In this document: one piece after another, positions 1-64,000 of the stretch | How the letters are laid out: every line of letters starts with the position of its first letter | Numbering within the stretch: position 1 is the first letter of the stretch | Source of the DNA: Selaginella moellendorffii | Taxonomy: Eukaryota; Plantae; Lycopodiophyta | Direction of reading: 5' to 3' | Length of the DNA: 64,000 nucleotides | Assembly: GCF_000143415.4 (NCBI RefSeq) | Contig: NW_003314261.1 | Coordinates: 4,856,418 to 4,920,417 of the forward strand | Program-made: the position numbers and the translations under genes | The notes under the pieces: generated by a model | Database searches by the model: none | The model's input: only the letters and a program-made list of their open reading frames with translations | What the model was told of the DNA's origin: nothing

Positions 1-760
1 AGTCACTTACAGGTACAAGAACATCATTGTATGCTTGTGTAAACACTATTTTCAGAAGTATCGTGCTCAGAGGAAGCGCAAGCGCGCTGAATCGAAACAG
101 AAGTGCTCAAGCTTAGAGCCGCTGAATAAACGCGATTGTCTACACATCCAACCTTCTCCATCCATTCCTTCTACGTGCCTGGCCATGTATGGGGACTCCC
201 TGCTCAAGGTTGGCCACCTCCAAAGCCTTTGCACCAGGTACTCGTAGAGTTCCTTTTCAGTATGGGTGCCTGATTCTAGTTTTTGCAGAATTCCATTTCC
301 GCATGGCAGACAACGGGTCCACCTGCAAAGCATGTATGTGTTGTTTTTAAGCACCGACTTGTTTTCTCTGAATTTGCAGTCAAGAAACGCAAACAAAGAT
401 GAATCGCGTGTAAGGTCTAAACTATCTTTACCGATGGGACTTAAGCCTCCGATGATCGCGGGTCTAATCGAAGAACTCAGGAAACTGGCTCAAAGAGCTA
501 AGTGAAGATTCAACGAGGGCAGGCTGTATGGTGGGCTCTTCAGCGGAGTAGCTGATGGATCATCCAAACATCCCGTAAGCCGAACTTGGACTTTCAATAT
601 TGGATAGCTGAACTAGTCAGACTCTTGACTTCGAGAACAGACTGGGAAGACGCACTCTCTTCTGAGCTGCAACTACAGGTAGCTAAAACTAGTGCTTGAT
701 CTTTGTTTTAATCCTTTGGTGTTTGCAGGAGTCGAGTACCTGCGAGAAGAGTCCAGTTAA
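1..760 (+). CDS. 3' end of an unidentified multi-exon gene (partial, runs off window)
   Basis: Repeated polypyrimidine-AG/GT splice-like sites (acceptors near 55, 288, 379, 728), an exon-like basic peptide KYRAQRKRKRAESKQK, and a TAA near 758-760; no family recognised. Confidence 0.35.
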
Positions 761-806
761 ATCATATGAAACTGAAACCGAGACATTACAGCAGGTAGCT
801 TACCTC

Positions 807-1217
807 CTAGAAGAGTGATCCCGCTCCTGATCCTGCTCTGGGTGACTTTGCAGGATACTCGGGCACTCTATTTCCTCTCTCGTCATACAGGATGAGGCCA
901 GAGAAATCCGGAGGCTCGCACTTCTCGCCCGTGAGAATCGTTCTCTGCCACACGGCTCCCGTGTTCTCCCAGAACATATCGTCCTGCTTCCTGTACTGCT
1001 GCTCCACGCGCAAAAGAGCAGCTTTGCGCTTGGCTTCCTTGCGCTTTGACAACCACTTGAGCTTGGCCAAGGCCCTTGGAGTTAAACATCCTTCGCTGCC
1101 AGAGAGCGAGCCAGACCTGTCGAGCGAATCCTCCGAGTCTGCTAACTCCTTGCTAGAAATTCTCTTGACGGTAAACATTCCCAGCAGCGTAGCGAACCAT
1201 CTCGTCATGTGATTCAT
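807..1217 (-). CDS. Plant-specific uncharacterized protein of the WQRTIL(M/T)GEKC-P-DFSG-I-YD family
   Basis: ORF 807..1298 contains VWQRTILTGEKCEPPDFSGLILYDERG, a recognisable conserved plant motif; first ATG at 1217 follows a probable 5'UTR intron. Confidence 0.7.
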   Translation of the reverse strand: MNHMTRWFATLLGMFTVKRISSKELADSEDSLDRSGSLSGSEGCLTPRALAKLKWLSKRKEAKRKAALLRVEQQYRKQDDMFWENTGAVWQRTILTGEKCEPPDFSGLILYDERGNRVPEYPAKSPRAGSGAGSLF

Positions 1218-2681
1218 CGTGCTCCTTGTTTTTCGATGCAGGCTAGCTAGCTCGGCCTGCTGAGTAGCGAGTGAGATAGGCTGGAGAGCCGCAGACAAAG
1301 GGGCTTGTCTCTTACCTCGAAGAGAGCGTAAGTTTTTCTAGACGATCCCGCTATCCTTGTTTGACTCGCAAAGCCCGAAGTGCACCTTGCAGATTGGTGC
1401 GAATGTTCGCTGGCGTGCCATATATCAGTTCGTGCGCATGAGTGCTCCCGGAGTGGAGCGAGGCTCGCTCACACGTCGACGAATCCACTTACCGAGTGAA
1501 AGGTGAAAGAGAATTTGGAGTCGCAATCAACTATGCGGCCCCGGAACAAGATGGAGGGAGGGATAGACGAGAAAGAGAGATCATATATAAAGGTAGACAC
1601 TGAACACTCTCTTGCGTCGCCGTGGATTAATTCCTTTGAGCTACAGGAATCGAGAGAACAGCAGCGGTCAATCAGTATATATTTCCATCGTCAAAAACTA
1701 TATCTTTTGTAAGCTGGCTTGCCTTTGCTTTGCTCGATCACCCGGCTAACTCTCTTTCTCGCGCAGGCTTTTCAGAAAATGTAGTGTAAGGAAGGTCGGT
1801 GGTAGCAGCCAGGAAGGCGAGAGAGAAACTTTAATACGAGGACAGCTCGCAGTGGACGGTCAATAATCAAAGGTCAATCCTTCAACTGCCATAGCTTTTC
1901 TTTAACTTGCTTACGGACACACAGAGGGAGCGAGAGGAGACCACGCGGCCAAGAAGACGAAGATAGACTCACGCAAATAAGATCGATTCGTGAGAGCTTC
2001 CTTACACAGGTAAGCGTTGAAGACAAGTTCTTCTTTCGCTTTGGAAAAATATATCTCCGACACTCCCGGGTCTCTCTCTCTAGGTGGGTGTTGAATCGAT
2101 TTGCCTCGCTGGTGTCACTCACAACTCGTGTTCGTGATATTCAAAGGTGGGCGATGGATGGACGAGCACTAGCCGAGCTCAGCGGAGTTTTATAGCGAAA
2201 ACAAAGACGAGAGTAATCCGCAAGGCGAGACAACACAGTGTTCCCGTGAGCCGGAAGAAAGAACAAACTACCAACAATGGTTTTAGTCGGTTTTAGCAGT
2301 GGCCTGGATACTTCCACCGCCCTCGACATCGAAGCGATCGAAGTGAGAGCGAGGCAAGACTACTTTTTTGTGATTGACAAGGCTGGCCCATCCTCTTTTG
2401 TTCTTAGTTCCAACCAGTTTCGACAAGACCAACCGGAGCGAGATATGAAAGAGACAACAATTCTTGTATCAACCGCAAGTTTCTCGTGAACTTACATGGA
2501 GGATCAAGAAGGTACTTTCAAAAGCAAGCTCTCTAGATTTTTTTTTAATCTTTTGCTTTGGCAGTCACGCCCTGTAACTGGAAGATGATTGAGAACCGGA
2601 CTACCAGTGGGGACTACGCACTCACCAGCCGAAAGAAGTCCGGAAGAAGAAACAAAGCGAGGAAGTTGCCCAGCCGACATC

Positions 2682-4253
2682 TCACGTAGTAGCCTCGGCG
2701 ATGCTACTCGCAAGGACGCTGCCAAAGTTATTGAAGTAGTTGTCGGGCTCCGTCACGAAGCAGGAGATGATGTCGCGCAAAGTCACCACACCCACGATGC
2801 GTTGCTTGTCGTCCACGATGTGGATGCGGTGGATGCCTTTTGTGGAGAGCACGTCGATCACCTCGCCCAGGCTGGTGCTCTCCTCGCAAGTTATCGGCGG
2901 CATCATCAGCGCTGGATGGGGGTCGTGAGTGGACGACTTGGCGCTGTGCATGAAATCATACACCGTCAACTCCCTGCGCAGTAAAGAAAAAGCGAGTTAC
3001 TACTTCGTCAACTAGAAGAAAATCTGTGGTTACCTCCGCCTGGAACAAAGCTCGGGTTGAAGCAACAAGAACCGGATGTCCCGCATGCTGATGTTTCCAA
3101 CCAGTTCCTTCTGCTCGCCTTTCACGACCGGCAGACCGCCAACGTTCTTCTCGCGCATGAGCACGAAGGCGTCGAGTACCAACTTGTCTGCATCAATCGA
3201 CACCACCTGTGGGAGCCGCGTTAGAGACATGAGGAAGAGATGGAGAAAGACAAACCTGGTCCGGGGTCATGCGAGGCAGTCCCAGTTGAAAGATACTCTT
3301 GTCGGCAATGAAGTCGAACCAGTCACGTCCGCGGCACATCGCCAGGCCCTTGACAACAGCCGACTGAGTTATCAAGTTCTTCACCGTCGGCTGGTCCTTG
3401 TCCACGATCGGGATGCTCCGGAGCCGAAACTTGGACAGCAGCAACAGAACCGTCAGCATGGTGTCGTCCGGTTGCACGGGAAGAAACGGAGCCCATCGAA
3501 ACGACTTCGTGATCTCCCAGACCTGCAGAGCAAAAACGAAGGAGATACAAAAGATAAGCTGGTGGAAGACATACTACGTTACCTTGGTGGACTTGAAAGG
3601 CTCTTCGTTGAGAATGACCCGGAAGAAATCCTCGCCGAGAGAGTCCGCCGCAGTGGAAGCATTCTTTCCAGGTCCTTTGTCCGCAGCCACACCACCAGCT
3701 ATGGCGGCACCCACGGCAGCAGCAGTGAGTCCCACGACAACTCCGGGTCCTGTGGCTCCGAGTGCCAGAGCTCCGAGAGCTCCAACAGCGCCGGCTCCCA
3801 TTCCAGCCGCTGCTGCCGAGCCGGAGGCTAGAGCGGTGGCAGCAAGCTCGGCCTTTTCCAGCACCCAGAGGATGATCACCGAGTAGTCCACCATCCCCAA
3901 GTAACGCTCGGACCAGCGCTCCTTGGCGTCGGCGTCTGGGATCTTCACGGGTGCCGAGAAGATGTTCTTCTCCGAGAGAATTCGAACGGTGTCGGCGATG
4001 GTTGTATCAGCTGCGATCTCCACGACTGTGATCCACGATCATGCAAAGAAGTTTTTTTTTCAGTAGAGTTCCTACGATGGGAATTTCTCATACCTTCGCC
4101 AGACGGCACGTCCGGGAAGTAAGAAACTGGGATCTTCGCGAAGGCGGAGTTGAGGAGCTCCTGGATCCCTGAGGGGACGCCCCGCTGGCACAGAACCCTC
4201 TCGTGCTCGTTCCACAGCCTCACGAGCTCCGAATGTAGATCCTCCGACGCCAT
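2682..4253 (-). CDS. CBS-domain protein, SNF1-related kinase regulatory subunit gamma-1-like (5 exons)
   Basis: Exon peptides with CBS repeats (ILSEKNIFSAPV, LLLLSKFRLRSIPIVD, VGGLPVV..LVGNISMRDIRFLL, IHRIHIVD..VGVVTLRDII), an Ala/Gly hydrophobic insert, and GT-AG introns linking the ORF pieces. Confidence 0.85.
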
Positions 4254-4642
4254 GGCAGTCCCTAATCCCTGATCTGTGAGAGAAACTCGCCGATCGGCAG
4301 CTGCAAGAAGAGCGCATCGGCCAAGAAATGCGAAATGCGTCGCCGCGATCTTGCTACGCGACGATCATACCTGGAATGACGTGCAAATCTCCCGCAAAGA
4401 AGAGCGCGATCACATAAACCCTAAGAAAACACTGTGAAAAGAAAGTCGCACAGTGAGAGATGAGGTGGCGGCCTTTCAGGCCACCAGCTGGGATTACAGC
4501 AAGACGACACGTGTAGAGCGAGTAAGTTCCACAGGGGTTTTCTAGGGTTTTCTTCCGATCACAGATTTCTGGATCGATTGATGTTTGCGATCACGGTATG
4601 GATCTCTACATTGCTAAATTTCTCTCGTATGTTTGTTTCCAG

Positions 4643-6266
4643 ATGGATTTCGCGGAGATCGATAGGCACCTGGGCGCTGCATGGCTCGGCGCTGCTTTAA
4701 TCTGTGTCGCGGCGGCGCTGCCAATTAAAGCGCTCCATCCTCTCCGATCTCTGGTGCTTGCCTGCTGCCGTAGAGGAAAGCTCCTCCATTCTTCTTCTTC
4801 TTCTTCGTCAAAGGTAAGCATTTAATTAATAGTTCCATAGCTAGGAAGAAATCATAGCTTTCTCCACTGGATTTTTCTCATGTCGACATACTCCACACTC
4901 CATCTATTTCAATTCACTTCCATAGCTTCCTTTCCCTTAGGTAGAAACCATAGCTTTCTCCACTGTGGATTTTTTTCTCCACACTCCACAGTGCCAACTT
5001 CAATTTTCCTTTCCATTTCAATTCACTTCCATAGCTTCCTTTCCCTTAGGTAGAAACCAACTGTGGATTTTTTCTCCACGTACTCCAACAGTGTCAACTT
5101 ACATTTTCCTTGCAGAGATTCACTGTTCCACAGAGCTTCTTCACGCACTTCTACGTTGTTGGTGTGACTTGGAACACTCTTTTGCTCGCCGCGGCCACAC
5201 TCTCGTCGTGCATGTGTACACTATCATCAGCATCAGATGGAATCCAGTTCTCGGCGCTGGTCGAGCAATTCACCGGGGCTGGAGCTTCCGCCGGCTCGGG
5301 CTCCATCCCGTCCATGGCCAAGCAGAAGCAACGGGGCTGGACGGTCGTCCTTTTGCTACTCCTTATGGAGCTCCAGGTGTGCCGGAGGCTTTACGAGTCC
5401 CTGATGGTTCTATCCTATGGCCCGGACGCTCGGATGCATCTCCTCGGCTACCTCGTCGGACTCTTGTGAGTAGCACTGCTTTTGGTTTTCTCGAGTTTCC
5501 GGACTTGGAGAGCTTACTTTTCTCAGCTTCTATGTGGCAGCTCCGCTCTCGCTGTGCTGCCAAGAAATCGGAGAGATCATGATCAACACTCTCGGCACGG
5601 TCTCACAGGGCCGGTTACGGAGTTCGTGCGCTTGGAACCCCGACACGCGGTGGTGGGAATGTTTCCATTACTCACCGTGGAGGCTGAACTGGTACCAGTG
5701 GCTGGGTGCGCTACTCTTTCTATGGGGGTGGTACCACCAGTACAAGTGCCATCAGATCTTGGTAAGTGCTCCTCGTTTTCTGGACTTCTGGAAAGGCCGG
5801 CTCCTTAATCGGGCTTTGCTTTTACTCTCTAGGCCTCGCTCTCGAGCGAAGAAGAGTCAGGAGAAGGCAAAACGTACGTGATACCATATGGGGACTGGTT
5901 TGACAAAGTTTCCTGTGCTCATTACCTCTCCGAGATCGTAAGTTCATTCCCCCGGAGCTTCGCATCATACTTCCGACTTAAACTCCTCTACTTTTTTTTT
6001 TGGAAAGGTCATGTACTTCGGCCTCGTGTTTGCAAGTGGAGGGACGCAAGCTACGATATGGTTTTTACTCGCCTGGGTGGTACTAAATTCTTTTTTTCTT
6101 TTTCTTTTTTTGTCGATAAAGGTGGAAATTTGATCGTGATTTTTTATTTTGTTTCGTCCAGTTCTCAAATCTCTATCTGGCCGCCAAGGAAACACATGAG
6201 TGGTATCTGTCCAAGTTCGAGAACTATCCCAAGAACAGGAAGGCGTTAATACCGTTTCTTTACTGA
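4643..6266 (+). CDS. PPRD: Polyprenol reductase (steroid 5-alpha-reductase family, SRD5A3/DFG10-like), 6 exons
   Basis: [53 protein letters not shown] and C-terminal [25 protein letters not shown]. Confidence 0.9.
4852..5100. repeat. Imperfect tandem duplication (~110-120 bp unit) in intron 1 of the polyprenol reductase coding region
   Basis: atttcaattcacttccatagcttcctttcccttaggtagaaacca occurs twice (near 4906 and 5015); a ctg(tg)gattttt-type block occurs three times. Confidence 0.85.
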
Positions 6267-6562
6267 AGCATGGCAAGCACATATGTATATCTATGAATGT
6301 ACACGACGAAGAAAGCAAAGTTTGTAAGTATACTGCCCGAGTTTGTGTCAATAAATTCCCAGGATCTTGGTACGGTGCTTTAACATGTTTTTCTTTTTAC
6401 TGTAGTAATAAAAGTAAGTACTTCGCTAATCATCCCCCGCATCCAGCAGTTTTCTTTACAGTAAAAGCAGTACCACCAGGTGGGGGGGATGGCGTAAAAA
6501 ACCCACACGAAGAACCAAAAACAAAAGAGAAGAGAGAAAAAGCTTCGCTTTTGGCGTCGCGA

Positions 6563-7834
6563 TCAATCCAGATAGGATTGCATGCACACCAGGCCTTGGA
6601 GGAGCTGCATGTCATACATCAACGTGGATTCGTCACCGAGCAGCGATGATGAAAAACTCTCGACGTCGTCGATAATCTCGTCGGTGAGATTCCTGACTTG
6701 GCCGCCGCCGCCGCCGCCGTTTTGTTGATCCTGATTCGGACGATCTTCTTTCTCTCGATGATCGTGAAGAGGAGACGCTGCAGGAATCGCTACCTGCTGC
6801 TGCTGGGCGATCGTCACCTGCGGCTGGATCGCACTGCAAGAACTCGAGGGAGTGGCAGTGGTGGTGCCGAGATTAAACTCGCGCGACGAGGATGAGCTGT
6901 TGGTGGTGGCTATGGTGTCACTCCAAAGTCCACAGCTCACCTCATACAAGCTGGGGATGTTTAAGTTGCTAGCGTCAAAGATGAAGCCACTGCAAATCTC
7001 GTCCGGGGAGAGCCGCTGCTCGGGAGGATGATCTTGCTGCTGGATTTGCATTTGAGCCGCGACTTGGAGCCATAGAGACGACGTGGAGGAGGAAGAACGG
7101 TCGTGATGCCTCTCGAAGCTCGCAGTGCTGCTGCTCGAGGAGTGACGATCTGGACAAAGATCCCGCGGAGACAAAGGTCCAGTGCTTTTGATCGGAGTGG
7201 TGGTAGTGGTGGTGGCAGTAGTGGCAGTAGCGGCGGATTGGATGTTGGTGGAAAGAGATGGCTGGATGGAAGAACTCTTGGCGTTGGAGGAAGAAGAAGG
7301 AGAGGAGGACATGTTGCTCGAATCGTAGATCGGCCAGCGGTGGTGCTGGAGGGGCTGGCTCGGCGCTTGCCCGAAGCCCTGGGCGATCCTGGGAAGCAAG
7401 AATGGCCCGCGCTGGACGAGCTCCATGGTCGCCGGGAGAGGGGCCATCGGCGCCGCCAAATTCGAGGAGCACTGCGATAGCGTCGGCCCCGAGGAATAAC
7501 ACCCGGAGCAAGACGATGAGGAGGAAGCGAGCGGAGAAGAAGGAGAAGGAGAAGAAGAGGAAGAAGAATACTGGAAATTCGTTCTTGCTCGCGCGCCGCG
7601 CATCGCCCTGGCGGCATTGTCGTAGGCGATCGCCGCGTCCTCGGCGGTGTCGAAGGTGCCCAGCCATCGCCGCTCCTTGCTCCTGGGATCCCTGATCTCC
7701 GCCGCGTAGCGCCCCCACGGCCGCCGGCGCACGCCCCGATACCGCCCCTCGCCCGCCGGAGGAGCAAGAGGCGAAGGCTTCGCTACCACCGCCGCCGCCG
7801 CTCCATCGCTGCCATCGCATCGCGCTCGCTTCAT
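6563..7834 (-). CDS. AP2/ERF transcription factor, group VIIIb-like (DRN/ESR1, LEP, PUCHI type), intronless
   Basis: [58 protein letters not shown]; Ser/Gln-rich tail; ATG at 7834. Confidence 0.9.
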
Positions 7835-7901
7835 CGCCCTAGCACACGCTCCAAGCGACTGATCAGTGGAGAAGAAATCCAAGCTAAAGAACACGGGAGA
7901 A

Positions 7902-7911
7902 ATTTATATAA
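7902..7911 (-). promoter_or_regulatory. TATA box of the ERF gene
   Basis: TATATAAAT on the minus strand ~70 nt upstream of the ATG. Confidence 0.6.
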
Positions 7912-8108
7912 GCCCCGGCGCATATTCCCCGAATAAAAAAAAATGGCGGCGTTACCCTCAGGTGGGGAATCCACGGCCCGGGTGATGCCACGTGTCAGGT
8001 AGTCTGACGTGTCTCTATCCACCCGAGTATGATGTCCTAGGAGAGGTAGTTAATGACAAGGTGGTGGGGAATATTCATACGGGAATCTAGCCCATAAAAC
8101 GTACGTCC

Positions 8109-8136
8109 GTGTGTGTGTGTGTGTGAGTGTGTGTGG
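8109..8136. repeat. (GT)n microsatellite
   Basis: gtgtgtgtgtgtgtgtgagtgtgtgtg. Confidence 0.9.
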
Positions 8137-8564
8137 GTTGCTTTCATGAGGGAGATTTCATTAGATTAAGTATAATAAATATTTAGTATAGTTAAGTAAT
8201 GGGTACGTATCTATGTAGCACCCAAGCTGTAAAACGAGTAAGCGTTAGCAGCTTTGTGCTAATTCAAAATGATTAAGCGCAAGGTGAAAAGATAGAATAT
8301 TAATCTTTTACTGGCTGGCGCAGGTTTTAACTTTACTGAGTATACAACGCCGTCGCAGGTACGTATGTCGGGGGAAGGTCGGACCGCCCGCCGCCGTCAA
8401 GTCCCCGTCAGTCAGGGGAGACGGAATAATTGTTAATAAGCGGAGAGATTCCTCCATGGAGGAATAATCTTCTCTGGCAGGTAAATTTGACAGCTCATTT
8501 CTATGGTAGAATTGCGCCAAGTTTGGGAGTCAAAAATAATTTGGAGGATGCGTTAGAGCGTCCA

Positions 8565-8638
8565 AGTTCTGTAGCTCAATTGGTCAGAGCGTTGGTCTTA
8601 TGAGCCGAAGGTCGCGGGTTCGACCCCCGCCAGAACTA
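8565..8638 (+). tRNA. tRNA-Ile (anticodon UAU), intronless
   Basis: Acceptor stem AGTTCTG/CAGAACT, D arm GCTCAATTGGTCAGAGC, anticodon loop CT-TAT-GA, T loop GGTTCGAC; oligo-T downstream at ~8668. Confidence 0.95.
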
Positions 8639-8763
8639 AGTCCTCTCCAAAACTAGTTAGTAATATATTTTGTTTTGGAAATATTTTGATATTTTTTATA
8701 TCAAGTCAAACATTATTATTGCTTATTATTTCAGTTAAAGCTTCTATTTCGTTAGAAAATTTC

Positions 8764-10403
8764 TCAGCTGGTTTGTACAAGGTTTTGGTGGATTTTCCAC
8801 ACGTTGAAGCCGTAGCCGATACGAATGAGCAGCAGCTCGAAGAGCATATGGAGGATGCTGGTCATTCTCAGCTTGGAGCCGGGGATCTCTGTCCAGTTCA
8901 CGGCAATCTCTAGCGCTGGGATCCCCAATCTCTTGCACAGGTACAAGAGCTCCACGTCGAAGCACCACCGCGTGAGCCTGAGATTGATGAAAAGTTGCTG
9001 TGCCGCGGACCTCGTGAACATCTTGAATCCACACTGGAGATGGAAGAAAATTCGGTAAATAAAGTTTCCATTTTCCATGAACACTGAAAACTATAACAAC
9101 AAACCTGAGTGTCTCGGATTCCAGAGCCGGCAGCAAGGAGGACGCACAGATGGAAGCCTTTCATGAGGAAGTTCCTGTACCATTTGCGCTGCGAAAAGAA
9201 AGCCAAGTGATCTTCAGTGATGTTCAAACTTCAAGGAAGAAGAAAAGAAGGAAAGCGTATCTACCGTTGCTAGAGCTTGTTGTTCTAGATGTGCGCGTGA
9301 CCCGCAGGCAACCAAGGGGACGTCAAAGATGTTTTCCACGGAAGGATCACGTAGCTTTTGTATCTTCTCCCCGTACGTCAGAATCTGCAGTGACAAAAAC
9401 AAAGCAAAACAAAAGATGTAAGTGTGCCAAAACTTGCTCTTCTGATCGTCCAGGAACTTACAGCATTTTCCAGCTTTTCTAAGTTTGTGATTTTAGTTGC
9501 CCCGTCCGCATCCAGCATCAGAATGAGCTCTCCTCTAGAGCAGAGAGCTCCCTTCAACAGCACGACGCATGAATCGACGGATAGAGTTATCAAACAAGAA
9601 AGAAATACCTTGGTGACGGCGGCTCCTTTCCCGCAATTGACGCCTTGCTTGATGAGCCTCACGTTGTCCATCTTATACTTCTTGATGTAATCGAATGCTA
9701 CTTTTACAGTGTTGTCTCGACTTCCATCGTCGACTATAATAATCTGCGAAAACAAAACACGATGTACAAAAAAAACTAGAAAAAAGAAGAGGAAAAAAAA
9801 AAACCACTAGAGAACTCTAAACTACTCACTTCGTAAGTGAATGACTTATTTACAGCAGCGCGGCCTTCCAGATATCTGCAAAGGAAAAAAAACGTTGAAG
9901 AATCCAAGGGAGAGAAAGATTTTCAAGGCAGAAAGATAAGTTTTTAGAACCTCAAGGTTTCGTCGAGAGTGAGAGGAAGCCTTGCCTCTTCATCAAAGGC
10001 CGGAATCACGAGAGACAAATATTTCTCGGGAGGTCCAAACACCGAAGGACATCGCACCTATTACGATACAAAAGCTCAGAAAAATTTTTGGACAAGAACA
10101 TGGAGCTACCTTCTCAAGGGACGAGGGATTCTCCAAGAAACTTGGTGTTGTAGTCCTGAAAGAACAACGAGGCCTCAGCCACAAGAGAGAAAAAAAAGGC
10201 CGATCGAAGCACAAGCTTACCCGCTTCCTTGATCGAGCTTTTGCGTCCACTCCACAATGTAGCTGAGGAGCCATAGCGCGCTGGAGAACACCTGATCTCC
10301 ATTCTCTCAAAAAAAAACTCGAAGAGGAAGGAGGGAGCCTTACCACGACGATAATTCCAACCAGCACTGGAGAAATCTGTGACAATGGGACCAAAAGTCC
10401 CAT
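8764..10403 (-). CDS. ALG5: Dolichyl-phosphate beta-glucosyltransferase (GT2), multi-exon
   Basis: IIIVDDGSRDNT, NCGKGAAV, LMLDADGATK, GSRAHLE, RDTQ|CGFKMFTR, RWCFDVELL, EIAVNWTEIPGSK; N-terminal TM segment. Confidence 0.93.
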
Positions 10404-10656
10404 CTCCTCCCGGCGAGCAGGGGCTGGACGAAGAACCCTAAAACCTAAAATTTGGTCACGTCCTTTTACCCCTGGAAAAAGAGCTCGCGATTTTATACGC
10501 GATGAATTGCCCTTGCTCGTCCATTCTCCTCCTATAGCCTTGATCTTGATTCTCACACTCGGCATTTGGATTGTCATGAAGATCGATCGAGGAGAGGATT
10601 CTTAACGAATATTAAAATATCCTCTTTTTTAAAGGGAAGATAAACCCTAAACCCCA

Positions 10657-12322
10657 ATGGCGCTTGTGTCGGTTCTTCATGGAGGTACGCTACGTCTCTC
10701 GATCGATTGTGTCATGAATCGCGATTTTGGCGGCAGGAAGATCAGCGATCGCGGGTCCAGGCATCGGCAGCAAGAGTACACATCTGGCAGGCTCTCGGCG
10801 GCATCGATGCGCGCTTGCCTCCTCTTCCTCATCGCTCAGCTCGCCTCCAGCGCCTCCATTCTCGCCCACGGCCGCCGCCAAGCTCGTTGCCGTGATTGGA
10901 GAGAATGCCGTGAGCCCCCTCCAGGAAACACCATGGCTGGAAGTCATGAACCATATGGTATGGTTTTAATTCTCCTTGATTCATCCACCTCGCTTTTCTT
11001 TCTCTTCTTTCCAGGTGAAGAGACTTCGCTGGACTGATGCTAGCTTTGAGATGCTCGTCTTCACGGACGAATCACTTCCAGAGAATCGAGAGTTCTCCTC
11101 GGCGGTCGCGAAAGCTGATATACTCCTGGGACTCGGGCTCGGAAATCCCGACACTGTAAGCTGGATCAACAGCGCGAGCTCGTCAGTGCCTACGAGGATT
11201 TGCTTCGACTCCACGGACAACTCCGGTACCTGGCTGGGAGGTGTCAAAGTTTTGCCTTTGGAGAGCCCGGTGGACCGGCTGCGCTCGATCGTCCCAGGAA
11301 CGAAGCTCGCCAAAGGCTTGAAGGTTCTGGACCTTGTCACCAACGCTTGGAGCCGTCACAGCAGCGACAACGTGTGCTTCGCGCTCCTGGTTCTCATCGA
11401 CTCGTACGTAGCTCCCGTGCCGCTGCTGAAAAACCTGCGAGCCACGAGCTTGTCACAAATCCAGTGCATGGCCAAGAACTGCGGGAAGGAGATTCTGGCT
11501 TGCCTCTTGGATCCAAGTTGCCGCAAGGCGCTCGACTGCCTGACGAGCTGTGCTCCAAACGACCAAGTTTGCAGCTACCGCTGTATCGTTTCGTACGAGA
11601 CGCCTACGCTCGAGGCCATCTCGCTGTGCATCCTCCAGAAGAACAACTGCTTGGGACTGAGCGCCGAGATCCAGAGCCAGCCGGTGGTGAAGCCGCTAGA
11701 AAAGTTCCGGGGACAAGAACTCACTCACACTCTGGCCGAGGACATCTTCATCGGCTGGCTGGGGACACTCAAGTGGAGCTGGAGGGTGGCCGCTGGCCAG
11801 AACGCTGCCTACGATCACTTCGCAAACCAGATCCAGCTCTACTACCGCGGGACCAAGAACTCGATGTGGTACGATCCTGTGTTCCAAGTGGAGACGTTAG
11901 AGGGAGAACTGGTGTGGAGAAGAAGACACTACCGTGCTCGCAGAGGAGAGGTTCCCGGCACCTTTTACTTCACAGTTCTCGACAACGGCGTCGTCTCGAA
12001 GGAGTTCTGGCGGATAGTCGACTGCGCCGACGATCTCTCCTGGGGGCTCTTCTACTACAGTGGCGCCGCCACGGCCGCGGGGCAGTCATACTCGGGTGCC
12101 GTGCTGGTGTCGCCGGATGGAATGTGGCCCGGCGAGCAGCACAGCGAGCGAGTTAACGCAGCTCTCGGCCGCTGCGGTATTAAGTTATGGGAGATGTACA
12201 CCGTCACCAACAACCGCTATGGTGACGAGGATGACGAGAGTGGAGAAGAAATTCCGCTGGGCCTTCCAGAGGGATCCAAGCTCCACCACCACTCGTCAAT
12301 CGTCAGCAGCTCGCGTGGTTAG
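10657..12322 (+). CDS. VDR: Violaxanthin de-epoxidase-related protein (VDR), plastid-targeted; 3 exons
   Basis: Cys-rich CMAKNCGKEILACLLDPSCRKALDCLTSCAPNDQVCSYRCIVSYE; lipocalin-like WRVAAGQNAAYD, WRRRHYR, LDNGVVSKEFWRIVD; introns ~10685-10736 and ~10958-11014. Confidence 0.88.
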
Positions 12323-12676
12323 CAGCACCTATTCCGGACCGTGAGTCTTGGGAAATAAAAAAGCAGTTGAGCGACTTACTTCCACTGGTGACGAGGATGG
12401 CTACATAGCAAGCCGGGAGTTCTTGCTTCCCAGAGCTGGAGCACGAAGAAGAGCAGCAACAAGGAGGGGTGTGAGAAGTCACGCCCGTATGTTCAACGTC
12501 GGGCTGCTCTTCAAGTTGTGTGCGTTCCTCGAGGAAGCACTCAGCGCGCTCATCAGTTCTACGTTCGTTCTTGTCGCCGAGGACGAGATCTAGAGAAGCT
12601 CCCGACGTCAGTGGTAAGCAGCGAAAGATAGTTGCAAGCACTTAACTCGATGAACTCCAGCAGGACACGTCCCTCG

Positions 12677-14009
12677 ATGGAGCAGCGAGGAGTTCCAAAG
12701 TTCCAACTCTTCCTGGCCTTTGTTCTTTCCAATGCCGCCTGCCTTCTCCACGCTGCCAATGTCCCAGCTCTGTTCATCTTCGGGGACTCGCTCATCGACG
12801 TTGGCAATAACAACTACATCAACTCACTCGCCAAAGCCGACGTCCGCTACAATGGTATCGACTACAACCACGGCGTTCCCACCGGGAGGTTCTGCAATGG
12901 TCGCACCATTCCTGATTTCCTCGGTATGGCCAACTTTGCATCCTGCCTGACCTTTCCTCTTGACTTTCAGGCGAGTACCTCGAAGTCCCCCCACCTCCAG
13001 CGTACCTGACCCCCAACTTGACGATCAAAGACATTTCTCGCGGACTAAACTACGCTTCCGGAGCTGGGGGCGTTCTGGATGCCACTGGAGCAAACTACGT
13101 AAGTTCCCACCCCTGTCAAGTACTTCTTCCTCATTGCTGCCTTGTCTTCCAGATTGCCAGGCTCTCGTTCAACCAGCAGCTCGTCTACTTCGCCGGCACG
13201 AAGCAGCGCTACGTCACGGAGCTGGGAATGGACGCGGCCAACAAGTTCCTGGCGGACTCGATCTATATGGTGGCCTTCGGAGCAAACGACTATATCAACA
13301 ACTATCTCGTCACCTTCTCCCCGACCCCGTCGCTGTATAACACATCTCAGTTCCAGGACATGCTGATCTCGACGTACTCGCAGCAGATATCCGTGAGTTT
13401 TCGATGTCCTTTTCTTTCTCTTTGGTAGTTTCTTCCTTCCGCTGACTTGGTTTCTCTCGCTGGGCAGCGTCTGTACGACCTCGGAGCCAGGAAAATGGTT
13501 GTCTTTGGAGTCGGCCCACTCGGTTGCATTCCCAACCAGCTGATGAGAACCACTGACCAGAAATGCAATCCTCAAGTAAACAGCTATGTCCAAGGCTTCA
13601 ACGCGGCACTCCAGAGGCAGCTCAGTGGAATTTTGCTCAAGCAGCTTCCCAAAGTCCGGTTCGCGTACGCACATGGCTACGACAGGTTCATCGACATGGT
13701 CAAGTCGCCTGCATCATATGGTACGTGTGCCTCTTCACTGAGCAAGCAGTTTTCTACGCGTTGCTTGTTCTCGCAGGTTTTAAGGTGACGGACGAAGGTT
13801 GCTGCGGGCTTGGAAGACTCAATGGCCTCCTCGCTTGCATGCCAATATCAAACCTGTGCAGTAATAGGAAAGAGTACCTGTTCTGGGATCCTTTCCATCC
13901 CACGGAAGCGGCCAACATGGTTATTGCCACCGACTTTTACAACGGGACCACAGCCTATGCGTCGCCAATCAATGTCGAAGAGCTTGCATCTGTGTCGGCC
14001 GTGGTTTAA
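12677..14009 (+). CDS. GDSL esterase/lipase, secreted (5 exons)
   Basis: Signal peptide, FIFGDSLIDVGNNN, PTGRFCNG, GLNYASGAGG, FGANDY, LYDLGARK, FWDPFHPTE. Confidence 0.95.
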
Positions 14010-14512
14010 TAGCTCGTTTCAAAGCGAACCCACGCTGTTTTGATCTGAAGAGAGCAATACTTAAAATGGCTTGAACGAAACTTCTCCAACAGGAACTTAC
14101 CATGAAAACTTTTGCTTGGCAGCACAGATAAACGCAGTCACGGCTTCCGAAATCTGTAACTGCTGAAAATCCTTTTGAGTTTCCAGCGGCAGTCTCTTCT
14201 TCTGAAAACACAGCCAGCATAAGCTGACTAACAAAGCAGGTATTGTACCTGGTGCTTTGCAGCATCAAATTGGTGAAACCGTGTGTTGTTTGCTTCTGGA
14301 GTTGGAGTCCAAGGACCAATGCCTTCTGTGCGTCGAACTCCGTTAGAAGAAACATTTGGATGTTTATCGTGTACAGTATCTTCCCTGCTAAACAAGAGAA
14401 TAAATTAGAATCACAAACAAAAGCCAGCTTAAACCTCGGCGCTCTTTGCACGTCGGCTGGAGCTGTAGCTGGCCGTTTCGATTGCTTAGGAATCTGAGAA
14501 TATAAGAAAACT

Positions 14513-16807
14513 CTAAGCAAAAGGTTGTAGAGGTGTTGTTAAGGCAAAGCAAAGTACCTCAGCATGATGGTCACCCCCGGAGACGAACCTTATCCTTTGT
14601 GGGATGAACTTCTTTCCACCATATATCGGATTTAAAGCTCTGAGCTTTCCACCATTGGAGAAGATGGACCACTTCAACTCCGCTCGCAAGGCACGTCGGT
14701 TGGCCCTCGACTGCCTTGTTCGATGGAGCCTGAACGGCCATCGACTTCTCTCTGGAGCCTTCTCAGTACTGACCATAGATTCCCGGGCTCTAAGCAGTTC
14801 CTGGCCACGCTTGGAGCACAGATCAACCACCTCGGCCAGTTTCGAGGACACCAGAAGGGACTCGTGAACCCCCTTGAACAAGTCTGTCACGTCCTCCGCG
14901 ATATTGACACCTTTCTTCTTGAGCTTGAGGAAGCAAGCACGGTTTCGGTTGTCTTCCTGTTCTACAGGCTTCGCGTTTTCCTGCAAAACCTCCTCTATAT
15001 CCGCGCCCTCGTAGTCAGACGAGCAAGTGCTTGGTGCATCCTCAGCAGCTTCATTGTTGTCTGGCATGCCATTCTGAACGTAGTCCTTGAAAACATCGTT
15101 CTCTTCCTCGTCGTCGCTCGCTGCCAAATCTTCGTCAACTTCCTTCGCAGCTGGGAGTTTCTTCGGTGATCCCCCCGACTTTCTTGGTGTGTCGAGCGAG
15201 CTTGGAGCAGTGAAACACCTCTTATCCTCGACAAACTTTCTCGTTATAGGAAAATCTACATCCGTTGAGCAGACCGCACTATCAACACACGCATGCTGGA
15301 CTCCCTGGAGATCGGTTGCATTTTCCACCACGCTCTTTCTTGGTGAAAAAGTGTGAAGCTGATTGCTCTGAGCGTTCGAAGTGTTGTCCGGAAAGACCTT
15401 CTCAGCTGCTGCAGCAATCTCAGAAGTGGTATTTACTACCACTGGTGCAGTCACGGGCCTAGCATGGCTGCTACTTAAACTATGCTTACTGCTCGTTGAT
15501 TTCAAGCAGCCTGACGTGAACTCTTCGTCTTTGATCCTCGATTTGGAGCTCCGCAAGTGCAAAGATACCTGCTCTGTTTCGTCAAAGTTGCTGCTCAGCC
15601 CCTTGGTGTCAGCTATATTCAGCTTCGTGTATAAGTTCCTCTCCAGTGCCAGTAGAGCCTTCACACTGGCTTGTCTAAACCACAGTGGCTTCGCTCTTTC
15701 GGACGTCAAAACTGGTCCAGCTGAAGCGGGTCTGAACCGAATTTCCTGTAGCGAGGGCCTGGCCGGAGGAACATCTTCCTTATGCAAGTTTTTCTCGTCC
15801 TGGTCACAAGCAACGGCACGGTGCTTACTTCCGGCTTTGATAAGCTCTTCGTCATGAAAGGAGTGGCCAAAGTCGCACGGAGCACCCTGCCAACTCTGCT
15901 GCTTACTCTTGCCCCTCTTCGGTGGAGACTCAAACGCAGGACCATCTCGCGAAGAAGACTTGCTACCATCGTCGACGGAACCGTCCATATCATAGAGCTC
16001 ACTCTTGCTCCTGGCTTTTCTCGCAGGAGACTCATCTCTAGCAGACCAAGGCCTCTTTGCAAGAAGACTACTCTCCTTGGCACAGCGACCTTCTCTAGCC
16101 GAAAACGGTCTCTCTTGATGCCTGCTTTTACTGCGGGGCTTCTCAAAGCAGTCCTTTTCTCTGGAATACCTCTCAACGCACTCCCTGCTACAGCTCCTTC
16201 CACCACAGCTATTTTCTTTACTACTCCTTCCACTCCACTGCTTACTATTCCTCTTTGCATTCCTCGATCCCCCGGCAGAACGATTCCATCCTCTTTCTCT
16301 GCATTTCTCGAAATCCCTGCTCGACTGTCCTTCCCTGGAAATCCTATCGCTACTACTACAGGTAGCATTCTCGTGTTTGTCCCTTTCTCTACGTCTGTCT
16401 AGACTATTTTGATCCTTGCCAGGATTCTCAGCTCCTCCATCCAAATCCTCACTGATCTTGTTGTATTCCCGGATCGTCTCCAGCAGCTCTTCCACGGGAT
16501 CCTTCGCCGGCCGCTGCGGCTTACGCAAGCACTGCCGCTCGCGAACCCTGTAACCATATAGACCACGCACCTTGCTCCTGCGCACGAGATCGCTGAAGAC
16601 ATCCAGCTCCATCGGCGCATTGGAGGCGATGAGCCGCAGCAGCACCGGACTGATGTAATGCGGCGCGGAGGAATCCGGGCGCCGCCGATGCTGATCCATC
16701 CGGGGCGCACAAGCATCTCGATCGTCCCTCCAGCGCTGTGGCGCAGCAGCGCCACTCCTCTCCTTGTAGCGCGGCGTCGTGGGGAGCGCGATAATCGCCC
16801 CTTGCAT
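14513..16807 (-). CDS. Uncharacterized low-complexity protein (>=764 aa; probably spliced at ~14567 to further exons reaching ~14050)
   Basis: Long uninterrupted ORF, Ser/Arg/Lys-rich with acidic patch and repeated RPx[ST]A motifs; a donor site near the ORF end. Confidence 0.65.
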   Translation of the reverse strand: MQGAIIALPTTPRYKERSGAAAPQRWRDDRDACAPRMDQHRRRPDSSAPHYISPVLLRLIASNAPMELDVFSDLVRRSKVRGLYGYRVRERQCLRKPQRPAKDPVEELLETIREYNKISEDLDGGAENPGKDQNSLDRRRERDKHENATCSSSDRISREGQSSRDFEKCRERGWNRSAGGSRNAKRNSKQWSGRSSKENSCGGRSCSRECVERYSREKDCFEKPRSKSRHQERPFSAREGRCAKESSLLAKRPWSARDESPARKARSKSELYDMDGSVDDGSKSSSRDGPAFESPPKRGKSKQQSWQGAPCDFGHSFHDEELIKAGSKHRAVACDQDEKNLHKEDVPPARPSLQEIRFRPASAGPVLTSERAKPLWFRQASVKALLALERNLYTKLNIADTKGLSSNFDETEQVSLHLRSSKSRIKDEEFTSGCLKSTSSKHSLSSSHARPVTAPVVVNTTSEIAAAAEKVFPDNTSNAQSNQLHTFSPRKSVVENATDLQGVQHACVDSAVCSTDVDFPITRKFVEDKRCFTAPSSLDTPRKSGGSPKKLPAAKEVDEDLAASDDEEENDVFKDYVQNGMPDNNEAAEDAPSTCSSDYEGADIEEVLQENAKPVEQEDNRNRACFLKLKKKGVNIAEDVTDLFKGVHESLLVSSKLAEVVDLCSKRGQELLRARESMVSTEKAPERSRWPFRLHRTRQSRANRRALRAELKWSIFSNGGKLRALNPIYGGKKFIPQRIRFVSGGDHHAEVLCFALTTPLQPFA

Positions 16808-17112
16808 CGCATCGCCCTAGCTAAGCCCTAGCCCTAAACTTTTGAAGATACGCGCCATAACGGAAATATTCCAATACCGTACGGACACAACGGAAGAAAA
16901 AGAAAAAAATAATAGAAAGAATTTCTCTTGTTCTTCGTCTCTCTCTTCGTCTCTCTTGTTCTTCGTCTCTTTCTGCCTCCTCCCCGGTCGATCGATCATC
17001 TCGCGCAAACACTCGATATCTTCACCATCAGTTACACAACAGGGATGATCTCATCGTCTTCTTCCATCCTTGTTCATCGTCTTCGTCGTTGTCTTCCTCA
17101 ATCGTATTCTCG

Positions 17113-19629
<2,517 letters not shown>

Positions 19630-20369
19630 GTGCTGCCCAGCAATGCCGCGACGCAAGAGCAAGCATCCAGTGATGATCCACCGCAGCGGCCCCTCAATCC
19701 CCAGGCTTCCCACAAAACATCCTTGTTCTTGACAGCGCTAGCTTCCACAAGCTGGGAATTCCCAAATCGCGGCACCCCCCTCGTGTCCCAGATAGAAGAA
19801 TTCTGGCAATTCGGCGATGGCAACCGGCAGCGGCAACAGCAGGTATCGAACCCCTCCGCCGCTTGTCTCATCCCCACGCCCTAATCCCGGATTCCCCCAA
19901 AATGCAGCTCCTCCCTCGCCCCAGCCGCCGCAAGATCCCTGCGCCGCCCCGAAATATCGATCTCCCTGCTCGGCCCTAGCCCCGGATCACCAGATCGTGG
20001 CACAGCGCCCTCGCCGGCGCCAGATCGAGCGCCACCATACCTATCGCAGACGCGCCGAGGCCAGCCGCGATCTACCTAGAGCTCGCGAGGCGCCAGATCA
20101 AGCACTCGCCCACCGACGACGCGACGCGCACAAAGAAATGGAAGATGAACGACACACCACCACAGCCAAAGCATAAGAAAGAGAGAGGAAGAAAAAAAGG
20201 GCAGTAAATCGATTACTTGCCTTTTTTTACTACCACCGTAACACGTGACCTACCTTTTTAAATTCCATGCTGGCCATCCGACGGCCCTGGCGCCTGCCAC
20301 CTCCGCGCGCGATTCACCCCGAGCGTCGATAGGAAAATCGTGTCTTTTTACCAATTTACGAATTAATCA

Positions 20370-22535
20370 TTGATGCCGAAGCAACGGCCACGATGAACGC
20401 TTGTGGTGGAATGGGCAGGCCGGGGTTGACAACGCTCCCAACTGATTGGTTAGCTGCAAAACATGGCTTTATCGCTGGAGCCACTCACTCTCGCACAACT
20501 TACAACTTTTTTTTATATTTCAGGTCAAAATTTTCGGACATTCAAACCATTGCTTTTGTGACTTGATTTGGGTGCAGGATCCAATCCAAGCCTCCCAATG
20601 GCACCAAAACACAAAGGTTTGCGCACCCAAATGTGGAGAATTCCATTTCTTGGCTTTCCAGGCATGCCATAAGTTGCTTTAAAGAGGCGTTAAACCCTCT
20701 TGGTTTTGGAGAGGGACGCGCGACCAAAGCTCCTCACAGGGCTGCATTGCAACAACCCTTCGCAAGGAAAGAAAAAACTGCCAAAGTTTTGCTGGAAATT
20801 CAAGAGTGTTGCACTTGCTTTCCGAGACAATCCAGAAACTTGTGGTACTCTTGCTGCGTGTCTGGCTTTGAGAAGTCCAGGTGCGGCAGAGTTTTCAGCA
20901 TGTGCTGCTCTTTTATAAAAACAGCATGGTGGTTGTGAGGAATAGAATCCAGATTTCCATTCCCATTTTGTGTTTCAAAAACTTTATAGTTGCGATTCAA
21001 TGAACAAAGAACAGCTAGCTCAGGAGAAGCATATACATATAAATCACACCAATCTTGGCTAGTGCCACTTAATAGACTAGCAAGCAATTATCTTGTTGGC
21101 ATTTCAGTTTTCTTTAATAAACTAATGGCAATATGCTTAGATTGGTAAATTTTGATAAATTAGCAAAGTAAGTAAAACAATATTCTTCTGTATTCAAAAG
21201 TTGTTTTTTTTCTTGGAACTTTTCTTAACCCTGTTTGAGGAATCTTTAATTTATTAATTTAGGATTTTTACTCTACTTTAACTCTTCTTAAACAAGTTAA
21301 CTCAATATATAGTTTGAACAACAAGATCAAAAGATATTTGTGCAAAATACTTTTAATGCTTTCATTTTTTGTTTAGTTGTGTTTGATTACTATTATACAT
21401 TAACTAATTTATAAAAAATAACTTTAATTAATTTTTATGGTGTTAACTAGATTATCTTTTTTTAATAATATTTTATAAATAATCATTACAACTGATTTTT
21501 TAGATTAAAAGATTATACTAGAAATTTTATAACCTTTATCTATAAATATAAAATAATAAATGTTAAGAATTTTTACATAAAATTTATAATGTTTTCAAAA
21601 TTAAAATTATTCTTTAATTATTTTCTAATTTTTACATTTTTTTTATGATTTTTTAAATTAAAACTCCCATAAACCCAATAAATTTAACTGAGATAAAATA
21701 TTTAATAAAAAAGTGGTATAGGTATAGTGGCAAAGGCCTTTATGAATGACAAAAAATCATATTTATAATAATGAAATAAGTTATATTAATTATGTTTGTA
21801 TAAGATATACTAATGAATCATTTTTCATTTAGTTAATTTTTATTTTTATCACTTTTAGATTGGAGTTTTTTATATTTATTAATTAATTTTTATTTTATTT
21901 TTTATATTTTAATTATTAAATATGTGATAGATTATAAATCCACTAGCTATATCATTTGCAATTGTGAAAGTACAATAGTATCTAAACATTTTTTAAATAA
22001 ATTGGCTTATAATTTTTAAAACATATGTGCCAAGATTTGAAGAATAAGAAAAAAAAAATTCTTAGCAATTCTCCACTATTAGTTAGTTAAGTACATTCTA
22101 TTTTATGCTATTTTGACAATTTAGATTTTAGATTACAGTATTAGCATCAGCAGTCAAAGCAAAGACAAAACTAAGAGGAGCAAACAATGCCACTAAAGCC
22201 AAGAGCCATGAAGACACACAAGCCAGTGGCCACTGCCAAGAAATGATAATAAGGCATTGCTTGACAAGGATCAAGCTATCTAATTCAATGGCAAGAAACA
22301 GCAATGCTGCTGGAGCAAACAAAAAGAAGGTAGGAGCAACCAAAAAGGAAGACAAAGATGTTTTTGCGAATGCTCTAGCTGCTGAGAAGATTGTGTGAAG
22401 GAGGCTGCAAAGAGGAAGAAGATGAGACAGTGGCAGTGGAGCATGCTGGAGCGGCGATGAAGAGATGAGATCAAAGAAGAATGTTGAAGCAAGCGATGCA
22501 AGAGCGGTGTGAGAACAAGAGACAAAGCGACCCAT
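20370..22535 (-). pseudogene. Decayed gene or element of unknown family split by an AT-rich island
   Basis: One minus-strand frame from 21087 to ~20370 with several TGA/TAA stops; hydrophobic ORF 22128..22535 on the same strand on the other side of the island; strong CpG depletion. Confidence 0.5.
21100..22130. other. Extremely AT-rich island (possible degenerate transposon relic)
   Basis: About 1 kb dominated by A/T runs, with no ORF in the track; sharply unlike the flanking sequence. Confidence 0.8.
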
Positions 22536-23178
22536 TCAAATAAAGGGGGAGAGAAAGAGTAAAAACAAGGAATAGAGAGCTTTGCGCTGTGAGCTATAGC
22601 GTTGAGTCAGTCTGGCTGGCATCTCTGAAAAGGAGCAAAGTGGAAGTAGTGCTTGATCCCGAACCAACATGTGAGTATATAGTAAACGGGGGCTATTATT
22701 TTAATGATCGCAACCTTTCTTTTTGCTTTTCACAGAACGCCGGGAGATTCCAAGCACCAACTTCTTCACAATCCAGGCCTGGCTGTATATGCTATAAATT
22801 TACAAACTATTCTATACATGCAGCTGCCCTTCATCAGGTTTTCTTCATCCATTCTTTTATGGAGCACAGAGACAGAGCAATGGAAGCCTCTAGCGTCCAG
22901 AAGATAAAATCTCCTAGGCAAACTCTGGCTTTATGCTCAGCTGGAAAATCCTTGAGCATGACTTCGAAAGGTTTCGAGAAAAATTTCGAGATGGAAGGTA
23001 ATAGCACCACCTATGGGAAAGAAAATCAATAGAAACATATCTAGACAGCGGCTCTCGCTGACGCAGCCAAGACTATAACTACGGGCAAAAGCCACAAACG
23101 TTCATTAATGCACATCATCCGATAACACTGACTCAAATCCGCAACACTAGAAGCTCATCGTCCTTATGCTTCGTCGAA

Positions 23179-24138
23179 TCAATAGTAAGATGGAGGAGGA
23201 GGAGAGCTATAGTAATACACGGGCGGAGGTGGTGGCGAGCTATAGACGTACGGAGGTGGCGGCGATGGCGACGGTGGTGGAGGGGACATGTATACGTATG
23301 GTGGTGGTGGGGACGGTGATGGCGGAGGTGGAGACTTGTAGATATACGGTGGTGGAGGGGATGGAGAGGGCGGTGGCGGCGACTTGTAGTAGTATGGAGG
23401 AGGTGGCGATGGAGATGGCGGGGGTGGAGATTGGTATACGTATGGTGGTGGCGGAGATGGTGAAGGTGGTGGCGGGGATTTGTATACATATGGCGGAGGT
23501 GGTGATGGGGATGGTGGTGGCGGAGATTTGTACACATAAGGAGGTGGCGGGGATGGAGATGGAGGCGGTGGAGACTTATACACATAAGGCGGAGGTGGGG
23601 ATGGAGATGGAGGCGGCGGCGATTTGTAAACATACGGCGGTGGTGGCGAGGGAGATGGCGGAGGTGGCGAGCTGTAAACATATGGAGGAGGCCGCGAGGG
23701 AGATGGCGGTGGCGGGGATTGATACACATACGAGGGAGATGGAGGTGGCGGAGATTTGTATACGTACGGGGGTGGCGGAGAGGGAGATGGCGGCGGCGGC
23801 GACTTATAGACATATGGAGGTGGCGGAGACGGAGATGGCGGAGGAGGAGATTTATAAATGTAAGGAGGAGGCGGAGATGGAGATGGTGGCGGCGGTGATA
23901 TATAGACGTATGGTGGTGGCGGCGAAGGAGACGGCGGAGGGGGCGATTTGTAGATGTACGGAGGAGGCGGCGACGGGGATGGCGGAGGCGGCGACTTGTA
24001 CACATAAGGCGGCGGCGGTGAGGAGTAATCGTAATTCGCGCTCACCACATTAATCTCTCCCAATGCCGCGATTGTCACCAGTGCTAGAGCCCATCCCAGG
24101 GCGATCGAGCTGTGGGAAGCCATCAATCTGGTCCCCAT
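23179..24138 (-). CDS. Classical extensin (HRGP) with SPPPPSPSPPPPY(V/I/Y)YK repeats
   Basis: Signal peptide followed by many 16-aa (48 bp) Ser-Pro4/Tyr-X-Tyr-Lys repeats. Confidence 0.95.
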   Translation of the reverse strand: MGTRLMASHSSIALGWALALVTIAALGEINVVSANYDYSSPPPPYVYKSPPPPSPSPPPPYIYKSPPPPSPSPPPPYVYISPPPPSPSPPPPYIYKSPPPPSPSPPPPYVYKSPPPPSPSPPPPYVYKSPPPPSPSYVYQSPPPPSPSRPPPYVYSSPPPPSPSPPPPYVYKSPPPPSPSPPPPYVYKSPPPPSPSPPPPYVYKSPPPPSPSPPPPYVYKSPPPPSPSPPPPYVYQSPPPPSPSPPPPYYYKSPPPPSPSPPPPYIYKSPPPPSPSPPPPYVYMSPPPPSPSPPPPYVYSSPPPPPVYYYSSPPPPSYY

Positions 24139-25937
24139 TTTGCCGGAAGATCGAGCTCGCAAAATCCCCCTGTTCTCCTTATCTTTTTTCCGTCTTTCCT
24201 ATGCTGGAATGATCGATCTCACTGATTGAAAGCCTCGCAGAGAATTGAGATCTAGAATCGCCGGTGCTGCTGGTGGTGCGATCGGATCGGATTGGAGCAG
24301 CCAGCGAGCGACGCGACGAGCGATTGAGGGATGCTCCTCAATCTAGAGCAGTGAAGAGCTCTCGAGACGAAGAGCTCGAGGAGGAGCAAAGAGATGAGGG
24401 ATGAGAGTGAGTGGAGTGGAGATTTATAGTGCCAGAGATGCCAGCCAGACTGACTCAATGCTGTAGCTCACAACGCAAAGCTCTTTATTTCTTGTTTTTA
24501 CTCTTTCTCGCTTTGTCTCTCCTCTTTCTCACGCTGCGCTTACGCGGGCAATCCACAGTAAATCTTCCAGGACAGAAAAGAAAATGGAGGAACCAACTAC
24601 GTGTTTTGCTACGTTGATTTTTTTATCCATGCGAGTAAGTTCTTACGTATCAATCCAAAGCCGAGTGAATTTACCGGGTCAGAGTTTAAAGAGTGTTGGG
24701 TCGAATCTCAGTACATCCTACTGCGGGTACTGCCCGCTACGATCAAGCTGCCAAAGTTACGCGGTGACTTTTTGTTTCGTTCTCTTGAAATCGATTCATC
24801 CCTACTGCCTATTCCCCGCCGGAGCTTCGTTTTCACTCGCGGAGAGGTTATTTATTCTTGGAAAGCCTTGAATGCCTGAAAACAACCACAAAAAGTGTGA
24901 TTATCAAAAAATGAAAAAAAATAAAAAGAAAAGAAAAAGTAAAGGCAAAGAGGATCAAGACCACGGGCTGCGATTTTCCTCTTTTCTGCCCAGGCATCAA
25001 CATCAGCAGGAGTTGCATGCACGCTATCTGGAAAACTCTGAAAACTTTCTAGCAAAAGCAGTTAAGTTCTAGTCTCCAACAAGAAACATTTGATGCAATC
25101 GTAGCCTCGCTGGAGTGAATCCCACCACCCTTGAAACCATCAAAGTTGACGAGCGTGAGATTGCTGCCGATCTTCGTGCAGTTGACACATACGCGAAGAC
25201 AGTACAAACATTATACTACCAAACAATAAGAAGAAGAAGAAGAAGATCTACGCGCTTGCGGCATGCATGCCATGCCAAGGTAAAAGGACAAAAGCTGATG
25301 CGAGGAGTATAAAGGGGAATTCACAAACCCCACCTATATTCTGTTAAAACGCGGGGGGCTGTCTCATGGATGGATTCCAGAGGGATCATCACTGTTCACT
25401 CATGAGTTCACTCCAGCTCATGGGGCTTATAACTAACCTCCGTGTGGAAACAAACTTGGACTCCAGCAAAGTGCTTCCTCCACTCCCAGCCAGCAGCTTG
25501 TAATTCATGGCTTGGCTCTTTTGGGCTTTCCGGAGTTTGGTATGCGTCCAGCGGACGTGTTCGTAAAGTATATTCCGGGACTTCATCTCCAACGAGAGCC
25601 TTCATCTCTAACTAGGACGAGATCTGAAATGGAAAAACCTGTTGAGCTACGGGAATCCAAGAAAGGGGAGCTGAAAGCAAATGCACGATTGCAAGTGGGG
25701 CGAAGAGATTCCGTGGTGGCCCGAGTGTCGCGAAAGCTCCGCCAACTTTTACGGAAGAATCAAAGACGACCTGAAGTTTATCTCGAACTTGTTTCCACTT
25801 AAAGCTTCTATTTCTTTTAGTTCGCATTTTGCACAACTACCCCGAAGACAAGAAAACTTCGCTTTTGAATGCATTATAGGATAATCTCACCAAAGGAAAA
25901 GGAGGCCGGAACGATTTGATGGAACCCATCGATTCAG

Positions 25938-27313
25938 TCATAGTATTTTTTCTAGCCCATAGACAAGAGACTGCGAAAAAGATCAAACGATAACCATGAG
26001 ATTTGGCAAATTCGTCCTTTTACCTGAAGCCTGATAACTCGTCGAATGGCAACCAAGAGCCCAGGCATGAGAGCCTTAACATCTGTTATATCGTGCCTCA
26101 GAGAAAACACCTGTGGAAAGTGGTGAGAAACTTTCGCAAGGTATGAGTATGAGAACAAATTACCTCTCCTGGGCCTGAAAGGCTTACGGCGAGGCTTGAA
26201 ATGAATCCAGGTGAAACCATACTGTGGATCCTAATTCCATCGTCTACGAGCTCGCCTCTTGCCTTCACGAACAAGGACAGTGAAGACTAAGAAATCTAAA
26301 TGAATAAAAAATGAAGAACACTGGACTTTACCGGATGTTCTTTGGAGAAATCGGAGTCGTTGTAAACGCGCCCCATGCCGGTCATGCTCTTTGCAACTCT
26401 GAGAGCCTCCGAAGAAGGATAAACGTTCTACATACAAAGCAAGGAAGATCTCAACCATGTAAACTTTGAAAGAGGTGGCAAACCTTGGCGCTCTGCTGGG
26501 ACTCAACTATGTCGACGTGACTGTAGTGGAAAGACGCAGCAATGGCCGCTTCCTGAAGAAGAACAGCTCCAATCGAAAGCGTTGGTGCGATGACACAGCC
26601 CTGCAAGTCAGGCACACGCTGAGACATAGATAGAGAAGCAAAGGACGGAGAAACTCCACAGCTTAACTCACCACATCTCACCATGCTGGCCTTTTCGCAA
26701 AATGTGATAAGCTGCGAGACGACGTCCAAATCCACACCTGGCACCGCAACCACGCTCCTCATCCCAAACGCTGTCGCTTGTCTTACATTCTCGAGGACCT
26801 CGGATGCCTCCGAGAAGTCGACCACTACTCCGGTTGGACGCGACTGTGGAAAGAATACCACATATAAAACTTACGAAATGGAAATGCTATACTCTAACTT
26901 GAGACAGAGAGCCCAAGACCGTGACGAGATTGTTGGACACTGGTACTTCTAGTGCTTCCAATCCGGCAACCTGATAATGTAGCTCCCTATAAGACTCTAG
27001 AGAAAGAAAGAGAAAAAAAGGAAAGCTTTACCTCACCGACGTCTTCGCCAACACGTATTGTGTCAATAGCTCCGGCAACTTCCATTCCTCGGGATTTCGA
27101 GATTGCTGCAATGGCAGCCTTGCCAATGTCTTTGCAAGCACCACTTACAATCACCTGAGCAAGGAACCGTGAAACCAACGAGAAAGGAAAATGGAAAGAA
27201 CCAACCTTGATATTGGAGGATGAAGATTTCGCGCCTTGGGCCGTAGAGGCAGAGATTAAAACTCCGGGTCTAGCCTTCCACTCGAGTCCCAAGCTGCAGC
27301 ACACCATAGCCAT
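25938..27313 (-). CDS. CRR1: Dihydrodipicolinate reductase-like protein CRR1 (chloroplast NDH assembly)
   Basis: VIVSGACKDIGKAAIAAISKSRGMEVAGAID, NVRQATAFGMRSVV, FCEKASM, APTLSIGAVLLQ, FSLRHDITDVKALMPGL, final exon SLVYGLEKIL*. Confidence 0.88.
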
Positions 27314-27541
27314 AAGAGAGAAAGAGAACCAAACAACCTAAGCAACTGGATTCACTTAAACCGAAGAAAAAATCTCCAGCAAAGTGAAAGCGTAAAGAAA
27401 CTGTTCCGTGAGCTTTAAACGTATGATCCATTCAAAGGAATGCCGAGAACATAGCGATCGATAATCCTGGAAAAACTCCAGCAAACATTCTCAGTGAAGA
27501 ACAAAGAAGAAGAAACGATGAAAAGAAGGATATGAATCAAC

Positions 27542-28038
27542 TCAAGCCGTCTGTGTTGCTGGCTGTGGCTTGCTAGACGCTGCCTGGACTGGGCTTGGAG
27601 CTGGAATCGGTGGCAAAGTCGTGCCGCCTCCCTTGTGAAGAACTCGAGCTTCCGGAGGCCCTGTCATGATCTGGCCACGCAGCGCCGCGGCGTAGCGATC
27701 GTTGATATCGCGCTTGTTCTTCACATCGTCCAGAAGCTCCTGGAGGCGATCTTTATTCACCTTTGACATGTCCTAGCGCAAGATCACAAGAAATATTGTC
27801 GAGCGATCGTCCAAGAAAGAATGCCGGCACTCACCGATGACACGCCCATGGGCCTCTGGCCAAGCTCCTTGTTGAGCTTCTCCTCATTGCGCCGCGACGC
27901 CCAGATGAATCCCTCGGCCACCACCCACGGCACCACGAGGCACGCTCCCATGAAGCCGGCGAAGAACACCTTGGACTCCCTGGTGCGCCATACGATGTGG
28001 CGCCAGAGAATTTGCCCTGCGTGGAGATCGCGATTCAT
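27542..28038 (-). CDS. Small conserved plant protein with one TM segment (2 exons), probably mitochondrial
   Basis: Exon 1 has a hydrophobic helix (FFAGFMGACLVVPWVVAEGFIWA); exon 2 has KVNKDRLQELLDDVKNKRDINDRYAAALRG. Confidence 0.65.
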
Positions 28039-28140
28039 CGCAATGCCGCTCTTTTCCCCTTCTCTGTTTTTAGGGTTCTTGGAGAAGATCCTTTAGGCAT
28101 ATTCCCGGACAAATACGAAATTAGGGTTCTTCGGAAGAAG

Positions 28141-30117
28141 ATGGACGTCGCAGCTGTCGCTACGCCTTCTCCGAGCTTCTGGAGGCATGGCGCCGCTGGA
28201 TCCGCTGGCGCCGCGGAGCTCCAGTTTAGGGGGTGCAAGAATGCGGGCCGGGAGCTCACGAAATTGAGGGCATTTCTTTGCTCCAGCTCGATTCAGGATT
28301 CCAGGTGTGTGTTACTGTAGCTGTGCTTCTGATCGAAGAGGATTTTTAGGAGTAAGCCGTGGAACGATGCGAATTTGGCGCGGGAGCTCCGGGAATTCAT
28401 GGTAGCTAATGGACTTCCTTCTGATAAAGTTCCAAGTACAAAGGAGCTAGCGAGCAATGGACGGTATGCTTTGAGCGAAAGATTTTTCTTATGGATTTCC
28501 TTGTTCTTCCTCTAGCCAAGATCTTGCCAACGTTGTGAGACGCAGAGGCTACAAAGCCATCGCACAGCTCTTAGCTTCGACTCCCGTCTCGAGCCAGCCT
28601 GTTGTTGGAAACATTGTGGATGAAAGTTGTGATGCTCTACAGCCGCAAGTCGAGAACGATGTTGTTCTTAACGGTTCTGCCAGGACAGAAGATGAAGAGA
28701 GAGCCAGCCATCACCAGCTTGAGTATCTCGATGTAATAAGGCCGCCTTCTCCAGATGTTCTTGGAGTAGATTCGAGCCAGGTCTTGGAAGAAAAAGCTGA
28801 GAAGTTCCTACGTACGGGAGAGTTCTCTTCGGATCAAGGTACATTCGTCTTCTAAATCCTCGAAGCACTAAAAACTCTTTCGTTCGATTTTGAGAAGAAA
28901 ACGAGGCTTTAAGCACGACTGAAGAATCTGACAGCGAGGACGAAGCCTTGGAAATGGTTGCACTGAGAAAAGCAGCGCTGCTACGATCGAAGCTCACACC
29001 CTTCATCAGCTCCAGGTGAGCTTGCTTTTTTTGTTCTTATCTTTGTCATCTTGGTTTCCATCAGGGAGACGGTTTCTCAGGACGAACAAATAGCTAGCGA
29101 GAAACTATTTGCTACTACCAATAAAGTCCAAGATCTCTTAGAGGTGGGACTTCTACCTTTCTTTAGCTTCTGCATCAGCATTGACTGTCTTATGGGGGTG
29201 CTCTGCCATTGTTTGTAGAGAACAGGGAAAAGAAAATGATATTCAAGTGCAGGAGAAACAAACTCAGTTTAAACCGTTGTCTTCCGTGAATCCAGAAGGA
29301 CAAGGGTCTTCAATCCCAGTCGAAGGACCAAGCTCCGGTGTTTTCAGAGGATCCGAAAGCAGCTTTGGTAAAACAATTGCTAAATTCTCATTTGATACTC
29401 AAATCTCAAGTAGGAAATGCGGGAGAAAGAGCTGAGCCTTTTATCGCGTGAACTGAACGAGGCCAAGGTGAAAGAATCAACGCTTATTATTTTTCAGTTC
29501 TAAAGAAAGAGTTTTCTCTTAATTCCAGGCACAACTCGCTTTGGTACAAGCCAAGACCACGGCAGAACTGTCCCAGGCTAAGCAAGCGTCCATGGAAAAG
29601 GACTTGCGACTCAGCGCTGCGGAGCATGCGCTGGCGAATCTAAAACAGGTACTACAAACTTCGAAAATTCTCTCCAGACATGACACGTTTAAGATTGTCA
29701 ACGCAGGTGAAGATAGAGTGGTGGGGTGTAGCTTCCAAAGTCGAGCTCGCTGGAAGCTTCAATGGCTGGCAGCACTTTTTCGTGCTGGAGCCCGATCTTT
29801 CGTCCGAGATCGTCAAACCAGACGGATCAAGGTGAATTTATCACTGTCGGCTTGTTTCTCTTTTGCTAAACTCCAAGGTTTTTTTTCTAGAGGTCCGTTG
29901 TTGTGGGAGACCGAGCTATGGCTCTATCCTGGCGTGTACGAGGTAACGAGTTTCAAAAGTTCTCTTCGATCGATGATGGCTGATAAAAAGAAAACGTTTT
30001 CTTTCTTCTTTGGCCCAGATGAAGTTCGTCGTAGATGGCGAATGGCAAATAGATCATAGGCGAGAAGTATCGATGAAAAGCATGAACCAAAACAATATCC
30101 TCCGCGTGGAGCTGTGA
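28141..30117 (+). CDS. Protein Targeting To Starch (PTST3-like): coiled coil plus CBM48
   Basis: KVPSTKELASNGR|QDLANVVRRRGYK, a coiled-coil region, and CBM48 (WWGVASKVELAGSFNGW, TELWLYPGVYE|MKFVVDGEWQID). Confidence 0.85.
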
Positions 30118-30257
30118 AACATAGAATGGCGTGGAATATTCGCCGGCATTGACGGGGTCCCGGCTCCTTGTGGGCGCGGCGGCATTCACATATAATGGGA
30201 AAAAACTAGGGCGGCTGTGATTCAATCGATCGATCGATCGAGGAAGCGGGAGAGGGA

Positions 30258-31725
30258 ATGGCGGCGGGCGTGCAAGGGCAGCTCCTCGATATCAATGGTG
30301 AGTGGAATTCCAGATCTTGGCGCCCTGTCGGTGGCACTGTCGCTCCCATTTTCTATTTCTCTTTGGTGGGAGCGAATTTCCTGGAGTGATTCGGCTAAGA
30401 ATCTTCTTTGTGTGTCTTGGCAGTTCTAGGATGCAGGAATTTGAGAGACAAGGAATGGCTGTCGAGGCAGGATCCATACGTTGTGATCACTTATGCCAGT
30501 AGCAAATTGAGGACAAAGACCGACACAGGTAATGAGCTGCTTGCTTGATCACGAGCTAAGAAAATTTCTCGTTTGCCTGTTTGTTTGCTGTGCTCCTTGA
30601 GTTTTTCGGTCATTTCGATCATACGCTCATGATCACTAGCAGCTAAGAAAAAATTTCTTTTTTTTTTTCTTTTTGGGTTTGCTGTGCTTGATCACTTGTT
30701 TGCTAGAAAAATGTTCTCTTCCATTTTTTTGATCATAAGCTCATGATCACTGTAGCTAGCTTTTTACTTGATCACGAGCTAAGAGACTTTCTTTTGCGCA
30801 GATGGAGGAAGAAATCCGTCCTTCAACCAGAAGTTTGTGCTGCCTCTCATCGAGGGGCTCCGTGAGATAAACGCGGAGGTGTGGAACAGCAACACGCTTA
30901 CATTCGATGACTTCATTGGCTCTGGAAGGTGCGTTGTGCGATTTTTGTAGCTTGCGTTTCCTCGTGGACGTCATGCCTGACGCGGCCCTCGTAAATTTTT
31001 TTCTAGGATACTGCTGGATAAAGCTCTCACCACGGGCTATGATGATTCAACGTGGAACCTAACATCAAAAAGTGGAAGGTATCAAAAATCGAGAAGAAAC
31101 AGGAGAGTCTAAAGCTTACATTTGATCTTTCTTTTCGCAGATATGCCGGAGAACTGCGGGTCATTCTACACTTCACGAAAACGGTAAACTTTAGACTTGA
31201 TACTTTCAACACTGTTTTTCTTACTTGGAGATCTTTTTTCCAGCCAAAACCAGTAGCTCCGATGGTCTCATCTCCATATGCAGCGCAGCTATACTCCACG
31301 CCTCCACAGCCTTATCCGTACGCTGCTCCACCACCAACAGCGGCCCCATATCCAGCTCCTGCGGCTCCATATTCGTCGCAATCATACTACAATCCACCAC
31401 CACAGCAACAGCATCAGCAACAACATAGTGGAGCGTATTCCAGCTATGGACCTGGACCTTATTCGCCACAACCATATCCATCTCCAGCTCCCCAGGCCGG
31501 CTATTCAGCAGCTTATTCTCATCCTCCACCACCATCTCCGTATACGCATCAGCAGCCACCTCCTTATGTTCCTACAGCTCCAGCTTCGTATGGGCCTCCT
31601 CCAACTTCGTCTGGCTATCCTCCAGTATATCAAGGTTTGTAGCTAGCACCTAAGTTCCTGTTTAAAATCTTTGCGTGAGAGGGGCTAACTCAATCTTTGC
31701 AGAGTATCCATACCGGCCGTATTGA
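30258..31725 (+). CDS. C2-domain protein with Pro/Tyr-rich C-terminus (multi-exon)
   Basis: Spliced peptides GQLLDIN|VLGCRNLRDKEWLSRQDPYV, DGGRNPSFNQKF, EVWNSNTLTFDDFIG; YPPP-rich tail. Confidence 0.85.
30535..30795. repeat. Degenerate short repeats in intron 2 of the C2 gene
   Basis: Recurring ttgatcacgagctaaga, ctcatgatcact and gtttgctgtgct motifs. Confidence 0.65.
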
Positions 31726-32005
31726 AGCGTTTTTCTTCATTTTTTTCGCTAGTGATCAGTCACCTGTACATAAGATTTTCTCGTAGCTTTAGAGCCAAGC
31801 GATGTATTCTGACAAGAATCTAGAATAATGGAAGTGGGCTTACTTTTTACTGGAGTTGCTCTTCCACTACAAGCCGCGCAAAATCATTTGGAAAAGGATA
31901 TTTCTGCTAAACAGCTCAAGCACAACTCAACAAGTTGGAGCAAAGTTACCTGTATAAATGGTGGTGATGGATGGGAGTCGTCACAGCACCGAGCGAGGAA
32001 GAGCG

Positions 32006-33214
32006 ATGGAGCTCGTCGTCCGCAAAGCAGTAGCAGCATTGGTGGTGAGTGTTGTTGTCACGCTTGTCCATGTGGAAGCTCAGCTCGTTGTTGGATACTA
32101 CGAGCAAAATGGATGTCCCATGGCCGAGGAGATTGTCAAGAAAGTTCTCACCGCGGCCGTGGCACGAGACCAATCCATCGCTGCTTCGTTGCTTCGTCTC
32201 CACTTCCACGACTGTTTCGTCCAGGTCCGTGAGCAACTTCTGTCTCGCCTTTCATCTCGGCAGCATCGTTATCGATTTGAAAAATCCGTAGTCACTGAAA
32301 GAATTCTTGCTCACCAATCGCCGCCAACTTGATGAACAGGGCTGTGACGGGTCCGTTCTCTTGGATCCACAAAACGGCTTCCCCGCCACGGAGAAACAAG
32401 CTGTCCCAAACTTCTCGCTCCGAGGATACAACGTCGTCGACGCAGTAAAGCAAGCTCTCGAACAAGCGTGTCCAGAGACTGTCTCATGTGCTGACATTCT
32501 CGCTATAGCAGCCCGAGATGCTGTTTCCCTGGTAAGAACTCCTGCTTCGTAAGATTTCTTTCGAGAACTTGACGAAGAATGCTTACCACCAGTCTGGAGG
32601 AGGAACTTGGCCAGTGGAAACAGGACGTAAAGATGGTGTTATTTCACTCAGGACCGAAGCGGAGGACCTTCTTCCTCCCACGAACGAAAACTCTGAAGAG
32701 TTAACCCAGAGGTTCCTTGATGTTGGTCTGACTCAAGATGAGATGATCACCTTGTCCGGTAAAGTTTCATAAGTTTGCTCTCGGCCTGCCACTGATCTTC
32801 TTCCAACTTCCAGGAGCACATACGATAGGACGAGCTCACTGTGTCTCTTTCAGCCAGAGGCTCTATAACTTCAGCCCGGAGTTTGATACTGATCCGAATC
32901 TCGACGCTGCTTACGCCGGGAAACTAAAGCAGGCCTGTCCGAGGAACTTTGATCCGAGAACTGTCGTGCCGCTGGATCCTGTCACCCCTTCCCAGTTTGA
33001 CAATCGCTACTACTCCAACCTCGTCAACAACATGGGGCTCATGATCTCAGATCAGACGCTCCACAGCGACATGCTCACCCAGTTTTCTTCCCAGTCAAAC
33101 GCCGAGGATGAAAACATGTGGCAGTTTAAGTTCGCAAACGCCATGGTCCGGATGGGTGCTATTAACGTCAAGGCTGAAGGCGAGATTCGCAAAAACTGCC
33201 GACTGAGGAACTAG
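32006..33214 (+). CDS. Class III secretory peroxidase (4 exons)
   Basis: [15 protein letters not shown]|[21 protein letters not shown]|[19 protein letters not shown]; canonical three-intron layout; TATA at ~31953. Confidence 0.97.
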
Positions 33215-33580
33215 AAACTTTGGTCACATCCGACTCTCCTGTCAAAGCACAAGAAACAATAAAACAGGAGTTTAGATTACTGCAAGGAAACCCAAAGTCC
33301 AACATCTATACCGATAGCTTTCAGCTCTGCTACTGGAGGTGCCTGTAAAAGCACGAAAACATCAGGCAGAGCAAAGATATATAGCCTTTCTAGTGACTGT
33401 TCGTAGAAGGAAAGTTTGTGTTCCGTTTCTCAATGATAAACCAAAAAATAAAAGAACTTCCAACCTCTTTGGCGAGAATCTCTCCCTCTCTCTTTCTCTC
33501 TTTCACCAGAAAATTACGTGACTCCACTCTTCAAGAAGGAATGCACGACGTGACCTGCTAGAGAGGACCACAAAAGAGAA

Positions 33581-33982
33581 TTATCCACCATCATCTGTTG
33601 TGCTCGTGCACATAAAAGTGCCTGCAAACAAGCCAAGCAAATAAAAGAAAGAAGGAAAAGGAGAGAGAAAGAAAGAACCAAGGAAGATGGAGAATTTTCT
33701 CGGCATACCTTGGAGCGATAAAACTGTGGGAGTGCTCATTCGCAGCACGGCGCCATTGCCATTCCTAGCTCTCCAAATCATGGAATCTAGCGAAGAAATC
33801 TGCCGCAATTTGGAGCCTTCGGTATTGGCGGCAGCGGCATTTGCCCGGAGAATCACGCAAGGCGATGATTTCGCAGCCAGATTTGACCTGGAGAGCGACG
33901 AGGAGGAGCGCAGCGCCTGGGGAGGAGAGACAAGGCGGCGCGCAAGCGCCATGGATGCCGCATTCCCGGATATTGTAGCCAT
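33581..33982 (-). CDS. Small organelle-targeted protein, possibly a diverged NFD6/NOXY2-like paralog (exons 33982-33709 and 33621-33581)
   Basis: Ser/Arg/Ala-rich presequence-like N-terminus, phase-1 intron after LSLQG, short terminal exon ending TDDGG*; telo-box at ~33997. Confidence 0.45.
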   Translation of the reverse strand: MATISGNAASMALARRLVSPPQALRSSSSLSRSNLAAKSSPCVILRANAAAANTEGSKLRQISSLDSMIWRARNGNGAVLRMSTPTVLSLQGMPRKFSIFLGSFFLSPFPSFFYLLGLFAGTFMCTSTTDDGG

Positions 33983-34098
33983 TCCCTCGCGCCTAAAACC
34001 CTAAAACATTATCCGCCAGCGTGGCAGACACGTCATCGTATTTTAGGGCTGATTTGCCATGTCATGAGCTCACAAGGGTTTAGGGCTTGGGGCTTCTC

Positions 34099-35257
34099 AT
34101 GGCGAGCAGGGGAATAGCGAGGCGCCTGATTGCGACAATGCGCGCGCCGCCGCGGCAATCGGCCTTCCAGCGGCCGCGATGCCTCAGGTATGATCTCCCG
34201 GCGCCGTTGCCTGCTCACGTACTTCGACACACATAGGATTCCTCGTGAAATCGCGGCGCTGGAGTCAATGCGGCCGTTTCACAGCACTCTGGCGTCATCG
34301 CGGCTGGTTTCCGGGCTCTCGAGCTGCGGGTTTCTACGTTTCGAAGGTCAGGCTCTCTCCGCTCGTTCCGCCGCTTGAATGCTTGCCTGCCAGTCGGTTG
34401 TTTGAGAGCCGTTCTTACTCATTCCAGGTGCTCGGAGGTCCTGCTCCACCGAGTCTAGCTCTAGTGACAAGAATGAGAAGTCCTTCTTCGACGAGCGCGA
34501 GCAATTGTCCGACACGAGCGATGGAGAAGGGAGCTATAGTGAGAGTGAGTCGATGTGGAGCCACGACGAAGGAGAGGGTGGTGGTGGTGGCGACTCAGAC
34601 CAGGGGTCGGAGTTTGAGGAGGGTGATACGTATCTCAACGACAACGATCTCTGGGACGAGAACGAGGGGATGGATGAAACACCTAGCAGTGAACTGACCG
34701 AGAAGGATACGGAAGAAAGTAAAGAGGTGGAGCAGCCTTCGGTCTCGGATAGATTGATGGAAGAACTCGCGCGTGTTCTTCCCAATGTTCCGGAGGACGC
34801 AGTGAAGAAGGCCGAGGAGAAGTTTAGGCAGCAGCAGGGGGAAGCTGGGCGGGTTCGTAAGGAAGCCGGCGCTTATCTCAGAGCGATGAAGAAGGAGTAC
34901 GACTCTAGATCGTTAGTCCAGGACGAGCACTGCAAGAAAGTTCATCAGAAGCTGTCCATGCTAGCACCGGATCCGGATGGGAGGTACCGGAGCTTGATGG
35001 AGGTGGTGTCGGACATAGACGTTCTACTGGAGGCGTACAGGAGAGTCAAGGCGGGTCCAGGTGGCGATCCATCGAAAGTTCCTCTGGACAACGTGAGCAT
35101 GGACTGGTTCCACAACACTCAAGCCAAGCTTAGAAACGGGACGTTCAAGCTGAGCCCGATCAAGGTGGTGGAGATTGAGAAGCGGGAGCTAAGCGGGATC
35201 GAGAGGAAGCGGAAGCAGTATCATCGTTTCCACAGGAAGCACCGGCAGCCATACTGA
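34099..35257 (+). CDS. Long isoform: NFD6/NOXY2-like N-terminus plus acidic linker plus group II intron maturase N-terminal (RT0)-like domain (exons 34099-34187, 34237-34346, 34428-35257; 342 aa)
   Basis: Acceptor ttccag at 34427 puts the exon in frame with ORF 34505..35257; YRSLMEVVSDIDVLLEAYRRVKAGPG...LDNVSMDWFHNTQAKLRNGTFKLSPIKVVEIEK follows the maturase RT0 pattern. Confidence 0.7.
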
Positions 35258-35510
35258 CGAGCGTAAGATCTGGCTTGGCTGGATTTCTGGGGCTAACTTG
35301 GAGGTGTGAACAAAAGCAGGACGCATTGTCAGCTATGTTAGCCCACCTTAAGTGTCGCTTCTTGCGTTCTTGACGAAGGCTTGTCAACCAGTAGACTGGT
35401 AGGTGTTGCTTGCTAGAAAAGAAAGAATTTTCCTGTTCGTGTCATCTGACCGGGTGAATCGTTCTCGTTTTTGACCAGATCGATTCGCGAACTATGTCAG
35501 CCCTCACTGA
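34099..35510 (+). CDS. NFD6/NOXY2-like small mitochondrial protein, short isoform (exons 34099-34187, 34237-34346, 35479-35510; 76 aa)
   Basis: Presequence MASRGIARRLIATMR; family motif RIPREIAALESMRPFHSTLASSRLVSGLS; terminal exon DRFANYVSPH* resembling the RFANYLSPI ending as I recall it for this family; GT-AG sites in phase. Confidence 0.65.
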
Positions 35511-36503
35511 AGATGGAGCGTGGCCACACCAGCACGACACACATCCGCTGCGAGGTTTACTACATTGGCTCTTCCCCTCTCTCACTCTTTCCTTTTTAAT
35601 GGATTTCTCTACTTTTCAATCCGACTGCTACTGCTGAGTCTCCGCTCGCTCTCTCGCGATTCGAGCCACCCGGGTATTATTATATGATCGCTCCAGCGGC
35701 CAGCCGCGTGGTCCTAGTTTGATCCGGTGATCTCGACGGTTGAAGCGTTTGAAGCTGGTTCGTACGCGAAGGCTTTGTGTCGGTGTGTGTAAGCGCACTT
35801 ACACAAGAATGTACTCCCCCAGGTAGCTAGCTATGCACACATTTCCAGTGATCATTTGGTTCTGGAGTTCCAGATATGTGGTTTTTGCAGGCTTTTTGAC
35901 GCGATCAGTCCTCGTCCAAACAGGTACGTTGTTGCATTAATGCCATCGCCGAGCTCTGCTATTGACATGCTTTATGGTATTTCAGTGCTGCTCCTGCTGC
36001 TGCTGCTGCTGCCCGAGATGGGATGATCCATCTGGTGGGATTTCGCTACTGCGGCTCTGTGCTCCCCCGCTGCAACGCTCAGATATGGTGAAAGTGACCA
36101 AAAGTTTTATTGCGAGCTACACAGATGGAATGAATGTAACACTACGAAGCAGCATCTCTTCCCCCCGCGGCTTGATATAACAAATTATATCGGAACAAGG
36201 AGAACGGAAAAGGCCTGCGCGAGAGGAAATGTTTAAGCCTCTTGGATCGTCGAGCAAAAAAAATGGTGCCTTGTGACAAGAGCTCCATCTGAAGGTGTTA
36301 GTAGCGGCCCAGAACCAGGTACCTTGTCTCAAAATGCGCTGGGCCGTGGAAGTTATTTGCTAATTCATGTGTACGTTTCTTTTTCTCCTTTCGGTGCTGC
36401 AGTAGAACGCGCAAAACTGGACCTTTCTTCGCTTGGCCAGACTTAAACACCGACCTCCTGGCTCTTTCGAGATGGTCCTGCTATCGAGGTAAGTTTCCAA
36501 TTT

Positions 36504-38579
36504 TCATTTCCGCATACCAGGAGGAACCATATCTTCTAGCAGGCCTTCGTCCGTGAAAGTCTGGCTTTGGCCTACTTGCCGGCTTTGCTGTTGGTGCTGC
36601 TGTAGAAGCTGTTGCTGATCCTGCTGGCTTCGCTGGTGCTGCCGCTGCTGCTGGAGAAGCTGGCTTTGCTGCTGGAGGAATTGCTGCTGCTGCTGCTGCT
36701 GGCTTTGCGCTCGAGCCGATGGAAAATTGAAGCTGGCACCTCTAGCTCCGAGGCCAGAGAGAAGCGATTGCTGCTGCTGCATTTGCAAGTGAGGCATAGT
36801 CTGGTACAGCGCCTGCGTGAACGATCCGGGGCGCTGGCTGCCGAAAGGATTCACAGCTCCAGCACCTCCTCCGCCTCCGCCGCCTCCAACTTCCGTCAAA
36901 CTCCTCAGCGTCGCCGGACTGTGGTGAGTGTGAGTACCTTCGTAAGTGGTGATAACAATTCCGGGGTCCTCGCAGGAACGCTCCACTCGCTTCTTCACTG
37001 GACACTTGCTGTTGGTGCAGCGGTAGTAGCTCCTGCGAGAGAAGAAAGAAAACTTGGTGATCGATCGGAAGAAAAATCCAGTTTTTTTGCTCACGTACCT
37101 TGGATGGGGGCTGTTCTTGACGGCCTTTTGCCCGTACTTTCGCCACCGAAATCCATCGTCCATGATATCCACGTCGCTGCGCGTCTGGAGAGCGTAGCGA
37201 GGCTCGCGGTTTCGCTTGGGACCTTTCTTTGGAGGCTTGGCTCTGGAAGCAAACGATTGACAGGAAAATTTTGGTGAGAGATCTGTGAGATGAGAGTTCC
37301 AGTCAGGGATGAAATCCAAATGCACAAATGCCCAGGATAAAAACAACTCCATGTTTTCATCATTGCCTTTGGAAGCACGAAAATCTTCCGTGAAAAATGC
37401 CAGTGTAGGCTCACGTATGCCCGAGGCGGGCATACGTAAGAGATGGATGGCTATGGCGTCCGCCAACACTGAAATTCATGGCAGCCCAGTTACGACGATG
37501 CAAATCCTCGCAAGCCCAAGAAGCATGAAAGCGCGAAAGCACGGAAGAAAGCAAAGAAACCGCAAGAACAAACCAAAAGCCCAATGGAAGAGAAGAAATG
37601 GTGAAAAGTTTGCCGAGAGTTCTTACGGTTTCTTTCCTTCCTGTTGTTGCGGCTGCGGCTCCAGCGACGACGATTTCTCCGCGTCCTCGGAAGACCCGGC
37701 CTTGCGCTTGAGCGATCCTCCGGACGATGCCACATTTCCCTTGTGCTCCTCGTCGCCATCGCTGGCTCCCGACGAGGACGTGAAGGACGTGGGAGTTCCA
37801 ATCGCCTGATCTCCTCCTCCTGACCCTCCAGACGCAATCGATCCACTAGCAGCAGCAGCAGCAACACCAGCGCTAGCAGCAGCAGCAGCATGACCAGCGC
37901 TCGCCAGATCCAGCTGCTGTTGATTCGACGCCGCCGCTACTTGATCGTCATCTGGGTCGTCCAAGAAAAATCCCGCGGGATTGTAGCTTTGTTCCAAGTG
38001 TTCTTGGTGGCGATGGTGGTGCTGCTGCTGTTGTTGCTGCTGCTGCTGCTGCGAGAGGAAAGTTTGCTGCCACCACGACGCTTCCACTCCGGATCGAGGA
38101 GTAGCAGCAGTAGCAGCGTTGTCAAAGTCGGCCAAATTCCAGTCGGTGTAGAGCCTCCCAGCGGCAGCAGCGCCACTACTGCTACTGCCTGGAACAGTGG
38201 AGCTGCCGGCCATGATGCCCGAGATGCCGCCACTGTAGAGAAGCTGCGCCGAGTCCACCATGGCCGCCATCGCGGGATCCAAGTGGAAGCTCCAGGGAGC
38301 CGCTGCTGCAACCGTGGAGTCCATCAGCGCTGCTGGCTGCGCGGCCGATGCAGCTATCCCGCTAGCGGTAGCGATCAAGGACGACGAAGAGCTGGAAGAG
38401 CTGGAAGAACTGGAAGAACTGGAAGAGAAAGAAGAAGAAGTTATCAGCGCTGTTGCTGTAGACCGCGATGGAGATGAAGAAGCTTCTGTAGCTCCGCCTA
38501 GGGTTTGGAGAATTCTCTCGAGCTCCTCTTGCTGCTGCTGCTCCTCCTCCTTGGCACTCTTGATCAGCCTCCTCTCCAT
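36504..38579 (-). CDS. WRKY transcription factor group IIc (3 exons: ~38579-37626, ~37242-37099, ~37033-36504)
   Basis: [37 protein letters not shown]|[18 protein letters not shown]...YEGTHTH; C-terminal [10 protein letters not shown]; poly-Q and poly-S tracts. Confidence 0.95.
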
Positions 38580-41500
38580 AAGACTTTTGTCTTGTCACTT
38601 GGAAGATGTTCCAGCTTGCTCCTCATTTTCACACCGTTGTATGCTCCTCTTCTTCTCATGGCACTCCTGAAACATCTGTCTGGAGAAGCTGCCACAGCTC
38701 CCCCTTCCCAGAAAAATGCAGAATTTCGACTCTAGATCATGAGAGATATCCGAATTTGAAGAAGAGATCTGCTACTTCTTCTTCTTCCTTGCTTGCTTGA
38801 GTCTTCTCTCTCCTCTCTCTCTCTCTCTCCTTTCTTTTTTTTGACGAGCTAATAATCAAGAAGAAGCTCCATCCCAGCTATGATGATATTTCTCCATTTA
38901 AGCTCTTTTCTCACTCGCTCGCTCTCTCTCTTCTCTTTCCTGTGTCTCTGTCCCAGAGCTGTGATGCCTTGCCCGGGTCTTTCGAATGCCCATTAAATGG
39001 CCAATTGCTTCCCCGCTCGCTTCACAATCACAGCCCCCTCCACGAGAAGAAGAAGAAAAAAGAGAGAGAAGAAGCTAAAGAAAATTCAAAGAAGAGGAGG
39101 AAGCAAACTCCTTTATAGCCTGTGAGACGAATCCCCGCGATTGCAATTCGAATGAAACAGAAGAAGCAGCAGCCGCAGCAAAGGAGCGACGACGAGTAGG
39201 ATCGTCTGTACGTGTCACCAGAAATCCCATTCAGGATTTGGACAGTGCTGTATGGATCTCCAACTTGAGTTTTATACGCTCCGGGATGGAGACCTGTGGC
39301 CAAACAAACTTCCTGATCGATTCCAAAAACCACGGTCTACAAGACCATGGAAGCAAAAGAAAAAAAGTAAAAAAAAAATGTGAGAGAGTGAGGAGAGGAT
39401 GATGAAGAAGAAGAGGCGATGGAGGCGATGGAAGAGATTCACGGAAGAAAAGTAAAAACCGCGTGGGTTTCGTATGGGGTTGGGTTACTTATATGAAGGG
39501 GCCGTGTCATACGGCATTGTACGGAAGTTCATGGTTTTTTGGAGACGGTTTATAATGGGAACCTTTTGCCGTGTGACAAGATTGGAGTGATGATTGTGGA
39601 CGGTGACCATCAACAAGATGGAGCTGGGCGGGGAAGCTCATGAAACAAGTGTGATCTCGCGAGACAACTTTGGAATGAACTTCCTTTGCTTGCTATAGAT
39701 TTTGTGTGGCTTAGATTTGGATTTCGCAAGGGAATCCACGAGAGGGCGGTAGTCTAGTGTCTCTCTCTTTCTCTCTCATATGTAGCTTTCAATCCTTTCT
39801 TTTCGAGTGTTTGTTTGTATTGTACAGCCATATTGCGAGTGATTCTTTAGAGCTTAGAGTGGAGCCCATATCTCTCTCCTTTGTGGGGTTCTTCATTGGA
39901 AGAGCTCTCGCTTTTGGGACCTCTTCCCCTGAGCTTCTCCGAAGAAGGCGAGAAAGAGTCACACAGGAATGAGAAGTTTCTTTCGTTAAAACACCCCGCA
40001 CTTTATAACAAAGAGCGGGGTGGTGGTCCTGGAGTAACGGAATCTAGCAAGAGATCCTTTCTCTTAGAGGTTCTAGATTGGAGCAAGGGTTCCCACCCAA
40101 GATATCTTTCGATCCACCAAAGAGAAAAAAAAAAGAAGAGAAAAATACTGTTTGCTTGTCAACTTGCGAGCTCGTGTGTGTGCGTTTGCCATGAAAACAC
40201 GGCATCCACCGCCAAAGTTGTCACAGTATGTACGGAAGGGGCTTTTGGATCTCCTGTCCATCCGTGAAAAATGGGCGAGTAAGGAGGCAAGGGGATGGAG
40301 ATGCAACAACCCAACTCAGCCCCACCTACACAAAAAACGCCTCCGCGGGACTGATTACGGGGAGGTCATCGCGGCCAAGACTTGTGCCCCACGTCTGTTT
40401 GTTGCTCTCATCTCATGTCCTTCTAGACATTGAACGTGAGCGGGTCAAACTTCTTGCTTGTTTTTTTTTTTCGTTTATTTTTCCTTTTGTTTTCCGTTTT
40501 TTTAACTTCATTTTTTTTTTGTATAGAATTGTGTAAGAGCCCAACACGGCAGTATTCCCCCGTACGGTAGAATCTCAATCCCGTGAGCACACATGATCAG
40601 GAAAAGAAACCTAATGTTCTAGCCCCGCCACCTTTTCTGAACCTTTAAAGAATCTCTCCCCGAGATCACACAACCAACACCGCTTTTGGGCGATGAGGTC
40701 ATCAGGCACGCAACAGTGTAACACGGCAATGAGATCATCTTCGTCTTCGCCACCGAGCGAGTCGATGACTCCCAAATCAATCGCCTGTCATCAATCACAC
40801 ACACCATCATCATCAGAGGAAGGAGATCAGTCTTCAATCAAATACTCATCTACGTATACTTTCCAAGAACACCATACACGTGAGAGATAAACAGGATACA
40901 CCCTACGTCACCGCTTTGCAAGTTGTACAGCATTCTGCGAGACCAACCCGAATTTCCCTGACCCAGGGGGATATTCCCCACCACCATTTCGCTAGCAGCG
41001 AGTTTCGGACACCATCAGCAGAGATCAGTCAGCTGGCTGATCCGCTTTTGCCTGATTGTTAACTCTCGAAAGCGTGACGGGTGGTGTGACGGGGAGCATT
41101 TACCAAAGCCTGGCATTTTGCCAGCAAAGTAACTTGAGTTGAGAGCGCTTTTACGTGCTGAGCTAAGCACAGCATCACGCAAACTAGAGCCAGTATCAGG
41201 CAGGTTTCTGGTAACTAGCTAGTTACATAAGAAAATTAAATGAAAAAAGAGGAAAAGGTGGCGAGCAAAGTTTGGTGAGGAACTAATAAAAGTAGATGTG
41301 GACATGCATGCCACAATTTGCAACTGGGCAATTGCATTGCAGCATGCATGCACAGTATTGTTGTTGTTGTTGTAAATTATTGCAGGAGGCTATCAATCTG
41401 CAACAAATTCACCCTCTCTCTGTGGGGACTCGCCGGCTGTTTGATCCAAAAGAAGTTGCTCCAAATGCACCACTCCCTCTTTCTTTAGAGGAGAAGAGAA

Positions 41501-44466
41501 AGCCCCAAAGTGTGAGTGAGTGACAACAGCAAATACCCCACTTCCTCTTGCTTTTCTGGAGGCTTTTTTTCCTTTCAAAGTTTCCCCTTGCTTTTTGTCC
41601 CTGCCCACTTTTATAACATGCAAGGAGCCAAAAAGATGTGTGCCTTGGCAAAATGCCCAAATGGCCACTTGCAAGCCAGGTCAAAGGGGTTTTACATGGA
41701 AGCCTTGAAAAAAATTAAAATGGGGGTGGAGAATTGCAGCTGGTCAAAGCTTTTATATGCATATGAAGGGATCGTGGTTTCACTACAGTGTCCCAGTGAC
41801 AGGCCAGACCGTCTTGAATTTGCGATTTGAATGGTGGCCCGAGAATGAATTCCAATGAATGGTGGGCTTGTTCAAACTTCTCCAGAAGAGTCAACCCTTC
41901 TGGGCCTTTGTTTACTCTGGCTTTTACTGCTGTGTAAGCGGCATTTTTTATTTCACCTCGTGGTGAAGTTCTTACCTTGGATGGTGAAATTAATAAATGT
42001 TAGAAACGTAGTAAACAAGAAGTGATTTCCTTAGATTGACAAGACTCTAGGCAAATATCAAATCTTATACATGGGCTGAAATCTTTGGATTTATGGAACG
42101 AACAATGGTAAGGTAACCAGATTTTCTTGCATAGTGTGATGGGGTGAAAAATTACCACATCAAAGTTGGCAGATCAGCAAAAATTAACGCATCACCCTGA
42201 TGTCACTGGGATCTCCACCCGTTTGTTTCTATTAACAAAATGCCTAAACCGGATTAAGCACCTTTTAAAGGAGGCGTATACAGGCCGCCATTCGCGAGTG
42301 TTCGTGTTCCACGCGCACAGACCGCGCGAATTATTTTAAACGTCGTGCAGATTGGTGGTGGTCCAAAAAGAATTTGCTTAGAAAAATGGCCAGCCTTGTT
42401 CTTCTTGTGTTCACAAGAAAGAAACTAAAGAAAGATCAATCTTACTTGTCGCTGGCTCGAATCAAACAAGGAGCGAATGGAAACAACCAAGCCAAGCCTG
42501 GAACAGAGAGGTTAGAGGAAGAAAGGAAAGAAAGGAAAAGAGAAAACTATGGAGAGATTGCTTACCAGAAACCAGGAATGGGGGATCCCAGCCTAACTCT
42601 TCTCCCACTCGTGATCAGTGAGAAATGAATCGAGAGCGACTCGTAAAGCTCGCTTTCATTCGCTCGGCGGCCTGCTTAAAAATCCGATTGAAAGGGACGA
42701 GCAACAAACGAACCAAACTGCAAGTGCCACTTAAATCAGTGAATTGTCCAAGAAAAAGAAAAAAAGCAAGTGGATTACTTACGAGAGACCAGAGAATCAG
42801 TAACCAGGGGCAAGAACACTGTTGTTTGCCACTCCGAGCGAGAGAATCTCCTCCAAAGTACTAAAATGGCGATGAAAGTGATCTTCCACAACTGTAGAGT
42901 TTGGTCCCCACTGCCTCAGTGGTGCTCCTCCTCTAGAAAAGTTCGCGCACACTTCTCAAGGATACTTATATCTCCATCTTTTTTTTTTCCCTCTCTTTTT
43001 TTCCTGTTTTTTTCGGTTTTTTTTTTCCTCTCTCTCAGCTGATTCTTACCTCCATGGAGTTCCTGCAAGTGGCTTCGTCCGACAAAGATAGACCACGCAG
43101 GGGACGAACTTGGGCATCAAGACTGCTCCTTTACTCTTTTTTTTTGTCGATTAAAATCCGCGACGCTTTGGTCCGAGTCCTGGCAGACAGCGGCCGCATG
43201 CATGAGTAGCAGAATTAATCAGCTTGCCTCCCACTAACCTCGACGTGCTTGGAGCCTGTTCCTTGTTTGTTTGGTTTGATACTTCTCCTCCGGCTTAGCA
43301 TTTCTCCGCCTTTTCTTTAATGGTACCAAGGCATCTCTCATCCAAATCCCCTCTGTTCCAGCCACCACCATTCATGCCAGGCTCCGCTCTCGAGGCCTTC
43401 CGATTCTTCCTTTCGCGATTTCCCGTGAGCTTTCCCTGTTCCACACATATATCCTCGGGATGGCCAGTTAGAAGCGATGAATATTTCAAGTAGAAAAGCA
43501 CAAGGAATCAATGGATGCAAAGCAAGCAAGCAAGCAAAGCGCACGCAAGCAAGGCAAGCAGTGCTCCCTGGAAAACTGAGCTCCGACAGGATGGTCAAGT
43601 GTCACCTTTACTTCACACACATTGTCCTGCTCCTCGTATTTTCTAAAGCCAGAAGAAGTTTTCCTTCTGGTATCGAGCTCCTCCCACTGGACTGTGTCCT
43701 TGAGTCGCTAGAAGTTAGATATCTGGCATAGAAAACGAGTCAAGCTGGGTACCTGGCTTATAAATCGATAGCCTCTCGGCACATCACAGCGTCACAGCAG
43801 CAGCATTGGATTCAATGAAGCATGTGTAGTTTATAGTCGGGCTTTGGAGCAAGTAGAGCGTGTAGCATGGAAACACGATCACCGATTGGTACAATGGCGG
43901 CACTAAAAAAGGAAGAAAAAGAAAACAAAGTTAATGGCTTCTCGGCCAGTCCACTCTTGGTGACAGACCTTACGCTGGTTGGCCCCCACAAAACTTAAAA
44001 GAAGAGCGTGGACGCGTTAGCTCCTTAGCCGCGTCCCTGGAAAGAAAAAAAAACTCACTGTCAATATCTGAGGAAAACGAAGTGAACTAGCATGTCCGAC
44101 TCGAAACAGGAATGCAGAAACAAAAACGAAACAGTTTCCACCAGAAACAAGAAAGAACAGAGGCCTTACCGCGAGACGTGAAAAAACGGGAGGAAGAAGA
44201 ACTTAAGATTGTGTAGAAGAGGATAACTCAGTCATGGATAAAAAAACAGAATTGTCGCTGCCACTGTCTCCCACTACAGAATCCAAAAAAAAGAAGGAGA
44301 ATTAGAACCGGAAGGTAAAAACAAAGAGAAAGAACATACCAAATCAAACGTAAAACAAAGCGAAAGAACGAAAGGCCAATGGCGAAGAACAAAAGGAAAT
44401 GAAAACCAAAGCGAAATGAATGAAGAAGAAAGAAGGGAGATGAGAAAGCGAAAGAACTTACCACTC

Positions 44467-45960
44467 TTAGATGCTTGCGAGCAAGACATAGGCGGCACCT
44501 TTCCTCGGATTCAAGTCGACAATCCGGTTGGAGGCTCTGGACCCGCGCTCGCCATCGCGGTGCGTGGAGCAAGACGCGAGCAGGCACGTCCAGTCGAGAG
44601 GCTCCGGCACGAAAGGCATGGTTTGCAACAGCTCCTCGGCCTCCCTCACGTATCCGGCTCGTCCCAGCAAGTCCACCACGCAGCAGTAGTGCTGCTTGGT
44701 CGCCTTCGCGCAGTAGTCCAGCCGCATCGAAACGAAAGCGCCCAAGCCGCACTCCACGTCGCCCAGATGGCTCGCGGCGATGATCACGCACACAAACGAT
44801 ATCTCGTTGGGCATCTCCACCGCCTTCATCGCCTGGAAGAGATCGATGGCCTCGCGCCAGAGCCCGTTGGAAGCGTAGCCCGTGAGAATCGCGTTCCAGG
44901 ACGAGACGTTCCTCTCCGGCAGCGAGCAGAAGAGCGCGAGCGCCTCGTAGAGTCGCCCGTTCTGCGCATACGCCGAGAGCATCGCGTTCCAGGCGATGGA
45001 ATCCCCTCTCTCGATCGTGTGGAACATCTCTAGCGCGCGGTCGAGGCAGCCATTCTGCGCGTACGCACTGAGCATCGCGTTCCAGGCGACGAGATCGGGA
45101 TCCTTGATCCTGTCAAACATCTCTTTCGCGTCGCGCAAATGCCCGCTTTGGGCAAATGCCGTGAGCATCGAAGTCCAGGAGATGGTATCCCTTTGCTCCA
45201 TCGCATCAAACACTGCCTTGGCCTCTGCGAGGTGATCGTTCTGCGCGAACGCGGAGATCATTGAATTCCACGACGCTACCGATCGCTCGGGCATGGAATC
45301 GAAGACGTGCTTGGCGTACTCGAGATGCCCGGCCTGGGCATACGCGTGGAGCATCGCGTTCCACGCGATCGCGTCCCTCTCGCGCATCTCATCGAAGACG
45401 AGCTTCGCATTGCCGAGATCGCTGTTCTGGGTGTAGGCCGAGAGCATCGCAGTCCAGGTGATGAGATCTCTCTCGGGCGCGCGATCGAAGAGGGATTTCG
45501 CCTCGGTCAAGAGGCCGCGCTGCGAGTAGGCCGCAAGAACAGCGTTCCAGGACACGAGATCCCGCCACGGCATTCCTCGATCGAACAGCGCCTTTGCCTG
45601 CGCGAGATTGCCCAACCGCGCGTACAGATCCAGCATCGTCGTGGCGATGACTAGATCCTGCTCGGGCATCGCGTCGAAGATCCGCTTGGCGTGCTCCAGA
45701 TCGCCCGCCTGCGCGTACGCGGACAGCATGATCGCCCAGGAGAAGCAGTTCTTGGGCGCGATCTTGTCGAAGATGGCGCGCGCGAGCTCGATGCTGCCGC
45801 ATTTGGCGTAGCGCTGGAGGAGCATGTTGGCGATCTTCACGTCCTCCGAGAGCAGATGGCGGATACTAGCGTGGATTTTCTTGATGGAGTGGATGCTTCT
45901 CGCGGATTGGATGAGCTGCAAACACTCGCGCTGATCTAGAAGATCCGGAATTGGCGGCAT
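44467..45960 (-). CDS. PLS-class PPR protein with E domain, no DYW; intronless
   Basis: Tandem ~31-aa repeats (AWNAMLSAYAQNG..A..FD.M.ERD), HYCCVVDLLGRAG, MPFVPEPLDWTCLL, ends GAAYVLLASI*; first ATG at 45960. Confidence 0.93.
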   Translation of the reverse strand: MPPIPDLLDQRECLQLIQSARSIHSIKKIHASIRHLLSEDVKIANMLLQRYAKCGSIELARAIFDKIAPKNCFSWAIMLSAYAQAGDLEHAKRIFDAMPEQDLVIATTMLDLYARLGNLAQAKALFDRGMPWRDLVSWNAVLAAYSQRGLLTEAKSLFDRAPERDLITWTAMLSAYTQNSDLGNAKLVFDEMRERDAIAWNAMLHAYAQAGHLEYAKHVFDSMPERSVASWNSMISAFAQNDHLAEAKAVFDAMEQRDTISWTSMLTAFAQSGHLRDAKEMFDRIKDPDLVAWNAMLSAYAQNGCLDRALEMFHTIERGDSIAWNAMLSAYAQNGRLYEALALFCSLPERNVSSWNAILTGYASNGLWREAIDLFQAMKAVEMPNEISFVCVIIAASHLGDVECGLGAFVSMRLDYCAKATKQHYCCVVDLLGRAGYVREAEELLQTMPFVPEPLDWTCLLASCSTHRDGERGSRASNRIVDLNPRKGAAYVLLASI

Positions 45961-46053
45961 TCTTCCCAAGAACCCTTAAAATCAGGGCCCCTGTTATTAG
46001 GGTTCTTGATTTCAAATGTAAAAACCCTAAAAAACAGGGGGTTTCTTTATATT

Positions 46054-47349
46054 TCAAGTCATATAAGTGTAGCATAGAAGTGTCTTGGTTGGAGGCTGAT
46101 CCAAAATTCTCCTGGATCCAACCGGCAATCCATACATTCTTTTCCACTCTACGTGATTCCTAGAGCTGGAGTGATGGATTTTCCCCCTCCATATGACCCA
46201 TTCTTTGAAGAATGGAGCCTGATCAAGAGCTTCTCTAGAAACTGCGAAAAGATCACCATGCACCACCAAAAGGTCCTTGATTTTCCCACCGCCCAGAAGC
46301 TCATCCTCGATTGGAACCCAATTCTTCTCCATTGATACATTACACCACATAATATCGCCCTCTTCTTCTCTGTACATAACAACGTTGATCGCATCGACCT
46401 CCATAGCCGGATGAAAGCAGCTTCGATTCACCACTGTGAGCCCTTTCACGGCCACTGCATCTTCCACTTGATCTTCCAGCTGTGGAACCCTGGGGAGCTC
46501 CTCCTCGATCTTCCACTCGTTACAGCGATCGTCGTACCTCACAACATTGATCGCAAGGCGATCCCAGTCCTTGACGAATCCATACATATCCTCCTTGGCG
46601 CAAGAGCTCAACGAGGAAGACGAAGATGCGATATCGCGGTATCGTTTCTCTGTTGCCGGTGGAGCCGATCGCACCTTTCCCGAGGATCTTCCGGATGATG
46701 GCTGTGGTGGCGAGCCCAAGCTACGAGTGATTCCAACGTTGCTACACATCCATTTCCCAGCGATGGCGTAGACATCATCGCGTTCCATGTCATAAACCAG
46801 ACACTCGGTCCTATACTCATTCCCGAGCTTCTTCTTTGGAGACCACTGCGAGTAGAGTTTGCCTTTGAACGCTACGGAATCCTTCCAGCCGGCAGCGCCG
46901 ATCACCGGGAACAAATCCCACAACCACTTCCCTCGCCCAATGTCGAGCTTGGCGATCATGTCTCGCCCCTCACCACAGCCCTCTTTTCTAATCGTCCAGA
47001 CAAGGATCATCCCTGACCAAGCCACCATTCTTGGTTGCCCTTGAGCATAGACCCGGATCTCTGGAAGCTTGATCCAGCCTTTGCCAGGCTCCTGGATCAA
47101 AGGAGCGAGATTGATCTTTTTGTCCCAGTCAGCATAGGTGCACACGAGATCTAGATCCCAGAGACGTGGGAGCTGGAGCTCACGAGTTCTAAGCTCCAGG
47201 GCGGGGTCTGGAGTGTCGAGGAGGGATTTCCAGGCCTTGGAGAGAGCACGACATACCGGGCGAGTGTAGCATGGCAGCCTTGGAAGGATGTGTGCGACGA
47301 GCAAACGATCTGGCAGTCCTGGAAGTATACTATCGATCGCTTCTGCCAT
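46054..47349 (-). CDS. F-box protein with degenerate kelch/beta-propeller-like C-terminus; intronless
   Basis: ILPGLPDRLLVAHILPRLP..CRALSKAWKSLL F-box of the F-box/kelch type; Trp-containing beta-strand repeats. Confidence 0.75.
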   Translation of the reverse strand: MAEAIDSILPGLPDRLLVAHILPRLPCYTRPVCRALSKAWKSLLDTPDPALELRTRELQLPRLWDLDLVCTYADWDKKINLAPLIQEPGKGWIKLPEIRVYAQGQPRMVAWSGMILVWTIRKEGCGEGRDMIAKLDIGRGKWLWDLFPVIGAAGWKDSVAFKGKLYSQWSPKKKLGNEYRTECLVYDMERDDVYAIAGKWMCSNVGITRSLGSPPQPSSGRSSGKVRSAPPATEKRYRDIASSSSSLSSCAKEDMYGFVKDWDRLAINVVRYDDRCNEWKIEEELPRVPQLEDQVEDAVAVKGLTVVNRSCFHPAMEVDAINVVMYREEEGDIMWCNVSMEKNWVPIEDELLGGGKIKDLLVVHGDLFAVSREALDQAPFFKEWVIWRGKIHHSSSRNHVEWKRMYGLPVGSRRILDQPPTKTLLCYTYMT

Positions 47350-47493
47350 GAAAATCCACTGGAGCTTCTTCCTGTTTTGGTAGGTTTGATGACGGACCAC
47401 ACGAAGTTATAGATGAACCAAAAGGCTAAAGTTAAAAGAGAATATTCTTTGGCAGGATTTGAATATTCTGTGAATTCAAAAGTTTAGGGTTTT

Positions 47494-49446
47494 ATGGATG
47501 CCACAGAGCTTCTCAGATCCTGCAAGACGCTGCCAGCGCTGCGCGAAGCCAATGCTCGAATCCAGCACCTCCTCCCCAATTCCGCTCTGCTCGCGTCTTC
47601 TCTCATCCGGGCGTATGGAAGACTTGGCAGCATCCGCGACTCCCGCCGTGTTCTTGACGAGCTCGCGAATCCCCATCCCTTTTGCTGGATGGCGCTCCTC
47701 TCGGCCTACGCATCCAACGGGCTCCTCGACGAGGCCGAGGATCTCTTCCACCGGATGCCGGAGATCTGGGACGTCGTCGCCTGCTCGGAGATGCTGCTCG
47801 CCGTCGCGCGCTCGCCGCATGGCAGGCGATCGCCGCAACGCGCCCGGGCGATCTTCGACGCCATGCCCGCGCGCGATTCCATCGCCTGGACCGCCATGGT
47901 CGCGGCCTACACCAGCGCCGGAGAGCTCGCACGCGCCCACAGCCTCTTCCTCGCCATGCCCGAGCACGACATGGTCGCGGCCACCATCCTCCTCGACGCG
48001 CACGCCAAGATCGGCGACGCCGCGGCCGCGCGTGCCCTCTTCTCTGCCATGCGCTTCACGGACCAGATCTCTTGCACCGCAATGCTCACCGCACTGGGCG
48101 AGGCCGGGCATCTGGAAGATGCGGAGAGGATCTTCGCCGGCATGCCCGAGAGGGGCATTGTCTCCTCCACCGCGATGCTGGTGGCGCACGCCCAGGCCGG
48201 GCACCTGGAAGATGCCAAGCGGATATTCGACGCCATGCCCGCCGTGAATGTGGTCGCTTCTAACGCCATGCTCTACGCATATGCCGAGGCCGGGAATCTC
48301 CGGATCGCGCGGCGGATGTTTGACGAGATGGACGAGCGCGATCTCGTGTCGTGGAACGCAATGCTGTCGGCATATGCCCAGGCGGGGGACCTCCACGAAG
48401 CTTCGCGGCTGCTTGACCGGATGAAGGAGTGGAACACGGTGTCGCTGACCGTGCTGGTGGCGGCGCACGGTCGGGCCGGGAATCTAGGCGAATCCAAGCG
48501 GATCTTTGACCAGATACAAGACCACAACGTCGTGGCGCGCAATGCGATGCTGGGGGCATTTGCGCAGGCCGGCCACGTCGGCGAGGCCCAGTCGTTGTTT
48601 GACTCCATGCTGGAGAGGAACGTGGTGACTTGTAACGCGATGCTAGCGGCAAATGCCCAAAACGGCCATCTGGAAGAAGCTAGATTTTTGTTTGATACCA
48701 TGCAGGAGTGGAATTTAGTATCATGGAACACAATGTTGGATGGCTATGCCAGATTAGGATTTTTAGATTACGCGTTAGAACTCTTTTCGAGGATGAAGTT
48801 TCGCGATCTAGTGACATGGAACACGATGATCACAGCAAATGCCCAGAATGGGTATCTAGGCAAAGCTAAATCTTTATTCTACCAAGCACAATCACGAGAT
48901 ATTGTTTCATGGACAGCAATCGTCTCGGCACACGCCCAACACGGAGAAATCACTCAAGCATCGCGCTTTTACTTGTCAATGCCAGAGAGGGACCTTGCAG
49001 CCTGGAACGCAATGCTCGCAGCATTTGCCCAGAACGGGCATTCCCGGACGGCTTGCGAGCTCTTCCCGGGGATGAAAATGGTGGAGCGTCCAGACGACGT
49101 ATCCTTCCTCTTGGTCCTCCACGCCACCGGACACCTGGGCGAGGTCTCTCGAGGCTTGAGCTTGCTGGCTTCCATGAGCTCCGACTATGGATTGACGCCC
49201 CGGAAGCTCCACTACTCTTGCATGGTCGATCTTCTCGCTCGCTCGGGATACTTGAGTGACGCCCAAGCTCTCATCGATTCCATGCCTTATGTCGAGGACG
49301 CCATGGAGTGGACTTGCCTCTTGGCCGCTTGCAAGGGCCACAAGGACGTCCACTTTGGCGCTCTCGCTGCAAAGAGAGTTCTCTCGTTAAAACCAAGTAA
49401 TCCTGGAGCGTACGTAATGCTTGCCAATGTGTATCGCAAATCCTGA
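47494..49446 (+). CDS. PLS-class PPR protein with E domain, no DYW; intronless
   Basis: Many VSWNAMLSAYAQAG-type repeats, HYSCMVDLLARSG, GAYVMLANVYRKS*. Confidence 0.95.
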   Translation: MDATELLRSCKTLPALREANARIQHLLPNSALLASSLIRAYGRLGSIRDSRRVLDELANPHPFCWMALLSAYASNGLLDEAEDLFHRMPEIWDVVACSEMLLAVARSPHGRRSPQRARAIFDAMPARDSIAWTAMVAAYTSAGELARAHSLFLAMPEHDMVAATILLDAHAKIGDAAAARALFSAMRFTDQISCTAMLTALGEAGHLEDAERIFAGMPERGIVSSTAMLVAHAQAGHLEDAKRIFDAMPAVNVVASNAMLYAYAEAGNLRIARRMFDEMDERDLVSWNAMLSAYAQAGDLHEASRLLDRMKEWNTVSLTVLVAAHGRAGNLGESKRIFDQIQDHNVVARNAMLGAFAQAGHVGEAQSLFDSMLERNVVTCNAMLAANAQNGHLEEARFLFDTMQEWNLVSWNTMLDGYARLGFLDYALELFSRMKFRDLVTWNTMITANAQNGYLGKAKSLFYQAQSRDIVSWTAIVSAHAQHGEITQASRFYLSMPERDLAAWNAMLAAFAQNGHSRTACELFPGMKMVERPDDVSFLLVLHATGHLGEVSRGLSLLASMSSDYGLTPRKLHYSCMVDLLARSGYLSDAQALIDSMPYVEDAMEWTCLLAACKGHKDVHFGALAAKRVLSLKPSNPGAYVMLANVYRKS

Positions 49447-49551
49447 CTCCAGAAAGAAAGCTCGAAACTAGATGGATTCCATAGTTCCTGAGAACTGGAA
49501 GAACAAGGTGTAAGCCACTGTTACTTACATGTATGAACACTATATGCTCTT

Positions 49552-52500
49552 TTAGCATATCCCTGGCTGCTCCAAAAACTGATTCTCGGAGCTGTGCAAT
49601 CCATTTGCTGGACCAGGCAAGCAAGAATCTAAAAGCCGCGTCCCCCTAAAACCTTCTTCAACGTGGCCCTGCTGTGGAGTCGAGAGCTCGTCTGCGAAAA
49701 CCATAGCGATGCAATCAGGCTGACATAAATAAACAAAGAAAGCATCGGCTTGCCTGCAATATCTCGATGTTCGTGTAGTCCGCTGTCCGAAACCCACAAC
49801 TGTGAATTTGGCAGAACACCCACGTCTGCGAGTGTAGTCGATTCGTCAGTAAGCTCCACTTTCCCAAAATGAACTTCCTGGTTTTCTTTCACAACCTTCA
49901 TCCAGGAAAAGAAAAGTGTTAGTTTAGCTGACGCGCTCAACGAAGTAACAGTACATACCCCGAGCCACTCCCAAATAAGCATCTTCAGCTGGTAGACCGT
50001 CGTGGTTCCAGAAACTGTGAGCTTCACTTGCTTGTTTCCGGTGGCCACAGTCCTGCGCGCACGCTTTGACGTTCTTCTCTCGGCGTCCTGGTTAGCCGCC
50101 GCAAAGACAAGAGAAGGAGGTGGCTCTTTCCCTTGGACAAGATCCACGGTGATAGTTGCATTGGTATAGTTAAGCTTGTGCACGAGTTCAGTAGTCTCCC
50201 GGTCGTCTATACACTCCCTGCAAACCTGTAATATAAAGCATTAGTAACGACAGCAAAATACTGGAACGGATTACCTCAGGTTCTGTTCTAAGAATAGGCA
50301 GTTTGAGTTCACTTAATTCTTTTTCTGGACGATCAGGCATTTGTGCTTCCTCAACATATGCTCGAATGCCCTTGCCAGCATTTGCATCCCACTGCTGACA
50401 AAAATAGACCCAATCATCTCGAGAGACCACAACTTGAACGTCATCCTTTACCAGATAACAGAAAGTCAGAGCTCAAAGTTCCCCAAGAAAAAACGGAAAA
50501 CTCACAGAAGATGCTTTTTGTACGAGTTCTCCCCGCCTGGTCCTTGTTAAGGCTGGGGGATTATAGAGAAGTCCACCATGCTGACCAAAATCACGTTAAA
50601 ATTTATGCTGACAATCGAGTCCAATTTACCTTGCAAAGAAGAGACGAAAGAAACCTTTCGAGTCCCACAGGCTCCTCGATATCTAGCACATTTTTCCCAC
50701 TGGCTCCGATGTACGCACGCCAGAGAGAAATCCAACTAGAGGGAACGAGGTAATAAACATCTCCGGGATTAAGTACGGGATTCCGTCCAGAAAATATTGC
50801 CTCCTGTTTCTGACGTTGTTCCATCTTTGTAGCTCTGAAAGATAGCATTAAGCATTTCGTTCTGATTCTGGAGAGGAAGCTACCTTAAGTCGTTCTGCCT
50901 GGACAGAGTGTGTGAGTGCTCGGCTTCGCAAATCTTGCAATTCTCCGTGTTTACAGGAAACGGCTTGTGTCCACGTTGTTCTTCTCCGCCAACAACAACA
51001 GCATTTTGGTAAAAGTAGGACCATAAAACCTCAGGCACGACTTGCCGTTTTGCACCCGCAGCGTCGTCAGGAAGCAATGCATTGTGACGACAAGTTATGG
51101 CACTTGTTGGATTTAAATCACCATCTCCTAGTGTGTCCAGGGCAGCCTTCTTGCGCATCCATTGCACGAGCCTTAATAACAAAACAAGTCAGCTATGAAA
51201 TAATGAAAAGGAAAGTTACCAGGATCTGGACACGTAAAACAAGTGACCTTCAACGCCCTTCCCAGCCATAACGTTTTCAGCCATTAATTTCATTGCTGCT
51301 CTTCCGCTTCGAAAGCTTTCTGCCGTAGCAGCAGCAGCAGCATCGGCATAAATACATTCGAAACAACAGCTTTCCATGGTTACAACTGGCTGGCCTCCAT
51401 ACTGCAACTCAAAATAAAAGTCCTTGTCAGAAATTCAAATAGGAAAAAGAAAACGCACCTTCGAATGCAAGCTCTGCCAAGCAGCATCGGATATGCATTT
51501 CATCAGTTGAATACTCTTGGGAGAAACACGTTCGTGTTCGCACAATAAGATGCTATTATCAATGGCCGATCTGTAACACCCGCAGAAAAACGTTTAAGAT
51601 AAAACCAACGAGGACAGAAAGGCTTACGGTGGTTTTAAGCTGTCAGTCCAATTGCGGAGCCACTCTGCGGAAATCCAGAAGCCTTTTGGAGCTGTCGGTC
51701 GTGCATTAGCCAGAACCTCTCGAACTTCTGCCCTTCTTTCGACAATTCTCTGTTCCTCCTCATCCTTCATGAGATTGTAAACCTCGCAGCTACTCATAAG
51801 ACTGTAATTCTGCTCATCGACTTCTGCCTTCAAGAACTCGGGTATACTCCTGACTGGTTCTTCGGCAACTCTCGGCGTGCTCGTTCGACGGGAAAACATT
51901 AGCATGTAAGCATCCGGAGACATCAGTAAATTGTCGTCCCTATCAGGAGATACCTTATCAAGTTTAGATGTTGGCTCTCCCAGAGGATTGGAGCCAAGCA
52001 TCGTTACCTCCTCGTCGTCGAACTGCCACCACTGCCCCGTTCTCTCGTCCCTGATATGTACTACGTAGTGTCCACTGCTGGCCATGTTGCCCTTGTGCAT
52101 TAAAATCGCAAAAAGATCGTAGTGCGCTGGCTCGCCGGGAGAGCCATCGGATGTCACAGGCGATACTCGTCGTTCCATGTCCAGGACCTTTGGAAACATA
52201 AATTTTGACGTGACTTTCTTCTTCGTCGAAGTCTGTAAAGAAGAACAATAAGTCACTGAACATAAAACCAAAGGAGAACGACATACCTTGAGATTGAACA
52301 CAAATCTCTTGAGCTGAAAATTCAAGACAGGAGGTAGTAATCTGAGCTTTGTGCTGTGCGTGGCATCCACTCTAGCTTTGCAGTACTCGCAAAAGTACTG
52401 ATTCTCTCCCGAAAGCTTCTCCTCGTTGAGATAATCATCCAGCGACTCTTCCAGACTCGAGAAGCCTTTTACGTTCACTTCTAACTCGTAGAAATCAACG

Positions 52501-53377
52501 AACTGATCCGAAGCGCCGGACTCCTTACCGCAGCTCGAGCACCTGAAAAACATGAAAGATACGAACGTAAGTCTTCATAGCACGAAACGCTAAGTGATAA
52601 AACCGTCCTACAGCACTACACTAAACAAAGAAATAAACCTGGATATAAAACAATGCGCACTTCGTAACGTATGAAAACGTCCCGCGGAAGAGGTTTTGCA
52701 CCACGTCTCGCGCCTCCGGAACTCTCGACTGCGCAAGAACTCGCTCCAGTAGCGTGAGGAGAAGCTTCAGAAACTCCTGCCCGTCCTGCTGGACGGCGTT
52801 GTCCAGCTCCAGCGTGGTCGCAAACGCAGCCGAGTCCACCGAGCTCTTGGTTCCCGAATGGAGCTGCGCAAAGAGCCGAGCGAGCTGGTGAAGCACCGGA
52901 TCGTTTCTCACCAGCTCCATCTCCGCGGAAAAGACCCCATTCCGGAAGGTGGTGTTCATGAAGAGACACTGGAGCACGCTGTTGACGTAGCAAGTGGCTC
53001 CAAGATTGGTCAACCCCGCTGGAATGTCCATCACCCTCAGCTCCCTCGATGGATCCGGACCCAGCTCGTCGATGATGTCCGATAGCTTCTGCCAGAGCCC
53101 ATGCTTTCTCGTACCGTTTGCCGGGGGAACTAAGCCACAGAGGCACAGCGGATTATCCTTGGTATTGCCGCGGCATCCCTGGCAGGCTGGCCGATCGAGA
53201 TGAAAGAACCACCGGAGATCTTCCTCGGTCACAATCTTCGTGAGGTGGATTCTCCTGGGAAGAAAGAATTCGTGAGCAACAAGAGCAGCACAAGAAAGCA
53301 ATGGCGCACCTGAGAATTTCGGCGCCGCGATCGCCCTTCGGCACCTTGGAATTCTTGTTGCGAGTGCGCCCGCTCAT
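49552..53377 (-). CDS. UBP26: Ubiquitin carboxyl-terminal hydrolase 26 (USP48-like) with DUSP and C-terminal UBL domains, multi-exon
   Basis: CRGNTKDNPLCLCGL, Cys box GLTNLGATCYVNSVLQC, QQDGQEFLKLL, His box LMHKGNMASSGHYV..WWQFDDE, TTVYQLKMLIWE, EEGFRGT. Confidence 0.93.
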
Positions 53378-53619
53378 GGCCGGCGCCTAGAAACCCTAGC
53401 TGCAAGCTCCTGGAATCCAAGAAAAAGGCCAGCAGCTCAAGCGACGCCCCTATGTGCCGGCATCCAATGCCACCGCCCGCCACAGCTAGACCGGAGAGAA
53501 ACGCAGCGCCGTTACCATAGCCAGCGCCATCGCCATGAAAACCCTAGGAACAGCCACGGATAGGCAATGCCCTCACAGGGTATTTGTATGCTACGGTTCG
53601 TGCCCAGTAAGCCACCGCC

Positions 53620-55284
53620 ATGTGTCCTCCAGGCATTTGGGCGGGAATCGAACCCAGCGGCAATCGTCCCGGGCGAACTCTCCCTCGCGCGCGAACGAAA
53701 GAGGCGATTAGAAGCCTCGACGATTGTGTGAGGCTCGCGAATTCGTGCCAGAGCTTGACACAAGCCATAGAGATCCACTCGGCGATGGCGTCGCTGGCGT
53801 CTAGCCCCAGCTCCTCCTCGCATTGCCCGATCTTTCTCGCCAACACCATCGTCCGGATGTACGGCGCGTGTGGCGCCGTGGATCACGCGCGGCGGGCGTT
53901 CGATTCCACCGCGCTCCGGAACTATCTCTCCTGGGCGATGATGCTCGCGGCATATGCCCGCAACGGGCATCTCTCCCACGCTGTTGCGCTGTTCGATTCC
54001 ATGCCCCAACAGCCCGACCTCGTCTCGTGGACCGTACTCCTCCAGGCCCAACTCGAGTACGGCAGCCTGGCCGCCGCGGCCGCGCTCATGGGCCGCATGC
54101 CCGGCTGGGACATCGTGACGTGGAATGCGATGCTCACGGCGCTCTGCCGGGAAGGGAATCTTAAAGATGCCAGGCAATTGTTCCACGCCATGCCTGAGTG
54201 GAATGTGATCTCGTGGACCGCACTCCAGTCGGGATATTCCCAGAACGGGCATCTGGAGGAATCTAGGCGCTTGTTTGACGAGATGCCACAGAGGAACATG
54301 GTATCTTGGAATGTGCTACTGTCGGCCTACTCCCAGGCCGGGAATCTAGAGCGCTGTAAGAGCGTCTTTGAGAATATCCCAGAGCTGTGCGTGGTCTCGT
54401 GGAATGCGATGCTCGCGGCATATACCCATGCTGGGCATTTGGAAGAAGCGAGATCCGTGTTTGATTCCATGCCCGAGAGGGACATAGTGACTTGGACGAC
54501 GCTGCTTTTTGCGTATGCCCTGGGCGGTCATGCCAACGAGGCAAGGAGCATCTTTGCCAAGATGCCCCAGCAGGATCTAATTTCTCGAAACACAATGCTC
54601 TTCGCATATTCCCAGGACGGGGACTTCCTCGCCGTGAAAGAGTTAGTGGAGGCAATGCCTGAGTGGAATCTTTTCTCGTGGAACACGATCCTTATGGCAT
54701 ATGCCCAAGACGGGCATATCCAGGAGCTCCAGAAATTCCTCTTCTTCCTCCCGGAGAAAAACTCCGTGTCTTGGACAATGGCGCTGGAAGCTCTCGTGCA
54801 ATCCCGGCGCCTGGATCGCGCGAAATCCCTCTTGCTCAGCGCCCCAGATCTCGACATCGCGGCCTGGAATGCCGTCCTCTTGGCGCTCGCCCAGTCGGGA
54901 AGATCATCCGATGTCGAGGATCTCTTGCGGGCGATGGAGCTCCAAGGAGAAATCCGGCCCAACGAGAGCACCTGCATTGCCAATCTCCTCGCCTGTGGCC
55001 ACTCCGGGAACCTGGAATCGGCGTGGCGATCATTCCGCGCTATGGCCGCGGATTGGGGATTGGAGCCAACACACCGCCGCTACTGCTGCGTGGTCGATCT
55101 TCTCGGCCGCGCAGGGCGCCTAGCGGATGCCGAGGATCTGATAGCAAGCATGCCATTCGTGCCAGACGCGATCGATTGGAAATCTCTAGCATGCCGAGGG
55201 CGCGAAGCAAGAACCCTAGATTCCGCGCGTCGGGCAATCCAGCTAGATCCCCAAAATGCGGCCACGTACCTTTTGAGGATATAA
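53620..55284 (+). CDS. PLS-class PPR protein with degenerate, shortened E domain; intronless
   Basis: PLS repeats, YCCVVDLLGRAG, MPFVPDAIDW, ends NAATYLLRI*. Confidence 0.9.
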   Translation: MCPPGIWAGIEPSGNRPGRTLPRARTKEAIRSLDDCVRLANSCQSLTQAIEIHSAMASLASSPSSSSHCPIFLANTIVRMYGACGAVDHARRAFDSTALRNYLSWAMMLAAYARNGHLSHAVALFDSMPQQPDLVSWTVLLQAQLEYGSLAAAAALMGRMPGWDIVTWNAMLTALCREGNLKDARQLFHAMPEWNVISWTALQSGYSQNGHLEESRRLFDEMPQRNMVSWNVLLSAYSQAGNLERCKSVFENIPELCVVSWNAMLAAYTHAGHLEEARSVFDSMPERDIVTWTTLLFAYALGGHANEARSIFAKMPQQDLISRNTMLFAYSQDGDFLAVKELVEAMPEWNLFSWNTILMAYAQDGHIQELQKFLFFLPEKNSVSWTMALEALVQSRRLDRAKSLLLSAPDLDIAAWNAVLLALAQSGRSSDVEDLLRAMELQGEIRPNESTCIANLLACGHSGNLESAWRSFRAMAADWGLEPTHRRYCCVVDLLGRAGRLADAEDLIASMPFVPDAIDWKSLACRGREARTLDSARRAIQLDPQNAATYLLRI

Positions 55285-55392
55285 GATCTCAGCCGTCCAG
55301 CTAGCAAAATGCGGCCACGTACCTTTTTTAGGATATAAGATCTCAGCCATCCACGGCCACGTACCTTTTGGATCATGAGATCTCAGCCGTCC
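55254..55392 (+). repeat. Three tandem copies (~40-53 bp) of the PPR stop-codon region
   Basis: cggccacgtacctttt...gatctcagcc(g/a)tcc occurs at about 55258, 55312 and 55353. Confidence 0.9.
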
Positions 55393-55491
55393 GTTGGCTC
55401 GAAAAAGATAATTTTAGACCCCACTAAAAGGTTATAAAGAGTGGAGAGATTCTAGGGTTCTTGGAGAGATTGATCCTGACGCTTCGAATCG

Positions 55492-58146
55492 ATGCTTCCA
55501 CTGCCACAACCGGTGGTGAGAGAGCATCCGCCATGGCTGGACGTGTTCTTGGCGCTCGATTTCCTAGCGCCGTGCCTGCGGCCGCGGCGAAATCACCACC
55601 ACGGCAAGGGCTTCAAGCGGGTCCAATCGGCGATGTGCCTGGGCTGCAAATCCCAGCTTTGCAATGTCGAGGATGATCGCCGGCGGCACGCTCCTCACGG
55701 CGTTGGAATCCTCGCAATGATCAAGAAGAACAAGCGAATGGTGGTGCCGCGGGAGGAAATCCAGCGCTTCTACAACGTCGCGCTAGTGGATAGTTGCCGC
55801 AGGATCGGTGAGAATTTGCTGCTGCTCCATCCCGATCCCTCGGCTAAGAACAGGTATCCGGCGTGCTACCTCTGCGGCCGGGGGATTTGGGAGAGATCCG
55901 CGAGCTACTGCTCCATCGAGTGCCAGGCCAAGCACTGGGCCGAGCACGACCGCGCCGACGCTGTTCTTCGCAGTCGCCAGTCCGCGATCAAGCTGTTTGG
56001 TGTCTCCATCACGCCCGGGGTGCCTCCTACCTATCCAGCCGCGGATCCGCCGCTCCTCCAGCTCCTTCCAGGAGGACCACCGATCATCTACAGGAAAGCC
56101 GGGAAGCCACCCAGGCCGAGGAAGAAAGTTCGCTTCGATCTTTTGGCACTGCCAGTGAAGCAACGTTTGGCTAGTCCGGGAGGTGGGATGAAGCGCTCGG
56201 AAATGGAGATGAGAGCTCCCGCAAAGAGAAGATTGGTGCTAGGGGAGTGCTCGAACGCGATGGGTCATACGCCAAGGACGATCGAGGCTCAAGCTCGGCC
56301 AGCCGCGAATATCTGTGTGGTGAATCGGACCTTCGTGGATAGAGCTATGAACTTGTTCCCCTCGACCGAAGATAGGGGTGATCACCAAGTTGTCACAGAC
56401 AAGGAAGACCAGCTTGTTACAAGGAACTTGCTGGCGAGCACTGACCATCAAGAAGAAAGGGTCGAAGCTCTCGGCTTGGAAAAGGTGGCAGACATTGGTG
56501 GTTCAAGACATGGTGTCGATCCGGCTCAAGAAGCTCCGGCCGCGGCTCCGAATGCTATCCAAGAAACGGGGACAAGTAAGGTGGTGGACGATTCTCTGGG
56601 AAGAATGGAAAAGGCCACTCAAGCTGAAGGACTACAGGAAGCTGGCATGACTGTTGCGGAGAAACGAACTCCAAAAGCAGGCCAAATGCTGGACAATGCA
56701 AGCAAGCGTGCTGCTCCAGAGATTCAAGCAGATCCAACAGCCGATGCACCAAACACGATCGCGGATGATCCAGGCAAGTCTGCTGCTATTACGGACGAAA
56801 CGAGCAAGGTGGTGGAGGATGGCACAACCACTGCTAAGAAGAGAAAATATCACAGAGCTTCAGACAAGGATAGCAAGGTGGTGGACGACACAATCCAGCG
56901 TGCCGCGAAGAAGAGAAAGGTTCCCTACGCTCCGATGGACGCTCCAAGTGCTGTCGAGAAGGATAAGGCTCCCGACGCTCCGAAGGGCGCTCCAAGTGCT
57001 CCTACGAAGAGAAAAGCTCCTGACGCTGCGATGGACGCTGCTAAGAAGAGAAAAGCTCCCATGGATTCTCCAAGTGCTGCTGAGAAGGATAAAGCTCCCG
57101 ACGCTCCGATGGATGCTCCTACGATGACAAAAGCTCCTGACGCTGCGATGGACGCTCCAAGTGCTGCTAAAGCTCCCGACGCTGCTCCAAGTAGAAAAGC
57201 TCCGACCAAAGCCGCCACTATCAAGTGTCCTTCTACGTGTTTCAAGGCTTCAGGCAGGGACAGTTCGGGAGACGATTCAACTACCAAGCGTGCTGCTGTT
57301 ACGACAGGAAAAGCTCTCGAGGCTCCAGCCAAAGATAGTTCGAGCAAGACGGTGGACGCGAGAGGAAAATCTCTCAGGATTCCAGGCAAGGAGGTGCACG
57401 ATACGACTATCAAGTCCGCTGCTACAAGAGCAATACCTCCCAAGGCTCCAGCTAGCCCGAGTAAGAACGATGCAAGCGCTGCCAAGACTAGAGGAACTAG
57501 CGCTTCACACAAGGATACGCCGAGAAAGGAGGTGCAGGATACGACTATCAAGTCCGCTGCTGCAAAACCACCCAAGGCTCCAGTGAAAGCTAGCCCGAGC
57601 AAGGTGGTGGATGAAGCAAGCGCTGCCAAGACCAGAGGAATAGCTTTCACTAGCGGTCCACACAGGGATACATCGACTAGAGGAAAAGCTCTCACTAGCG
57701 CTACGCCGAGCAAGGTGGTGGACAAGACTAGAGGAAAAGCTCTCACTAGCAGTCCACACAAGGATACGCCGAGCAAGGTGGTCTCGAAGCTGGATGCTAC
57801 TCGAGGAAGAGCTCCCGGCAGCGCTCCAGAGAAGGACTCGGTGGAAAGAGAACGGAGAGCTGTGAGGACGAGGAACCCGCCGCTTCGCTATGCAGACGAG
57901 AGCCAACAAAGCTACAGGGTGACGAAGCCTCCGACCATTCTCAAAGCTCGCGGAAGCCACAGGACGACGACGCCTTCTAGCCGCGGGAATGGAGGCCAGG
58001 GGAGTCACGATGGGATGCAGACCCTGTTCGAAGTCGCGAGAGTGATAGACGAAACGTATCAAAGGTTTGTGATATATCGACTTTGGTTTTACTCTTTGGC
58101 TCATGAATGCGTTGCTCACAGGATACAAGCGTCAGAAGGAAAATAG
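55492..58146 (+). CDS. Divergent PLATZ zinc-binding protein with KLFGV motif and a long Lys/Ala/Pro-rich repetitive tail
   Basis: PPWLDVFLALDFLAPC..CLGC..C..HAPH..VVPREEIQRFYNV..CYLC-x11-CSIEC matches the PLATZ layout; TATA at ~55433; possible in-frame 57-nt intron 58065-58121. Confidence 0.7.
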   Translation: MLPLPQPVVREHPPWLDVFLALDFLAPCLRPRRNHHHGKGFKRVQSAMCLGCKSQLCNVEDDRRRHAPHGVGILAMIKKNKRMVVPREEIQRFYNVALVDSCRRIGENLLLLHPDPSAKNRYPACYLCGRGIWERSASYCSIECQAKHWAEHDRADAVLRSRQSAIKLFGVSITPGVPPTYPAADPPLLQLLPGGPPIIYRKAGKPPRPRKKVRFDLLALPVKQRLASPGGGMKRSEMEMRAPAKRRLVLGECSNAMGHTPRTIEAQARPAANICVVNRTFVDRAMNLFPSTEDRGDHQVVTDKEDQLVTRNLLASTDHQEERVEALGLEKVADIGGSRHGVDPAQEAPAAAPNAIQETGTSKVVDDSLGRMEKATQAEGLQEAGMTVAEKRTPKAGQMLDNASKRAAPEIQADPTADAPNTIADDPGKSAAITDETSKVVEDGTTTAKKRKYHRASDKDSKVVDDTIQRAAKKRKVPYAPMDAPSAVEKDKAPDAPKGAPSAPTKRKAPDAAMDAAKKRKAPMDSPSAAEKDKAPDAPMDAPTMTKAPDAAMDAPSAAKAPDAAPSRKAPTKAATIKCPSTCFKASGRDSSGDDSTTKRAAVTTGKALEAPAKDSSSKTVDARGKSLRIPGKEVHDTTIKSAATRAIPPKAPASPSKNDASAAKTRGTSASHKDTPRKEVQDTTIKSAAAKPPKAPVKASPSKVVDEASAAKTRGIAFTSGPHRDTSTRGKALTSATPSKVVDKTRGKALTSSPHKDTPSKVVSKLDATRGRAPGSAPEKDSVERERRAVRTRNPPLRYADESQQSYRVTKPPTILKARGSHRTTTPSSRGNGGQGSHDGMQTLFEVARVIDETYQRFVIYRLWFYSLAHECVAHRIQASEGK

Positions 58147-58710
58147 ATTGCGTCATAGTGATACAAGAACATCGTTTTCTATCCTCTTTTTTTTCTTGCG
58201 AGATCCACGCCAAAGTCTTGCCGACGCGAAGATGACGATTTCGCTTCGTTCGGCTTTCGCTGTAAGATTTATATATATATATATATTCCTTGACGTCGAA
58301 AGCTCGCCATCTCTCCAAAAGCTTTTTCTAACACTTCAACTCTCGATCGAAAGAGATGGATGGATCGAACAAACTTTCACGTCTGGGGGACCCTCTACCA
58401 CAGATGCTTCGGCCAAACCCGGCCAAACAAACGCCTCACTCGTCTGCGAGAAGAAAACTCCAACAAGAAGAAGCTCCAAGGCCATGAAGCGAGATGGAAA
58501 GAAAAAAAAAATCAGTAGTAGTACACAAATACAAACCAACAACACTACAGACGCGGCAGGGGCTGCCTTGTTGTTGGGCGTTCTTCTTCTCGTTGCTAGC
58601 AAGCACTCTAGCAAAGATCCACACACAAAGCCCACGCGTAAAAAACCAAACGAGAGAAACCAAAAGCTTACGAAGAGGCTCCGAGCAAAGTCCCGAGATC
58701 TTGGTCGGAG

Positions 58711-59693
58711 CTAGAGGCCGGCCATGCTGCATCTCACAGTGGGGAGCCTTTGCTTGTCCGGGGCGTTGGATTGAGTAGCGCTGGTGACTCCACCGTCCAG
58801 GCCACATCCAATCTGGATGTGGAGGGGCCTCTCGATGTGGCTGCCGCTCACTTCCTTCTCCAGCCGGTTGCAGTAGCTCTCGAACACACTGACCGTGACT
58901 TGGAGCCGGAAGTTGAGGTGGAAGAGGAACTCGAGCTCCAGCCGGTTCATCTCTTGCGTGTTGACGCCCCCGACTTTGGCGTAGTAGGCGTTGTTGTAGT
59001 ATCTGCAAACGCAAATCCAAGGAACCATGGTTACAAAGTCACGATACCAAAAACCTTTCGGACATGGAAAGACCAAGAACAAGCGCTTCCAAGCCATGAA
59101 GGAAACAAAAGCAAAACTAAACGAAATGAAAGAAGCGAAAAGCTCCTATGACTGAAATCACCACCAAGGAAGAACTTGGATTCCACAAGAGAACTCCACA
59201 TCATGAAAGGAAGGCAAATGAAACAGCTTTGGACCAAAACCAAACAAGGCAAAAGAAAAAAAAAGAGAGAGTAGAACTTACGCGTCGTCCAGGAACTTTG
59301 CCGCTACCATGACGCTAGTGACGAGCAATCGATGGACGTTGAGCGAGGTGATGGGCAAGCTGGGCTTTTGCTGGATGAATCGATCGATGAAACGTAGGCG
59401 ACGACGAAGCACGAGGGGCTACAGTTCGCGTACTTGAAAATCCTCTCCAGATACTTGTCAATGCNNNNNNNNNNNNNNNNNNNNNNNNNNNNNNNNNNNN
59501 NNNNNNNNNNNNNNNNNNNNNNNNNNNNNNNNNNNNNNNNNNNNNNNNNNNNNNNNNNNNNNNNNNNNNNNNNNNNNNNNNNNNNNNNNNNNNNNNNNNN
59601 NNNNNNNNNNNNNNNNNNNACGTGATTTAGCTCGAGGCGCCTGTAGAGATCGGAGCCATGGTTTCCCCCATGCAGCAGGCACTCCCTCGCCAT
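58711..59693 (-). CDS. Cyclin U/P (PHO80-like), interrupted by an assembly gap and an apparent frameshift
   Basis: YLERIFKYANCSPSCFVVAYV, then in another frame IDRF...ITSLNVHRLLVTSVMVAAKFLDD, then YYNNAYYAKVGGV..EMNRLELEFLF. Confidence 0.88.
59465..59619. other. Assembly gap (N run)
   Basis: Run of n. Confidence 1.
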
Positions 59694-60162
59694 AGACAAA
59701 GAACCCCCGCCGCGCCGCGAGCAATGCAGGTCCTCTCAGCCTACAATCGAGCCGCCATAGCCCGCCGCTCGCCGCCCTATGCCGCAATCCCGGCGCTGGA
59801 GAGGCCCTTCCATCCCAGATCCGCCAGAATTCGAGCCTAGAGCGAAGTAATCACGGCTGGCGATCGCAATGCAGGCCCTGGAGCTCCGATCGCTGCCGGA
59901 GCTGGAAATCGCCTCGAATTCCCTGTGATACGCTCCAGCGAGGCCGCGCTTCCCTGTACTAAGCGTGAACTGAGCCCTAAGATATAATTTCTTTTTTTAC
60001 CCGAAAGGAGCCCTAAGATGATTTGCGCCGTTATTTACGTGCTACAATTCAAACGCAACGAGAGTGTGCCACGTGTTAACGTGCCCTAACTCCGTAACGG
60101 GCGGGTGGTTTGTTGTACGTCAAACTCACTAAAAACAAAAGCTCCAGGAATTGTTCAAAGTC

Positions 60163-60235
60163 GGGGGTGTAGCTCAGATGGTAGAGCGCTCGCTTTGCAT
60201 GCGAGAGGTACCGGGATCGATACCCGGCGTCTCCA
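60163..60235 (+). tRNA. tRNA-Ala (anticodon UGC)
   Basis: GGGGGTG/CGTCTCC acceptor with G3:U70, anticodon loop TT-TGC-AT, T loop GGATCGAT; oligo-T downstream. Confidence 0.93.
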
Positions 60236-60316
60236 TATAAACCATGATTTTGATTTTCTTCATTTAATAAAGTGTTTTGTTTTTCTTGTCCAAAAAAGAG
60301 TAGAAGTTTTTTAAAC

Positions 60317-60975
60317 TTGCTTGTCATTCTTGTCAGCTGTCCAATTTTCCAGGATTGTTGGACATCGTTGAGTCGAACAAGTCATCGCATAAGATTCCAT
60401 AGTTTTTTCTATGGAAAATATTTCTCGTATAAAGAATAGGTTTTTTCTTCAACTCCCTGGAACAGTGCGGATGTTCGTGGCTACTGGGCGTGGTCTTTGC
60501 TAGTCAATTGGAAGTTGAATAACGCATATAGCCAAAGATTTGGTTTAAGCACTTTTCTCTCTAACACAGAATGTAGTGGTCCATCACTTTCCACGGTGAT
60601 AATCGAAGGATTAGTTCTGCTTGACGTGGTTGATATTCTAAAACAAAAACATAAAGATCAGGATATGAAATTGAGATAGAATTATTACCGTGCCTCCAAG
60701 TTTCTAGGCCGTGATTGAGCTCCACAATGTCCACGGAGTTGCGAAGATCTCGACTCCTTGACAGTGGACGATCCCCGGCGTAAAGACGCATCGATTGTGA
60801 TAGTCTCTAAACGTAATTGAATGCAAGAACCTGTAACGAGCTATAAGTAAAGGAGGAAGCTCAAAGTCGAGAGCTCTACGAGCGGCTGCAATATCTTTCG
60901 GAAGATTTGAGTATGCTTCATACCAAACCGAGTCTAGCGTCATTCCAATGACACCACGCTAGTTGGCCTGCTTTG
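60317..60975. pseudogene. Partial, rearranged GH1 beta-glucosidase pseudogene
   Basis: Minus-strand [29 protein letters not shown] and RNSVDIVELNH; plus-strand DVRGYWAWSLLVNW..YSQRFGL; deletions and frameshifts relative to the adjacent BGLU gene. Confidence 0.85.
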
Positions 60976-61609
60976 TCAATCAGTCAAATCAGATAAGGAC
61001 TGAAGAAAAAAGTTGATGGAAGAACAAAAAAAAAACCAATAGTGGGGTGCTTGCCGTAGAATGGAAACCAATGGAGCGGAGCCTTAATTTCTTCTCAATG
61101 CCATCCTGAAAACAAAGAAACAAAGATTTGAGACTAAACTCTTTGATGCTTGCGGACACACAGGATTGAACGACGAGACAATGTATTGCGCTGATAGAAA
61201 ATTTTGGTTTCCCTTCCTCGTATTAGGCCGCGGCTCCATAATTCCCTAGTCCAGAGCCTTGGTTTGGACCATCTCTAGCCCAGTGACCCCTTGACACTTG
61301 AAACAGCCACGGCCTCCGAATGATCCTGTATTGCCAAGACCGCCGCTGCCATATCACCACCGCCACCACCACCTGTTCACCCTGTAGCCACTCCATTTTC
61401 ATTGCAACAATCATTGATCCTTGAAAATGGTGCGGACATTTTTTATTTCTGTTTTAAATTTATTTATTTATTGTTTTAACTGAGCATATTTTTTGTTATT
61501 GTTTACAAGGTTACAATGATACTTTACAAGGTCTCCATTTCAAGATCATGATCAATTCATCCCTCCAGAGACATAAAAAATAAAGAATGATTTTGGCTTT
61601 ACATAGTCT

Positions 61610-61709
61610 NNNNNNNNNNNNNNNNNNNNNNNNNNNNNNNNNNNNNNNNNNNNNNNNNNNNNNNNNNNNNNNNNNNNNNNNNNNNNNNNNNNNNNNNNNN
61701 NNNNNNNNN
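61610..61709. other. Assembly gap (100 N)
   Basis: Run of n. Confidence 1.
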
Positions 61710-63982
<2,273 letters not shown>

Positions 63983-64000
63983 TGGGAGCAAGGAGAGATC

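What the first reader, a model, noticed from the sequence alone, without database searches (positions are those of the whole stretch)
34099..35510. Maturase-derived exon nested in the intron of an NFD6/NOXY2-like gene, apparently borrowing its mitochondrial presequence by alternative splicing
Seen in sequence: exon 1 (34099-34187) and exon 2 (34237-34346) encode a presequence and an NFD6/NOXY2-type motif and end at a phase-1 GT donor. Two downstream AG acceptors are both in frame. The one at 35478 gives a short terminal exon DRFANYVSPH* (76-aa protein). The one at 34427 gives an 830-nt exon with an acidic linker and a group II intron maturase-like domain (342-aa protein). Established: organelle genes moved to the nucleus can gain targeting by sitting in a host intron and sharing upstream exons, as rps14 does within sdh2 in grasses. 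Inference: a maturase fragment was captured this way, so one locus makes both an NFD6-like protein and an organelle-targeted intron-binding protein.
Basis: partly seen in the sequence, partly recalled or inferred. Interest (0 to 1): 0.85.

Follow-up and report, generated by a model that had tools for sequence, protein, structure and literature searches.

The report
NFD6 exons fused to mini-maturase
In the spikemoss Selaginella moellendorffii, the first two exons of a small mitochondrial-protein gene (NFD6 type) are spliced onto the body of an old, unnamed plant protein family that keeps only the first RNA-contacting piece of a group II intron maturase; it is a clear case of a gene taking its import signal from another gene, but the proposed second, short product remains unproven.

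Summary
Every coordinate, splice site, frame and peptide is as described.

**What the locus is**
- It is S. moellendorffii LOC9642249. The 342-aa long form is the RefSeq protein XP_002960508.2.
- Exons 1-2 are true NFD6 exons. An NFD6 profile scores 21.8 bits (E 1e-8), against a best of 11.3 bits in 5000 shuffles. Intron positions and phases match a Tasmannia NFD6 gene.
- The long exon is homologous to the RT0 to early-RT1 region of mitochondrial-type group II maturases.

- The long exon is not a freshly captured fragment. It is the body of a vertically inherited "RT0-only" family found in lycophytes, ferns and angiosperms.
- Relatives in that family carry their own, non-NFD6 presequence exons. 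The NFD6 front end was therefore probably acquired in the Selaginella lineage.

**RNA evidence**
- Word shares in RNA-like runs fit splicing of both small introns.
- The 76-aa form is unannotated and untested.

**Earlier scan notes**
- The same stretch was noted before (s1-422314).
- Other NFD6-like genes were noted elsewhere in this genome (s1-341547).

The parts
33995..34090 (.). Putative promoter / 5' leader with three plant telomere-repeat-like boxes (AAACCCTAA at 33996-34004; TTTAGGG at about 34042 and about 34081)
   Evidence: Read directly. No function was tested.
34099..34187 (+). Exon 1 (89 nt). It encodes an Arg-rich presequence with no acidic residues (8 R+K and 0 D+E in the first 30 aa) and ends in phase 2 inside an Arg codon.
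   Evidence: An NFD6 gene (L006) has the same phase and the same split Arg codon.
34188..34236 (+). Intron 1 (49 nt, GT..AG)
   Evidence: Thirteen RNA-like runs hold only the exon-2 share of words across 34158-34457.
34237..34346 (+). Exon 2 (110 nt). It carries the NFD6 core motif (R-I-P-R-E ... E-S-x-x-P-F-H-S ... A-S-x-x-L-x-S-x-L-S ... F-x-x-E) and ends in phase 1.
   Evidence: NFD6 profile 21.8 bits, E 1e-8. Best of 5000 shuffles 11.3 bits, and this is the only significant six-frame hit in the window. The intron position and phase match L006.
34347..34427 (+). Intron 2 (81 nt, GT..AG). If retained, the reading frame stops after 75 aa.
   Evidence: Runs X7 and X10 hold 0.70 and 0.65 of the words, against 0.71 expected for intron-2 retention.
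34428..35257 (+). Long exon (830 nt including the stop). It encodes the whole body of an RT0-only family protein.
   Evidence: The 342-aa product equals XP_002960508.2. RT0 family profile 118 bits.
34430..34738 (+). Acidic, Trp-containing linker (residues 68-170; 34 D+E in 103 aa)
   Evidence: Similar acidic W-x-x-D/E stretches occur in family members P0006, P0016 and P0026.
34934..35215 (+). RT0 to early-RT1 homology domain (residues 236-329)
   Evidence: phmmer hits to proteins carrying RVT_1 and Intron_maturas2. The family profile scores 27-69 bits on maturases. LtrA residues 19-97 are the only PDB hit.
35162..35254 (+). Basic C-terminal tail (residues 312-342; 14 K+R+H in 31 aa). The protein ends where RT1 would continue.
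   Evidence: Pfam RVT_1, GIIM and Intron_maturas2 are absent.
35258..35478 (+). 3' UTR of the long mRNA. It would be the rest of a 1132-nt intron if the short form exists.
   Evidence: Allelic divergence here is 1.4%, similar to exons and lower than the flanks at 2.6-2.8%. Shares of 0.63-0.79 in RNA-like runs require much of this region to be transcribed.
35479..35510 (+). Hypothetical short terminal exon (DRFANYVSPH*), unverified
   Evidence: In frame with a good acceptor. Its layout resembles the tiny last exon of NFD6 genes. The peptide is unlike NFD6 ends and the product is not in any collection.

Best explanation
The locus is an expressed chimeric nuclear gene (S. moellendorffii LOC9642249).

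Shown:
- Its first two exons are the first two exons of an NFD6/NOXY2-type gene.
- They are spliced in frame, across what corresponds to the long phase-1 last intron of NFD6 genes, to one large exon.
- That large exon holds the complete body of an ancient vascular-plant protein family: an acidic linker, a domain homologous to RT0 and the start of RT1 of mitochondrial-type group II intron maturases, and a basic tail. It has no catalytic RT core, no X/thumb domain and no endonuclease domain.

Inferred:
- After the RT0-only gene duplicated in the Selaginella lineage, one copy's body came to lie behind NFD6 exons 1-2. This happened either by insertion into the NFD6 last intron or by capture of a partial NFD6 duplicate.
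- Both introns involved are phase 1, so the copy gained the NFD6 promoter, the Arg-rich presequence and the NFD6 core motif.
- The 342-aa product is imported into mitochondria. There it probably acts as a non-catalytic RNA-binding accessory protein for group II introns, using the RT0 surface and the basic tail.

Whether the locus still makes a separate small NFD6 protein is open.
For: - Gene model and frames. The 342-aa product is identical to RefSeq XP_002960508.2. The allele LOC9634708 has the same structure, and the JGI models also join exon 2 to the long exon.
- NFD6 identity of exons 1-2: a profile of 102 NFD6 proteins scores 21.8 bits, E 1e-8. The best of 5000 shuffles is 11.3 bits, and exon 2 is the only significant six-frame hit in 64 kb.
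- NFD6 gene structure: the Tasmannia NFD6 gene has a phase-2 intron in the Arg codon before S-P-V-E, a phase-1 intron after W-L-S-E, then a 1528-nt intron and a 20-nt last exon. This is the same layout as the window.
- Maturase homology: phmmer against 1.8 billion proteins gave 40 hits. Of these, 21 carry RVT_1 and 8 carry Intron_maturas2, and the match always lies just before RVT_1. The family profile hits maturases at 27-69 bits. Its only PDB hit is LtrA residues 19-97.
- Old family: members occur in Diphasiastrum, a second Selaginella locus, Adiantum, tomato, Quillaja, Rhodiola, Striga and Lithocarpus. The family is one clade (96/84) with fern, lycophyte and angiosperm subclades, and (Diphasiastrum,(paralog, window)) has 97/84 support.
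- No NFD6 signal in the relatives' proteins or loci.
- RNA: 13 RNA-like runs from 4 studies hold 0.35 of the words of 34158-34457, against 0.30 expected for exon 2 alone. Runs from the same studies hold 0.63-0.79 of 34000-35700.
- All family N-termini are presequence-like, with 3-8 R+K and 0-1 D+E in the first 30 aa.
Against: - No read or contig was seen crossing the 34346>34428 junction. The junction rests on predicted models and on k-mer shares.
- Targeting and RNA binding are inferred from sequence only.
- Pfam, NCBIfam and a single-sequence PDB search gave no maturase hit. The LtrA profile hit is marginal (E 0.054). The AlphaFold model is mediocre (pLDDT 69) and Foldseek found nothing.
- The two other lycophyte genes also have three exons with intron phases 2 then 1 and a split Arg codon. 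An older NFD6 nesting followed by decay of the motif in those copies is therefore not excluded.
- An NFD6 motif still detectable against an angiosperm profile argues that something keeps it under selection. That could be a separate NFD6 product.
Confidence: 0.7

Rival explanations
1. Dual-output nested gene. The NFD6 gene is still intact. Exon 2 is spliced either to the long exon (NFD6-RT0 fusion, 342 aa) or, skipping it, to the mini-exon at 35479 (NFD6-like protein, 76 aa), as in rps14 within sdh2 of grasses.
For: - NFD6 genes have exactly this layout: a long phase-1 last intron and a tiny last exon.
- Angiosperm NFD6 genes already use alternative last exons, with CNDDV versus GQxKTR ends plus read-through forms.
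- The 35478 acceptor has a T-rich tract and CAG and keeps the frame.
- Retention of the NFD6 core motif suggests selection for an NFD6 function.
- The region 35258-35800 is as conserved between alleles as the exons.
Against: - The 76-aa product of either allele is absent from a 15-billion-protein collection that includes RefSeq.
- RefSeq lists only the 342-aa protein.
- The terminal peptide has no likeness to NFD6 C-termini.
- Several other in-frame acceptors exist downstream.
- The allelic comparison has no statistical power over 32 nt.
- Another scan note (unchecked) reports other NFD6-like genes in this genome, so this copy need not supply NFD6.
Confidence: 0.3
2. Ancient nesting. The RT0-only gene already sat behind NFD6 exons in the lycophyte ancestor. 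The Diphasiastrum gene and the second Selaginella gene are descendants whose NFD6 exons decayed into plain presequences.
For: All three lycophyte genes have two short 5' exons, intron phases 2 then 1, and a split Arg codon at the first junction. This is the NFD6 pattern.
Against: - There is no NFD6 profile signal in P0002 or P0006 or anywhere in their loci.
- Their first exons (56 and 59 nt) resemble each other in length, not the window's 89 nt.
- Phase 2 with AG|G is the commonest kind of split codon, so the coincidence is weak (roughly 1 in 3).
- This history needs two independent decays.
Confidence: 0.15
3. Independent or silent insert. The long ORF is a separate gene, or a decaying copy, lying in an NFD6 intron, and the fused 342-aa model is an annotation artefact.
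For: No junction-spanning read was seen here. Gene predictors tend to join in-frame exons.
Against: - The long exon has no presequence of its own, whereas every family member has one.
- The ORF is intact in both alleles, which differ at nine sites over the 830-nt exon.
- The acceptor and the phase fit exactly.
- RNA-like runs hold exon 2 without its introns and also most of the long exon.
Confidence: 0.05

Closest known systems
rps14 nested in the sdh2 intron of grasses, expressed and targeted through alternative splicing (Ong and Palmer 2006, PMC1543663)
   Same: A protein of mitochondrial ancestry lies behind the 5' exons of a nuclear gene for a mitochondrial protein. It receives that gene's promoter and presequence by splicing.
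   Different: In grasses rps14 was a recent organelle-to-nucleus transfer and both mRNAs are documented. Here the inserted body belongs to a nuclear family that predates the lycophyte-euphyllophyte split and had its own presequence elsewhere. The second (host) mRNA is not shown.
Nuclear-encoded maturases nMAT1-4 of land plants (review PMC9321910; phylogeny PMC10012718)
   Same: They are nuclear genes derived from mitochondrial group II intron maturases, with N-terminal organelle-targeting signals.
   Different: nMATs are about 700-aa proteins that keep RT1-7 and the X/thumb domain needed for splicing. This family keeps only RT0 and the first strand of RT1 (about 95 aa), plus an acidic linker and a basic tail. 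It gives no hit to the Pfam RVT_1, GIIM or Intron_maturas2 models.
NFD6 / NOXY2 small organellar proteins of plants
   Same: Exons 1-2 match the family profile. They share both intron positions and phases with a Tasmannia NFD6 gene.
   Different: The annotated product is 342 aa rather than about 95 aa, and it lacks the CNDDV or GQxKTR C-terminus. The hypothetical 76-aa form ends in an unrelated peptide.
LtrA and other bacterial group II intron-encoded proteins (PDB 5G2X)
   Same: The conserved domain aligns to LtrA residues 19-97, which is the RT0/early-RT1 region.
   Different: Everything downstream of that region is missing. The match is marginal by sequence (E 0.054) and is not confirmed by fold search.

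Membership tests
NFD6/NOXY2 family | Conserved core motif (R-x-P-x-E ... E-S-x-x-P-x-H-[ST] ... A-S-x-x-L-x-S-x-L-S) | tested here: met
   A profile of 102 named NFD6 proteins scores 21.8 bits, E 1e-8. The best of 5000 shuffles is 11.3 bits, and this is the only significant six-frame hit in the window.
NFD6/NOXY2 family | Gene structure: a phase-2 intron just before the core motif and a phase-1 intron just after [WF]-x-x-E, followed by a tiny last exon | tested here: met
   The Tasmannia NFD6 gene L006 has exons of 140, 122 and 20 nt with phases 2 and 1. The window has exons of 89 and 110 nt with phases 2 and 1. Only one NFD6 gene was compared.
NFD6/NOXY2 family | Small protein (about 90-100 aa) ending in CNDDV or GQxKTR | tested here: not met
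   The annotated product is 342 aa. The hypothetical 76-aa form ends in DRFANYVSPH, unlike the ends seen in 120 NFD6 proteins.
NFD6/NOXY2 family | Mitochondrial (or dual organellar) location | not testable with these tools
   Only composition could be checked: 8 R+K and 0 D+E in the first 30 aa.
Group II intron maturase (IEP / nMAT) | RT0 N-terminal motif | tested here: met
   phmmer E 7e-9 to P0007, which carries RVT_1, Intron_maturas2 and HNH. 21 of 40 hits carry RVT_1. Profile scores of 27-69 bits on maturases. LtrA residues 19-97.
Group II intron maturase (IEP / nMAT) | RT1-7 finger/palm core | tested here: not met
   No RVT_1 hit even at E 10. The protein stops about 25 residues after the V-x-I-x-K strand that opens RT1.
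Group II intron maturase (IEP / nMAT) | X/thumb (maturase) domain | tested here: not met
   No GIIM or Intron_maturas2 hit. No sequence remains after the basic tail.
Host-intron nested gene with shared presequence (rps14/sdh2 type) | Upstream exons belong to a recognisable host gene and are spliced in frame to the nested body | tested here: met
   The k-mer shares fit removal of both introns, but no junction read was seen.
Host-intron nested gene with shared presequence (rps14/sdh2 type) | Two alternative mRNAs, one for the host protein and one for the nested protein | tested here: inconclusive
The short product is absent from the collections, but that collection also lacks transcript-derived copies of the long form, so the absence carries little weight.
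Host-intron nested gene with shared presequence (rps14/sdh2 type) | The nested gene is a recent organelle-to-nucleus transfer lacking its own targeting signal | tested here: not met
   The family is vertically inherited across vascular plants, and its other members have their own presequences.

The most novel reading that the evidence does not exclude
The RT0-only family may be a trans-acting 'missing N-terminal module' for organellar maturases that lack or have degenerate RT0. The review PMC9321910 states that MatR and MatK lack RT0 and that the nMATs have degenerate RT0. On this reading, group II intron recognition in all vascular plants would use a split maturase. In Selaginella the module would also be co-expressed with an NFD6 protein from one promoter through alternative last exons. 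Against a strict MatR partnership: S. moellendorffii mtDNA has no matR, and nad1i728 carries nad4L instead (PMC5654404). Yet this genome keeps two RT0-only genes, so any partner there would have to be nuclear-encoded.
Probability: 0.12. Interest if true: 0.85.

Novelty: new variant of a known kind. Interest (0 to 1): 0.6.

Why it matters
There are two points of interest.

First, the locus is a clean and datable example of how a nuclear gene for an organelle protein can change its import signal. The body of one gene sits behind the first exons of another, made possible by matching intron phase. The closest relatives still show the earlier state.

Second, and more general, following the "maturase-like" exon uncovered a conserved family in lycophytes, ferns and flowering plants that keeps only the RT0 piece of a group II intron maturase.
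- In bacterial maturases, RT0 is thought to give intron-specific RNA contacts.
- It is the part reported as missing or degenerate in plant MatR, MatK and the nMATs (PMC9321910).
- I found no name, Pfam model or paper for this family.

If its members bind intron RNA, they would be a new class of candidate splicing cofactors. They are easy to test in Arabidopsis or maize.

Tried and rejected
- **Family and structure searches with the single sequence.** Pfam and NCBIfam scans of the long exon and of exons 1-2 gave nothing relevant. A single-sequence PDB search gave only chance alpha-actinin matches.
- **Searches with the 76-aa form and the Atlas.** The word-based homologue search with the 76-aa form found nothing. 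ESM Atlas feature searches of residues 1-66 and 225-342 found nothing.
- **Getting NFD6 sequences.** All NFD6 sequences used afterwards are the database proteins it returned.
- **Fold evidence.** The AlphaFold2 model of the domain, built from a 13-row alignment, reached only pLDDT 69. Foldseek against the PDB gave no match better than E 3.7. I dropped fold evidence.
- **Read mapping.** Later work used 33700 onwards, and the local six-frame scan masked them.
- **Allele comparison.** At 98.4% identity it has too few differences to test selection on the 32-nt mini-exon.
- **Gene structures of distant members.** The fern and angiosperm models were inconsistent or incomplete: the Adiantum model lacks a presequence, and Striga and Rhodiola differ in intron phase. 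I did not use them to infer the ancestral structure.
- **The 'MatR complement' idea.** I weakened it because S. moellendorffii mitochondria have no matR.
- **Literature.** Searches for a description of an RT0-only plant protein found none. This covers open-access text only.

Full report

Yes. I spliced the stated intervals from the window, with these results:
- Exon 1 is 34099-34187 (89 nt) and exon 2 is 34237-34346 (110 nt). Both have GT donors and AG acceptors, and exon 2 ends in phase 1.
- The acceptor at 34427 opens an 830-nt exon that runs to TGA at 35255-35257, giving 342 aa.
- The acceptor at 35478 gives a 10-residue ending, for 76 aa in total.
- Retaining intron 2 would stop the frame after 75 aa.

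The organism is Selaginella moellendorffii. The 342-aa product is letter for letter RefSeq XP_002960508.2, "uncharacterized protein LOC9642249". An allele, LOC9634708, has the same exon structure. Two older JGI models of 302 aa also join exon 2 to the long exon.

**2. Are exons 1-2 NFD6-like?**

Pfam, NCBIfam, a word-based search and the ESM Atlas gave nothing. I built a profile from 102 of them.
- The profile scores the 76-aa form at 21.8 bits, E 1e-8 for a single comparison.
- The best of 5000 composition-matched shuffles scores 11.3 bits.
- In a six-frame scan of the whole window, exon 2 is the only significant hit, E 6e-4 among 1593 segments.

Gene structure gives independent support. In the Tasmannia lanceolata NFD6 gene (L006) there is a phase-2 intron splitting an Arg codon just before S-P-V-E. 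A phase-1 intron follows W-L-S-E. Then come a 1528-nt intron and a 20-nt last exon. The window gene has the same two intron positions and phases. Exons 1-2 are therefore NFD6 exons.

**3. Is the long exon maturase-like?**

Single-sequence Pfam and PDB searches say nothing. An exhaustive phmmer search of 1.8 billion representatives with residues 170-342 found 40 proteins at E below 1e-3.
- 21 of them carry RVT_1, 8 carry Intron_maturas2 and 3 carry the AI2M-type HNH domain.
- One is fused to an ATP synthase alpha/beta chain (ATP-synt_ab_C) segment and one to COX1. These look like mitochondrial intron ORFs.
- In the full-length hits the match lies immediately before RVT_1. In P0007, for example, the match is residues 74-149 and RVT_1 starts at 146.
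- The shared pattern is D-G-R-Y ... S-D-x-D-x-L ... A-Y ... K ... P-G ... L-D ... W-F ... L-R-x-G-T-[FY]-K-x-x-P ... V-x-I-x-K. This is RT0 and the first strand of RT1.
- A profile of the short family scores 27-69 bits on those maturases.
- Its only PDB hit is LtrA residues 19-97, at a marginal E of 0.054 but in the right place.
- Fold prediction was too weak to add anything.

The protein stops about 25 residues into RT1. There is no palm, thumb/X or endonuclease domain, so it is maturase-derived but not a maturase.

**4. The surprise: an old family**

The best hits are not maturases but short proteins with the same architecture. That architecture is a presequence-like N-terminus, an acidic Trp-containing stretch, the RT0 domain and a basic tail.
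- Members include Diphasiastrum complanatum (273 aa) and a second S. moellendorffii gene (LOC112343584, 355 aa).
- They also include a tandem set in the fern Adiantum, plus tomato, Quillaja, Rhodiola, Striga and Lithocarpus.
- They are unnamed or misnamed. The Atlas cluster for the angiosperm form is "hypothetical protein", 126 members, with no Pfam family.

On a domain tree the 14 short proteins form one clade (96/84) with fern, lycophyte and angiosperm subclades. Inside the lycophytes the topology is (Diphasiastrum,(Selaginella paralog, window gene)) with 97/84 support. The family therefore dates at least to the common ancestor of vascular plants, and the two Selaginella genes are lineage-specific duplicates. 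I found no paper describing the family.

**5. How the chimera arose (inference)**

The Diphasiastrum gene and the Selaginella paralog each have two short 5' exons and one long exon: 56/101/665 nt and 59/47/962 nt. Their 5' exons give no NFD6 signal, either as proteins or in six-frame scans of the loci.

The simplest history is this. After the duplication in the Selaginella lineage, one copy's long exon, with its acceptor, came to lie behind NFD6 exons 1-2. Because both introns are phase 1, the frame was preserved.

All three lycophyte genes share intron phases 2 then 1 and a split Arg codon. An older nesting with later decay of the motif therefore cannot be excluded. I rate it lower because it needs two independent decays and because the phase coincidence is weak.

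**6. RNA evidence**

Indirect evidence comes from the k-mer index. For 34158-34457, a fully spliced RNA should hold about 0.30 of the words (exon 2 only). Retention of intron 2 should give 0.71, and DNA should give 1.0.
- Thirteen RNA-like runs from four studies hold 0.35.
- Two runs hold 0.65-0.70.
- One small run holds 1.00.
- Runs from the same studies hold 0.63-0.79 of 34000-35700. That is only reachable if most of the long exon and part of the sequence after it are present.

This fits an exon 1 - exon 2 - long exon mRNA, but it is not a junction read.

**7. The short isoform**

In favour:
- The layout copies that of NFD6 genes.
- Angiosperm NFD6 genes themselves use alternative last exons, giving CNDDV or GQxKTR ends plus read-through forms.
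- The acceptor is good.
- A still-detectable NFD6 motif suggests selection.

Against:
- The product of either allele is absent from the protein collection. That collection also has no transcript-derived copy of the long form, so this is weak evidence.
- The terminal peptide is unlike any NFD6 end.
- The allele comparison has no statistical power.
- Another scan note reports further NFD6-like genes in this genome (unchecked).

I put the dual-output model at about 0.3.

**8. Function (inference)**

All family N-termini are Arg/Ser-rich and free of acidic residues, which fits mitochondrial import. RT0 in bacterial maturases is thought to contact intron domain IV, and it is reported as missing in MatR and MatK and degenerate in the nMATs (PMC9321910). 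An RNA-binding accessory role in organellar group II intron splicing is the most likely function.

A strict partnership with mitochondrial MatR is unlikely in Selaginella. Its mtDNA has no matR (PMC5654404), although it has many group II introns.

**9. Verdict**

- NFD6 exons: yes.
- Maturase-derived exon: yes.
- Spliced fusion: very likely.
- Capture of a fragment at this locus: no.
- Two proteins from one locus: unproven.

The closest known case is rps14 within sdh2 of grasses (PMC1543663). The more general novelty is the RT0-only family.

Noticed in passing
window 33995-34090: Three plant telomere-repeat-like boxes (AAACCCTAA, and TTTAGGG twice) lie within 100 nt upstream of the ATG. An unchecked scan note (s1-341547) reports a telo-box between two other NFD6-like genes of this genome. 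This would fit an NFD6-type promoter having come along with exons 1-2.
   Followed up: no
L006:1501-3397 and proteins P0060-P0179: Angiosperm NFD6 genes end in alternative mini-exons after the same phase-1 intron, giving ...E-[DA]-CNDDV or ...E-GQ[DE]KTR. Many annotated isoforms instead read on into that intron. The last NFD6 intron is thus already a site of alternative 3' ends.
   Followed up: partly
Adiantum nelumboides contig JAKNSL020002714.1 (L008 and cluster of P0027): At least nine near-identical RT0-only gene models (164-250 aa) sit on one fern contig, which suggests a tandem array. The model I read has no presequence and may be incomplete at the 5' end.
   Followed up: partly
window 34347-34427: Two RNA-like runs (X7, X10) hold 0.70 and 0.65 of the words of 34158-34457, close to the 0.71 expected if intron 2 is retained. 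Such a transcript would encode a 75-aa NFD6-like protein that ends inside the intron. This would be a second possible route to a short product. DNA or pre-mRNA carry-over is an equally good reading.
   Followed up: partly
L001 and L002 (GL377573.1 and GL377799.1): The allelic copy of the locus is present on two scaffolds of the same assembly with the same neighbours (C2-domain and peroxidase genes upstream). This is probably redundant assembly of one haplotype.
   Followed up: no
P0023 (Quillaja) and P0022 (Striga): RT0-only family members are deposited under unrelated names ('Glutamyl-tRNA (Gln) amidotransferase subunit C', 'clavata3-like'). These look like annotation errors.
   Followed up: no
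window 33581-33982, minus strand: A 133-aa ORF points away from the NFD6-RT0 gene, with a Ser/Ala-rich N-terminus. It may be a divergently transcribed neighbour; L002 has a called 104-aa gene there.
   Followed up: no

Follow-up and report, generated by a model that had tools for sequence, protein, structure and literature searches.

The 64,000 nucleotides of nuclear DNA from Selaginella moellendorffii that make up the window analysed here contain, on the forward strand, a reading frame (34505-35257) whose 3' part resembles the N-terminal RT0 region of group II intron reverse transcriptases and maturases and then comes to an end. The locus therefore raises the question of whether an RT0 region that stands without a reverse transcriptase behind it is the relic of a maturase gene, a misread portion of a longer one, or part of a protein in its own right, and, in the last case, what that protein might do. 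The first-pass annotation of this DNA had matched 34967-35257 to the RT0 pattern and proposed a domesticated, RT0-only splicing cofactor. The gene model, the ancestry of the module, its family and its possible roles are considered in turn below.

Transcripts and products of the locus

Position 34967 is the first base of a codon, that of the proline in PDPDGRY, and the frame is closed by a TGA at 35255-35257. The open exon of 830 nt that had been claimed at the outset is borne out as the stretch 34428-35257, whose acceptor at 34428 is backed by RNA-derived contigs. The transcript evidence consists of contigs from four public runs, belonging to four studies (X1, X3, X12 and X13), aligned to 33800-36600. 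Because contigs of all four runs carry GT..AG joints, they derive from spliced RNA. The resulting gene model is presented in Table 1; all of its splice sites are canonical and are accompanied by pyrimidine tracts.

Table 1. Features of the DFR1-like gene, in positions of the window
Feature	Position	Strand	Remarks
Exon 1	34099..34187	+	Coding from ATG 34099; Arg-rich presequence; contigs start at 34089-34091; splice 34187/34237; residues 1-30 match XP_002960508.2 exactly
Intron 1	34188..34236	+	49 nt, GT..AG; joint in runs X1 and X13
Exon 2	34237..34346	+	Common to both isoforms; ends in phase 1 (G|GT)
Intron 2, long isoform	34347..34427	+	81 nt, GT..AG; joint 34346>34428 in X3 and X13, loose ends in X1
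Intron 2, short isoform	extends to 35478	+	Joint 34346>35479 in X13; loose ends in X1, X3 and X12
Cassette exon	34428..35398	+	971 nt; coding 34428-35254, stop 35255-35257, then 141 nt untranslated
Acidic tract	34430..34951	+	Residues 68-241; predicted largely disordered; from charge count
Module, RT0-derived by sequence comparison	34952..35182	+	Residues 242-318; last residue is the invariant Lys of the maturase IPK motif
Basic tail and TGA stop	35183..35257	+	24 residues, net +7, plus 3 His; in place of RT1 (RPLGIP...)
Intron 3	35399..35478	+	80 nt, GT..AG; 3' of the long-isoform stop; joint in X1; contig ends at 35397/98 and 35477/78 in X3, X12 and X13
Last exon	35479..36318	+	3' limit approximate; contigs continue into the WRKY gene region

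Exon 2 can be joined to either of two acceptors, at 34428 or at 35479, the latter choice skipping 1132 nt. When the cassette is included, translation of the joined model gives the 342-aa sequence of RefSeq XP_002960508.2 without a single difference. When it is skipped, the product is a protein of 76 aa that has residues 1-66 in common with the 342-aa protein and receives its final 10 residues from the last exon, in which the stop (35508-35510) is followed by 3' UTR. The cassette is spanned by single contigs in all four runs, one contig from X1 holding both of its flanking junctions, and at least three runs support each isoform, either with joints or with loose ends that match them. The 971-nt exon is an alternatively spliced cassette, and a single promoter serves a gene of approximately 34099-36300 (+) that gives rise to two mRNAs. 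The first-pass annotation missed this cassette arrangement, in which the first two exons are shared with a 76-aa product, as well as the membership of the long protein in an already named family, DFR1, which is described below.

The segments of XP_002960508.2 follow one another in the order basic presequence, acidic tract, RT0 module and basic tail. No acidic residue occurs among the first 33 residues of the Arg-rich presequence, and the net charge then falls to -27 over residues 67-235, where the tract contains Trp-acidic motifs and a helical stretch rich in lysine and glutamate. The RT0 module has a net charge of about zero, positive charge being confined to the tail. Because the first 33 residues are Arg-rich and free of acidic residues, and in view of the location reported for DFR1, the presequence would be expected to take both products to mitochondria, and the long protein is probably mitochondrial. 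By means of its cassette exon, the locus would thus allow one presequence to serve two unrelated mature proteins.

The surroundings of the gene are also transcribed in part. The DFR1-like gene and a WRKY transcription factor gene (36504-37469, reverse strand; WRKYGQK, with a long poly-Gln tail) are arranged tail-to-tail, the latter starting approximately 1.2 kb away. RNA contigs are continuous from 35478 past 36600, which means that the 3' ends of the two genes abut or overlap. A CTG/CAG-type microsatellite is present in this shared 3' region (35982-36019), and small indels distinguish the contigs of different runs nearby (36063, 36160, 36193 and 36255). On the other side, a 133-aa ORF on the reverse strand (33581-33982), whose N-terminus, rich in Ser and Ala, is similar to a transit peptide, is covered by RNA contigs over 33800-33985; its counterpart in the other haplotype is a called gene of 104 aa without a Pfam domain (2417-2884 of that piece). 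Further upstream is a class III peroxidase gene (31958-32332, forward strand), which is also found in the other haplotype (651-2043 of that piece), showing that synteny is kept between the haplotypes.

Relationship of the C-terminal module to RT0

In a phmmer search of 1.84 billion representatives, the C-terminal 104 residues matched the N-termini of full-length group II RT/maturases of 797, 730 and 962 aa (E 2e-9, 1.1e-7 and 2.2e-7, respectively) and, in addition, many maturase fragments. The closest relative among the full-length matches is located within cox1 in the mitochondrial genome of a fungus; its domains include RVT_1, Intron_maturas2 and HNH, and the module would therefore belong to the mitochondrial class of introns. 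A 1437-aa bacterial subtilase/RCC1-repeat protein was also returned (phmmer E 1.5e-4) and was rejected as a false positive, which arose from six 'LKEDGTVWAWG' repeats; single-query matches near 1e-4 thus need checking.

Profile comparisons lead to the same part of the maturases. A single-sequence phmmer search of the PDB produced only noise. The family profile had one match there, residues 19-97 of LtrA, at an E-value of 0.045. Furthermore, when a profile of the fern and angiosperm modules was aligned by hhalign to a profile of maturase N-termini, the probability was 99.0 and the E-value 6.7e-18 over 85 columns, the alignment stopping at IPK. Since that profile was built from fern and angiosperm modules only, the maturase ancestry extends to DFR1 itself, beyond the Selaginella copy. 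In an alignment of 35 sequences, the consensus D.L..AY..IKSKPGN...TLDGI...WF......L..G.[FY]KF.P.R.V.IPK is visibly retained, and the only invariant columns are one Leu and the Lys of IPK. Past this Lys, the maturases continue into RPLGI..PRDK, whereas the Selaginella protein and its short relatives continue into a basic tail.

The domain libraries are nearly silent on the product. Pfam identified nothing relevant in the ORF, in its C-terminus or in ten relatives, with no RVT_1, Intron_maturas2 or GIIM, and NCBIfam gave only a sub-threshold match to TIGR04416, in which residues 27-82 of the C-terminal piece were aligned to model positions 3-62 (E 0.05 to 0.011). Similarly, the three forward frames between the stop and the WRKY gene contain no RT-like frame, no remnant of RT1 (RPLGIP) and no domain X frame.

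The phmmer, profile and hhalign results agree with the original pattern match, which likewise stopped at IPK and was followed by a basic tail and a stop. As judged by sequence comparison, the homology of the module at 34952-35182 to RT0 of group II intron RT/maturases is confirmed, the likeness being far beyond chance. The accompanying claim that YADD and domain X are missing also stands: the predicted product has none of RT1-7, YADD or domain X, and would not be a working maturase.

Structure prediction was applied to residues 230-342 with a 35-row alignment. The AF2 model has a mean pLDDT of 78.9 (86-95 over the module) and a pTM of 0.61, and consists of four predicted helices, an extended stretch and a tail helix. 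Foldseek returned no match for it in the PDB. In a structural alignment against 48,161 chains, residues 28-124 of 6me0_C, a group II intron RT, were ranked first (Z 4.8), and residues 1-62 of 9d5x_A, the group II-like G2L4 RT, were ranked second (Z 4.2); both are weak scores, barely above those of unrelated helical proteins. This ranking of a predicted model may be said, weakly, to agree with the sequence evidence. Similarity to RT0, on which the first-pass reading hinged, is found in the LtrA and hhalign profile matches, with a faint structural counterpart. The shapes nearest the model in the ESM Atlas belonged to a cluster of hypothetical proteins of 324 aa from Streptophyta and to clusters of group II RT/maturases, and a feature search of the Atlas, run twice, gave no usable match. 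The Atlas also contains hypothetical proteins of Actinomycetota (109 and 138 aa) that have a shape like that of the RT0 model at a TM of approximately 0.5; these may be free-standing RT0-like proteins, or may reflect a common helical arrangement.

Membership in the DFR1 family

Short proteins that end at the same point as the 342-aa product are encoded by a second Selaginella gene and in Diphasiastrum, ferns and angiosperms. The Selaginella paralog has 355 aa (LOC112343584/LOC112342137), and the Diphasiastrum complanatum member has 273 aa (54% identity, E 2.5e-23). Among ferns, members were found in Adiantum and in Ceratopteris richardii, the latter having been added by a profile search. In Adiantum nelumboides, at least eight DFR1-like genes with consecutive locus tags (MCO5561735-MCO5561746) form a tandem array on one contig. 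When one angiosperm member was used as the query of a word search, 318 proteins of approximately 310-320 aa were retrieved; the best 120 of these are all angiosperm or unlabelled, are 59-79% identical to the query over their full length (the query itself aside), and have no Pfam domain. The word-index search with the family profile was swamped by acidic low-complexity words, so that it added only ferns and gives no verdict on bryophytes, gymnosperms or algae, and the same type of search with the Diphasiastrum module alone recovered only itself.

The Arabidopsis member, AED92429.1, is AT5G17460, or DFR1. It is adjoined by an EF-hand gene and an HMA-domain gene, neighbours that we take to fit the AT5G17460 region of chromosome 5. 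Pairwise BLASTP comparisons among the lycophyte, fern and Arabidopsis modules gave E-values of 1e-13 to 1e-16, and the C-terminal module GPDGRY..EV.SD.D.L..A[YF] ... F..Q..R..[YF].F.P, located at the protein end, is present in the Selaginella protein.

The likeness extends to the organization of the genes and their products. All four of the mapped genes (this locus, the Selaginella paralog, Diphasiastrum and AT5G17460) are built of two short coding exons at the 5' end and a single large one, which comprises the acidic tract and the module; in the last three of these, the intron before the large exon is located just ahead of the acidic tract. The charge layout is likewise common to the family, with a basic presequence, an acidic middle (-10 to -27), a near-neutral module and a basic tail, the tail being present in the Diphasiastrum, fern and angiosperm members. 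When full-length Arabidopsis DFR1 was modelled with 88 sequences, confidence was low over most of the chain, with isolated helices, and the module had the same order of elements. In these models, the DFR1 family looks like a disordered acidic protein with one small helical module.

A maximum-likelihood tree of the module (88 columns) included 20 maturases, none of them a named plant maturase. With weak support (85/0), one branch places the short proteins opposite these maturases. The lycophyte sequences are placed on short branches beside the maturases, and long branches lead to those of ferns and angiosperms; in the angiosperm members, the KSKPGN...TLDG loop has been replaced. The Selaginella members, as the least diverged, thereby serve as the bridge that makes the ancestry visible, a bridge that is needed because Pfam annotates none of the DFR1 family.

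On this sequence evidence, it is probable that the segment represents the C-terminal module of a DFR1 protein from a lycophyte, and that RT0 of a mitochondrial-type group II maturase gave rise to this module, the only folded part that the DFR1 family has conserved. What plants have kept of such maturases in the nuclear genome has been thought of as nMATs that retain domain X; at approximately 700 aa, as compared with 342 aa for the Selaginella product, they are indeed much longer, as had been remarked. The DFR1 family would thus constitute a second kind of nuclear maturase descendant, one that retains RT0 only and is conserved from lycophytes to flowering plants, and its ancestry would provide an evolutionary identity for DFR1, a stress protein whose mechanism is contested. 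Of the first-pass proposal of a domesticated RT0-only cofactor, the part that stands is the RT0-only derivative, which is transcribed, spliced, intact and conserved; the cofactor role is a matter for the next section.

Possible roles and related systems

AT5G17460 appears in expression studies of ABA, salt and cold. In a commentary, DFR1 is presented as a drought- and freezing-responsive gene, the protein of which was reported (Ren et al. 2018) to bind and inhibit ProDH1/2 and P5CDH, the proline catabolic enzymes in Arabidopsis; the same commentary states that DFR1 was not detected in ProDH1/P5CDH complexes, and that the enzyme assay has been questioned. The protein is further reported as mitochondrial in Arabidopsis and has been described as 'of otherwise unknown function'. 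Inhibition of proline catabolic enzymes is the only published role of DFR1; it is disputed, and rests on one paper. A literature search found no paper joining DFR1 and a maturase, domains were discussed in none of the papers found to mention AT5G17460, and the surveys of plant maturases that were found deal with long proteins only.

The architecture of the long protein suggests how it might act. The break falls directly before RT1, and a basic tail takes the place of the remainder. Since RT1-7 and the X/thumb domain are missing, the protein could presumably neither polymerise nor act as a classical maturase, and would have to work by binding. The helical RT0 module and the basic tail might together form a docking surface, while the acidic tract might constitute a regulatory or effector arm. 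As to the partner, a protein is the candidate that we tentatively favour; an organellar RNA or a maturase is plausible but less likely, and something else is less likely still.

An RNA-linked role, in which the RT0 module and the basic tail would grip organellar RNA (group II intron domain IV-like) or dock on maturases, and in which the protein would act as a cofactor, as a competitor or as an RT0 supplied in trans to MatR/MatK, is possible, if somewhat doubtful. The conservation of the basic tail across the DFR1 family fits such a role, as does the end point of the module, which presumably is where MatR-type truncations begin; however, the responses of AT5G17460 to ABA, salt and cold, and of DFR1 to drought and freezing, would be atypical of a core splicing factor, and the partners named for DFR1 in the commentary are enzymes. 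The RT0 regions of maturases are thought to confer intron specificity via basic residues that contact domain IV (PMC9321910), so that descent from RT0 speaks for contact with RNA, yet the net charge of the Selaginella module is close to zero and the loop noted above has been replaced in angiosperms. MatR and MatK are without this region, and the RT0 of nMATs is described as degenerate (PMC9321910).

In a more far-reaching form of the RNA-linked role, which we regard as speculative and very unlikely, the DFR1 family would be the RT0 half, now separate, of the maturase system in plant mitochondria, that is, a nuclear-encoded module that acts in trans to anchor the RT0-less MatR, possibly the degenerate nMATs, or intron RNAs. 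If this were true, plant mitochondria would use a 'split maturase', the stress phenotypes of dfr1 would stem from altered organellar RNA processing, and alternative splicing would allow a host gene that encodes a small mitochondrial protein to deliver the Selaginella module. The maturase ancestry in itself suggests RNA binding, intron splicing in dfr1 and contact with MatR as questions for DFR1.

A separate issue is how much of the long protein is made from this copy of the gene. In plants, a stop as far ahead of the last exon junction as that of the long isoform is expected to attract nonsense-mediated decay. Since the distance here is 141 nt, decay may set the level of the long mRNA, and the long mRNA of this copy could be partly non-productive. 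Taken to its limit, this would mean that the long mRNA is mainly non-productive and the 76-aa protein the real product, the cassette being a captured duplicate of the large exon of the paralog that is lost to nonsense-mediated decay, and the function of the family falling to LOC112343584. This is unlikely. A canonical stand-alone paralog does exist, and the divergence of the cassette coding sequence between haplotypes (1.1%) is no lower than that of the flanking non-coding DNA. However, the other haplotype also encodes a 342-aa protein, with an intact frame and six substitutions over the whole protein. Nine differences, of which 5 are non-synonymous and 4 synonymous, separate the haplotypes over the coding part of the cassette; these are too few to gauge dN/dS. 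Within the module and tail, the count is 1 non-synonymous against 3 synonymous. Moreover, the module at this locus is the member of the family nearest to real maturases and to Diphasiastrum, on a short branch, and the contig depth of the cassette, although a poor measure, is similar to that of the neighbouring exons in the four runs.

The alternative named by the first-pass annotation, a neutral relic in the form of a NUMT or a decaying nMAT gene fragment that is open by chance, would account for a product that is only a maturase fragment and on which Pfam is blank, but it is scarcely tenable for a segment that is spliced, expressed and in RefSeq, that has neither stops nor frameshifts in either haplotype, and whose truncation point and layout recur in Diphasiastrum, ferns and angiosperms. 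Constraint on the family is instead evident, at the sequence level, from its deep conservation: the module and the truncation point are common to Selaginella, Diphasiastrum, ferns and angiosperms, and the angiosperm members are conserved along their whole length, as the 59-79% identity among the best 120 of 318 illustrates. It is just as hard to sustain that a full-length nMAT gene has been misread and that its RT and X exons lie further downstream, since, although plant nuclear genes have introns and the match ends abruptly, the 3' splice of the cassette leads to a last exon without an RT-like frame, the WRKY gene starts on the opposite strand within approximately 1.2 kb, the paralog locus has a tubulin gene 30 nt past the stop, and every member of the family ends at the same place.

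The reading preferred here, of a DFR1 protein with an RT0-derived module, can be compared with four known systems. The 76-aa isoform may be NFD6/NOXY2-like, to judge by the motif of that family, and it resembles such small mitochondrial proteins, which may represent the host gene, in its size and its Arg-rich presequence; Pfam had no match in residues 1-66, and the Atlas returned nothing either. With the group II RT/maturases (nMAT1-4 and LtrA), the long protein shares an RT0 that is homologous up to IPK and, in the case of the nMATs, a nuclear gene with an N-terminal presequence. Unlike them, it has no RT1-7, YADD, X/thumb or D/En, and with the X/thumb domain it would also be without the domain held to act in splicing.

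Land plants also retain MatR and MatK, which likewise descend from group II intron maturases and have been truncated. The truncations are complementary, however, in that MatR and MatK keep domain X and are without RT0 (PMC9321910), whereas the Selaginella protein keeps RT0 only. Finally, the Selaginella protein and Arabidopsis DFR1 are alike in their C-terminal module (BLASTP E 7e-13), in their layout and exon plan, and in the order of helices in their AF2 models. The two modules are nevertheless only about 33% identical and the acidic tracts do not align. The Selaginella module has kept far more of the maturase consensus (AY..VKAGPGG...LDN..WF), and its large exon, unlike that of Arabidopsis DFR1, is a cassette in a gene that also gives rise to a 76-aa protein.
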